The notes below the pieces were generated by a model. The model was given only the letters and a program-made list of their open reading frames with translations. It had not been told where the DNA came from and did no database searches. Shown here piece by piece: positions 1 through 64,000 of a stretch of DNA of 64,000 nucleotides (positions are counted from its first letter, which is position 1; every line of letters begins with the position of its first letter). Position numbers and translations under genes: made by a program. Source of the DNA: Mobula hypostoma (lineage: Eukaryota); the NCBI RefSeq assembly GCF_963921235.1, contig NC_086108.1:30940001-31004000 (forward strand), written 5' to 3'.

Positions 1-310
1 GGAACCTCTCCCATCCTCATTGATGATGCAAAGATCATTGCCAGAGGCTCAGAAATCTCCTCCCTCACTTCCAATAGTAGCCTGGGGTACATCCTGTCCG
101 GTCCCAGTGACTTATCCAACTTGATGCTTTCCAAAACCTCCAGCACATCCTTTTTTTTAATATCTACATGCTCAAGCTTTTCAGTCCACTGCAAGCTATC
201 CCCACAATCGCCAAGATCCTCTTCCACAGTGAATACTGAAGCAAAATGTTCATTAAGTACCTCCCCTATTTCCTTCGGTTCCATACACACTTTTCCATTG
301 TCACACTTGA
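1..310 (-). mobile_element. CR1 LINE ORF2 fragment (pre-RT region), cut by the window edge
   Basis: Reverse strand translates as DVLEVLESIKLDKSLGPDRMYPRLLLEVREEISEPLAMIF, the CR1 'KSPGPD' region, homologous to the ORF at 31914-34319. Confidence 0.8.
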
Positions 311-312
311 TT

Positions 313-2445
313 CAGGAACTGCAAGTGTAAAACTTGCAGTTGTATACAGTAGTCAGGATATGGGCTACAAATTACAACTGGAGATAGAAAATGCATGTCA
401 AAAGGGTAATGTTACAATAGTTATGGAGGATTTCAATATGAAGGTCGATTGCGAAAACCAAATTGATCCTGATTTTGGATCCTGAGGGAGAATTTGTAGA
501 ATACCCATTGGCTTTTTGGAGCAGATTGTGGCTAAGCCCACTAGGGGATCAATTATTCTCAAATGGGTTATTCTTTTTTCAGATACAGTATATAAAGAGT
601 GAAAGGGAAGTGAGAGAAGATATCGGAAAATGGTGGTGGAGAGGTAGTAATGGTAGACAAACTGAATAAGTATTTTGCATCAGTCTTCACTGTGGAACAT
701 ACTAGCAGTATGCCAGAATTTCGACAGTATCAGGGGGCAGAAACGAGCGCAGTTGCTTTTACTCAGGAGAAGGTGTATGGGAAAATGAAAGATCTGAAGG
801 TAGATAAGTCGTCTGGACCAATCATATAGACCCCAGGGTTCTGAAAAAATTAGCTGAAGAGATTGTGGAGGCATTAGTAATGGTCTTACAAGAATCACTA
901 GATTCTGGAATGGTTCTGGAGGACGGGAGAATTGCAAATGTCTCTCCACTGTTCATGAAGGGAGGGAGGCAGAAGGAAGAACATTATAGGCCAGTTATCC
1001 CAACCTCAGTGGCTGGGGACATTTTGGAGTTGATTGTTAAGGATGAGGTTTCAGAGTACTTGGAGGAATATTGTAAAACAGGCCTAAGTCAGTATAGTTT
1101 GCTTTAAGAAAAACCCTGTCTGGCAAACCTGTTTGAATTCTTTAAGGAAATAACAAGCAGGATAGACTAAGGAAAATTGGTAGATGATGTGTACCTGAAT
1201 TTTCAGAAGGCTTTTGACAAGGTACTGCTCATGAGGCTGCTTAGCAAAATAACAACCCATGATATTACAGGAAAGATACTAGCATGGATAGAGCATTGAT
1301 TGATCAGCAGGAGGCAAAGAATGGAATAAAGGGAGTCTTTACTGACTGGCTGGTGGTGACTCGTGGTGTTCCATAGGGGGTCTGTGCTGAGGCTGCTTCT
1401 TTTTATGTTTGTATGTCAATGATTTGGATGGCTGAATTGTAGCTTCGTGGCCAAGTTTGTGAACAATATGAAGATAGGTGGAGAGGCAGGTAGTGTTGAG
1501 GAAAGAGGAAGCTGCAGAAGAACCTCAACTGATTAGGAGACTGGGCAAGAAAAGTAGTAGATGGAACACAGTTTTGGGAAGTGTATGATCATGTACTTTG
1601 GTAGAAGGAATGAAAGCATACACTATATTTTTTTAAATGGGGAGAAAAGTCCAAAACCTGAGGTTCAAAGGGACTTGGGAATCTTCATGCAAGGTTACCT
1701 TGCAGGTTGAGTCAGTTTTGAGGAAGGCAAATGCAATGTTATCATTCAATTCAAGAGGACTAGAACATAAAAACGAGGATGAAATGCTGAGGCTTTATAA
1801 AGGATTTGTTAGGCGTTACTTGGAGTATTGTGAACAGTTTTTGGCCCCTTTCTCTGAGAAAGGATGTATTGACATTGGAGAGCATTTAAAGGGGGTTCAC
1901 AAAAATGATTTTGGAAATGAAAGGTTTATCATATGAGGATTGTTTAATGGCTCTGGGCCTATACTTGCTGGAATTTAAAAGAATGAGGGGGATCTCATTG
2001 AAACCTATAGAATGTTGAATGGCCTAGATAGAGTGGATGTGGAGAGGATTTCAATAGGTGCATTTAATATCAGAGAAATGTATACAAAATACATCCTGAA
2101 ATTCTTTTTCTTCGCAGACATTCACAACACAGTATGGGGTGTTTCCTATAGTGGGAGCAGTCTTGGACCAGAGAGCATAGCCTCAGAATAGAGTGGCATC
2201 CATTTAGAATGATGAGGAGGAATTTCTTTAGCCAGAGCTGGTGAATCTGTGGAATTTCTTGCCACAGGCAGCTGTTGAGGCCAGGTCCTGGGGGTTGTTT
2301 AAAGTGGAGGTAGATAGATTATTAAGCAGAGAGAGTGGAAAAGGTTATGGGGAAAAGGCAGGAGAATGGGGTTGAGAAAAAAATGGATCATTTTTTGGCT
2401 CAATGGACTCAGTGGTCTAGTTCTGCCCCTATGTCTTATGGTCTT
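313..2445 (+). mobile_element. Degenerate CR1 LINE (endonuclease remnant, RT, 3' UTR and tail)
   Basis: ORF pieces 865-1107 (SLDSGMV..IANVSPLF.KGGRQK..YRPV) and 1637-1936 (KANAML..LEYCEQF); ends in cctatgtcttatggtctt; many stops and frameshifts; an ~80-bp foreign tail is inserted at ~2050-2130. Confidence 0.9.
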
Positions 2446-3119
2446 TCAGTCTTAACTTAAACAAGAACCAACCTTCAGTTTTATTCTGAATTACAAACAG
2501 TAAACTGAAGTTAAAAGCACAGGCTAACCCATAGACTAAGAGATATTTGCCTATGCATGAGCCTATCATCAAAACAATGGGGTTGTGTTAATTAGCCTGC
2601 ATCAAACCGGGCAACAATGGCTAGGTTATTTGCATCACTATGACTTGAGTTCAAGCTGTCAGACCAGACTGATGTTGTCACCCAACATATCAAACATGGT
2701 CATAGGGATAGGCAATCAATAGCTCTTGTGCATTCAGGATAGTTGTGCACTAGCGACAGCCCCGGCAACTACAATTTTGGATGTTTTAACTCTATCTTCT
2801 GAAGCTTTTAGACTGTGTGAATTACTTTATGACAAGGGTGTTTGAATATTCAGAGTGGCTCCCTTTGTAGATATGTGGTTCAATGGAAGCATTGTCAACC
2901 CAAAATATTGAAGTGATTGATATCATTGTAACTATTGAAACAGTATTGAATACCCTCTGTTACCTTTGATCTTAAGGGTATAAAAGTCTGATGTACTTTT
3001 GGGTTTGTGAGCCTGTACTGAAAGTATCTCCAGAATGATGCTTGCTTGTTGTGCTGAATAAAGGCTTCGATATCACCAGCTTCAGTGTCTCTCTGGTAAC
3101 TTCAATCACAGTCACAGCA
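2446..3119 (+). repeat. ERV 5' LTR
   Basis: Collinear with 7620-8234 plus 10415-10474 (shared blocks caatggggttgtgttaatt.gcctgcatcaaacc, tgacaagggtgtttgaa, ttcagtgtctctctggt); TATAAAA at 2979-2985, AATAAA at 3057-3062, ends in CA; extreme 5' end not visible. Confidence 0.88.
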
Positions 3120-3121
3120 TT

Positions 3122-3139
3122 TGGAAACTCGTCTGGGAT
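3122..3139 (+). promoter_or_regulatory. Primer binding site, tRNA-Pro-like
   Basis: TGGAAACTCGTCTGGGAT matches the MLV-type Pro PBS TGGGGGCTCGTCCGGGAT at 14/18 and lies 2 nt after the LTR end. Confidence 0.8.
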
Positions 3140-3708
3140 AAGTTTGTGACCCTCCGTGAGAACAGAAGCTTAGGCAGTCTAACGGGGTGAGTAGTTTTAA
3201 GAGTAGCACCCACTTTTTGGATCTGTTTAGGTCAATGACCATGGGATCATGAAATATTAAAGAAAACAGTGGAGATCTGAATTGGCAGATGAAAAAGTGG
3301 TATGTGTGTGTGCATACGTGTCTGTATAAGGGACTAGCTATCATACAGTCTTGGGTAGCTTGGTGAAACAGAGCCACAAGTTGTGAAATGTGATTACTGA
3401 CTGTTCAGGATGCCTGAAGGGTATGTGTATACTCATTCGGAAGAACTGTATTGTACTATACTTGCTTGTGAGTGTGTTTGTGTGTTTTTAAAAATAAGTT
3501 TGAAACCTTTGTGACACAGTTTTATATGGAAGGGAATGCAAAGGGCATCATAAATTCAGTGGCATAGAAGTGGCAGATTGCAGAATACGTAGTCCGTGAT
3601 TTTAAGTATGTACTGTTTAATTTTTATTCATCATTTATATTTTGCTTAGTATGGGAATTAGAGTGGAGGTATTTAAGGGGCAGATTATGTTAGTTATACT
3701 AGGTTGGT

Positions 3709-5600
3709 ATGGCACCTATTGTGGTCACACAATGGCAGGTCGAGAATTCTGATGATCCCAGCCGGACCTTGACCCTGATTACCATCATTCACAGACCCTT
3801 CACCCTCGAGGAGAAGCAGAGCATTTTGTTAGAGCTGCCTTCACTTAAATTTGCTTGTGGGAATTCAGATTTCTGGCACAAGCCTGAGGAATTGATTGAA
3901 ATTCGCCAGCTACACCACAAAGGTGTACTATAGTGAGATGGGTAGAATGAGTGACAAGGTTCTGCGAGGGAGTTCAGGGAGTTGGGTGATAAGTTAAGGT
4001 CAGAACCTCCAGGGTTGCCATCTCAGGATTGCTACCTGTGGCACATGCTAGTGAGGCCATGCAGCATCTCCAAGTTTGCGGATGACACGAAGCTGGGTGG
4101 CAGTGTTAGCTGTGAGGAGGATGCTAAGAGGATGCAGGGTGACTTGGATAGGTTGGGTGAGTGGGCAAACTCATGGCAGATGCAATTTAATGTGGATAAA
4201 TGTGAAGTTATCCACTTTGGTGGCAAAAATAGGAAAACAGATTATTATCTGAATGGTGGCCGATTAGGAAAAGGGGAGGTGCAAGGAGACCTGGGTGTCA
4301 TTATACACCAGTCATTGAAAGTGGGCATGCAGGTACAGCAGGCGGTGAAAAAGGCGAATGGTATGCTGGCATTTATAGCAAGAGGATTCGAGTACAGGAG
4401 CAGGGAGGTACTACTGCAGTTGTACAAGGCCTTGGTGAGATCACACCTGGAGTATTGTGTGCAGTTTTGGTCCCCTAATCTGAGGAAAGACATCTTTGCC
4501 ATAGAGGGAGTACAAAGAAGGTTCACCAGATTGATTCCTGGGATGGCAGGTCTTTCATATGAAGAAAGACTGGATGAACTGGGCTTGTACTCGTTGGAAT
4601 TTAGAAGATTGAGGGGGGATCTGATTGAAACATATAAGATCCTAAAGGGATTGGACAGGCTAGATGCGGGAAGATTGTTCCCGATGTTGGGGAGGTCCAG
4701 AATGAGGGGTCACAGTTTGAGGATAAAGGGGAAGCCTTTTAGGACCGAGATGAGGAAAAACTTCTTCACACAGAGAGTGGTGAATCTGTGGAATTCTCTG
4801 CCACAGGAAACAGTTGAGGCCAGTTCATTGGCTATATTTAAGAGGGAGTTAGATACGGCCCTTGTGGCTACGGGGATCGGGGGTATGGAGGGAAGGCTGG
4901 GGTGGGGTTCTGAGTTGGATGATCAGCCATGATCATAATAAATGGCGGTGCAGGCTCGAAGGGCCGAATGGCCTACTCCTGCACCTATTTTCTATGTTTC
5001 TATAACACTTTTGGATCATTGGGCTCTCTTCCAGAGATGGTGGTACAGATAGGACAGTTTGCACATGAACTGGAGGGGGAATAATTCCTATCAGGAAGGT
5101 TTGTTAATGCTGCATTTAATGTGAGGTTTAAACTAGAGGCTGCAGGGGTTAATATGGGGTTTAAACTAGAGAGTGAAAGCCATGATGAGGCACAGAAGAA
5201 GCCATGGCATTCCACAGCAACCAAGGAAGACCCCAGTTGTGACGCTTGTTCGTAGCATTGGACCTGACCTTCTGAGGTCGAGAGGTGCTTTTCCACTTTA
5301 CAAGCTCACCCACGCAGGTTTAATGTCATTGCTTGGCTCGATGGACAGCTACCAAATAAGTATGTGATCCAGTCTTCCTGAAAATGCTGAAGGAAAGTCT
5401 GAGTTCAGCCCATCAGGAAGTTCTGGATTTGGGGATAGTAGTAGGATCAACCTACCCTGAGATAGTCTCATGGGCTGGGAGATACACCAGAGGAGGTGGA
5501 AGAGAAGTCGTACAGTGGCTATAGTGGATGCAGCTGCCGTGCTGTCATAGAGGACTTGCTCTGTGTGCCAGCAAACAGGGCACCTAGCAAGGAAGTGCCA
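3709..5600 (+). pseudogene. gag: ERV gag remnant (interrupted by CR1) with nucleocapsid zinc knuckle
   Basis: 5557-5598 translates CSVCQQTGHLARKC (C-x2-C-x4-H-x4-C); upstream HRPFTLEEKQSILLELP resembles a capsid-region motif (weaker evidence). Confidence 0.7.
4059..5003 (+). mobile_element. Young 5'-truncated CR1 LINE (RT C-terminal half) nested in ERV gag
   Basis: Near-identical to 33470-34417; KFADDTK RT motif; (TTTCTATG)n tail; the N-terminus of ORF 3982-4932 is flanking ERV sequence. Confidence 0.96.
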
Positions 5601-5818
5601 GGATAGTCATAGGAGGGGAAAGGAGATCATGTTACAGCTGTGGCCTGCTGGGCCATCGTTGGAGGCAGTGTCCTACAAAGAGACTAAGGTGTGCAAATCT
5701 TCCACCAAAACAAGAAATGATAGCAGTGCCTTCTCTGTCCAACAAGATCATAGAGCTTGTGAGATCAGCATCCATTTCATACAAATGGTTGGAGGCAGCC
5801 TTCATTGACAGTACTAGT

Positions 5819-6110
5819 CACCCACAGATAATTCTAAGAGGTTTATTAAAGGGCGAGCAATGTGAAATCTTAGTGGACACCAAGTCGTAAGTATTGATCT
5901 ACTCTTTCCCATGAATGGAGGGGCGATTTACATAACCAGTGCAGGGGGTAAAGCACTGAGGGTGGAGAAAATTGAGCCCCAGGTTCTTGAGATAGAAGGA
6001 GTGAAGTTTCCTGCAGATATTTGGATTTGCCCAAACAATGAGGGTACTGTCCTGGAGACAGGCACACAAAGTAAGGCAGGTGTCATCATAGATTCAGGAA
6101 AAGGAGAAAT
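5819..6110 (+). pseudogene. Retroviral aspartic protease remnant
   Basis: HPQIILRGLLKGEQCEILVDTKS* (degenerate LVDTG) then, after a frameshift, IYITSAGGK..LEIEGVKFPADIWICP..TVLE. Confidence 0.65.
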
Positions 6111-6244
6111 AACATGGACAAGACAGGGACAGAGAACATGTGTGACCCCCAGAGTAGCTAACATGGCCCGCAGAGAGACAACAGCCCCAAGCAAGGAGGA
6201 GAGGCAGGACAATGTATGGGAATCATATCAGGAGCTCCCAAAGG

Positions 6245-6385
6245 TCAAACACAGTCCAGAACTGTTAAAGGCAGTGAAGCTGCCCGCAAAGGTAGCAGCA
6301 ATTAAAGACACATGAGAAAGGGGAGAGTACAATGCAGAAAGAGACTGAATGTGCAGATCATGGGGTAAAGAGAGCAACCAAAGAA
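6245..6385 (+). pseudogene. Retroviral RNase H C-terminal remnant
   Basis: ELLKAVKLPAKVAAIK followed by ECADHGVKRA, resembling the class I pattern LL.AV.LP..VA.I ... N..AD..AK.A. Confidence 0.55.
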
Positions 6386-6523
6386 CATGAGTTGACAGAA
6401 ATTGAACGCGCAGAGAAAGAAATTACAGAGGGCAATTCAGTAAGATATTGTGTAGATGTGAAGGACCATTGTAACCAGGTTAACACAATGAGGGACAGAG
6501 CAAAACAACAGTAACATATTGCT

Positions 6524-6651
6524 ACATACATCAAAGTTGCTGGTGAACGCAGCAGGCCAAGCAGCATCTATAGGAAGAGGTGCAGTCGACGTTTCAGGCC
6601 GAGACCCTTCGTCAGGACTAACTGAAGGAAGAGTGAGTAAGGGATTTGAAA
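6524..6651 (-). mobile_element. 128-bp Penelope terminal-repeat fragment with 14-bp TSD
   Basis: Near-identical to 38605-38732; flanked by AGTAACATATTGCT at 6510-6523 and 6652-6665. Confidence 0.93.
6583..6620 (-). ncRNA. Minimal type I hammerhead ribozyme (Penelope-associated), intact core
   Basis: Reverse complement reads UAGUC-CUGACGA-AGGGUCUCGGCCU-GAAA-CG-UC-GACUG: core boxes, stem I UAGUC/GACUG, stem II, GUC site. Confidence 0.8.
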
Positions 6652-7619
6652 AGTAACATATTGCTGATCAGAGAGAGCCAGGAGAGAGAAAATAATCCTC
6701 CTACACCCAGAGAGCTGTCCGAAGGGGCCGGGTTCTCTCCCAGGTAGATAGGACTATAGGTGGTGCTCCAAACAAAAGACACATCTATTTCTGGGCAGAC
6801 TTTGTAATGAAGGCTGGCTCTGGGAGATAGATCAGTCGTTGTGTAGATCCGAATAGAAAGGTATTGAGTAAAATAGATGGGAAGGGATCCAAGTTATGGT
6901 AGAGACATGAACTTCCACAGGACCAAGAAAAGGAAGTTGCTCAGAGTGTCTGAAGTCAGCCACTCCGGGCTGGAAAAGGAGTGGATGCAAATGAACTGGA
7001 CCCTTTCAGTGGTCAGGCCACCAATCGAAGGAATAGTCCAGGAGTAGGTACCTCCAGGTTGAGGCCCTTGAAACTATTCCAATAGAGACTACCCCATACC
7101 CAGCTGTAGATTTATCAAAGGGGCTGAGAGACCTGTTGTCAGATTTTTCTGACACTCTTCCATCATGGCATGGAGTGTGAACCTGATACAGTTGCTCTGC
7201 ATGTGCCCCTGCCCTCAGAGTAACTACTAATAGCCACTACTGAGCTTTAACTATCAGATATTGAGGGGGTGAAGGTAAGGATGAGTAAATTACAGTGGTC
7301 CATCAGACGAGGAGGCAACAGCACATAAATAACAAAGCTGCATTTAAAACCTGTTGAAACTGAGAAAACAAGTGTGTCCACGAAGAACATATGATGATAT
7401 TTCCGGAATGTTTTATTGCCATCTCTACCTAGTCTTGTAGAGAGCCAGTTAGGGATGATAGTGTAGACATAAATGCATAGAGTTACATGATAGTTTAGTA
7501 ATTGGAGAAGGGATTCAAAGTGAAGGGCATTTTTGCTGCCCTCCTTTAAATTTAGCCTTTCTAGGACAGATTTCTGTCCAGGAGCCAGGAGGAGGGTAGG
7601 CCAGGGAATATTCAAGAGT

Positions 7620-10474
7620 TGTGTGAATGTAGCTGATATTAGCTCAAGCAAGAGCCAGTCTTCAGGTTTTTTTGCCAATTGCAAGCAGTAGACTGAAGTT
7701 AAAAGCCCACAGACTAAAAAATATGGTTTGTAAAATGGTGACCATGAGACCATACGCAATGGGGTTGTGTTAATTGGCCTGCATCAAACCTGGCAACATG
7801 GGCTAAGTTATTTGCACCATTGTGACTTGAGATTAATTTGGCAGACCAGACAAATGTTGTCACTTAGCTGATCAAACATGGCACAGGTATAGACAATCAA
7901 TAGCTTTCCTGTATTCAGGATATTTGTGTACTCAGAGGAAGCCCTGAAAACATTAATTTTGGATGTCTGGCTCTCTGTCTTCAGAATATTTTAGGGTATT
8001 TGTGTGAAATTCTTTGTGACAAGGGTGTTTGAACAATCAGAGGTGTCTCCCTCTGTATTTTAAAAGAAGTATTGATAAGCCAAAATATCGAAGTAAGTGA
8101 CGTCATAGTAACTATTGAAATTGTATGGAATCACCATTGATCTGAAGGCTGTAAAATGTGATATACTTTGGGTTTGTGAGCCTCTATTGAGAGCATCTCC
8201 AGGATGATGTCTGCTTCTTGTAACAAATAAAGACAGTGAGAAAATGGTCGGAGGAGGCTTATGAGGTGCTTCAGGGTTCTTTTGAGGTGACAGACTGGCA
8301 GGCACTCTGTAAGCCACATGGAGAGGATATTGATGGGCTCACAGAGTGCATCACTGATTACATCAACTTCTGTGTGGACTGCAATGTTCGCACAAAAACT
8401 GTCCTTTGTTATTCAAATAACAAGCCATGGGTGACAAAGGACATTAAGAACATCCTGAACGCTAAAAAGAGGGCTCTTAGAGATGGAAATAGGGAGGAGC
8501 TGAGGGCAATACAGAGGGACTTGAAAGCCAGGATCAGGGAGGCTAAAGACAGGTACAGGAGGAAGCTTGAGTGGAAACTCCAGCAGAACAACATGAGAGA
8601 GGTCTGGAGGGGGATGAGGACCATCACTGGGTTCCGGCAAACTAGCAACAGAGGAGTTGAAGGCAGTGTGGACAGGGCCAACGAACTTAACCTGTCCTTT
8701 AACAGATTTGACATTGTGGCCCCTGTCCATCCCCCACATGAGCCATCTGTTGTCGGCCCCCAACAAACACATATTCCACTCTCCCCTCCTACCCCTCCTC
8801 ACAGTCCCCCACTCTGCTCTCATGACTATACCCCTTCCCCACACGAAACCACCACGGTGGGCTTCACAGCTGAACAGGTGGGAAGACAGCTGAAATGTCT
8901 CAACCCAAGCAAGGCTGCAGGACCAGATGGTATCAGTACCAGGGTGCTCAAAGCCTGTGCCCCTCAGCTATGTGGAGTACTTCGCCATGTATTCAACCTG
9001 AGCCTGAGTCTCCGGAGGGTTCCTGTCCTGTGGAAGACGTCCTGCCTCGTCCCTGTGCCGAAGACGTCACGCCCCAGCGGCCTCAATGACTACAGACCGG
9101 TGGCATTGACCTCCCTCATCATGAAGACCCTGGAGAGACTTGTTCTGGAGCTGCTCCGGCCTATGGTCAGGCCACACTTAGATCCCCTCCAGTTTGCCTA
9201 CCAGCCCCGACTAGGAGTTGAGGATGCCATCGTCTACCTGCTGAACTGTGTCTACGCCCACCTGGACAAGCCAGCGAGCACTGTGAGGGTCATGTTTTTT
9301 GACTTCTCCAGTGCATTCAACACCATCTTCCCTGCTCTGCTGGGGGAGAAACTGACAGCGATGTAGGTGGATGCTCCCCTGGTGTCATGGATTCTTGATT
9401 ACCTCACTGGCAGACCACAGTACGTGTGCTTGCAACACTGTGTGTCTGACAGAGTGATCAGCAGCACTGGGGCTCCCCAGAGGACTGTCTTGTCTCCCTT
9501 TGTCTTCACCATTTACACCTCGGACTTCAACTACTGCACAGAGTCTTGTCATCTTCAGAAGTTTTCGGGTGACTCTGCCATAGTTGGATGCATCAGCAAG
9601 GGAGCTGAGGCTGAGTACAGGGCTACGGCAGGAAACTTTGTCACATGGTGTGAGCAGAATTATCTGCAGCTTAATGTGAAAAAGACTAAGGAGCTGGTGG
9701 TAGACCTAAGGAGAGCTAAGGTACCGGTGACCCCTGTTTCCATCCAAGGGGTCAGTGTGGACATGGTGGAGGATTACAAATACCTGGGGATACGAATTGA
9801 CAATAAACTGGACTGGTCAAAGGACACTGAGGCTGTCTACAAGAAGGGTCAGAGGCGTCTCTATTTCCTGAGGAGACTGAGGTCCTTTAACATCTGCCGG
9901 ACGATGCTGAGGATGTTCTACGAGTCTGTGGTGGCCAGTGCGATCATATTTGCTGTTGTGTGCTGGGGCAGCAGACACCAACAGAATCAACAAACTCATT
10001 TGTAAGGCCAGTGATGTTGTGGGGATGGAACTGGACTCTCTGATGGTGGTATCTGAAAAGGGAATGCTGTCTAAGTTGCATGCCATCTTAGACAATGTCT
10101 CCCGTCCACTACATAATGTACTGGGTGGGCACAGGAGTACATTCAGCCAAAGACTCATTCCACCGAGATGCAACACAGAGCGTCATAGGAAGTCATTCCT
10201 GCCTGTGGCCATCAAACTTTACAACTCCTCCCTTGGAGGGTCAGACACCCCGAGCTGGTCCTGGACTTATTTCCTGGCATAATTTACATATTACTATTAA
10301 ACTATTTATAGTTTTATTACTATTTATTATTTATGGTGCAACTGTAACAAAAAACTATTTCCCCCAGGATCAATAAAGTATAACTATGACTATGACTATG
10401 ACTATGATTATGACTTTCATATAAAGATTTCAGTGTCTCTCTGGTGACTTTGGTCATAGTCTCAAAAAAAAACA
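7620..10474 (+). repeat. ERV 3' LTR split by Rex1 (7620-8234 and 10415-10474)
   Basis: Homologous to the 5' LTR; purine tract aggaggagggtagg at ~7588-7600; AATAAA at 8226-8231; U5-like part resumes after the Rex1 tail. Confidence 0.87.
8235..10414 (+). mobile_element. Rex1/Babar-type non-LTR retrotransposon, 5'-truncated, relatively young
   Basis: ORFs 8236-9366 and 9367-10005 are in frame across one TAG; motifs KAAGPDG, NDYRPVALTS, DPLQFAY, FFDFSSAFNTI, GAPQ, LQKFSGDS (catalytic DD damaged), KTKELVVD; frameshift at ~9975; AATAAA plus (TATGAC)n tail. Confidence 0.95.
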
Positions 10475-11270
10475 ATGGGAAATGGGAAAGCAGAGGGGTG
10501 AATTCCAGATTGGAGGATGATCAGTAGTGATATCCCACAGAATTAGTAATAGGTTCACAGCTTTTTTTTTGACATACAGTTGGCTTAAGTATAGGTGAAA
10601 TAAAATGTCCAAATTTCCAAATTCTACTGAGTTAGCAAGTACAGTCAACAGTGGGGAGAATAGCAATGGTTTACAATCGTCGTCGTGGCTATTCCTCGAG
10701 GTTCAGGATGATGGTATTCGTTCTGTTGATCTACTTATAGACTCTCAAGTGGCTTATAAGTCCAATCTTGGCTTTGAAAGTTCTTCTGCATTCAGGACAG
10801 GTAGTTCCAGATGGCAGACTGGGCTTTGATTGTTGCTGCATCTCTTTCCATTTTCTTCTCTTTTCTTCTAATTCTGCACATCTGTTGGCTTCGAAAGTTG
10901 CTGTTCCTTCTCGGATGATGGCTTGCCAGAGTTTCCTGTCCTTGGCATTGGTTTCCCAATTGTTGATCTCGATGTTACATTTCTTCATGTTGGCTTTTAA
11001 GACGTCTTTGATTCTCTTCTGTTGTCTGCCTCTTTTATGTTTGCCTTCTTTAACCTGGGAGTAGAAGATTTGTTTCAGCAGACGTTCAATAGGACATAAG
11101 CTAGCAGATCAGGTAGACTAGTGACAGATGAAAGGGGATCATAAGAAATGTGAAGTGATACACTGAGATAGAAAGAAAGATTTGAGAGGAATAGAATGGT
11201 TATTTTAGAGGTTGAGGCACATTGGTGTGCCAATGCATAGACTTTGAATATAAAAAGGCATACTGTGAGA
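10475..11270 (+). mobile_element. Old CR1 RT remnant interrupted by an RTE fragment
   Basis: Eroded similarity to the SKFADDTK and KCEV regions on both sides of the RTE insert. Confidence 0.5.
10677..11090 (-). mobile_element. RTE-clade (BovB-like) LINE 3' end
   Basis: ORF 10731-10988 reads WETNAKDRKLW...CPECRRTFKAKIGLISHLR, a typical RTE C-terminus with zinc finger; short (ACG)n tail on the minus strand at ~10677-10686. Confidence 0.88.
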
Positions 11271-11299
11271 CTACAGAAAAGTTGGAGCAACCTGGTACT

Positions 11300-11515
11300 A
11301 CCTGCCTGTCATCTGACACCCCTCCTCAATTCACCAGTCACCACTCCCCTTCTCCCCTTTATTCTGGCCACCTCGCCTTTTTACTCTCCCTCCTCATAAA
11401 GGACTTTAACCTGAAATGTTGGCAATTCTTTTCCTCCTACAAATGTTGTTCATCCAATAAGCTTCTTCAGCAAATAGTTTATTGTGCAAGATTCCAGCGG
11501 CTGCAGTCTCTTCTA
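11300..11515 (+). mobile_element. Old Penelope terminal-repeat remnant
   Basis: Pyrimidine tract, eroded hammerhead-like cctcataaaggactttaacctgaaatgttggc, then ttccagc..ctgcag end. Confidence 0.55.
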
Positions 11516-11619
11516 AGCAGGCGTGCAGTGCTAGCTGGAGCGCACCGGAGCACGTCCTGCACATCTTTAAGAAAAAAAGCCGAAATAAACAAGTTAATTA
11601 ATTAGGTGCCGCCCAGGGT

Positions 11620-11795
11620 GATTTGAGTACCTCAGAAACTACTGATCTCCTGGGATATTTACGCACAACAGGCTCTGGAGTTTACAAAGAATGGTGCCAA
11701 AAACAAAAAAACATCCAGTGAGTGGATTTAACAAGATGTTTTTGCTCACAGAACAGCCACTCGCTGGATTTTTTTTTGTTTTTTGGCACCATTCT
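11620..11795. mobile_element. Tc1-derived MITE remnant with internal inverted repeat
   Basis: Arms agaatggtgccaaaaacaaaaaaacatccagtgagtgg (11688-11725) and ccactcgctggatttttttttgttttttggcaccattct (11757-11795); upstream sequence resembles a Tc1 HTH (SETTDLLG). Confidence 0.65.
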
Positions 11796-12329
11796 AGCTA
11801 CTGTACCACTGCTAGCACTGTACCACTGCTTCTATTTCTCAACAGATAATTGAACTGAAATATTCTAAAAGGCGGCAATTAGGAAGCAAAAATTGCTTCT
11901 AATTTTATCTCCAATTTTCAACTCTTGAATTATTTTAGAGAGCAAAATCAAAATTGATCATGTGCATGAAGTCATAGAGTCATAGAAAAGTACAACACAG
12001 AAACAGGCCTTAAGGCCTATCTAGTTTGTGCTGAAATATTTAAACTGCCCACTCTCATTTAAAACATGGTAAGATTAATGTTTTGTTATTTTAAAAACCT
12101 TGGTATTTTCAAATAAGGAGACTAAAGTTCACACATTTATAATATATTTGCAGTGCAGGGAGATTGTTTTGCAATAATTGTGACTTTTATGTTCTTAGTC
12201 AACATATTAATCAATAAAGTATGAATTTTCAATGGTTTATGGTGATAATAGTACTTGGGTATTTTTTAACCTATTTAGTTACCTCAAAAGAATTGCAATG
12301 GTGATGACCTTAACAGATATCCTTTGAAT

Positions 12330-12740
12330 CAGGGGCTCACAGGCATACCTACAATGAATAAGTTGTCTTATGATAAGTGGTTGGATAAGCTAAGCTTGTA
12401 TGAACTGGAGTTTAGAAGAGTGGGAGGTTACTCGACTGAAAAATGTAAGAACATAAGGAAGCGCTGATAGGGTGCAAGTGAAGTGAATGTTGCACAATGC
12501 AGAACCTGGTGTCACTGATTTAAAATAAGGGGCCAATCTTTTATGAAAAAAATACTATTTTTTTCTCTCTCTCAGAGGGTGGTGAGACTTTAGAACTCTC
12601 TTTCTCAAAAGAAGGTCAAACCAGATCCTTTGATTATTTTGGGGGCAGAGGTAGATAAGTTTGTGTCTCACCAAAGGGATAAAAGATTACCATGAGTTAG
12701 TAGGCTAAGCAGACTGCACCTTCTTCTATTTCATATTTCT
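12330..12740 (+). mobile_element. Old CR1 3' end
   Basis: ctggagtttagaagagtgggagg and ctcagagggtggtgagactttagaactctc blocks match CR1 ORF2 end. Confidence 0.7.
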
Positions 12741-13639
12741 GCACATTCAAATCACCTCAGCTTCTGCGTTTTGACTTTTAACAGCACTAAAGATGTGGCA
12801 ACAGAATTTCTGTTTTGTTTCACAGTCTAACAATTCTGACAGTTTTGCTGTTAGTATAACCAGAAAATCCAGACTAAAATTTGCTTTCATTTTGACTCAC
12901 TTTGTAATAGGAATGCCATTATAGACAGGTTGTGATGACAATCATCTTTCTTTTCACATCATTTCTGATGACAAAGATGTTAAGTGGAACCACAGCAGCA
13001 ACTGCTGACTATGTGCTGCTGAAAAAGAGTTAGTTTTAAAATCCATGCTTCTGTTGGTTTAAAAATGAATAATTGTTCAGATCGTTTGACAGACTTCACG
13101 AGAGACCCTCAGCACTGGGTCGCATTTCCTCAACTATTCAGGATGATGGTGGAATTATCATCCACAAATCTGCAGTGGTCCATAAACTGCCCTCTTCCCA
13201 ACAAAGGCAACAAAGTTTTAAATTAACTTTTGGACTTGCAAAGGAAGACTACAATACACTCACAAATGAAACAATAGCAAGTGTTATAAACTAAATGGTT
13301 AATAGATGGTGAATATGAAGCAACAAATAATGTATTGAAAGCAGTTTACTCAAGGTAAGAACTTAAAAGAATTCCAGAAAAATTGAGATTGCATTTAAGC
13401 ATTACCCACCCTGAAGGCGATTAAACGTTAGCAAGTGGTTATAGCATGGTGATGCTTTCAATCACATCTCTTCTCAGCAAAAAAAACTAACACACCCTCT
13501 GCAATTATCTGGAGACTGGTGTTCAAAATCAAGTTCTTTGACAGATTTTAATCATCACACTGCTTCTGTATAGGGATCAGGGCTGGAGGTGGGGTGCTGA
13601 AAAGAAGATGGTGGCTGACATTTTTTTGGCAGGTAAGCT

Positions 13640-13985
13640 CGAGGAGTCAGAAGAATTTGCTCAAGATATGTTACCAGGCCAGGAGAAGAATTTCCCACAG
13701 TGGGGTGGTTGTGAGGAGCAATTAAGTTGGCTGGGTCTAGAGTATAGCAGAATGAATGTTAACCTCTTCTCAGTTTGACTGGGCAGACACAGGAATGTTT
13801 CCTGGCTGCAGTGCCTAGACCTAATTCTCAAAAAAAATCTGACAATCAGGTCCGAGATAAGAAGAAACTTCTTCACACAGAAGGTGGTTAATCTTTGGTA
13901 TTCACTCAAGAGGGCTGTGGCAGTTACTGGGTGTATTTGGATGAAAGATCTTTCAACATTGTAAAAAGCAAGGAATATAAAGTAA
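13640..13985 (+). mobile_element. Old CR1 3' fragment
   Basis: aggtccgagataagaagaaacttcttcacacagaaggtggttaatctttgg (RNFFTQ.VVNLW). Confidence 0.6.
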
Positions 13986-15830
13986 ATCAAGTCAAGTCAA
14001 ATTTATTTATAAAGCGCATTTAAAAACTACCCATGTTGACCGAAGTGCTGTACAAACCATAACAGGTAGCTGAAATCACAAATACAAGAAACACAGATAT
14101 AAACAACAAGGCACACAGCTTATAGGCACAAAATAAACAACACATGAACCTAGGCACAAGCCAAAAATCAGCCACATCAGGAAGATTCAAACACTAGTGA
14201 ATAAAGGTAAGTTTTGAGCCTGGACTTAAAAGAGTCAATGGAGGGGTCAGATCTGATAGGGAGGGGAATGCTGTTCCACAGTCTAGGGGCTACAACAGCA
14301 AAGGCGCGGTCACCCCTGAACTTAAATTTAGATCGCGGGACGGCCAGGAGCCCCAAGTCAGCCGACCTGAGGGACCTGGAAGTAGGATAAGGGGTTAGAA
14401 GGTCTGCGATATAGGAGGGGGCCAGCCCATTTAGGGCTTTATAAACAAACAGGAGAACCTTAAAATCAATTCTAAACCCTACTGGTAGCCAGTGGAGAGA
14501 GGCCAGGATAGAAGTCATATGGTCCCTCTTTCGGGCACCTGTCAGGAGCCTGGCTGCAGCGTTCTGGACCAGTTGCAGGCGGGACAGGGACGACTGACTA
14601 ATCCCAGTATAGAGGGAGTTGGAGTAGTCCAAGCGGGAGGATATAAGGGCATGGATGACTTTCTTGAGATCTTTGAAAGAGGGAAATGACTTGATTTTGG
14701 CAATAGTACGAAGCTGGAAAAAACTGGCTTTTACTACTGCATTAACTTGCTTGTAAAACTTAAAGGCGTAATCAAATATCACACCAAGGTTTTCAACATG
14801 AGGTTTGATAAGGGTGGACAGGTTACCGAGACTATTGGTAATCACTTTGATGGAGTCAGGGGGGTCAAATAGGACAACTTCAGACTTGCCTTCATTCAGC
14901 TGTAGGGAGTTTTGTGCCATCCAACATTTTATGTCCTCAAGACAGTTCATGAGGCTGACAAGATTTGACTGGTTCTTTGGTTTCAAGAGGAGGTAAAGCT
15001 GTGTGTCATCAGCACAACAATGGAAGGAAATGTTGTGCTTTTGAATGATTTGACTGAGGGGAATCTTATATATAGAGAAAAGAATGAGACCTAGGATGGA
15101 ACCTTGTGGGACCCCGCAGGAGAAACTAGCTGTAGAAGAGGAAAATTTGCCTATGTTGACAGAGAATCTTCTATTTTTGAGGTAGGATGTGAACCAGTTC
15201 AAGGCAGTGCCATCAACACCAACCCTGTACTTGAGATGGTCTATTAAGATGGCATGATCTATAGTATCGAATGCTGCGCTGAGGTCAAGTAGAATTTGAA
15301 TGGCAGGGTCACCTGAGTCGGTAGAGAGGAGGAGATCATTATACACTTTCAGCAGGGAAGACTCTGTGCTATGATAAGCCTTAAAACCTGACTGAAATCT
15401 ATCCAAGATGTTGTTTTGGTGTAGGTAGGGCAGCAATTGACTAAGAATAACCTTTTCAAGAACCTTTGACAGGAATGGAAGTTTAGAAATAGGTCTGCAA
15501 TTACTAGGTAAGGTAGGGTCTAAGTTGTTTTATTTTCAGGAGAGACTGGACCACGGCGCGCTTGAAGCAGGTTGGAATGGTACCAGTGGGTAGGAAGCTG
15601 TTGATAGCAGAGAGGATGCTGGGACCAGCTATGTCAAAGACATCCTTCAGGAGGGCAGTGGGGACAATGTCAAGGGGGCAGGTTGCAGGTATCATGGTGG
15701 AAACAATCTTTGTAAGGGAGGGTAGCGTGATGGGTGGGAAACAGTCCAGTTTGGATGAACAGACCAGTGAGACAGTTAGGTCACAGGTAGGGGGGGAATG
15801 TTCACTCTAATATCTTCAACTTTGTTATAT
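13986..15830 (-). mobile_element. L2-clade LINE, 5'-truncated, with a 419-codon open RT segment
   Basis: ORF 14177-15436 has FQSGFK.YHSTES, LLDLSAAFDTIDH, GVPQGSILG, HCCADDTQLY, SRLDYSNSL, LQLVQNAAARLL, LHWLPV; upstream CPLDIVPT; (TTGAC)n tail. Confidence 0.95.
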
Positions 15831-16363
15831 GTTTTGTGGGTGCACCATGTTTCAGAGGAATGCTGTTTCATTTTGCTGTATGTGTATAGTCAGATAACAA
15901 TAAACTTGAAACAATTTAAAAGCTCTCTCCAGAAACCCTCACCTCACTGAAATCCCCCAACAAGATTGATCATAAAAGTATGCAGTGGGATACAGAGATG
16001 AATATGGTCAAGAAAGTTTATATCTGTATGATTTTAGTTCACCATTCTTAAGGATTCCACAATTCCCCTACTTTGCTAAAATATTCACATCTCAGTTGGA
16101 TATGCATTCTGAACCTTTTAGGGTAGGGGGCCTCTTGATATCAGTTCCAAAATTATGTTCTGCAACCTTGCAAATATCATTCTTCTTGCTCTGAAACTGA
16201 AAATATTTGACAAGAAATGCTCCATTTGGGAAAAGAAAATACCCCAGTGAAATTCTTTTTCTGAGAGAACTTCCTTTACTATGACCTTTCTCATAGCCTG
16301 GACTTTAGAACTCTTAGATCACATGGAATATCGTAGTCTTTAAAAAAACACTATATAACTGGA

Positions 16364-16532
16364 AACAACAGGAATTCTGCAGATGCCGGAAATTCAAGCA
16401 ACATAAATCAAAGTTGCTGGTGAACGCAGCAGGCCAAGCAGTAGGAAGAGGTGCAGTCGACGCTTCAGGCCGAGACCCTTCGTCAGGACCCACGAAGGGT
16501 CTCGGCCTGAAGCGTCGACTGCACCTCTTCCT
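16364..16532. mobile_element. Penelope terminal-repeat mini-insertion with perfect 44-bp fold-back and 14-bp TSD
   Basis: TSD ACTATATAACTGGA at 16350-16363 and 16533-16546; arms 16440-16483 and 16492-16535; 8-nt loop. Confidence 0.92.
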
Positions 16533-16609
16533 ACTATATAACTGGATTATTGTGAAGAATGGTTTAAGTTGCATGATTTTCCTATAAGGTTCTTTAAGGT
16601 TTTTATAGA

Positions 16610-17080
16610 TTGAGGAGGTAGTGAGGATAAACACCCACTACCTATTAAATGCTCCCATTGCTATGTCTCAAATAGCATCTGACAACCAAGTCCATCTCCT
16701 GGCCTTCACGTGTGGCTTAGCTACTAAGCCGGGCAGAACCATTTCTATTACAAGAATAGAGACAAAGGCAAGTTACTGGTGCCTTAAAACCAGTTGCTTC
16801 AGGTAGATGGGTCTCGTCAACTGTGGATGACAACTCATCTAGGGGAAGGAAAACTCTGATCTCAGACCTCACTGCCTTGCACCTATACCCACTCATGTGG
16901 AAGGCTTTGGGAGTAAACCCCAGAAAAACCTAGAGGGGCAGTTCTGAAAGCAGTTCTATGCTGTGTTCAACGCTATGTGATAAAAACTTGCCCTCCATAT
17001 TGTACTGCCCTGGCTTGCATATCATGCAGACAGCTGGGAGGTAACATCCATGGCCATCCCAAACCAACGGAGGGCCTCAT
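16610..17080 (+). mobile_element. Probable RTE-related non-autonomous element (RTE 5'-UTR-like)
   Basis: caactcatctaggggaaggaaaactctgatctcagacc resembles the motif common in RTE/Expander 5' UTRs; recognised from memory only. Confidence 0.5.
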
Positions 17081-17602
17081 TTTCCTCTACTGTTCATCAT
17101 TCCATGAGGAACTGGTCTGGTTGCTTAGATACGTTGTGTCCACAGAAAGTGCTGTAGCACTGAGCAAGTTTTATCTTGTATTTGGTAGCTGAGATACTCA
17201 TTCCATGGTGTATCAGTGGCACCATTGATGACAGAGTTCCATTAAGACAAGTTTGGAATGCACAGGACAGACTATTCAGTTCATGTTGGAGACATTGGGG
17301 CAGGAGGCGAAGAAGCACTCATTGTTAAAGAATCCACCTATGCAAAGTCCTCACAGATGACATGTACCTCCTCTCTCTCTGATAAACAACATATTTTCAG
17401 ATTCATGTTTTCTAACGTTGTCAGCATAGTAATGTAAGGCATTCTGCAGGAACCAATGTTCTCACTGTAGGCGCACTCTTCCAGCTCAAAGGGCCTGTAC
17501 TCTAGTGAATTGAAGCAATGTTTCTCATGCCTGGAATCTTCTCTCTGTGGAGATCAAGGTCATATTCCCTCTGAACCTCCTCGCTATGGTATCTCTCTAA
17601 GA

Positions 17603-18801
17603 CAGGGGTCTCCAACCTTTTTTGCACTGCGGACCAGTTTCATATTGACAATATTCTTGCGGACCGGCCGACCCGGGGGGGGGGGCGGGTAGGGTTGCCA
17701 ACGGACAAAAGCAGCAGTCAAATATGTTGTTTACCAGAGACTACAATGACCATGAAGCCTTGTGCGGGCACAAGTGCGCATGCGTGATTTGCGCATGCAT
17801 GTACGTACCGATTTATTCTATAAATCGTTTTTGGCGATTCTGTTCGGAGGAGGGCGGGGGTTGGTGTTAATCACGACCGGAATATCGGTGATAAGTGGCT
17901 AATATACTCAATTTTGTTTCTAAAAGGGTTTATCTAACGAATTTAATATTAAACACACAGCGTATATTTTCCTCGCGTGAATATAGCGAGAAGTCAATTA
18001 TCAGGGGAGCTTGAAGTATGTGTTGAACAAACTTCCAGTAGAAGTGGTAGAGGCAGGTTCGACATTATCATTTAAAGAAAAATTGGATAGGTATATGGAC
18101 AGGAAAGGAATGGAGTGTTATGGGCTGAGTGCAGGTCGGTGGGACTAGGTGAGAGTAGTGTTCGGCACGGACTAGAAGGGCATAGATGGCCTGTTTCTAT
18201 GCTGTAATTGTTATATGGTTATATAAGTCACTTATAAGTCAATAGCATCATAACATTTTAAGTAATGTTTGGATATTAAACACACAGCACATATATTCCC
18301 CATATGAACATATAAAATCATTGCAACACACCAATATCGCTGAATCAGTGGGAGCCCTGGGCTTGTTTCCCTGCAACAAGACGGTCCTATTGAAGGGTGA
18401 CGGGAGACAGCGATACTCGAAGGAGGTTCCTTATGTCCAGTCTATTCCGCAATTTGGTTTTCGTTGCATTCATTGCAGAGATATGTTAGAAATGGAAGCA
18501 ACGTTTTCAGTGCTTTCCCGGCTATCTCAGGATATTTAGCCCTGACTTTGATCCAGAATGCCGGCAGAGATGTTACGTCAAACATACTTCTCAGCCGGCC
18601 GTCATCTGCAAGCTCGAGGAGTTGATCTTCTTCCCGTGCTGACATGGATGACGCGCGGGTAATGACCTCGCATGCGTAATGACTCAACAGTGGGCGTGGC
18701 AGGGAATGAGGAAAGGTGCAGCTGACTCATATCGCCAAATCATATCGTTTCCTCGCGGCCCGGTAGCGCATGCCTTGCGGCCCGGTGGTTGGGGACCGCT
18801 G
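17603..18801 (-). mobile_element. Non-autonomous hAT-Charlie DNA transposon with both ends
   Basis: TIRs CAGGGGTCTCCAACC and GGTTGGGGACCGCTG; 8-bp TSD CTCTAAGA at 17595-17602 and 18802-18809; minus-strand transposase C-terminus SLPAFWIKVRAKYPEIA.KALKTLLPF...KTKLRNRLD...KQAQGSH*. Confidence 0.95.
18030..18224 (+). mobile_element. CR1 3' end embedded in the Charlie element
   Basis: Matches 52065-52255 and 26215-26352 (tatatggacaggaaaggaatggag...gatggcctgtttc...gttatatggttatat). Confidence 0.9.
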
Positions 18802-18954
18802 CTCTAAGAGGCCCGAACAGATCTCTGGTTCCTGCTGCCTTAAAGACGTCACCCTGGCACTGTGCCTGTGATTTCATCTGCCCTCATTTCAGTGAGAAGA
18901 ATCAGATTTAGAATTAGTTACTATCTGTGACATGCATTGTGGGATATTAAACAA

Positions 18955-19935
18955 GAGCAAGTTTGACAGATGCTAGAAATCTGAAGCAGTACACGCAAGA
19001 TGCTGGAGAAAGCCAGCAGCTCAGGCAGCGTCTATGGAAATGAACAAACAGTGGATGTTCCAGTCCGAGACCTTCTTCAGGACTGGGACGATGCCGGAAT
19101 AAAAACAGTGGGGTTGGTGGGGGGTAGGAAGGATAGCTAGAATGTGATAGGTGAAACCAAGTGGGTGGGAAAGGTAAAGAGCTGAGAGGAAGGAATCTAA
19201 TAGGAGAGGAGAGTAGACCATAGGAGAAAGGGAAAGAGGATGAAACTCAGGGGCAAGTGACAGGCAGGTGAGAAGAGGTAAAAGGCCAGAGTGGGGAATT
19301 AGATGAAGAGGGGAGAGGGAGGGAATTTTTTTTACCGGATGAAGAAATTAATATTAATACCATCAGGTTGGATGCTACTCAGATGGAAAATAGAGTGTTG
19401 CTTCTCTACCCTGAGGGTGGTTTCATCTTGGCACAAGAGGAGGTCATGGACTGACATGTCAGACTGCGAACAGTAATTGGAATTGGAAATGTTTGGCCAC
19501 AGGGAAGTTCCGCTTGTGGTGGATGGAGTGGGTGTGCTCGATGATGCGAACCCCTGATTTATAAAAGGGCTCACCAATGTAGAGAAGGCCACATCAGGAG
19601 CACCAGACACAATAGACGACCCCAGCAGGTTCACAGGTGAAGTGTGGCCACACTTGAAAGTACTGATAAGGCCCTGTATGGAGATGAGGGAGGAGGTGAA
19701 TGGACAGGTGTAACACTTGGCCTACTTGTGCCGGAAAGGAGATTAGTGGAGAGGGATGAATGGACAAGGACATCACGGAGGGAGAAATCTCTGTGGCAAA
19801 TGGAGGGGCGGAGGGGAGGTAAGGACACCTTTAGTGGTGGGATCTCTTTGGAGATGGCAGAAGTTGCAGAGGATGATGTGTTGGATGCAAAGGCTCATGG
19901 GGTGATAGGTAAGGACAAAAGAAACACTGTCACTG
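18955..19935 (-). mobile_element. Older Penelope-like element (GIY-YIG end plus terminal repeat)
   Basis: Fragments HFTCEPAGVVYCVWCS, LLCQDETTLRVEKQH.IFHL and VLTYHP, homologous to ORF 38997-39890. Confidence 0.88.
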
Positions 19936-20484
19936 TTAAGAAATATGTTGCTTAGTGGCAGCAGTACAGTGCAAAGCATAAAAATTGCTGCAAGTTACAA
20001 GAATAAATAAATCAATAAATACATATTTTGAAACAGGGATAGCAAGGTAGTGTTCATTAGTTCATGGACATGGACATGGACAGGAGGTGTCTTGGGCACA
20101 GGGACTCCCAGAAGTGCAGTAGATATTAACTGTCTTCAGCCACTCACTCTGGTAATCTAAAACTTCTTATTTGCAGAAAAGAACAACAGTGAGATTAATC
20201 AGTGTAAATGAGTGGTTGATTGTTGGTGAGGACTCAGTGAGCTGAAGGACCTATTCCATGCTATATGATTCTGAATCTACTGGTCACTGTTTCACAAGTA
20301 ACATTTCCTGATAGTGAAAGTCATGTTGCCAGAATTCCTTCAGCCAGAGAATATCCACGTAGCTGGACCTTTCCAGTGACTGACTCCACTGGGATCCTGG
20401 AGAACAGGGACTCTCCTCTACTACCCCAACCACAATGGTATAGCCAACACAGCCACTGCCTGGCAGTGCCAGTCACCATGGTCA

Positions 20485-21950
20485 GGATCGGAATTTGGTT
20501 TATTATCACTGTCTAATATTGTACGACATGAAATTTGTTGTTTTGCAGTAGCAATACAATGCAAAGATATAAAAATCTACTATACTGTATATTACAATGT
20601 AATGAATAGTGCGAAGTATGGCATAATGATGAAGTATTTATGGGTTCATGGACCATTCAGAAATCTGATAATGGAGGGGAAGAAGTTATTTGTGCCTGGG
20701 TCTTCAGGCTTATGTAACTCCTCCCTGATAGTAGTAATGAGTAGAGGGCATGTTGGATGGTAAGGGTTCTTACTAACTGAGGCTGCTTGTTGGGGCACTG
20801 CTCCTGGAAGATTCCCTCGATGGGGTGGAGGAAGAGAGTTGTTCACATGACGGAATTGGCTATATCTACAACCTCTGCAGCCTCTTGCTATCCTCCATAC
20901 CGGTCTGTGATGTAACCAGTCAGAATGCTCTCCAACATAAATCAGTAGAAATTTTCAGGAGTCTTCGGTGACATACCAAATCTCTTCAAACTCCTTATGT
21001 GCTTTCTTTATCATTGCATCAATGTGTTAGGCCCAGGATAGATTCACAAGATGTTGATGCCCAGCAACTTGAAGCTGCTCATCCTTTCTACTGCAGGCCC
21101 CACAATGAGGATATGTGTATATTCTCCTGTTTTCCCCTTCCTGAAGTCCACAATGAATTCCTTGGTCTTGCTATCATTGAGTGAAAGGTTATCGATGCAG
21201 CGCCAGTCAACCAGCCAATCTATCTCACTTCCACGTTCCTCCTTGGTGCCAACAACAGTGATGTCGTAATGGGAATGTGTAAATGGCATTTAGGCTCTGT
21301 CAGCCACACATTATGAGTGTAGAAAGAGTAGAGCAGGGGGTTTAGCATGTATCCTTAATGTGCACCTGTGTTAATTGTCAGCGAAGAGGGGATGTTATCA
21401 CCAATCTACACTAACAGTGGTCTCCCAATGAATACGTTGAGGATCCATTAGCAAAGGGAATAACAGGGATCCAGGTTTAGAAGTTTGGTGATTAATACTG
21501 AGGGGATGATGGTATTGAATTCTAAGCTATAAAAGATAAACAGCAGCCTGACGTATGTTTTGCTGTTGTCTAGGTGCTCCAAAGCTGAGTGGAAAGCCAG
21601 TCACGTTACATCCACTGTAGACTAATTGGGGCAGTAGACAAATTGCAGAAGGCTCCTGTCCTTGCCTGGTAGGAATGACTTCTAACCATAACCAACCTTT
21701 CAAAGTGCTTCATTATGATAGAGGTGAGTGCTACAGTAATCACTGAGGCAGCTCCCTCTGCTCTACTTGGGCACGAGTACCATTGCTGTCCTTTTGAAAC
21801 AGGTGGGAACCTTCCACTGCAACAGTGAGAGCTTGGAGATGTCCTTGAACGTTCCAACCAGTTGGTCCACACAGGTTTTCAGTACACCATCAGGGGCTGA
21901 CACCTTGTGAGGGTTCACCCTTTTGTACGCTGCTCTGACATTGGCCTCCC
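20485..21950 (-). mobile_element. Old Rex1/Babar-like LINE
   Basis: Minus-strand pieces VALTSIIMKHFERLV, LSLNDSKTKEFIVDFRK, SFKLLGINI, NNFFPSIIRFLN. Confidence 0.85.
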
Positions 21951-22939
21951 AACCCGATACGTTAAAGATTCACACAGGTAAAGTGTTATTCTCCCTTTCA
22001 GAGTGTGCATAAAAACCAGTGAGCTCAAGGAGAAAAGTTTCATTGCCCTTTATGGTGTTAGACTTAATCTGACGTGAAAATGACAGACAAAACCCACGGG
22101 GAGTTGATAAGAATAGGAGTAGAATAGGCATTAATACTGGCTTAACATCAGTTATTGATGATCATCATGGACTTGGTGGGATGAAGGGCTTCTTTCCATG
22201 ATGTATCTCCTCACAACACTATAGCTCAATGCTTTTACAAGAGTCATGCGAGCATAGAGGGAGTATTGGAAAACACCCACTCATTGGCTGCGTGAGTTAA
22301 GATACTGAGTACTAGGCACCAACCTGATACGCAGATTTCATTGCCATGCGTCTCACGGTGCACGAGAGGACAGTAACCAGTACAGAGAGAAGAGCAGAAA
22401 GGAAAAGCAGAGCCCAAGGGGCTATGAGATGGGAACTGGGGAACTGCAACAGCAAGATGAGAGAGGAGGAAGCCAAATGCCAATACAGGGAGATACGCTG
22501 ATTGGCATGAACAGCCTCACGTATTAGCTTCGTGCAGGCAAGCACTGACTGCATGGGATATACTGTATGGGACTCTCCAATACAATCTGCAAATTAAAAT
22601 TCCCCGGCGCAAACCGGTGTAGAATCCTTAACACCAACACAGTGTACCAGTCATCGATAGGAGTGCCAAGATAACACGTAAAATCCCCTTATGTCCTTTT
22701 ATGGAGATCCACCAACACAAAGCGTAAAACAAGATGTTATGAATCACTGGAATGCCTTGTAGAGCATTTTGTATTCCTTCAATACTTTTAAATGCTAGAT
22801 ATCTGGATGAAATTCAGTCTTTGCCAAGATTTCCAAGCGATGTGCATGCTACCAAGCGATAGGTCATGAATTTCCCTTCCCACATTGGTTCACTGTGCAA
22901 GAAAATTCTCTCCTATAAGAAGTGACTTTAATCTCCTTT

Positions 22940-23150
22940 CAAAGAACATGTGCAGGGCAAGTTTTTTTAAACAGAGAGTGACACATGCTGGGAATGAGCT
23001 GCAGAGGTGGTAGAGGAAGCAAATATCAAAGAAGTGTTTAAAAGGCTCTTACTGTAGATATGCAGAGGATGCAGATGTATGGACATTATGAAGCCAGAAG
23101 AGGTTAGTTTACTTAGGCCTTTAATTACCATCTTGTATTGTTCTATGACT
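22940..23150 (+). mobile_element. Old CR1 3' end
   Basis: ggcaagtttttttaaacagagagtg..ctgggaatgagctgcagaggtggtagagg. Confidence 0.6.
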
Positions 23151-24783
23151 GTGGTCACCACCTGCTATTTTCGCGAAAGGCCATGAGGTCTCCGGCCCTG
23201 ATGCACAGAACCTTCCTCCTGACTTCTTTCTTGTCAACCAGGATGCAAATGGCCCTTTGTGTAATTGTGTAGAAGTTCCCCTTCTCCCCCCAGAGTTAAA
23301 CCCCTCAGCAGCCAAAGAACAGTTGCTGCTGTTCTGCTGCCATTAGGAGCATGCTTTTAAGAAACAACCTTTTTTCAGGTTGCTGCCCAGTAAGGTATAA
23401 AATGTCAGAAGGTGCTGGGTGAAGTTTCATCAGAGTGGACAACCTTGCGTTAGCACTTCTTTTCTGGGTAGAAACCCACTTGGCACCGCATCAAACTGAA
23501 TATTGGCTAATGTTACACTTAGATCTAAGCATAACCACTTTTTTAGAGTATCAACGCTCTAATTCCCAGTGGATGGACCCCAGTTTCATTCCTCGGTAAT
23601 AATATTAGCCAACATCGCTAAAGTAGATTATTTGGTCATTATAATACCGAGTTCTGTGGATTCTTGCTGTCTGCTCATTGGTTTCCAAGTTATAATTATG
23701 GCCAAATTTCAAATGCACTTCATTGTAATGCATTCAAGGTATTTGAACCATTGTTATAAATGAGAAAACCATCTTAACATTTGTAACATAAAAGGTAGCT
23801 TTCAGCAGCATAAGGAACCCGTAATATTTTGCACATTGTTACTGTATCTAGACTTCTCACTGCTGTATAATGGGTTACAGTTAGTAATCAGATAAGCTAT
23901 CATTTGGTGAAAGGACTGGAATTCCCTCAGTTATTTACTTACTCATTACAGTACAGCAGGAAGCTGGTTGGCTCATCAAACCTGTGCTGTGTCCCAGCCG
24001 AGCAAATGCACAAGACCCCTTCCCTTCTGTGGCCCTGCAATGTACTCTCACTCAAATGCACATAAATTTCCCTTTTAATCTTTTGCTATCTACCTACATA
24101 AAGGAGGTAACTTGCAGAGGTTAATTAACATTTTGTGGCAGGAAACAGGAACATGCAGGTTAAAGCCACGTGAAAGGTGAAAGCAGGTGCTACCGTTCTA
24201 CTTAAACGTACTTCTAATGACCATAAAATCCTGTTATATATTAAGAACATAAAGTACCGCAGGTTTACACCATCAGCGAGTTGCTTGCTGGCAGAGATAA
24301 TGAAGGAGCTGTGCGAGGTGCTGCTGCCTCAGTCAATGGAGGCTTACAGTCAAATAACAAGCAGCCACCATTGGTGCAAGACCCCTTTGGACATTGTTAA
24401 TCTGGTTTGCTGCAAGTTGAATTCACTGATTTATTGGATGAGAGCAGGGGCAGATGGCGGGGGATCTCCCTGGCCTCAGTTGTAGCCAGGACTAGGCCTG
24501 AAGCCATGGTGTAGCTTGTTTGCAGCCACCGTAATGAGGAGATGAAGCCATTACCCTTCACCGGGGGCAGTGTGGTGCGGTTTACAGAACAGAGACGACA
24601 CTGCTCTCCCACGGTTTCGCTTGGCAGAGGACAGGCTGTGGTGTGGTCGACTGCAGATTGTTTTGGTGGCACTCAGTGGACTTAGGCCTCAAGCTTGCTT
24701 TCCAGCTGCCAGGGTAGAGGCATTCGAGTCATCGTGCTCCACTAGAGGCAGCACAGTTCAGTTGTGGTCAGCTGGAGATTTCA

Positions 24784-25150
24784 TTTGGACTGAGGGGTCT
24801 GGACTATATACACATATATTTCTCTAATTGTATTTTTACTAATATTCTATAAGACCCTCCATATGTGAGTAGTGGGTCTCTAAGCTGTGATACCATCTAG
24901 CAGATGTCGGGACTGGTCGACACAATCTCTCGGTGGGCTGAGAGATCTGGAATATATACATGCATGTTTTGCGTGATTGTATTTTTACTAATATTCTACA
25001 TGTCCTTCTATATGTGAGGACTGGGCTTCAAAGCCACAGTATCGCCCAGCGAGGGTCGGGGCGTGTTGTCAGATGATTACGGTGGGCTAAGGTGTCTGGA
25101 ATAAATACGTGCATATTCTACATCATTGTATTTTACTGACATTCTGTATG
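24784..25150 (+). repeat. Degenerate tandem repeat, ~149-bp period, ~2.5 units
   Basis: Anchor (g)gtgggct...tctgga.tatatac...attgtattttt actaatattcta recurs at ~24784, 24932 and 25081. Confidence 0.8.
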
Positions 25151-25338
25151 GGTTTGTTGACTTGCATGTTCAAGGACTTATCAAGCCATGGTGTTGCGGG
25201 GTGGAGGGGGGGCGTCATCAGAACTCTTTTATTTCATTTGCAAACACGAGGAATTCTGCAGATGCTGGAAATTCAAGCAACACACATCAAAGTTGCTGGT
25301 GAACGCAGCAGGCCAGGCAGCATCTATAGGAAGAGGTA

Positions 25339-25376
25339 CAGTCGACGTTTCGGGCCGAGACCCTTCGTCAGGACTA
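25339..25376 (-). ncRNA. Minimal hammerhead ribozyme, intact core
   Basis: Reverse complement reads UAGUC CUGACGA A GGGU CUCG GCCC GAAA CG UC GACUG. Confidence 0.78.
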
Positions 25377-25628
25377 ACTGAAAGAAGAGATAGTAAGAGA
25401 TTTGAAAGTGGGAGGGGGAGGGGGAGATCCAAAATGATAGAAGACAGGAGGGAGAGGGATGGAGCCAAGAAGCTGGACAGGTGATTGGCAAAAGGGATAT
25501 GAGAGGATCATGGGCCAATCACCTGTCCAGCTCTTAGCTCCATCCCTCCCCCTCCTGTCTTCTCCTGTCATTTTGGATCTCCCCCTCCCCCTCCCACTTT
25601 CAAATCTCTTACTAGCTCTTCCTTCAGT

Positions 25629-25666
25629 TAGTCCTGACAACGGGTCTTGGTCTGAAACGTCGACTG
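25629..25666 (+). ncRNA. Hammerhead motif with mutated core (CUGACAA), probably inactive
   Basis: tagtc ctgacaa cgggtcttggtct gaaa cgtc gactg. Confidence 0.6.
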
Positions 25667-26214
25667 TACCTCTTCCTAGAGATGCTGCCTGGCCTGCTGC
25701 GTTCACCAGCGACTTTGATGTGTGTTTGTTTTATTTCATTAATGTGTTGGCAATGTGTTTTAGCACCTTGACTCTGTAGTAACGCTGTCTTGCTTGTCTT
25801 TTATTCATGAGTATTCATGTATGGTTGAATGACAATTAAATTTGAATTGATCACAGGGAGAACATGCAAACTATATGTAGACAACACAGGTGGTCAGAAT
25901 GTTGGAGATGGGAGACAGTGATGTTAAATATTGCATTGCCATGTGACTCATTTGTTAACTTTTCTGTGCCTAAGTTAAAGGTGTTTATTTGTCCTTCACC
26001 AGAATGAAAATCTAGGCTATGACTCCTGTTAAGTATCGGGAAAGGTGTTATACTTTCAAAGGTGCAGATGAAATGTGATGAAACATCATCTTTGTACACA
26101 CTTTGGAAAGGATATTAAAGATTTCAACAAACTGTTGTGTGAAAGATTAAGGATGGTTATACTTGTTGGTACAAAAAAACTACTGATTATGGAAACAAAA
26201 TTGTAAATTAGATA

Positions 26215-26352
26215 GATATACGGATAGGAAAGGAATGGAGAGTTATGGGCTGAGTGCAGGTTGGTGGGACTAGGTGAGAGTAAGAGTTCAGCACGGACTA
26301 GAAGGGCTGAGATGGCCTGTTTCCGTGCTGTAATTGTTAAATGGTTATATGG
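26215..26352 (+). mobile_element. CR1 3' tail fragment
   Basis: Same 3' UTR as 18090-18224. Confidence 0.85.
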
Positions 26353-27569
26353 TTAAAACAGAAAATGGTGGGAGCAGTCAACAGGTCTGCTGCATCTGTC
26401 GGGAGAAAAACAGAGTTAGCATCTTGGATCAACATTCTTGTGATTTGACAGGTATGTATTCCTCAAACTGCGAAATAATTTATCAGTCATTTGTTTTTGC
26501 AAACTCAATTTCCACTGTTTTCATTCCTACACTGCTGAAGTGTAGAGTTACTGACAAACATTTCTTTGATCTTAAAGCATTTTGGATATCCTGATGTTCA
26601 CCTACAATTATTTCAGTCCAGAAGGAGATCATTCAGAAAAGATTTGACACCATCTGGTGAGAACCAAGCCGTTTCTTTTGTCTGCTGATCCACTGTCCTT
26701 GATCTGTTCTGCAGATCTTTAATTTCTTCAGACCAACAATGTGGTCGGGTTGGAATTGTCTGTACCCCAAATCTACATGGACAGTTGGCCATAACTGTGG
26801 TCTTCAGTGATACACCTGGGTTATCCACACAGAGAACCAAATAATGCTACACATGAGTCAACATTTTGTAAATTCACAAACAGAGAAAGTATCTCTCTCA
26901 CTATGAGTCAATTTAGGACAAGTGGTAATAAAGTCATCAAACATTAATGACACAAAACAGCATGAAGAGTCGCAATAAGGCAACATGCAATTCAAGCAAG
27001 AAGAACTTGATTACTGGAGAGGTAAACCAACTGCTGGAGGAACTCTGTCTTTAGCAGCTTTTCGAGAGTCAAAGGGATGAAGAGATAGTTGACATTCTGG
27101 ATATCATGACTACTACACGGTCCGGATTCAAAATGCTGACTATTCCTTTATCTCCTTAGATGCTGCTTGACCCCACTGAGTTCATCCAGCAGTTTGTAAA
27201 CAGATTCTAGGATCTACGGGATTTGATTCTTAATACCAACAAAATGGTTATCTTTGAAATCTATCGTGCATGTGTCTTCCCACGTTGAAGGACCTCAGTG
27301 TGGCAGGAATTGGAATCACTTTTTTGCAATTGCACAAGGCAACACTGAATTAATGTAGAACATGGAATGGGGTAGCACTGAACAGGCCATTCAGTCCATG
27401 ATGCTGTGGCCATCTAGATGCTAATTCATGCTAAACATCCTCTTCCTGTGTATCATCCATATCCTTTGATTCCCTTCATATCTGTGTGCCTATCTCAAAG
27501 CCTCTTAAACTCCATTAAAACTGGAAAGTGCACCATGGCTCTGATCAGAAAAGTGCACTAATTAAATGA

Positions 27570-28110
27570 CAGAAGGACACAATTGACAGAGAGATCTTGA
27601 AGTCCGAGTTCACAGCTCCTTGAATGTGGGTGAGAAAGTCGATAAGGTGGTTAAAGAAAATGCTTGCCTTTATTAGTTGACGCATTAAGTTCAAGAGTCA
27701 GGAAGTTATGTCACAAAAGTATAAAATTCTGGTTCGGCATTATCTAGAATATTGTATTCAGTTCTGGTCACCCCATTATAGGAAGGATGTGGAGGCTATG
27801 GAGAGGGTGCAGAAAGGGTTATACAAGATGCTTCTGAGAGGCATAGATAGATGAAACAGCTGATAACTTTTTCCAGAATTCAAATGTCAAATGCTTGAGT
27901 GCAGCTTGCATTTTAGATGAGAGGAGAGTGTTCAAAGGAGATGGGTGGGGTAAGTAGTTTTACACAGAGGTTTGTGAGAGCAAGGAATGCACTCCTGTGG
28001 GTGGTGGTGGAGGCAGATATGATAGAGGCATTCAGTAAGCTTTCATGTAGGCAGATAATTATGCAGAAAATAAAGATATATGGTTCATTAGCAGACAGTA
28101 ACAATGGGGT
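27570..28110 (+). mobile_element. Old CR1 3' portion
   Basis: LEYCIQFWSPHYRKDVEAMERVQK encoded at ~27744-27815. Confidence 0.8.
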
Positions 28111-28539
28111 GACATTAGTTTAGCTATCTATCTATGTAGCCATCCAGATGTCTTTTAAGTGTTGTTATTTTACCCATCTCATCTACTTCCTGTCAAAGTC
28201 CTAGCCATTATTTGAACAATCTGTGATCACCAGCCTCTGTTCTTAGGCTCCATCCTAGTATCATGCATCCCATTCACTCCCAGCCTTCCATTCTCCTCTC
28301 CTCCCCAGCTTCAGGTGTCCCTACTCCCTCCCGCCTCTGATCACCTGGCATCAGGCCTGCACCAGCACTCATAACCTTGGGCCCAGCTTTGGCTGTACAT
28401 GTGTTCTCAACTCAAGCCCTTGAGGCCACAGATTGCAGACTTCTGGTTCACAACACCAGCTGGAGCCTGTAAGCCGTAACTCAAATTTCTTCATCTCAGC
28501 TCACGTTCCGTCAGCTCCTGGATTCCTCCTCTCATTAAA

Positions 28540-29100
28540 TCATTGAATCACAGAAAAGGTACAGTGCAGAAATGGACCTTTTTGGCCCATCTTTCCATGT
28601 AAACTGATTGGTATTTGGAATAATTCCATTTACCCACATTAGACATGTATCCCTCAATAATCTTCCTATTCAAGTACTGGGCAAATGCTTTTTAAATGTA
28701 GTAATTGTATTGGCCTCCACCACCTACTCTGGCAGCTCAGTTTAGATATTCACAACAATTCCGTGATAAACATATCCTTCAGGTCACCCTGCCATTTCTC
28801 TCTTCTTACCTTAACTCTGTGCCTTCTTACCCTGGGATAAAGGTTCAGAATATCTATCCTACCTATGCTCCTCTTAATTTTATAAACCTCTATAAAGTCA
28901 CCCCTTCAGCCTCCCAGGTTGCAGTGTGAACAGATACAGCCTATCTAACCTCTCCTCATAACTACAGCCCTGCATTCCAGGCACCATCCTGGTGACTTTG
29001 TGCTCTATTGCTACCACATCCTCTGGTAGTGTGGCAAAGAGAAACACGCATAATACTCCAAGTGCAATGTAACTAACGTCTGTACAGCTGCCACATCCTG
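28540..29100 (-). mobile_element. Old CR1 3' portion
   Basis: Antisense CR1 blocks (ttttataaacctctataaagtcacccc, ccaggcaccatcctggtga). Confidence 0.65.
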
Positions 29101-29239
29101 TTCTTTCCCTTTAGCTTTCAATCTGATTTTCCTTTCAAAGTAGCTATCCGATTCCCATGTCAACATTAATTTCAGTGTGCTTCCACCATATTTGGTACCT
29201 GTACCCCAGCTTGTAATAATTTGTGGGAAAACATGAAGT

Positions 29240-31700
29240 TCTCATATATGATCCTGATTGTAGCCTATAGACCACCAGCAGCCATCTATAAGAAAGCATT
29301 TGCGACTCTGCACAATGTCATCTGTTGGCAAAGAACAGCACACCCTGACGCATTTCAAATTATAGTCAGTGACTTTAACCAGGTCTGTTTGAAGAAAACC
29401 CAACCCAGTTATCACCAGTATATAACCTATAGAACCAGAGGTCCCAACACACTGGACCACTGCTACACTATGATGATGAATGCTATTAGACTGCATTTTG
29501 ATTGTCCTCCTTCTACAAGCATACAGACAGAGCCTAAAAAAGCAAAGCCCCAGAGATTAAGACACCAAGAGGTTGTCTAACGAAAGACAGACTAATAATT
29601 GCAGGATTGCTTTGAGTTGGTGGACTGGGCCATGTTCAAACACTCATCTGAGGATCTGAATGACTAGACCAGGGTTGTAAGAGACTTTATAAAACAGCTG
29701 TAGATGAGTGTGTCCCCACAAAATCATCAGGGTCTTCCCCATTCAGCAGCCCTAGATGAAACATGAAATCTGGAATTTACTGAGGGCCAGATCAGTCTGG
29801 AGATCAAGAATACTACAAAAGGTACAGGTATGATCTCCAGAAAGCCAGCTCATGGGTGAAATGGAGATTCCGGACCAGAATGGAATCAACGAAGGATATT
29901 CGAGAACTGTGGCAGAGTCTACAGGCCATAACCTCCTACAAAGTTAAATCAAGCAACATGAGGGACAGCAGAGCTTCGTTTCCAGATGAGCTCAATGCCT
30001 TCTATGCTTGTTTTGACCACCAGAACATGAAAGAATTATTGTATACCCCCACATCTCCCAATGATCTTTTGGTCTCAGTATCTGAAAATGACGTGCGGGT
30101 TACCATCAAGAGGGTGAAACCAAGGAATGTATTTGGTCCAGACAGAGTACCTGGCTGATTACTGAAGACCTGTGCTGACCAGCTGGCTGGTGTGTTCACA
30201 GATATCTTCAACTTCTCACTTCTGCAGTGTGTGGAACATAACTGCTTAAAGCAGGCTTCAGTCATACCGGTGCCCAAGAAGACCATGGTAATCTGCCTCA
30301 ATGACTTTCACCCAGTGGTTCTTACATCCACAGCGATGAAATGTTTTGAGAGCTGACTTGGATCTACTCCAATTTGCCTACTGGAGCAATAGGTCCACAG
30401 CAGATGCCATCTCATTGGCACTTCACATAAACCTGGAACATCTGAGCAGCAAAGATGCATACATCAGATTGGTCTTTATTGATTACAGCTCAGCATTGAA
30501 TGCACTCAATCCCTCAAAACAAATCAGTAAACTCCAAGACCTGGACTTCAATATCCCCTTGTAAAATTGGATCCTGGATTTCCTTACTTGCAGACCCCAG
30601 TCAGACTGGACTGGCAAAAAATCTACTCCATAATCTCCATCAGCATAGGTGCACCACAGCGCTGTGTGCTTAGCACCCTGCTGTACTCAATTTACACCTA
30701 TGTCCGTGTGTCTAAGTACACCTCCAGCACCATATACAAGTTTGCTGGTGACACCACTGTTGTGGGCTGTATCAAAGGGGATGATGAATCAGCATACAGG
30801 AGAGAGATTTAAAATTTGGCTGAGTTGTGTCATAACAACAACCTGTCACTCAATGTCAGCAAGACCAAAGAACCGATTGTAGATCCCAGGAGATGGAAAC
30901 CAGAGGTCCATGAGCCAGTCATTATCAGAGGAGCAAAGGTGGAAAGGGTCAGTAACTTTAAATTCCTGGGTGTCACTATCTCAGAGGAGCTGCCCTGAAC
31001 CCATCATATAAATGTAATTGCAAAGAAAGCATGACAGTGTCTCTACTTCCTTAAGAGCCTGCAGAGATTCAGCATGACAACAAAAACTTTGTTAAACTTC
31101 TATAGATGTGTAGTGGAAAGTGTTTTGATTGGCTACATTACAGCCTGTAATGGGAACACCATTGCCTTTGAATGGGAAATCCTACAAAAGCTAGTGGATT
31201 TGGCCTAGTACATCACAGGTAAAGCCCTCTCAACCATTGAGTACATCTACATGAAACACCATTGTAGGAAAGCAGCATCCATCATCAAAGATCCTCACCA
31301 CCCAGACCACGCTTTTTTCTCACTGCTGCCATCAGGTAGAAGGTACAAGAGCCTCAGGACTCGCACCACCAGGTTCAAGAACTGTTACTACCTCTCAATC
31401 ATTAGGCTCTTGAGCAAAGGAGGATAACTACACTCATCTATTGAGATGTTCCCACAACCTATTATCTCACGTTAAGGACTCTTTATCTTGTTATTTCCTG
31501 CTTATTATATATTGCTACTTATTTATATTTGCATTTGCAGTTTGTTGTCTTCTATGCTCTACTTGAACTTTCATTGATCCTGTTTACAGTTACTATTCTA
31601 TAGATTTGCTGAGTATGCCCACAGGAAAAAGGCATGTGCTGACATGTATGTATTCTGATAATAAATGTTACTTTTTACTTTGAATTTTGAAATTTGAATC
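29240..31700 (+). mobile_element. Long degenerate Rex1/Babar-like LINE (endonuclease end, RT, 3' UTR)
   Basis: TRGPNTLDHCY, DELNAFYACF, LQFAY..NRSTADAI, FIDYSSA, GAPQ.CVLS.LLYS, KFAGDTTVVG, LNVSKTKE, FKFLGV; many stops. Confidence 0.92.
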
Positions 31701-31714
31701 CTTTCCATTTTCAA

Positions 31715-34525
31715 TCACAAACACAAGAAGGTCTGCAAATGCTGGAAATCCAAGCAACACACAAAAAATGCTGGAGGAATTCAGCAGGTCAGGTAGCACT
31801 TATTGAAAAGAATAAACAGTTGACTTTTCAGGCTGAGACCCTTCTTTAGGACTAAGAAGGAAGGGAAAAGATTCCAGAATAAAAAGATGGAAGGAGGGGA
31901 AAGAGGCTAGCTGGTGAAGCAAGGTGAGTGGGAAAGGTCACATGTAGACTGGGTGAACCAAATTGGTAAAGGTGCTGAGGAAGAGGATTTCTTGGAATGT
32001 ATGCGGGATGGTTTTTTGAACCAACATGTCGAGGAACCGACTAGAGAGCAGGCTATTCTGGACTGGGTTTTGAGCAATGAGGAAGGGTTAATTAGCGATC
32101 TTGTCGTGAGAGGCCCCTTGGGTAAGAGTGACCATAATATGGTGGAATTCTTCATTAACATGGAGAGTGACGTAGTTAATTCAGAAACAAAGGTTCTGAA
32201 CTTAAAGAGGGGTAACTTTGAAGGTATGAGACGTGAATTAGCTAAGATAGACTGGCAAATGACACTTCAAGGATTGACGGTGGATATGCAATGGCAGGCA
32301 TTTAAAGGTTGCATGGATGAACTACAACAATTGTTCATCCCAGTTTGGCAAAAGAATAAATCAAGGAAGGTAGTGCACCCGTGGCTGACAAGAGAAATTA
32401 GGGATAGTATCAATTCCAAAGAAGTAGCATACAAATTAGCCAGAGAAAGTGGCTCACCTGAGGACTGGGAGAAATTCAGAGTTCAGCAGAGGAGGACAAA
32501 GGGCTTAATTAGGAAGGGGAAAAAAGATTATGAGAGAAAACTGGCAGAGAACATAAAAACGGACTGTAAAAGCTTTTATAGATATGTAAAAAGGAAAAGA
32601 CTGATAAAGACAAATGTAGGTCCCCTGCAAACAGAAACAGGTGAATTGATTATGGGGAGCAAGGACATGGCAGACCAATTGAATAATTACTTTGGTTCTG
32701 TCTTCACTAAGGAGGACATAAATAATCTTCCAGAAATAGTAAGGGACAGAGGGTCCAGTGAGATGGAGGAACTGAGCGAAATACATGTTAGTAGGGAAGT
32801 GGTGTTAGGTAAATTGAAGGGATTGAAGGCAGATAAATCCCCAGGGCCAGATGGTCTGCATCCCAGAGTGCTTAAGGAAGTGGCCCAAGAAATAGTGGAT
32901 GCATTAGTGATCATTTTTCAAAACTCGTTAGATTCTGGACTAGTTCCTGTGGATTGGAGGGTGGCTAATGTAACCCCACTTTTTAAAAAAGGAGGGAGAG
33001 AGAAACCGGGGAATTATAGGCCGGTTAGCCTAACGTCAGTGGTGGGGAAACTGCTGGAGTCAGTTATCAAGGATGTGATAACAGCACATTTGGAAAGCGG
33101 TGAAATGATCGGACAAAGTCAGCATGGATTTGTGAAAGGAAAATCATGTCTGACGAATCTCATAGAATTTTTTGAGGATGTAACTAGTAGAGTGGATAGG
33201 GGAGAACCAGTGGATGTGGTATATTTGGATTTTCAAAAGGCTTTTGACAAGGTCCCACACAGGAGATTAGTGTGCAAACTTAAAGCACACGGTATTGGGG
33301 GTAAGGTATTGGTGTGGGTGGAGAATTGGTTAGCAGACAGGAAGCAAAGAGTGGGAATAAATGGGACCTTTTCAGAATGGCAGGCAGTGACTAGTGGGGT
33401 ACCGCAAGGCTCAGTGCTGGGACCCCAGTTGTTTACAATATATATTAATGACTTGGATGAGGGAATTAAATGCAGCATCTCCAAGTTTGCGGATGACACA
33501 AAGCTGGGTGGCAGTGTTAGCAGTGAGGAGGATGCTAAGAGGATGCAGGGTGACTTGGATAGGTTGGGTGAGTGGGCAAACTCATGGCAGATGCAATTTA
33601 ATGTGGATAAATGTGAAGTTATCCACTTTGGTGGCAAAAATAGGAAAACAGATTATTATCTGAATGGTGGCCGATTAGGAAAAGGGAAGGTGCAACGAGA
33701 CCTGGGTGTCATTATACACCAGTCATTGAAAGTGGGCATGCAGGTACAGCAGGCGGTGAAAAAGGCGAACGGTATGCTGGCATTTATAGCGAGAGGATTC
33801 GAGTACAGGAGCAGGGAGGTACTACTGCAGTTGTACAAGGCCTTGGTGAGACCACACCTGGAGTATTGTGTGCAGTTTTGGTCCCCTAATCTGAGGAAAG
33901 ACATCTTTGCCATAGAGGGAGTACAAAGAAGGTTCACCAGATTGATTCCTGGGATGGCAGGTCTTTCATATGAAGAAAGACTGGATGAACTGGGCTTGTA
34001 CTCGTTGGAATTTAGAAGATTGAGGGGGGATCTGATTGAAACGTATAAGATCCTAAAGGGATTGGACAGGCTAGATGCGGGAAGATTGTTCCCGATGTTG
34101 GGGAGGTCTAGAACGAGGGGTCACAGTTTGAGGATAGAGGGGAAGCCTTTTAGGACCGAGGTTAGGAAAAACTTCTTCACACAGAGAGTGGTGAATCTGT
34201 GGAATTCTCTGCCACAGCAAACTGTTGAGGCCAGTTCATTAGCTATGTTTAAAAGGAAGTTAGATATGGCCCTTGTGGCTACAGGGGTCAGGGGGTATGG
34301 AGGGAAGGCTGGGTTCTGAGTTGGATGATCAGCCATGATCATAATAAATGGCGGTGCAGGCTCAAAGGGTCGAATGGCCTACTCCTGCACCTATTTTCTA
34401 TGTTTCTATGTTTCTATGTCAAGGGCTGAAGAGGAAAGAATCTGATAGGAGAGGAGAGTGGACCATAGGAGAAAGAGAAGGAGAAGGGGACCCAGGGGAA
34501 GTAATAGGGAGGTTATAAATAAAAA
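31715..34525 (-). mobile_element. Old Penelope terminal repeat (31715-31940 and 34418-34525) split by a young CR1
   Basis: aacacaagaaggtctgcaaatgctggaaatcc start; sequence ...gggaaaggtca | gtcaagggctg... is continuous across the CR1, as in 19165-19260. Confidence 0.85.
31941..34417 (+). mobile_element. Young CR1 LINE, 5'-truncated within the endonuclease; ORF2 uninterrupted for ~790 codons
   Basis: ORF 31914-34319: LDWVL..SDH (APE C-terminus), KSPGPDG, NYRPVSLTS, YLDFQKAFD, GVPQGSVLGP, KFADD; (TTTCTATG)3 tail; GTCA on both flanks. Confidence 0.97.
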
Positions 34526-35521
34526 GTTAGCGTGAGGAATAGAGGGGGAATTATGCTGCCCGACCTTTCCATTATCTCTTTCTTTTGCCATTTAATGTAA
34601 ATGTTCTTTGGTAACTGCCCACTCTTCACTGTTCAATGGGTTCTGTTTCACCTTCTATTGTAAATGAAATCTAATAATGATTTTAGACCCCTCTATTTAA
34701 TGGGGAAATGAGAAGAAAGGCCAAAGTCTAAGTAAGAGAAGAGAAATGTTTGGGCAGGATGCCTATCCTCCACTGAATCCAGAGGCCGACTGTTACCTAT
34801 TGAAGACAGAGCCCTTTGCTTTAGACTAACTTGCCTGTACCTCGGAAGAGTGCAGTGATTGGCAGTTATTTGGCCACCAGCTCTTTCCAGGGAGCTGGAG
34901 TAGACATCAGTCACCCATCACTGTGTACAGAATATCCAATAGCTTCTCTGTCTAAGCAGACCTCATCATCTGACTTGGTGTCAAGCAGCTTCCAGCATGG
35001 ATCCCAGGCAGGATCTCAACCCGAAACATCAACCATCTCTCTGCCTCTGTAGGTGCTGACTGCCTGGCTGAGTACTTCTAGTCCCTCAGTCTCTGCCTCT
35101 TTACCCCCATCTGTACTCTGGTTACTCTGGTCCTCCTGCTTGAGAGCCATGGGAACACTTGTAAATGTTGTGGGGGGGGGGGGTGGTAAACGATAGGTCA
35201 GAAGTGCAAACAGGAGAAGGCAGACAGCGACCTTATCCGGCAAAAACTAGGCACTGTTCCTCCCTGCAACAGATTAGCAGGAGAAAAGACAGAAGAAAAA
35301 GAGGAACTAATGAGAGATCGCACCCCCCCCCCCACCCTCACACCTCTCAAAATGTTGTTTGAAGGTGGGGCGCTTTCTTTCACTCCCCCGAAAAAGAATA
35401 CTGAGTTGTTTGAATATTCCTGGATAGATACAGTTTCTTCATTTCATGATATTTCGTTTTGACAAAGGTTGAGGCCATTTGGCCCATTAGCTCCTTGCCA
35501 GCTTTTAGGGCTCTTTTTGTT

Positions 35522-35738
35522 TTATTCAGCGACGCACCATGGTAACAGGCCCTTCCGATCCAATTACACCCATGTGACCAGTTAACCTGTACATCTTTAG
35601 AATGTGGGTGGAAACCGTAGGACCTGCAGACACGTTCACAGGGAGATCGTACAAACTCCTTACAGACAGAGGCAGAATTGAACCTTGGTCTCTGGTGCTG
35701 TAGAGCGTTAAGCTAACTGCAATGCTATTGTACCACCC
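35522..35738 (-). mobile_element. tRNA-derived V-SINE (HE1-like)
   Basis: Reverse complement shows a tRNA-like head with B box GGTTCAATTC, then V-domain-like gtctgtaaggagtttgtacgatctccctgtg..ggtttccacccacattctaaagatgt and a CR1-like tail. Confidence 0.8.
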
Positions 35739-35824
35739 TAATTTCCCACTGGGATATAGCAATAAGGTAGTATATTTCCTCCTCTACTGATTCTCCTCTG
35801 TCTCCTCTCTTTCTTTCTGCAGAT

Positions 35825-35990
35825 CTGTTCCAGGGAGGAGCCCATTAACTTAGCAAACAACACACCTTTGAGATGTGAGAAGTATCTAGAGTGCCTGGGG
35901 AGATCCCATGCAGCACGAGAGGTTAGGATTGAACACAGCTTGCTGGGGTTAAGAGGCATTACCCCTACCTGCTGGACCACAGTGCTGCTT
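35825..35990 (-). mobile_element. Second, more eroded V-SINE-like remnant
   Basis: cacctttgagatgtgagaagtatctagagtgcctggggagatcccatgc..aggattgaacac. Confidence 0.5.
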
Positions 35991-36019
35991 GATAACTCAG
36001 TGTCAGGATGTGGACATTG

Positions 36020-36630
36020 CAAATCATAAACACGAGAAATTCTGCAGATGCTGGAAATCCAAAGCAACAGGCACAGAATGCTGGAGGAACTCCGCGGGCC
36101 AGGAAGCATCTGTGGAAGTGAATGAACAGCTGACTTTAGGGACTGAGACCCTTTTTCAGAACAGAAAAAGAAGGGGGAAAATGCCAGAGTAAAAAGGTGG
36201 TGGGAAGGGAAGGAGACTACCTGGGAAGTGAGAGGGGAAGCCAGGTGGGTGGGAAAGATAAAGGGCTGGAGAGGAAGAAGAGAGAGAAGAGTAGACCATA
36301 GGAGAAAGGGAAGGAGGTGGGGACCCAGGGGGAAGCATTAGGCAGGTGAGAAGAGGTAAAAAGCCAATAGGTGATAGAGGACGAGGGGAGAGGAAGGGAT
36401 TTTTTTTTACTAGAAATCGATATTCAATTGTTCAATATTCCAATAGTTCCATTTAATATCAGAGGATGTATACAATATGCAACCTGAAATTCTTGTACTT
36501 CACAGACATCCATGAAAACAGAAGATTTTCCAAACAGAATGTCATAAGCTTGGAAGTTACCAGAATATTGGTGTAAGTCCTCCACCCTGAGGGTGGCCTC
36601 ATCTTGGCAGATGAGGAGGCCATGGACCGA
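36020..36630 (-). mobile_element. Older Penelope terminal region with a small foreign insert at ~36425-36535
   Basis: aacacgagaaattctgcagatgctggaaatcc start; SVHGLLICQDEATLRVE on the minus strand. Confidence 0.85.
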
Positions 36631-37774
36631 CTGTGCTGGACAGGCCAGCCTACATATGCAAGCAGTGACCTGACCTTCCTTGCACACTGGTGTATATGAC
36701 AATAAGCTAATCTGAGTCTGGCTGTCCAAAATTGCCCCAGATGGACTTTTTACAAAGAGCCCAGAGTTCTTTTGAATACGACAGTCACTGTGATAGTGCA
36801 TGAACTCCTCTTATAGGTCTCTGAGTAATAGTCCATTTACTTAAAGCTATGTAACTGAATGAAGGAATTTATATATTCAAGCTGGGTAAAGGAAGCTGAG
36901 CAACATAAGAGCCAATGCATTATTGGAAACCAAGACAAGCACGATAGGCTGTACTCATGTTCATACATTATATGATTAATATGCTTTCGGGAATTAACTG
37001 CCTGAGTGGAGAAATCAGCTTTGGTTATGCAATTCTAAAATCTATTTGTTAGCTAGATTTTAAATGCTCCTCTTCTTTAATTAGGGTGTCTGATCCTCCC
37101 AGTTCCTGTCGGGGTGCAAGATTTAAAGATTAATCACCAGGATATTGCCTAAAGCAAAGAAAGCCAAACATGGCTGATTAAAAATGCACGTCATCTTTAC
37201 AATTTATTTGACATCCTTTACAGGAAATTAGACATTACAGATAGACAGCCAAGGATTGTCGAGCCATTAAAAATGGCATTCCCTTTCCTAAAAACATGAA
37301 ATGTTTCTACTGCATTTCCTGGCTGCCGTAACAGCAGGAAACAATATGATGAAATCTTAGGCAATGCATCCAACCTGATTGCAGCTGCAATCCAGCATAG
37401 CTCTACATTATAAAGACTTATGGCTCTATAAACTTCCAGCATATGGCTAGCAATGTTGCCTGCAATATTACACAGGAATCTTACTGCACTGAACATATAC
37501 AACTAAAAGCCTATTGAGAATTCCACATTCCTCTTTACTCCTTCATCGTTGCCATGTGCTCAGATCATCTGATGTCCAGTCTTAAATGGGCTACAACCTT
37601 ATCCAGGCAATAATACATGCATTATCATTGGCTTTCAGTACTAGCTCCATACTTTGAGCCCTGATATGATTGGACACGGACTCTTCTATGCTGATAAACA
37701 TTTTTTTTTGTTACTTCTCTACATCTTTTATTAATGGTACAACATTTTATCTGAGGGTCAAAAATGCCTTGGAG

Positions 37775-38555
37775 CACAGACATAGAACAATACAGCAGAG
37801 GAACAGGACCTCCAGCCCACAATGTTGTACTGAACTGATTAAACCAATAATTAAATGCTTAACGAAACTAATCCCTCTCTCCCTCTCGCTCGCAGCTGCC
37901 AGAGGATGTTGCTGGGATCTTGGGTCTTGAACGATGTTTAGTCTACATGATTTGTGAATTGAATTCCCCGCAGTTCGTGTGTTTCTAGTTTGTGGTTACT
38001 TTTCTATTGCTATTTTGTGCAATTTTGATTGGGGTAGACTAACTCGGTGGTCTGAATTGAACTGAACTGAACTGAACTGAACATTACTAGACTGTTTCAA
38101 GGACTGATGTTTTATATTCTACGGGCTTTTCACCTTACTTTTGCTGTTTGTGCAATTTGTTCTTTTTTTGCATGTCGGGTGTTGGATTTTTTTTATGAAC
38201 AGGTTCTATGGTGCTTCTTTGTTTCGTGGCTGTCTGTGGGAAGACGATTCTCAGGGCTGAATACCGTATGCATACTTTGATAATGAACGTACTTGGACTT
38301 TGAATCTTTGAATAATCCCTTCTGCTCGCACAATGTCCATATCCTTCCATTTTCTGCACATTCATGTGCCCAGCTAAGAGCCTCTTGAACACCTCTACCA
38401 TATTTGCCTGGCTCACCACCCCTAGCAGCATCTGCCAAGCACTCACTTCTCTCCGCTTTAAAAACTTGTCCCGCTCATGTTTTTTGAGCTTACCCACTCA
38501 CTCCTTAAATGCATGTCCTCTGATATTAACCATAGGAAAAGGATATTGACTGTAA
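37775..38555 (-). mobile_element. CR1 3' end interrupted at 37877-38312
   Basis: catagaacaatacagc tail; minus ORF 38135-38497 VEVFKRLL.GHMN...MEGYG. Confidence 0.7.
37877..38312 (+). mobile_element. Non-coding retroposon 3' part with 8-bp TSD and (AACTG)n
   Basis: TAATCCCT at 37869-37876 and 38313-38320; 3' end related to 55900-56180 and to the reverse complement of 41160-41250 and 56680-56780. Confidence 0.75.
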
Positions 38556-38599
38556 GTCTACGCCATGAGGACACTATGTGTAGTCTACAGTGTATTTAT

Positions 38600-39868
38600 A
38601 AGCAACATACATCAAAGTTGCTGGTGAACGCAGCAGGCCAAGCAGCATCTATAGGAAGAGGTGCAGTCGACGTTTCAGGCCGAGACCCTTCGTCAGGAGT
38701 AACTGAAGGAAGAGTGAGTAAGGGATTTGAAAGCCGGAGGGGGAGGGGGAGATCCAAAATGATAGGAGAAGACAGGAGGAGGAGGGATAGAGCCAAGAGC
38801 TGGACAGGTGATTGGCAAAAGGGATACGAGAGGATCATGGGACAGGAGGTCCGGGAAGAAAGACAAGGAGGGGGGGGTGACCCAGAGGATGGGCAAGAGG
38901 TATATTCAGAGGGACAGAGGGAGAAAAAGGAGAGTGAGAGAAAGAATGTGTGCATAAAAATGAGTAACAGATGGGGTACGAGGGGGAGGTGGGGCCTTAG
39001 CGGAAGTTAGAGAAGTCGATGTTCATGCCATCAGGTTGGAGGCTACCCAGACGGAATATAAGGTGTTGTTCCTCCAACCTGAGTGTGGCTTCATCTTTAC
39101 AGTAGAGAAGGCCGTGGATAGACATGTCAGAATGGGAATGGGATGTGGAATTAAAATGTGTGGCCACTGGGAGATCCTGCTTTCTCTGGCGGACAGAACG
39201 TAGATGTTCAGCAAAGCGGTCTCCCAGTCTGCGTCGGGTCTCACCAATATATAAAAGGCCACATCGGGAGCACCAGACGCAGTATATCACCCCAGTCGAC
39301 TCACAGGTGAAGTGATGCCTCACCTGGAAGGACTGTTTGGGGCCCTGAATGGTGGTATGGGAGGAAGTGTAAGGGCATGTGTAGCACTTGTTCCGCTTAC
39401 ACGGATAAGTGCCAGGAGGGAGATCAGTGGGGAGGGATGGGGGGGACGAATGGACAAGGGAGTTGTGTAGGGAGCGATCCCTGTGGAATGCAGAGGGGGG
39501 GGGAGGGAAATATGTGCTTAGTGGTGGGATCCCGTTGGAGGTGGCGGAAGTTACGGAGAATAATATGTTGGACCCGGAGGCTGGTGGGGTGGTAGGTGAG
39601 GACCAGGGGAACCCTATTCCTAGTGGGGTGGTGGGAGGATGGAGTGAGAGCAGATGTACGTGAAATGGGGGAGATGCGTTTAAGAGCAGAGTTGATAGTG
39701 GAGGAAGGGAAGCCCCTTTCTTTAAAAAAGGAAGACATCTCCCTCGTCCTAGAATGAAAAGTCTCATCCTGAGAGCAGATGCGGCGGAGACGGAGGAATT
39801 GCGAGAAGGGGATGGCGTTTTTGCAAGAGACAGGGTGAGAAGAGGAATAGTCCAGATCACTGTGAGAG
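38600..39868 (-). mobile_element. Young Penelope-like element, 5'-truncated: RT thumb/linker, Cys motif, GIY-YIG endonuclease, terminal repeat
   Basis: ORF 38997-39890 has CKRNKCYTC and GVIYCVWCSRCGLLYIGETRRRLGDRFAEH...VATHFN...LQPDGMN; upstream frame FFKERGFP..VPLVLTYHP; frameshift at the G-run near 39500. Confidence 0.95.
38664..38701 (-). ncRNA. Minimal hammerhead ribozyme, intact core, one stem I mismatch
   Basis: Reverse complement reads UACUC CUGACGA AGGGUCUCGGCCU GAAA CG UC GACUG. Confidence 0.7.
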
Positions 39869-40830
39869 TATCTACTTTTTCATTGGCCATAGATAAAAAA
39901 CATCACAACGAGACAAATTTTGCAGAAGTACTGCAGTGGTAGAAAAAAGGTCAGCATTGCATCAGTGTTAGGATATCAGGGAAACTATGTAAATATCTTC
40001 ATACCACATTAATGGATAGATTGATAAAAATAACTTAAGGAAAATTCTGTCCTTTACATTTGGGGTTGTGTCTGATTTGTGCATTTCAAAGATCAGCTAC
40101 TCGTGTTTGTTTTTAAAAAGTATATTTTTTACTCATTTTTCAATGACTATTCCTGGAAGAGGGCTCCGTACCTGGCAGCCGTGAAAACCTTTATCAATGG
40201 AGAACAAAAATGCCTGAAGTTTTAGTGAAGTTTTAGTAAAGAACCTACATGTACATGAAAATTTTAGAATCAGAGTAATCGCATGACAGAAAACAAAGAG
40301 ATGGAGGCACTTTGATCTGCAGAGTCAGCATTGAGTTCTTTATATCTTTTGGCCACTTCCTTTTTCATTATTCATGTTGCTACACTGTTTATCCCCTTCG
40401 AGTATATATTTATCCAACTGTCTTTGTAAATCTATTAAACAACTTTTTCCTACTCCAACAGATGGTACATTTTAAATGTTAATCATAAATTGCATAAACC
40501 TTATCTTTCTTTTAATCACTTCAGGGTTTTATAATTAGTTGTCTAACACTGTCATATTCCTGGCAACATTTTGACCAAGTTAAGTATTAAGTCTTCTCAA
40601 ATCCTTTACATTTACCTCTTTTCACTCCCACTAAACTCACTCTTCAATTTGAGCATATGCTCCCTGTATGAAGTTATCTCCGACCCTAATTGTTGAGGTC
40701 CTAAGAAGGCTGGGGCTTTCCAATACAAGATGACACAGAAGCGTTATTATAGATAATTTAAGCCACACTTTCAGGCAGAATCATCTGCAAAAGCAATGAA
40801 ATAGTGTGGATGCTTGGAATATCTCCAATA

Positions 40831-42498
40831 CAGGTTGAGCACCCTTTATCAAAATTCTTGGTGGTGGAAGTGTTTTGGATTTTGGAACTATCCAGATTTT
40901 GAAATAGTTGCATCTCTATAATGAAATACCTTGGAGATAGGACCAAAGTCTAACATGAAATCCATTTATACTACATATATAGTTTATACATATACCCTGA
41001 AGGTAGTTTTACATAATGTTTTTAATAATTTTGTGCAAGAAACAATAATGTGCACATTGAACCATCAGAAAGGTTAGCTACTTCTACTTCAGCCATCCAG
41101 GTGGACAGTCATCATTGCCATCAGTCTCGACTCTGAATTTAAGGGCTACCAGTAATAAGGTTTCAAAGGTACATTTAATGTCAGAGAAATGTATACAATA
41201 TACATCCTGAAATGCTTTTTCTTCGCAAACATCCACGAAAACAGAGGAGTGACCCCAAAGAATGAATGACAGTAAAATGTTAGAACTCCAAAGTCCCCCC
41301 CAGCTCCCCTCCCTCTCTTGCGTAAGTGAAAGGAAGCAACAATCTCCCCTCCCCTATCGGCAAAAATAATGCATTGGCGCCCGTCACCAAGCACTCAAGT
41401 CTGAGCAAAGCAACAGCAAAGACACAGACTTGCAGTTATTCCAAAGACTTCACATTTCACCCAGAATTCGATATACCACAGGCTTTCACTCTCTCCCTCA
41501 TAGGGGAGAAAGAGGTGTTCCCATTTTCACAGTGAGAGAGAGGGGAGACATAAGAAACAACTCGCTGGTTTACGATGTTGAAAGTCCATCGCGTCGCTTT
41601 TTCCGAGGTCTGTCCCCAAAGATCTCAGGTCTCTGGGCACATGGCCAAAGATCTTCCAACTCCCACAACACATCAGTTTGTCATGATACAGACCTTCGAT
41701 CCACCCGTCTCCAGAGCCCCAAGATCTAGGCCTCCAAAGGCGAGCCGAACTCTTAGGCTGTGCCATTGGCATGTTGGATAACGACAGTCGTGACACCCCA
41801 AGAGCGGGTCCCATTCCCGCAAGGAACCAAAGTCAGCATATAACTCCAGGTCAGGGTCTTCAAAAAAACCCTGAAAGGAAAAAATATAGATATGAAAGAT
41901 GGAAATGGAGCTGTTTCAGAAGATGCAGTCAAAGGAGTTGCCGGTTAGCGCTATCTGGACTAAGCTCTGTCATTGTCTTACAGCTGTTTATCACAAATAT
42001 GTTCTGATACATTTGTTCAGTGTGTTAGACTTTCATCAATGACAATCTTGGCAAACTCCTCAATGAATTTTTCCGCTGCTTCGTGATCAACAGAGGCGTC
42101 ATCACCACAAATCTTTAAAAATTTAATACCATGTCTTTTAAATTTTCGCAACCAGCCTACTGAATATTCACAATTACTTTCAATTTTCAGTTTGTTGTGA
42201 TAGATCTTTGCTTGTTTCAGCGTTAGCAAACCGTTAAGCAGTACATGTTCACTCTGATACTTACTACTTCACTCTTTCAATGTATGGTTAAGATCTTTTT
42301 TATTTGCTTTATGCAGTGTTTTACTATTTTTCATTAACTTCTGTTCATTACATATGTGAGGTCACTTCTGAGAAGTGTCTGTGTCACGTAGGGACCTGCG
42401 CTTCGCCTCCCCAGTACTTTGTGGAATTTTCCATTTGTGACATTAAGTCACAAAAAAATTTTGTATTTTGGAATTTTAGATAAGGGGTGCTCAACCCG
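40831..42498 (-). mobile_element. Tigger/pogo DNA transposon (Tigger4-like), internally deleted
   Basis: TIRs CAGGTTGAGCACCCTTTATC and GATAAGGGGTGCTCAACCCG; TA on both flanks; ORF 42017-42229 is a CENP-B-type HTH (KQAKIYH..L.IE.NCEYS.GWLRKFKRHGI). Confidence 0.93.
41160..41960 (-). mobile_element. ~800-bp non-coding retroposon nested in the Tigger element
   Basis: Interrupts Tigger sequence; its 3' end is shared with fragments at ~2050-2130 and ~36440-36525. Confidence 0.7.
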
Positions 42499-43904
42499 TA
42501 AATTACAAAAGCACATAACAGTCAATCATAATATGTTAAAAAGTTACATTACTTAACAATTGTTTATTACCTAAATATATTACACTCAGAACAACTAACA
42601 TACTTAAATTAAATCAATAAAATAAAAATGGAGACTATCTGAAACATATCTCCCACCCTCACCACTCCATCAAAATTAATAGAGTCACCAGATCTTCAGA
42701 AAGTTTAAACAGCAGATTCCCACTGAAATTCCAAGAAACTAGGTCATTGTTGCTCCTCTGTGAGATGCCGTGAGGAATCCAGGTTAGTGTGCAGTTTGAG
42801 TGGCAGCATTGAAGACCTCCCAGGATGGTCAGAACTTCTGTGCCCATGCACATTATGTTGAAAGCCCAGATTTCCTGGTAGTTTCATTGCAGAAAACTAG
42901 TTAGTAACATGACATTGATGGTCTTTCTCAGGAAAATCCTGGCCTAATGAAAACAAATGCCAAAATCAAGAAACAGATATTACAAGGGATGAATTAACAT
43001 TGGTTGAAAGAGATGGTTTATAAGATGTGCCCTACAGAATGGAAGTGAAAGAGGAAAAGAGATTTAAAATGGGAACCTGGAATGTGGGGCCTATGCTCAG
43101 GAAACATGCCTACATATCTTCATTCTCCACTTCTAACCTATGAACTAGCTAGGCTTTTAGAATAAATAAGTTCTATTTCTTGGAGATATAAGAGATTGCA
43201 GATGCTGGAATCTGGAGCAATGCACAAAATGCTGGAGGAATTCTGCTGGTTAAGCAACATCGATGGGGGAACTGGACAGCTGAGGCTCTTCAACAAGAAG
43301 CATTGCGGGAGGTAGCCAGTCCACTAAGTCCATCAGGAAGGTCATGAGAAGGACAATTTTTAAAACCAATAAAATGGCGTTTTACTTGAAGCAACTCTGA
43401 ATTCAGTTCCTTTCTCAAGACTCTCAGTCACAATTAAAGAGGTCTCACTGATGGCCATGCTTCAGGTCTGGAGTAAGCAATTGATACAACAGCTGGCCAG
43501 GGAAGGTGAAGCCTGCAGAAAATTGAGGTAGCAGGGCTTTGTTCAGTAAACTTGAAGGAGGCGTTGCACATTTTGCTTTCTTTCTTTTCATTCTACTGTG
43601 AGGGAACCCGTTGCAGAGACACAATTTCCTCCTTTTATAGATGAATCTAATAGTAAGTTTAGATGGTAAAAGTAAAAAATAAATGAATCTCACTCTGATA
43701 GATGAGGCAGTTTATAATTTTACTCTTTGTAAGCAGATTTTTTCAATTGGCAAAGGATTCCAGCAAAATGTTGAAGAAGATAAAAGAAAAGGATTACAAG
43801 GCCTTTGGGATAAGCAGGCATCTTTTGTATTGAATGCATTAGCCAGATATCAATCATCCACAGTTCTGCCTTAGTTGTTGAAAAGTACTGATTTCTGTAT
43901 AGAT

Positions 43905-44360
43905 CAGAAATAACACCCCCATCTCACTGATATCAACACTGGGGCACCTCAAGGATGAATGCTTTGCCCACTGCTCTACACCCACTATACCCATTACTGT
44001 GTGGCTAGGCATAATCCAAATGCCATCTCTAAATTTGCTGATGACACAACTATCGATGCCAGAATTTCAGATGGTGATGAGAAGGCATACAGCCGAGCAA
44101 GCTGGATCAGTTAGTTGAGTGGTGTCAGCAGAAACAACCTTGAACTCAATGTCAGTAAGAACGAAGAACTGATTGTAGATTTCAGAAAGGGTAAGATGAG
44201 GAAACACACACACCAGTCCTCATAGAAGGATCAGAAATGGAAGGAGTGAACAGTTTCAATTTCCTGGGTATCAACATCTCTGGGGATCTATCCTGGGCCC
44301 AATACATCAATGCAGTACAAAGAAGGCATGCCAGCATCCATATTTCATCAGGAGTCTGAA
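43905..44360 (+). mobile_element. Rex1/Babar-like RT fragment
   Basis: TGAPQG, KFADDTTI, NNLELNVSKNEELIVDFRK. Confidence 0.85.
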
Positions 44361-44749
44361 CCCATCGTCCTCCGCTTTAATTATACACAATGACTTGGCC
44401 TGTACAGCCATCTGTCGTAATGAATTCCGCACATTCACTACCCTCCAGCTATGTCAGTGATATTAAACCTGATTCTGATTTTGATTCTCAACAAATTTAG
44501 TACCTCCACTCTTTTGTTCTATGTTTCTGTGATCCTGTGTCTCTGATGTTGCAGCAGGTCAAGTTTCATTTTGCACATGTGCTACATGCAGTTGTGCTTA
44601 TGACATTAAATTCAACTTTGACTTTGACTCTTTTTTCCAGACTAGCAATGGTATGGCAGAGCAGAAAAAAAGTCTAAATAAACTTGGACCATCTTGGAAC
44701 TATTGACATAAGTTCCTTTGCCTGGTTTGCTATAAGCACTATGATCACC

Positions 44750-45740
44750 AGGTAAAGTTTCTGACCAGTCGGGAAGGACAGGCAACCACAGTTTTGCCAT
44801 GATTATCCTCAGCACCAGTGCCCCACAACAATGCCCTCAGCTGTCTACTCTATCCCAACTGCACTCAAGGCTGCATGGTCAGGTTCTCCTCCAACTCTGT
44901 TCACAAGTTAGTGGAGGACACTTGGTAAATTCTCAAATAATGATACGTTGTAGTATAGCGAAGAGATATAGAGCCAGCTGACAACCTTTACCTCAATGAC
45001 AACAATGCAAAGAACAGGTCATTGATGCTGAGGTCAGGATGTTGAAAACTTCAAGTTCCTTTGAGTGAATATCATTAATAGACTGTCCTGCTCCAAATAT
45101 ATGGATTGTCACAGCCAACAAAGGGCATCACCTTTTCTCCTTCCTCAGGAGAATCCAGAAATTTGGCATGTCCTCTTTGACCTTCACCAATTTGTATTGA
45201 TGCATCATAGAAGCATCCTGTCTGGGTGCATCGTGGCTTGGCATGATAGCTATTCTGCTCAAGATTACAAAGAACTACAGAGAGTTGTGGACATGGATCA
45301 GCACATCAGTGAAATCAGTTTCCTTTCTATGGAATCATCTACACTTCTCAATGCCTCAGTAAAGCAGCCAGCATAACTGAAGACCCTACTCACTGTAGAT
45401 TTTTATCTTCACCCCCTTCCCATCTGGCAGAAATGTACAACAGCCTGAAGGCACATACCACCAAGCTCAAGGATAGCTTCTATCCTGTTATTATAAAGCA
45501 GTTAAACAGTTCCCTAGTTCGACAAAGTTAACTTTTGACTTCACAATCTACCTTGCTATGGCCTTTCACCTTATGGTTTGCCAGACCTGCATTTTCTCTG
45601 TTACAGTAACACATTATTCTTTCATTCCTTTCTCTTGTACTAACTCAATACATTGATGTAATAGAATTATCTGTACAGATGGCATGCAAAACAGAATTTT
45701 TCACTACATGTGACACAATAGACCTAATTACCAATTTACC
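44750..45740 (+). mobile_element. Old Rex1/Babar-like 3' portion
   Basis: IILSTSAPQ; SILSGCIVAW..YSAQDYKELQRVV; caccaagctcaaggatagcttctatcctg. Confidence 0.75.
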
Positions 45741-46022
45741 AAGTCACCTCTGAAATAAGGAAAATAATTTAATCGTATAGTCGGCAGAGTACAGCACAGA
45801 AACAGTCGCATTAACCATCTAGTCTGTGCCGAACCATTTAAATTGCCTACTCCCATCGACCTGCGTCAAGACAATAGCCCACCATATCCCTACCATCCAC
45901 GTACCTATCCAAACTTATCTTAAAAGTTGAAATCGCGCTCACATGCACCACTTGTGCTGGCAGCTCATTCTACTCATGACCCTCTGAGTGAAGAAGTTTC
46001 CCCTCATATTCCCCTTAAACTT

Positions 46023-46843
46023 GATCTCCCTCCTGGCACTTATCCGTGTAAGCGGAACAAGTGCTACACATGCCCTTACACTTCCTCCCATACCACCATT
46101 CAGGGCCCCAAACAGTCCTTCCAGGTGAGGCATCACTTCACCTGTGAGTCGACTGGGGTGATATACTGCGTCCGGTGCTCCCGATGTGGCCTTTTATATA
46201 TTGGTGAGACCCGACGCAGACTGGGAGACCGCTTTGCTGAACATCTACGCTCTGTCCGCCAGAGAAAGCAGGATCTCCCAGTGGCCACACATTTTAATTC
46301 CACATCCCATTCCCATTCTGACATGTCTATCCACGGCCTCCTCTACTGTAAAGATGAAGCCACACTCAGGTTGGAGGAACAACACCTTATATTCCATCTG
46401 GGTAGCCTCCAACCTGATGGCATGAACATTGACTTCTCTAACTTCCGCTAGGCCCCACCTCCCCCTCGTACCCCAGCTGTTACTCATTTTTATGCACACA
46501 TTCTTTCTCTCACTCTCCTTTTTCTCCCTCTGTCCCTCTGAATATACCTCTTGCCCATCCTCTGGGTCACCCCCCCCCCGTCTTTCTCCCTAGGCCTCCT
46601 GTCCCATGATCCTCTCGTATCCCCTTTTGCCTATCACCTGTCCAGCTCTCGGCTCTATCCCTCCCCCTCCTGTCTTCTCCTATCATTTTGCATCTCCCCC
46701 TCCCCCTCCAGCTTTCAAATCCCTTACTCACTCTTCCTTCAGTTAGTCCTGACGAAGGGTCTCGGCCTGAAACGTCGACTGCGCCTCTTCCTATAGATGC
46801 TGCTTGGCCTGCTGCGTTCACCAGCAACTTTGATGTATGTTGT
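46023..46843 (+). mobile_element. Young Penelope-like 3' fragment (GIY-YIG plus terminal repeat)
   Basis: Near-identical reverse complement of ~38604-39425; DLPPGTYPCKRNKCYTC...VIYC...YIGET...NIDFSNFR*. Confidence 0.96.
46744..46781 (+). ncRNA. Minimal type I hammerhead ribozyme, intact; predicted cleavage after C46776
   Basis: TAGTC CTGACGA AGGGTCTCGGCCT GAAA CG TC GACTG, in sense orientation ~290 nt downstream of the GIY-YIG stop codon. Confidence 0.82.
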
Positions 46844-48612
46844 TTCACAATACGCCAAGTTAGGCCTCACTGGTGTTTTACACGGCTTTAATATAACATC
46901 CCATCTCCTGTACTCAATACTTTGATTTATGAAGTCCAATATGCCAAAAGCTTTCATTTCAACCCTACCTAATGGTGACGCCACTTTCAGTATGTTATGG
47001 CCCTGTCTTCCCAGATCTCTTTGTTCTACAGCCCGACTGTTTGTTTCTGTAAGACCTACCCTGGTTAGTCCCACCGATGCAACAGCTCTCACTTGTCTGC
47101 ATTAAATTCCATCTGCCATTTTTCAGCCCATTTTTTCTAGCTGGTCCATATCCTACTGCAAGCCCTGACAGTCTTCCTCATTGTCCACTACACTCCCAAT
47201 CTTGGGGCCCGAAAATTTGCCGATCCAGTTAACCACATTATCATCCAGATCATTGATATAAATGACAAACTACAACAGACCCAGCAGCTTTGCACTAGTC
47301 ACAGGCCTCCAGTCAGAGAGGCAACCATCTACTACCATTCTCTGGCTCTCACACAAAGCCCATGTCTAATCCTATTTAGTACCTCATCTTGAATGCCGAG
47401 CAACTGAACCTTCTTGATCAATTTTCTATGCGGGACCTTGTCAAATGCCTTGTTAAAGTCCATGTAGACAACATCCACTGCCTTTTCTTCATTAACTTCC
47501 ATGGTAACATCCTCAAAAAACTCTTAAGATTGGTTAGACATGACCTGCCATGCTGACTATCCTTAACCAGTCCATATCTGTCCAAATACTCATATTATCT
47601 GGTCACTTAGAATACATTTCAATGACTTTCCCACTACTGATGTCAGACTCAATGGCCTATAACTTCCTGGTTTACTTTTTAGAGCCTTCCTTAAACAGCA
47701 GAACAACATTGGCTGTCCTCCTATCCTTCATGACCTCACCTGTTGCTAAGGTTGATCTAAATATTTCTGCTAGGTCCCCTGCAATTTCTGCACTTCCCAC
47801 CCACAGAGTCCAGGGGGACACCTTGTCAGACCCTGGGAATTTATGCAGCCTAATTTGCCTCAAGAGAGCAAAAACTTTCTCCTCTGAATTCTGTACAGGG
47901 TCTATGACCTTGTTGCAGCTTTGCCTTGCTTCTATAGACTCTGTATCCTTCTCCTGAGCAAATACAGATGCAAAAAAATCCATTGAGGATCACTCCATCT
48001 CTTTTGGGTCCACCTGTAGATGACCATTCTCATCTTCCAGAGGACCACTTTTGTCCCTGACAATCCTTTTGCTCTTAACATATGTGTAGAATCCCTTAGA
48101 ATTTCTCCTACACCGCATCTGCTAGGGCAACCTCCTGCCTTCTTTTAACCCCTCTGATTTCTTTCTTAAGTGCTGTCTTGTATTTCTTATGCACCATATA
48201 TAGCTCATTTGTTCCAATCTGCCTATACCTGCTATGCATCTCCTTTTTTTCTTAACCAGGGCCTCAATATCTCTTGAAAAACAAGGTTTCCTACACCTGT
48301 TAACTTTACATCTTATTGCGGCAGGCACATCTAAACTCTGTACTCTCAAAATTTCACTTTTGAAAGCCACCCACTTACCAAGTACATAAATACAGAAAAC
48401 AGCCTGTCCCAATCCACACGTCAGATCCTTTCTGATACTATCAAAACTGCCTTTCTCCAACTTAGAATCTCAAACTGCGGACCAGGCCTATCATTGTCCA
48501 TATTTACTTTGAAACTAATGGCATTATGATCACTAGATGCAAAGTGTTCCCCTACTTAAAGTTCTGTCACCTGCCTGCCTCACTCCCTAACTGCAGATTA
48601 AGTATTACACTC

Positions 48613-49983
48613 CTGTCAGAAAAATGCCCAGAAGTGTGCGTCCCTGCCATTTCAAACTTGCCCTTCCCTATAAAAAAGACACACAAAGTCAGGTTACTGA
48701 GAGAGCTTGCTCTTCTCAAGAAAGATCTGCTTATGTACACCATGCCTCGATCAAACGATCAAAACAACTTTCAGAAGATCTTAGAAGAAGAATCGTAGAG
48801 ATGCATGAAGCTGGAAAAGGCTACAAAAGCATTTCTAAAGACCTGAGTGTTCATCAGTTCACAGTAAGAGAAACTGTCTGCAAATGGAGGAAACTCAGTA
48901 CTGTTGCTACTCTCCCTAGGGATGGGCATTCTGCAAAGATCACACCAAGAGCATAACATACATTGCCGAAGGAGGTGAAAAAGAACCCAAGGGTAACAGC
49001 AGAGGTCCTGAAGAAATCTCTAGAACTTGTTGAAATCTCTGTTCATGTGCCCACTGTAAGAAAAATACTGAACAAGAATGGTGTTCATGGAAGGACACCA
49101 CGGAAGAAACCGCTGTTCTCCAAAGCATTACTGCACGATTCAAGTTTGCAAAAGATCACCTGGATGTTCTACAACGCTTCTGGGACAATGTTCAGTGGAC
49201 AAATGAGACAAAAGTTGATCTTTTTGGCAGAAATGTACATTGCTATGTTTGGAGGAAAAAGGGCACTGCACACCAACATCGAAACCTTATCACAATTGTG
49301 AAGCATGGTGGAAGGAGCATTATGGTTTGGGGCTGCTTTGCTGTCTCACCGCCTGGACAGATTGCAATCGTTGAGGGAACAATGAATTCAAAGCTGTATC
49401 AAGACATTTTACAGGAGAGTGTCATGGTAGCAGTCCATCACCTGAAGCTTAATAGAAATTGGATAATGCAGCAAGACAATGATCTGAAAAACAGGAATAG
49501 ATTGACAACGGAATGATTTAAAAAAGACAAAAAAATGTATTTTGGAATAGACGAGTCAAAGTCTTGACCTTAATCCTATAGAAATGTTGTGGAAGAACCT
49601 GAAACAAGCAATTTATGCAAGGAAGCTTACCAACATCCCAGAGATGAAACAGTTTCGTGAGGAGGAATGGCCTAAAATTCCTCTAAACTGATATGCAGGA
49701 CTGATCAACAGTTAACAAAAGCGACTGGTTGAAATTATTGCTGTACAAGGGGTCACACCAGTTGCTGAAAGCAAAGGTTCACATAGTTTTTCCAACAAAT
49801 ACATGTAACACTGGATCATTTTTCTCAATGCATAAATTAATGTAATGTTTTTTGTGTTATTTATTTAATTGGGTTCTCTTGAATCTAGTTTTAGGACATG
49901 TGAAGATTTGATCACATTTTAGGTCATAGTTATGCAGGAATAGAGAAAATTCTACAGGGTTCACAAACTTTCTAACACCACTG
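48613..49983 (+). mobile_element. Tc1 transposon, left TIR missing, transposase pseudogene ~48742-49768
   Basis: MPRS..KQLSEDLRRRIVEMHEAGKGYKSISK, GRTPRKKPL, KHGGRSIMVWGCF, QQDND, DLNPIEMLW; right end gggttcacaaactttctaacaccactg followed by TA. Confidence 0.93.
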
Positions 49984-50669
49984 TAGTCTAAGCCAGATGT
50001 CACAGAGGAGTGTGCTGGAGCTTGATTCAAACATACATTTGGAAGCTAACCTTATACCTGCAGTTGTGGCGAAAGAGTCACTCACATCATCTGCGCTTCA
50101 GGGCCAGTTAGATGTACATTTATTTTAACTGACCTTCCAACTGTAAGTGGGAGAAAGTGAATCACTCTTTATTTTCCAGTTGTACAGAGTGTAGCATTTT
50201 TAGATGTAATCAAAAGCATGGTATAGATATTTTCCTATCAGCACAGAAACAATCGGGTAAAAGTGAATTTGTAATCAGTCATTATTGACATCACTGGCCT
50301 TGTGGTTTACCACATCAGCAATGAATCCTATTCTGTGAGACAGCAAGCTGATGTCCTGTCAGGATTGACTGCTGGCATGGTAATCTTTGCTTCTGCTCTC
50401 CTCACAAAGTGACCTTCGTGCTCTCTCTTATCACTGACGCATTTGTTGTAAAAGTAAAAAGCATTATAAGATCTCAATCCTGATTTTTAACATTAATTCT
50501 TGTTACACTCGTAGTTTTTTTTCCCTGATATCCATGGTGTACAATCTCTAAAGCCTTCCTACACAACTTAGGGTTGAACTCTACCTTGTTTCCACTTGTC
50601 AGTCTGTTTACTATAGACTGTCCAACAACTGACTGGAAGGCAGTGAGTTCATGATTCCATACCAGTGCC

Positions 50670-51105
50670 TGTACCTCATTAGAATTTTGAGGAGACTTGG
50701 TATGTCACCAAAGGTGCTGGAAATTTTTTACAGATGTATCACGAGAGCATTCTGAGCACGGAGGCTCCGATGCAGTGAATCGATAAACATCTGCAGGGGG
50801 CTTTGGCTCGGCCAGTTCCATCATTAGCACTAACCTTCCCACCAGCAAGGATATCAACAACGTGTGAAGCCTCAAAAAGGTGGCATCTACCATTGTCCAC
50901 AAGAAGCCCTTTTCTCATTAGTACCCCCAGGGAGAAGGTACAGGTGACTGAAGACACAAACTCAACGTGTTAGGAACAGCTTCTTCTCCTCCGCTTGGCA
51001 TTGCTGAATGGTCCATGTACACATGAACACTGCCTCACTATTTTGCTCTTTTCGTGCTATTTATTTTTTAATATATTTCATATTGTAATTTATATTATTT
51101 CTGTA
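50670..51105 (+). mobile_element. Old Rex1/Babar-like 3' end
   Basis: ttgaggagacttggtatgtcacca..ttttacagatgt..gagagcattctg..ttaggaacagcttctt. Confidence 0.7.
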
Positions 51106-51865
51106 TTCTGATTCTGTTTCACCGTCTTTGTTCCTACGGGATTTAAACCTCTGTGATGCTTGCTTGTATTCATAGAAAAATGAGCAAGTATTTATTTATT
51201 ATTTACCGATACAGCACAGCATTACCACTCATCACCGCAGGGCATACTGTACATTAGACAGGAGGAAGCTAATCCTTCTCCTTCAGGAACTGCAAGAAGA
51301 ACAATTTTGCAGCTGGAAATGCCATTGTTGGTGAGAACCTAACTGCGCTAGAAAGTTCTTTACTGTATGTCCTTAAAGCACAGAAGTAGGGAAATCAGCC
51401 CTTCCATTCTGTGCCAACTTCCAAAGTCTTCTCAATTACCTGATAGGTTGAAACATCTTCCCCGTAATTTATTCTCTCTCATGTGTCTATTAGGTCCAGT
51501 CTAATTCTCCCACCACCTAGCTACATTACAGCAGTCAATTTACATACCAACTCCTTTGGGATATGGGAAGAAAGCAGAATTCATGAAGGAAACCAACTCA
51601 GTCAGTGAGAGAACATGTAAACTTGATTCTAATATCAGAATCAGATTTAATATTACCTGTCATTTCTCAGTCAAGGGTCTAAGTGGTCATCCCCAGCCCC
51701 TGAATTTCCAAATACTGACCATCCTCAGTGTCCACCGCCATCCTAACATCAAACATTGTCAGTTTCTTGATGTCCCTTGGCACCATGAGCTAACACTGCC
51801 ATTCTCTTTACCTCTTTCAGCTCTATTATAAGATCATGCCTTTTGATATTTCCCCATCCATCTGT

Positions 51866-52255
51866 AGTAGAAGGTTGAGGGGGGACTTGATAGAGGTATT
51901 TAAAATTATGAGGGGGATAGATAGAGTTGATGTGGGTAGGCTTTTTCCATTGAGGGTGGGGGAGATTCAAACAAGAGGACATGAGTTGAGAGTTAAAGGG
52001 CAAAAGTTTAGGGGTAACATGAGGGGGAACTTCTTTATTGAGAGAGTGGTAGCTGTGTGGAACAAGATTCCAGCAGAAGTGGTTGAGGCAGATTCGATGT
52101 TGTCATTTAAAGTTAAATTGGATAGCTATATGGACAGGAAAGGAATGGAGGGCTATGGGCTGAGTGCAGGTCGGTTGTACTGGGTGAGAGTAAGAGTTCG
52201 GCATGGACTAGAATGGCCGAGATGGCCTGTTTCTGTGCTGTAATGTTATATAGTT
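51866..52255 (+). mobile_element. CR1 3' end
   Basis: RRLRGDLIEVFKIMRGIDRV...RGNFF.ERVVAVWN. Confidence 0.92.
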
Positions 52256-52672
52256 AGTAGAAGCCTACTATCTCAAGGCTCAATACTGCCAATAATTCTG
52301 AAACAGTCCTTGAACAGATTACCGGGAACCACGTTCCCACCTACAGATATTAGCAAAGCTTATTCATCTATGCTTGTGGTCTTATAGCACAAGACCTGGA
52401 TTGGACAACACTTAGAGGCAAATGCCTTTGCCAGATATAGCATATCTTCCCTTGCTCTTATCAAACCAATAAATATTTGTCTCCGTACCTGAACCCTAGA
52501 CTCCACCGCAATACCTCTGTAGAAACCAACCACCCTTATTTCTACTAAGTTCACCAAAATATTTCCCATTGGTGCAGAATGTCAGCAATTTTTTCCAAAG
52601 GTCCAACATTACTTGAAAAGGTCCATTCTGGCCACCTAATTTTCAGAGTGATGCAGAACTTTAGAGAAGGCT

Positions 52673-52876
52673 ATTGTTATTTTTCTCCACATCTTGTGGT
52701 GCATTGGGTGGCAGTCTTGCCATTTCTTTAGTAATTTGTCTGCTTTTTATGAGGTCGAGTTGCTTGCTCAATGCTCAACCCAGCACAGGTCGAAAGTGTG
52801 CAAGGAGCCGGCCGGATTTGAACCTGAGACCTCTTACCTCAAAGTCTGGAGTTGATGTCACCACACCACTGTCTGG
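52673..52876 (-). mobile_element. tRNA-derived SINE (non-V type)
   Basis: Reverse complement head ccagacagtggtgtggtg...aggtctcaGGTTCAAATCCggccggctcc (B box) with an A-rich tail. Confidence 0.65.
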
Positions 52877-52879
52877 TTG

Positions 52880-53330
52880 TTTAGAGAGGGTGCAGAGGAG
52901 ATTTACCAGGGTGTTGCCTGGATTAGATAGCATGTATTAAAGGGCAGGATAAGCAAAGAAGGATGAGTGGAGACTTGATAGAGTTGTACAAGATGATAAG
53001 AGCAATAAATTGAGAGCCAGGGACCTTTCCTAGGGTGGAAATGGCTAATGTGAGGGGCATAAATTTAAAGTGTTTGGAGGAAAGCACAGGGGGTATATCA
53101 GAGGTTAGTTTTCTACCAGAGAGTGGTGGTGTGTAGAACATTTTGCAAAGGGTGAATGTAGAGGCAGATAAATTAGGGGCATTTAAAAAAAATCTCTTAG
53201 AAAGACACATGGATGTTATAAAAATGGAGGGCTATGTATGAGAAAGGGTTACACTGATCTTAGAACAGGTTAAAGCTCAGCTCATCATGGGCTGAAAGAT
53301 CTTTACTGGGCTGTAATATTCAATGTTCCA
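52880..53330 (+). mobile_element. Old CR1 3' portion
   Basis: LERVQRRFTRVLPGL and downstream 3' UTR. Confidence 0.8.
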
Positions 53331-53629
53331 TATTCTATTTTGGCAACTTCCACTTCCCTTCAAGCACAACCAGAAACGAGAGCAGCTTTTACTTCAGTTC
53401 ACAGAAGTGGAAATGTTCCAGACTGCAGTAACTGTTCAGCCAGATATGAAATTCCATTCTGACACATGGACATCTTCTGTTAAGAGCCCATATGGTTTCA
53501 AAATATTACTCTGCAAAATAGGATGCATGCATGACCAAAGACTATCATTACTCTTTTTGATACTTGGAGTTTTATTGTATTTTACATTTTGGTTGAACAG
53601 ATTACAGTTATAAAAGCATAAATAAAGCC

Positions 53630-53822
53630 AAAAGAAAATCCACGGAGGCTAAAAAATCAGAAATAAAGCAGTAAGTGTTGGAGAAATTCAGGTCAGGCAG
53701 CATCTGTGGAGCGAGAAATAGATCTAAACTTTCAGGTCTGAGATCTTTAATCAGAACTGAAATATTAACAGCTTTTTTTTAAGATACTGCCTGATCTGCT
53801 GGGCATTTCCAGCATTTTCTGG
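53630..53822. mobile_element. Eroded Penelope terminal repeats in inverted arrangement
   Basis: tcaggtcaggcagcatct ... agatactgcctgatctgctgggcatttccagcattttct. Confidence 0.55.
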
Positions 53823-54039
53823 AAAATTTACAGATACAGTATATCTAGGATCTTTCAGGTTCATTTCAGAATATTGCAAGGAGCTTTGAAGCCAAGGAAG
53901 TGCTTTGGAAAGATGAAGAGTCTTGTGATGTGGGCTTGGCAACAGCCAGAATGTGGGCATTGACCTCCATACATAGCATTTTAAACATCCTGACCTCCAC
54001 ACATAGCATTTTAAATGTGATTTAATATAACAGTGCCAT

Positions 54040-55340
54040 ATAGGACACAAACTAGTTTTGTTGAGGCTATGCAGGTGTTTTATTTGAATATACCTTAGTA
54101 TTAAAGAATAAGGTAGATGATCTTGTAGTGCAAGTATGATGTTGTAGGCATCACTGAGTTGCAGCTGAAAGTAAAACATAGTAAGTTTTAGATGCTTAAT
54201 ATCCGAGGATACGCATTGTATCAAAAGACAGGAAGGTAGGCAAAGGGGGTGGGTGGCTCTGTTGGTAAAAAATAAAATCAAATCCTTAGGAACAAGTGAT
54301 ACAGGATCAGAAGAAGTAGAATCCGTGTGGGTAGATTTAAGAAACTGCAAGTGTTAAAAGACCCTTATGGGAGTTATATATGGGCCTTTGAACAGTAGAC
54401 AGGATGTGGGGTACAAATTACAATCAGAGATAAAAAAGAAAAGTAAATAGGATAATGTTACAATAGCCATAGGGGATTTCAATATGCAGGTAGATTGGGA
54501 AAATCAGGTTGGTGCAGTTCCCAAGAGATGGAATTTGTAGAATGTCTATGAAATGGATTTGCAGAGCTGCTTGTGGTTGAGTCCACTAGGTGAAAGGCAA
54601 TTCAGTATTGGCTGAACTATATTTGATTAGGGAGCTTAAGATAAAGGAACCCTTAGGAAGCACTGACCATAATATGATATTCACCCTGTAGTGCAAAGGG
54701 AGAAACTAAAGTCAGACATATTAGTATTACAATGGAGTAAAGGAAATTACAGAGGCATGAGGGAGGAACAGTTCAAAGTTGATTGGAAGGGTATACTAGC
54801 AGTGATGATGGCGAAACAGCAATGGTTAGAGTTTCTGGGAGCAATTTTGAAGGTGCAGGATAGATACTGCACATTCCAAAGATGAAGTAGTATTCTAAAG
54901 GGAGGATGCCACAACAATGGTTAACAAGGAAAGTCAAAGACTGCATAAAAGCACAACAGTGGGCATATAATATAGCAAAAATTATTGGGAAGTTAGAAGA
55001 TTGTGAAGCTTTTAAAAACCAACAGAAGGCAACTAAAAAAAGCCATCAGCACAGAAAAGATGGAACGCAAAGGTAAGTTAGCTAATAATATAAAAGAGGA
55101 TACCAGAAGTATTTTTCAGATATATAAAGAGTAAAAGAGAGGTGATCATGGATATCAGACCTTTGCAAAATAACACTGGAGAGGTCGTAACGGAGAACAA
55201 AGAAATGGCCGCTGAACTTCATAAGCATTTTGCATCATTCTTCACTGTAGAATTCACTAGCAGTGTGCTAGAAATTCGAGAATTTTGAAGTGCAGAACTG
55301 AGTGTCATTGGTATTACTAAGGGGAAGGTACTTGGGATCT
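54040..55340 (+). mobile_element. Degenerate CR1 endonuclease and linker region
   Basis: VESVWVDLRNCK, GDFNMQVDWENQ, DHNMI, KGNYRGMREE; homologous to the reverse complement of 58500-59340. Confidence 0.88.
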
Positions 55341-55899
55341 TGAATCTGATGCCTCATGCTTGCAGGGTGTAAACAATCGACTTGTCAGCTTATGTCCCAA
55401 ATAAAAATGGTCATGTTGTGTCTGCAAGGGGTGCATTTAGGACAACCAGTTGGGTCATGCACAATTTGGGGTTTCAAAGAGAATGCAGATCTGCAAATGG
55501 CATTTTGAAAATGAAAGGTAACTTTTATTATGTTCACTTACTGGTGGATTCATGCACCAACAATCAATGACTGCTGCATTTTTCTGGCAATACCATTTAA
55601 GAGTCAACATCTTAAATAATCGCTTATGAAATAGAAAGAGGATATTTGGCTCATGAAATCCATGCTTTCTGCAGACCCATCTCATTAATCCTATTGCTCT
55701 TCTTGTTATTATTAAGCTGTTCTCTCAAATATGTCCATTGGCTTCATTTTCATACCGATCATATCATGAGGAATATTTTACTATAGCTACTGGATCTAAC
55801 CGTTTATTTTCAAATGCTTTGAGTGGGAATTAACTAAGATCAAGTCCTTGATGAATTCTTCAGATATCTATAAATTATGATATGTTGTCTGGTTTCTGA

Positions 55900-56182
55900 T
55901 TGCTCCTTTCTCTGTTGCTATTTTTGGGTGACTTTGAATCAGGGCAGCCTGCAGATAATGCACACTGAGCTGAACTAAATATGGATCTTTCACTTTTGCG
56001 TTTTATCTTCTGTGCTTTCGTTCTTTTTGTTGACATTTACACAATTTTTCTGCGTGTTGGGGGGGAGTTGTGATGTTTTTCTTTGAACGGCTTTGTTTTG
56101 CGGCTGTCTGTGAGGAAGATGAGTATCTGGTTTGTAGACTGCATGCATAATTTGATAATAAATACACTTTGAATCCTTTGAT
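55900..56182 (+). mobile_element. Non-coding retroposon 3' part (same family as 37877-38312)
   Basis: ggctgtctgtgaggaagatga...tttgataataaatacactttgaatcctttga. Confidence 0.7.
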
Positions 56183-56677
56183 GTTTCTAAATTATATTAT
56201 CATTGATGGCTACCAGAGTGTATGCAAGGCTGGGAAATCAATGATGTTTATTGTTCCAACATGTCTGGAATTTTATGACTATGCTGGCTGTAGTGAGAAA
56301 TGAAAGTGGGATTTGTTAAAGACTATCTGTCTGTAGATGCTCTGATTTCACTGATAATCACATATTACAATTCAAATTGAATGGAATTTTATTGGCAATG
56401 AAATGTGATCTTTAGTAGTTAGAGAATACACATTTAGATGGCTTTATAATACAACATGTACTGACAATTTAGTTGAAATGTAACCAGATGTTAAATTGTA
56501 CTACTTTCCTGTTTCTTGCCTCACCGGCACCTGGCACAGGTAGCAATGCTGAGATCACCACCTTGGATCTCTGTCTTTTAACATAATACCTACAGTTCAC
56601 CATAAGCTTCATATGCTCCTGATATAAATCATGAAGTCTGGCTGCTCATCTTCCCCCTGAGAATGCTGTGAACTCAA

Positions 56678-57310
56678 TCCAAAGTTCAAAATAAATTTAT
56701 TATCCAAGTACATGCATGCTACCATTTACAAACCTGAGATTCGTTTTCTTGTGGGCACTCACAGTAAATACAAAAAACCCAATAAAGTCAGTGAAAGACC
56801 ACACCCAGCAAGATGGTCAAACAGCCAATGTGCAAAAGACAACAAGCTATGAAAATACAAAAAGAATGAAAAATAAATAAATGAATAAATAAACAAACAA
56901 ATAAATAAATAAATAAGCAATAAAAATCAGGAATATGAGATGAAGAGTCCTTGAAAATGATCTCATAGGATGCGAGAACAGTTTAGTGATGGGACAAGCG
57001 AAGTTGAGTTAAGTTATCCCTCTGGTTCAAGATCCTGATGGTTGAGGGGTAATAACTGTTCCTGACCCTCATGCCTGTGGGTCCTGAGACTCCAGTATCT
57101 TGCTCCTGATGGCAGCAGGGAGAAGAGTGTATTCCCTAGTTGGGGGGATGGTCCTCGATCTGGATGCTGCTTTTCTGCGACAATGCTCTGTGTAGATAAT
57201 GCTCAGTGGTTGGGAGGACTTTACACATAATGTACACATTATTTTTCGCAGGATTTTCCATTTAAGGCCAGCCTCCATACAAGGCAATTTCCATACCAGG
57301 CAACTCTCTG
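56678..57310 (-). mobile_element. Old Rex1/Babar-like 3' end and UTR
   Basis: Minus strand IYTEHCRRKAAS..; ctcctgatggcagcagggagaagag; tail caaagttcaaaataaatttattatc. Confidence 0.7.
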
Positions 57311-57749
57311 GCTGAAATGTCAACTGACATTTCCACTATAATCTGATGCCTGATCTAATGCGTTTATCCACCATTTTATGTGTGTAGCCATTAGCACAAT
57401 GGTTCTGGGTACAATTCTAAGAGGGGGAGAGTAGGGAAATGTAGTTGAAATCAGATCTAGTACAGATATTAGAATAGCATGGCTCTCTTTCACTAAGTTC
57501 AGTCCAGACTGTTGCTTTGCCTGCTTGGTTCCTGGGTTCGGGATATCTCTTCCATTAGGATTACCGAGGAATTTAGAGTGGGAGGGTTGTCACGGTTCAT
57601 ATGAGTGCCAATGTATTAGACAAAACAAAGCTGTTCTGCTGAAAGGATATAAGCAGCTAGGAATTAAATTTTAAAAAACAGAACCAGAAAGATAACCTCT
57701 GAATCACCCATTAATTGGCACTAAATCAACAAACTTAAAGAGGTAGGTC

Positions 57750-58494
57750 AATGTTATAGAAAAGTACAACACAGAAACAGGCCCTTTAACCTATCTTGTC
57801 CGTACCAAACCATTTAAGTTGCCCACTTTCATCAACCTACACTGGGACCATAGCCCTCCATACCTCAACCATCCATGCATCTATCCAAGGTCTCAAACTT
57901 TGAAATTGAGCTTGCATGCACCACTTGTGTTGGCAGCTTGTTCTCCCCTTTCACAACCCCTTGCGTGAAGTATCCCCTCATGTTCCCCTTAAACTTTTCA
58001 CCTTTCACCATTAACCCATGACCTCTGGATATAGTCCCACCCAACCTCAGTGCAAAACATCTGCTTGCATTTAGCCCATCTATACCCCTCATAATTTTGC
58101 ATATCTCTATCAAATCTGCTCTCAGTCTTCTACGTTTCAAGGAATTAAGTCCTAAACTATTCAATCTTCCGTTATAACGCAGGTCAACCAGAGCGAGCAA
58201 CATACTTGTAAATTTTCTCTGTACTCTTTTAACCTTATTTGCCACTTTCTTGTAAATTGGTGACCAAAACTGCACACAATACTCCAAGTAAGGCTTTAAC
58301 AATATATTTTTACAACTTCAACTTAACATTCCTTCTCCTGTACTCAGTACTTTGCTTTATGAAAACCAGTGTGCCAAAGGCTTTTTTAATGACCCTGTTA
58401 GCTGATGATACCACTTTCAATGAATTATGGACCTGTATTCCCAGATCCTTGTTTTCTACCACACTCCTCAGTGCTCTACTGTTCACTGTGTAAG
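57750..58494 (-). mobile_element. CR1 3' portion
   Basis: ORF 57865-58302 LEYCVQFWSP...RVQRKFT...RRLRADLIE. Confidence 0.9.
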
Positions 58495-59720
58495 TCCCTT
58501 ACTCCCCTTAGAATCTTTCTTCCTCTTTGGAATGAACTGATCCTGCACCTTCTGTATTATTCCCAGAAATACCTGCCATTGTTGTTCCACTGTCATCCCT
58601 GCTAGGGTATCTTTCCAGTCAACTTTGGCCAGCTCCTCCCTCATGGGTCCGTAGTCCCCTTTGTTCAACTGTAATACTGACATTTCTGATTTTCCCTTCT
58701 CCCTCTCAAATTGTAGATTAAAGCTTATCATATTATGGTCACTACCTTCTAATGGCTCCTTTACCTCGAGTTCCCTTATCAAATCTGGCTCATTACACAA
58801 CACTAAATCCAGAACTGCCTTCTCCCTGGTAGGCTCTAATACAAGCTGCTCTAAGAATCCATCTCTGAGGCATTCCACAAACTCCCTTTCTTGGGGTTCA
58901 GTACCAACCTGATTTTCCAGTCTACCTGCATGTTGAAATCCCCCATAACAACCATAGTATTACCTTTGTGACATGCCAAATTTAACTCTTGATTTAACTT
59001 GCACCCTATATCCAGGCTACTCTTTGGGGGCCTGTAGATAACTGCCATCAGGGTCTTTTTGCCCTTACAGTTTCTCAGTTCTATCCATACTGACTCTACA
59101 TCTTCTGATTCTATGTCCCCCCCCCACAAGTGACTGAATTTCATTCCTCACCAACAGAGCCACCCAACCCCCTCTGCCAACCTCTGTCCTTTCGATAGGA
59201 TGTATATTCCTAAATATTCATTTCCCAGCCCTTGTCTTCTTGCAGCCATGTCTCTGCTATTCCCATACTTGCCAATTTCCAACTGAGCCTCAAGCTCATC
59301 CATTTTATTTCTTACACTCCGTGCATTCATATATAATACTTTTAATCCTTTTAAAGTAATACTTTTACTCCCCTCACCTTTCACATCGATTCCTATTGCA
59401 TTTGGCCATACTCTCCGATCCCTTCCTGAGCTTTCTGCCCCGTTAATTCTGTTGTCTTTCTTAACTTTTCTTATTCTCTCTTTCCCTTTAACTCCATCCT
59501 TATATTTCCAGTTCATCCCCCCCCCACTACTTAGTTTAAACACACCCGTGTAGCAGTGACAACCTGCCTGCCAGAACTCTGGTCCCCCGTCTGTTAAAGT
59601 GCAACCCGTCCCTTCTGTACAATTCATCCTTACCCCAAAACAGATCCCAGTGGTCCAAGAATCTAAATCCCTGCCTCCCGCACCAGCTCCTCAGCCACAC
59701 ATTCAGATCCCCTATCTCCC
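58495..59720 (-). mobile_element. CR1 fragment spanning the ORF1 C-terminus (SGNH esterase-like) and the ORF2 APE endonuclease
   Basis: DLNVWLRSWCGRQGFRFLDHWDLFWGKDELYRRDGLHFN (DGLH motif); LKVLYMNARSVRNK; VIYRPP; MGDFN; LDLVL..SDH. Confidence 0.92.
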
Positions 59721-61084
59721 ACGTTCATAAAGATAACAAGGGAAGTTGAAGGATGAAATCATGCGGAACCATTCTCCTGATAGTGAGAAATAAAGAGGCC
59801 ATTAAGGGGACATACTGCTAAATCAGGGAATTCTAATGAAAGACAAAAAAAGAGCAGAATGATATGCAAAAATGGCCTGTCCTGATATACAGTATAACCT
59901 TACTTTCTTTGTACTTTAGATTTCCAGGTATATGTTTTTTTTTAATTTTCAAAACTGTATGCAATTTTTCAGATGTGATCACACCAGTGCTGTGTCAATC
60001 TGCATCAAAATGTGTTTGAATATGCTGTGCATTGTGCATGAAGACTTGATTCATGACATCACAAAGCAGTAAGGCAAATATAGTCCAAGTGTGTGGGACA
60101 CCTTACTGCCTAAGCAACCTTGAGGTTTGAGGGAGACAACCTGCTGCTGGTGCCAGGAAACAGATCAATGCATCATGTGGGTACTTCTGCGGCATGACTG
60201 CCAACAAACGATTCACTGTCGATACCAGCTGCCCACCAAACACTGCACTGGTGCCCATGGTCAACTCTGCTTTGGGTGCCATTGTGGAAGCCTCCTTTTC
60301 CCCACAAATGTCAAGAAACCTCTCAAGTTCACTATTGAACAAATTACCATGCATTGTAATCCACCAAGATGCTTTCGACATTCACACAAGATGGGGTATG
60401 TTTCCTCTATATCTTTAACATCCTCCCCATCCCTCAATGGGGCGGAGGCAGCACTTGCAGAGGCTTCCGGAAGCTTTATACATTGAGCATGATTTCCTGT
60501 GTTCTGCATGCGTTTGTGTTGTGATTGCATGAGAAAGCAGACTTTCTATCTATCTGCAGGTGGTGATGTTCCCTTCTGCCTTGTCCTTCTCAGGTTGAAG
60601 ATGTGTTGTTGGGGTGGTCTGGGAAAGTCACTGCTGTGCATTTTTAAATGGCACCCACTCTGCATCCATTGTATGCTGGTGGATGGGATGCTCGTCAAGT
60701 GTTGGAACTGATTGATCCAGCATTTCATTCCTGAATTGTGTCTTGCAGATGGTGGAATGATCTTATGGTAAGAGGAGGTCACTAACTCACCACTGGATAC
60801 CCAGCATCTCATCTACTTTTGTAACCATACTTCTACTTGACTGGTCCAGATGACTTTCTGTTCAATTTCAGACCCCAAGAATTTGACATAGGGCAACTCA
60901 GCAACAAAGATGCCATTTCTTGTCAAGAGTAGACAGATTCTCTTGTTGAATATGGTCATTGCCTGACACTACTGTGGCCTGAACATTACTCGCTGTTTAA
61001 TGGCACATGCCTGAAAATTGTCTCAATTTCACTTGGGTACAGTCTAATTTTCATTGCTTGCATTCATAAAGTGTGCCTGCCTCT

Positions 61085-61290
61085 CAACCTAAGAACAAAA
61101 GGTATTAGGAGCCGTAGTAGGACACTCATGCCTCAAGTCTACTTCAGAATTCGATATGATCACTGCAGGTCTGCCCAGGCCTCATCTCTTCTGTGCCAGT
61201 TCCCTATTGCCCTCAATTCCTCCATCTTTCAAACACTTATCTGCTTCCTCGTAAGTATTCCCAATGATCTAGCATCCACAACCAACCATT
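61085..61290 (-). mobile_element. Old CR1 3' tail
   Basis: taagaacaaaaggtattaggagccgtagtagg, an antisense CR1 terminal motif. Confidence 0.55.
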
Positions 61291-61291
61291 G

Positions 61292-63345
61292 AGTCAGAGA
61301 GCCAGAGAAGACTACAGCACAGAAACAGGCCCTTCTGCCCATCTAGTCCATGCTGAACTATTAGTCTGCCTAGTTCCATCGATTTCACCTGGACCATAGC
61401 CTTCTATACCCCTCCTGTGTGAGACCACACCTGGAGTATTGTGTGCAGTTTTGGTCCCCTAATCTGAGGAAAGACATCTTTGCCATAGAGGGAGTACAAA
61501 GAAGGTTCACCAGATTGATTCCTGGGATGGCAGGACTTTCATATGAAGAAAGACTGGATGAACTGGGCTTGTACTCGTTGGAATTTAGAAGATTGAGGGG
61601 GGATCTGATTGAAACGTATAAGATCCTAAAGGGATTGGACAGGCTAGATGCAGGAAGATTGTTCCCGATGTTGGGGAAGTCCAGAACGAGGGGCCACAGT
61701 TTGAGGATAGAGGGGAAGCCTTTTAGGACCGAGATTAGGAAAAACTTCTTCACACAGAGAGTGGTGAATCTGTGGAATTCTCTGCCACAGGAGACTGTTG
61801 AGGCCAGTTCATTGGCTATAATTAAGAGGGAGTTAGATATGGCCCTTGTGGCTACGGGGGTCGGGGGTATGGAGGGAAGGCTGGGGCAGGGTTCTGAGTT
61901 GGATGATCAGCCATGATCATAATAAATGGCGGTGCAGGCTCAAAGGGCCAAATGGCCTACTCCTGCACCTATTTTCTATGTTTCTATGTTTCTATCCATG
62001 TACCTTTCCTAACTTCTCTGAAATGTTGAAATTGAACCCACATCCAATACTTGCACTGACAGTTCTTTCTAGACTCTCGCCAATCTCTAAATGAAGACGC
62101 TCCTCCCCCCATGTTCAATGTAAATATTTCACCTTTCACCTTTAACCTATGAACTCAAGTTGCAGTCACATCCAACGTCAGTGGAAAAACTTGCTTGCAC
62201 TTACCCTATCTATGCAACTCATAATATTGTATAACTCTACCAAATCTTCCCTCAATCTTCTACATTCTAAGGTATATAGTCCTAATCTAGTCAGCTTTTC
62301 CCTATAACTCAGGTTATCAAATCCCAGAAGCATTCTTGTAAATTTTCTCTGCACTCTTTCAATCTAATTTACGGCCTTCCTGCAGATAGGTGACCAAAAC
62401 TGCACACAATACTCCAATTAAGTCTCAGCAACACCTTATTCAACTTCAATATAACCCAAATACCTAATCTTGAATGCCAAGAAAATGAACATTCTTGGCC
62501 AACCTCCCTTGTCAAACATTGCTAAAGTCCACGTAGAAAACACCTACTGTCTTGACTTCATCAACTTTGCTGGTAACTTCCTCATAAAATTCGATAAGAT
62601 TGGTTAGGCATGACCCACTACACACAAAGCTATGTTGGCTATTCCTAATTGGACTCTGTCAATCTAAATACTTATATATCCATTCCCTTAGAATACCTTG
62701 CAATCAATATCTTTCCCACTACTGATGTCAGGCTTACCGGACTATAATTTCCTGGTTTATTTTTAGTGCCTTTCTTAAACAACAGAACAACATCAGCTAT
62801 ACTCCAGTCTTCCTACACCTCACCCTTAGCTAAGAATATTTTAAATGTCTCTGCTCGGGCCCTGCAATTCCTGCACTACTGTCTCACAAGGTCTGAAGGA
62901 ACACCATGTCAGGCCCTAGAGGTTTTTCCACCTAAATTTGCATCAAGACAGAAAACACAATGTCTTCTCTAATCTCTACGGTCTATGACCTCGCTGCTGC
63001 TTTGCCTCTTCTCTCCAGACTCTCTGTCCACCTCTTGAGTAAACACCGATCCAAAAACATCCAGTTAAGATCTCCCCCTTCTCCTTCAGCTCCATGCATA
63101 GATGACCACTCTCATCTTCCAGAGGGCCAGTTTTGTCCTTTGCTATCCTATTATTCTTAATATATCTTTAAAAGCTCTTGGGATTCTCCTTCACCTTGCC
63201 CGTGAGCAACTTCAAGTTTCCTGATTTCTTTCTTCAGTATTCCTTTGCATTTCTATACTTCTCAAGTACCTCATTTGCTCCTTCTGCCATACCTGCTATG
63301 TACCTTAACTAGGGCCTGAATATCTCTCAAAAACCAAGGCTTAAC
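61292..63345 (-). mobile_element. Degenerate CR1 (same family as 45776-48612) interrupted by a young CR1
   Basis: Collinear with 57750-58330 and 47400-48290. Confidence 0.85.
61419..61995 (+). mobile_element. Young CR1 3' fragment
   Basis: Near-identical to 33846-34417; (TTTCTATG)n tail. Confidence 0.96.
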
Positions 63346-63351
63346 CAAAGC

Positions 63352-64000
63352 TTAAACACAAGATATTCTGCAGATACTGGAAATCCAAAGCAACACACAC
63401 AAAATGCTGGAGGAACTCAGCAGGTCAGGAAGCATCTATTCATTCATGGAAATGAATAGATGATCAACTTTTTGGGCTGAAACTCTTCTTCAGAACTGAA
63501 AAGGAATGGAGAAGATGCCAGAATTAAAAGGTGGGTAGAGGGGAAGGAGGCTAGCTGGAAGGCGATAGGTGAAGCCAGGTAGGAGGGAAAGGCAAAGAGC
63601 TGGAATTTGATAGGATAGGAGAGTGGATCATAAGAGAACGCCAAGGGAGTAGGGGATCCAGGGGAAAATGTTAGGCAGGTGAAAAGAGGTAAAAGGCCAG
63701 AGTGGGGAACAGAAGAAAAAGGGGGGGGGGTGGTGTTCAAAAAAAAATTACCGGAAAAAGAAATCGATAATCATGCCATCAGGTTAGAGGATACCTGGAC
63801 AGAATACAAGGATACAAGGTGTTGCTCCTCCACCCTGAGGGTGGTTTCATCTTGGCACAAGAGGAGGCCATGGACCAACATACAAGACTGGGAATGGGAT
63901 TCAGAATTAAAATGTTTGGCCACTGGGAGGCTCCAGTTTTGGCAGAGATAACGGAGGTGCTTGATGAAGTTTTCCTCCAATTTACGACAGGTCTCAACAA
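63352..64000 (-). mobile_element. Older Penelope-like 3' region, cut by the window edge
   Basis: LPVAKHFNSESHS..VHGLLLCQDETTLRVEEQHL and terminal repeat ttctgcagatactggaaatcc. Confidence 0.88.

What the first reader, a model, noticed from the sequence alone, without database searches (positions are those of the whole stretch)
46744..46781. Minimal hammerhead ribozyme in the terminal repeat of a young Penelope family
Seen: UAGUC-CUGACGA-[AGG GUCUCGG CCU]-GAAA-CG-UC|GACUG. It has both catalytic boxes, a 5-bp stem I, a short stem II, and a stem III reduced to the palindrome ACGU before a GUC site. Six young copies occur in the window (6583, 16454, 25339, 25629, 38664, 46744), plus eroded ones (~11395, ~19050, ~31820, ~63465). 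Established: Penelope-like elements carry minimal type I hammerheads in their terminal repeats, proposed to cleave as dimers. Inference: this family processes its own RNA here, and the ACGU palindrome would let two copies form stem III intermolecularly.
Basis: partly seen in the sequence, partly recalled or inferred. Interest (0 to 1): 0.75.

Follow-up and report, generated by a model that had tools for sequence, protein, structure and literature searches.

The report
Known minimal hammerhead in Penelope retrotransposon
This is a real but ordinary copy of the tiny hammerhead-type RNA motif already known from the ends of Penelope-like jumping genes; it sits in a broken copy of a very abundant family, is predicted to cut itself only weakly and only when two copies pair, and most genomic copies were likely made from uncut RNA.

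Summary
The motif is at 46744-46781 as described and is not chance: 29,805 exact copies genome-wide, control 0. It lies 298 nt after the stop of a GIY-YIG gene end, in a 5'-truncated copy (46022-46842) of a Neptune-type Penelope-like element. Intact tandem copies have an RT plus GIY-YIG frame between two such motifs. This is the published minimal hammerhead of Penelope elements (PMC4209133). Corrections: stem II is better drawn as a bulged A plus G10.1-Y11.1; only 3 of the 6 'young' copies are intact; this solo copy has no partner for a dimer in the window. Four other repeat families keep the core with different, paired stems. Cleavage is not shown. Copy 5' ends cluster at the motif's 5' edge (1,064 and 1,317) far more than at the cut (107; neighbours 26 and 52). 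An older subfamily spread with the rate-lowering A6C core (18 of 21 copies). The scan noted such motifs, the 5'-edge pile-up and a mutated core before, on other DNA.

The parts
46744..46781 (+). Minimal type I hammerhead motif
   Evidence: 29,805 exact genome copies
46744..46748 (+). Stem I 5' arm; pairs with 46777-46781 (terminal U-G here, C-G in older subfamilies)
46749..46755 (+). Core box C3-A9 (CUGACGA)
46756..46756 (+). Unpaired A between A9 and G10.1
   Evidence: A in 120 of 126 copies; feature of PLE min-HHRs in PMC4209133
46757..46768 (+). Stem II: 46757-46760 with 46765-46768, 4-nt loop; G10.1-U11.1 (C11.1 in many copies)
46769..46776 (+). GAAA box, ACGU palindrome (46772-46775; predicted two-copy stem III) and C17; predicted cut after 46776
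   Evidence: hammerhead numbering from established knowledge
46777..46781 (+). Stem I 3' arm
46730..46760 (+). Predicted competing hairpin that pairs upstream bases with CUGA and the stem II 5' arm
   Evidence: prediction only
46022..46842 (+). 5'-truncated Penelope-like copy: end of ORF, C/T-rich 3' region, hammerhead, about 65 nt beyond the cut; no tail extension
   Evidence: 96.8% identical to 38592-39426
46023..46451 (+). C-terminal 142 aa of the ORF: CX4CxxC linker and GIY-YIG endonuclease
   Evidence: PF01541 E 5.6e-05, above cut-off
6583..6620 (-). Young copy, motif identical to 46744
16454..16491 (-). Young copy with A15.1->G; head-to-head with a partial copy at 16492-16533 (+)
25339..25376 (-). 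Young copy, intact, C11.1; head-to-head with 25629
25629..25666 (+). Young copy with G8->A and three other changes
38664..38701 (-). Young copy with a stem I mismatch, in a longer truncated copy that carries GIY-YIG

Best explanation
The motif is the minimal type I hammerhead in the pseudo-LTR of a very abundant Neptune-type Penelope-like retrotransposon, and the copy at 46744 is a solo, 5'-truncated insertion; the RNA is predicted to cut after C17 only slowly, when two copies pair and likely with help from the element's protein, and most copies were likely made from uncut RNA. Shown: the motif, its place after the RT-GIY-YIG frame, tandem source-type loci with two same-strand motifs 3.5 kb apart, and retention of the core with different paired stems in five lineages of this genome. 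Inferred: a read-through RNA from a tandem locus carries two motifs; their ACGU palindromes form stem III between copies and allow occasional cutting. Inferred: reverse transcription starts about 65 or 100 nt downstream of the cut site, so a copy that holds the whole motif came from RNA that was uncut there (or re-joined). Cutting is then a minor or regulatory step rather than the step that makes each template.
For: GIY-YIG ends 298 nt before C3. L054 and L055 each have two same-strand motifs, 3,512 and 3,513 nt apart; L054 holds a 1,043-aa frame with RVT_1 and GIY-YIG hits. 3' ends of 64 young copies fall mainly at +87 to +103 and +122 to +136 from C3, downstream of the cut at +27, like the two start sites and tail of Anolis PAc (PMC11167929). 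Subfamily consensuses clustered on flanks alone differ by 11% in the 38-nt motif, against 42% in the 50 nt upstream and 35% in the next 20 nt downstream. Contigs from four public runs share the block and come loose at 46745 and at 46779-46781. Four other families, re-collected by stem II alone, keep the core, the bulge, G10.1-C11.1 and the palindrome. Their own stem II arms pair 15 of 15 vs 1.05 of 3 when swapped, 1 of 120 permutations. Published: Schistosoma min-HHR is inactive as a monomer and weak as a dimer (PMC4209133); PAc hammerhead cuts only with protein and is not needed for insertion in vitro (PMC11167929).
Against: No cleavage or RNA-end data. The active dimer is far from the predicted minimum (-11.5 vs -30.3 kcal/mol; two monomers -22.0), and in the young family an upstream hairpin is predicted to trap the core. 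The core positions are no more conserved than the rest of the 38 nt (both 11%), and a downstream block is nearly as conserved (15%). One subfamily spread with A6C. Stem I cognate pairing across families is weaker (18 of 20; 8 of 120 permutations). The RT hit is below the Pfam cut-off (24.1 vs 29.6 bits).
Confidence: 0.68

Rival explanations
1. Cleavage is the main processing step: the two motifs of a tandem cut out unit-length RNA, possibly circularised, which is the template (model of Cervera and de la Pena 2014; the first reader's view).
For: Tandem loci with two motifs. Short same-strand arrays with four motifs 310 nt apart (L326) and two motifs 262 nt apart (L327). 107 copies begin at the base after the cut vs 26 at 3 nt later and 52 at 5 nt earlier; 18 of 20 sampled were true junctions. 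Re-joined circles would also leave whole motifs in copies.
Against: The motif's 5' edge holds far more ends (1,064 at -5; 1,317 at +2), and an upstream control holds 270, about the same rate as the cut site after scaling. Many cut-site junctions are inversions with 1-5 nt microhomology. Of 18 sampled copies spanning the pLTR-ORF junction none starts at +28. PAc showed no RNA reads ending at its cut (PMC11167929).
Confidence: 0.14
2. The motif is kept for a non-catalytic job, such as marking the RNA's 5' start or binding the element's protein; cutting is vestigial in this family.
For: The A6C subfamily spread widely (18 of 21 vs 3 of 105 copies; Fisher p 6e-16), and A6C slows other hammerheads strongly in Mg2+ (PMC7151607). 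The youngest lineage is predicted to misfold (stem I probability 0.002, vs 0.85-0.96 in three older consensuses and 0.06 in a fourth). Copy 5' ends pile up at the motif's 5' edge. Naiad PLEs thrive without hammerheads (PMC8557442).
Against: Five lineages with different stems keep the exact catalytic boxes and an H at position 17. A6C is a tolerated natural variant, not a null (PMC7151607, PMC3088659). The most recent expansion has the canonical A6 (48 of 48). The +2 hot spot is largely explained by the near-palindrome GTC-CT-GAC.
Confidence: 0.17
3. A chance look-alike amplified by the transposon.
For: No Rfam match; no folding signal; all copies of one family descend from one source.
Against: Same architecture with different, self-complementary stems in four other families; match to every published min-HHR trait (PMC4209133); expected position in the pLTR.
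Confidence: 0.01

Closest known systems
Minimal hammerheads (min-HHR) in pLTRs of metazoan Penelope-like elements (Cervera and de la Pena 2014, PMC4209133; parts 1-2 of 4 read)
   Same: Type I; 4-5 bp stem I; unpaired base between 9 and 10.1; G10.1; palindromic 15.2-16.2 with no loop 3; in pLTRs; mostly solo or head-to-head copies; reported from Xena, Poseidon and Neptune elements of fishes.
   Different: Stem II is short here (4 bp; 7-8 bp in Schistosoma); many young copies have G10.1-U11.1; copy number (29,805 exact) exceeds the 4,000-9,000 motifs quoted there for coelacanth and Xenopus; an A6C subfamily.
Poseidon element of Anolis carolinensis, PAc (Frangieh et al. 2024, PMC11167929; parts 1-2 of 4 read)
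   Same: Hammerhead at the pLTR-ORF junction; two 3' end positions downstream of the cut, the second giving a 30-40 nt tail.
   Different: In PAc the ORF starts in stem II; here the open frame begins about 60 nt after the cut. This element has a Neptune/Nematis-type CX4CxxC linker.
Neptune clade of EN+ PLEs (Craig et al. 2021, PMC8557442; passages read)
   Same: Single RT + C-terminal GIY-YIG frame, DKG motif, CX2-5CxxC linker, pLTRs, inverted truncated partners, one-sided tail.
   Different: Clade placement rests on motifs only; Nematis shares the linker; no tree was built.
Animal non-LTR retrozymes (Li et al. 2026, 10.64898/2026.07.22.740005; parts 1-3 of 5 read)
   Same: Short tandem arrays of pLTR-derived units with hammerheads (L326, L327).
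   Different: The window copy is a truncated coding element, not a tandem unit; in that paper only 1 of 9 tested dimers cleaved.
A6C hammerhead of phage Bcep176 (PMC7151607, PMC3088659; passages read)
   Same: Same core change as the older C6 subfamily in this genome.
   Different: The window's copy has canonical A6; Bcep176 is not a minimal, dimer-dependent motif.

Membership tests
PLE minimal hammerhead (type I) | Core CUGANGA ... GAAA and UH cut site | tested here: met
   CUGACGA, GAAA, GUC
PLE minimal hammerhead (type I) | Open stem I of 4-5 bp | tested here: met
   5 bp; the outer pair is U-G here and C-G in older subfamilies
PLE minimal hammerhead (type I) | Unpaired base between 9 and 10.1; G10.1-C11.1 | tested here: met
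   bulge A 120 of 126, G10.1 116 of 126; 11.1 C in 52 and T (wobble, as in this copy) in 61
PLE minimal hammerhead (type I) | Palindromic 15.2-16.2, no stable stem III | tested here: met
   ACGU here and, allowing for CpG decay, in four other families
PLE minimal hammerhead (type I) | Located in the pLTR of a PLE | tested here: met
PLE minimal hammerhead (type I) | Compensatory changes in stems | tested here: met
   across families stem II 15 of 15 (1 of 120 permutations), stem I 18 of 20 (8 of 120); within this family only one-sided changes
PLE minimal hammerhead (type I) | Self-cleavage as a dimer | not testable with these tools
   only contigs available; folding does not favour the active dimer
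Rfam hammerhead families | Covariance-model match | tested here: not met
   0 at gathering; no hammerhead family at E<=10; expected for a motif without stem III
EN+ Penelope-like element | One ORF with RT and C-terminal GIY-YIG | tested here: met
   L054: RVT_1 E 3.4e-05, GIY-YIG E 0.0011, both below Pfam cut-offs; DKGG and YIDD in the sequence
EN+ Penelope-like element | Tandem pLTRs, inverted truncated partners, tail | tested here: met
EN+ Penelope-like element | RT closest to telomerase RT | tested here: inconclusive
   phmmer against PDB gave no meaningful hit; no tree built
Neptune clade | CX2-5CxxC linker between RT and EN | tested here: met
   CX4CxxC in P0002 and P0003; shared with Nematis
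Neptune clade | RT phylogeny | not tested
   no reference sequences in hand
Pseudoknot-type hammerhead | Loop II pairing with a distal strand, kept by matched changes | tested here: not met
   best partner in the window copy is 3-4 bp; no family beat shuffles (p 0.13-0.90)

The most novel reading that the evidence does not exclude
In this Penelope family the hammerhead is not the cutter that makes the template: its 5' edge marks where the template RNA begins or where the RT runs off, and cleavage is dispensable. [quoted passage not shown] The genome would be a natural mutagenesis series for asking what PLE hammerheads are for.
Probability: 0.2. Interest if true: 0.55.

Novelty: new member of a known kind. 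Interest (0 to 1): 0.2.

Why it matters
As a motif it is ordinary: PLE minimal hammerheads have been in print since 2014, including from fish Neptune elements. The open question is what they do; PMC8557442 calls their function unclear. This genome offers matched natural variants (canonical young, A6C older, four other families, 310-nt arrays) and tens of thousands of junctions, so the need for cleavage can be tested directly. The window copy itself is most likely inert.

Tried and rejected
Rfam at gathering and at E<=10: no hammerhead. Folding z-scores: no signal. RNA evidence: no RNA holder listed on record; the runs laid were contigs only and cannot show ends, strand or level, so they were used only for sequence variants. 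Cut-site footprint: 107 vs 26 and 52 looked like a peak, but controls at +2 (1,317), -5 (1,064) and -15 (270) left it inconclusive; the +47 control (990) was dropped because its matches look like subfamily variants rather than junctions (not fetched). Loop II pseudoknot: not supported. MAFFT could not align families with different stem II lengths, so pairs were counted on anchored columns and no covariance model was built. PDB search uninformative. Sequence look-up in earlier findings empty. Lunse, Weinberg and Breaker (RNA Biol 14:1499) is not held; only its title and a review's summary were seen. A mistaken id returned an unrelated paper. The host species was not determined.

Full report
Observation. 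Window 46744-46781 (+) carries stem I 5' arm, CUGACGA, a 13-nt segment, GAAA, CGUC and the stem I 3' arm exactly as quoted; C17 is 46776. A descriptor requiring both boxes, a stem II of 3 bp or more, UH and a stem I of 4 bp or more finds 3 hits in the window and 0 in each of 50 shuffles. Over the window plus 100 fixed-position 10-kb stretches it finds 29 hits (28 of this family) against 0-1 in each of 5 shuffles. The exact 38-mer occurs 29,805 times in the 3.48-Gb genome, reversed control 0. All six young copies are present but only 3 of 6 are intact; 16454, 25629 and 38664 carry core or stem changes. An iterated profile finds 19 hits in the window. Rfam has no hammerhead match and folding energy is unremarkable.

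Structure. Among 126 spanning copies position 11.1 is T in 61 and C in 52, the bulge is A in 120 and 10.1 is G in 116. This matches the published traits: an unpaired base between 9 and 10.1, G10.1-C11.1, and a palindrome at 15.2-16.2 (PMC4209133). The isolated monomer's best fold pairs GACG of the core with CGUC and is inactive. The active dimer is predicted at -11.5 kcal/mol against -30.3 for an inactive duplex. In context an upstream hairpin traps CUGA, with stem I probability 0.001-0.006. These are nearest-neighbour predictions and ignore tertiary contacts and protein.

Element. The motif lies 298 nt after the stop of a GIY-YIG frame (PF01541) in a copy spanning 46022-46842. A protein search of the genome scored 150 of 202,098 candidates; from these I fetched 20 loci, most with long open frames. 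Two of them, L054 and L055, have same-strand motifs 3,512 and 3,513 nt apart. L054 has a 1,043-aa frame with RVT_1 and GIY-YIG hits below the curated cut-offs, DKGG, YIDD and a CX4CxxC linker; PMC8557442 gives that linker for Neptune and Nematis. Head-to-head partners are common. 3' ends of 64 young copies cluster at +87 to +103 and +122 to +136 from C3, the second group carrying the tail. There are 179 profile hits in the fixed 1 Mb, which extrapolates to roughly 600,000 fragments; only large contigs were sampled. The pLTR-ORF junction 31-mer occurs 381 times.

Conservation test. Of 322 hits, 126 spanned the motif with flanks and were clustered on flank columns only. Across the five clusters of 9 or more copies, consensus differences average 11% in the 38-nt motif, 42% in the 50 nt upstream, 35% in the next 20 nt downstream and 15% further downstream; the 13 core and closing positions also differ by 11%. 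So the motif is conserved as a block relative to its immediate flanks, but the core is not singled out within the block. A pattern with a non-A bulge gave 466 matches against 18 for the control and revealed other families. Four were re-collected by their stem II alone (56, 63, 950 and 57 matches; 20 loci each read). Their majority sequences carry CUGA(U/G)GA, a bulge, G10.1-C11.1, GAAA and CGU(C/U), with CpG decay at G12 and in the palindrome. Own-family arms pair at 15 of 15 stem II positions (1 of 120 permutations) and 18 of 20 stem I positions (8 of 120). These families were first found through a core pattern, so families lacking a core could not appear; stem pairing was not part of the pattern. 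Their PLE identity rests only on weak endonuclease similarity (tblastn E 0.001-0.1 in 6 of 80 loci, a GIY-like motif in one more).

Against simple processing. An older cluster has C at position 6 in 18 of 21 copies against 3 of 105 elsewhere. An undecayed version matches 117 times, and 16 of 126 copies covering that column in the fixed 1 Mb have C6, which extrapolates to some 40,000-55,000 copies. A6C slows other hammerheads strongly in Mg2+ but less in Mn2+ (PMC7151607). To look for cut templates I counted copies whose two preceding bases both differ from the element. Starts at -15, -5, +2, +23, +28 (after the cut) and +31 gave 270, 1,064, 1,317, 52, 107 and 26. Scaled by exact 27-mer counts in 1.56 Mb (34, 23, 22, 13, 13, 14) these are about 8, 46, 60, 4, 8 and 2. 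Of the first 20 cut-site hits, 18 were true junctions, many inversions with short microhomology; hits at the other positions were not fetched as a set. In my own sample 12 of 64 5' ends lie in -10 to +10 and 1 in +26 to +30; some of the 12 are paired arms of one inversion and one is likely a subfamily boundary. The cut site thus shows a 2-4-fold local excess that microhomology could explain, while the strong pile-up is at the motif's 5' edge. Earlier scan notes read that edge as an RNA start; I confirmed the pile-up but could not test the start.

Mechanism. Shown: anatomy, position, tandem loci, comparative conservation. From the literature: Schistosoma min-HHR cleaves weakly and only as a dimer or trimer (PMC4209133); the PAc hammerhead needs protein, is dispensable for insertion in vitro, and left no read ends at its cut (PMC11167929); 1 of 9 Xenopus dimers cleaved (10.64898/2026.07.22.740005). 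Inferred: this family behaves alike, with slow, dimer- and protein-dependent cutting at tandem loci or short arrays such as L326 (four motifs, period 310), and most insertion from uncut RNA. The window copy has no intact same-strand partner in the window, so processing 'here' is unlikely.

Literature seen. PMC4209133 and PMC11167929: parts 1-2 of 4. The 2026 preprint: parts 1-3 of 5. PMC6765202, PMC7151607, PMC3088659, PMC8557442: passages. No supplements were read; those of PMC4209133 may list this motif. Searches for Penelope + hammerhead ribozyme + cartilaginous, Penelope + Neptune + chondrichthyan and Penelope + hammerhead + the C6 core string found nothing, but the library lacks Lunse et al., which catalogues PLE variants. 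That the host is a cartilaginous fish is a recalled resemblance and was not tested.

Verdict. A real, new member of a known kind; interest 0.2. The A6C subfamily and the junction map are usable leads on an open question, already noted by this scan on other DNA.

Noticed in passing
L201-L230 (e.g. G000:C1:142943688-142943720): Older subfamily with A6C in the core (18 of 21 flank-clustered copies; 117 undecayed matches); likely tens of thousands of copies.
   Followed up: partly
L326:174-1436 (G000:C2:157816300-157818300); L327: 310-nt tandem array, 4.1 units, 99% matches, four motifs (two with U17); a 262-nt two-unit array at L327. Retrozyme-like and the best natural substrates for a dimer assay.
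   Followed up: partly
L246-L325: Four other repeat families with minimal hammerheads with 6-7 bp stems II; weak endonuclease similarity upstream suggests other PLE clades.
   Followed up: partly
genome-wide; window 16454-16533, 25339-25666: 5' junctions and fold-back inversions pile up at the motif's 5' edge (-5, +2); the near-palindrome GTC-CT-GAC gives a microhomology hot spot.
   Followed up: partly
window 46797-46842 and older copies: A conserved ATG 20 nt after the cut is in frame with the main ORF in 25 of 51 older tailed copies but out of frame in 26 of 27 young ones; the next in-frame codon is ATG in 14 and GTG in 25 young copies. The start codon may have shifted.
   Followed up: partly
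cluster of 5 old copies: Consensus with A9->C in the core; small sample.
   Followed up: no
window 31911-34319 (+), 14177-15529 (-), 8224-10005 (+), 3955-4932 (+): Frames with RVT_1 hits, apparently LINE remnants; repeat family D1 at 4430, 33841 and 61414 is 97-98% identical.
   Followed up: no
L226:1820-1953: Copy with C6 core and older upstream flank but young-type 3' end; a recombinant or intermediate lineage.
   Followed up: no
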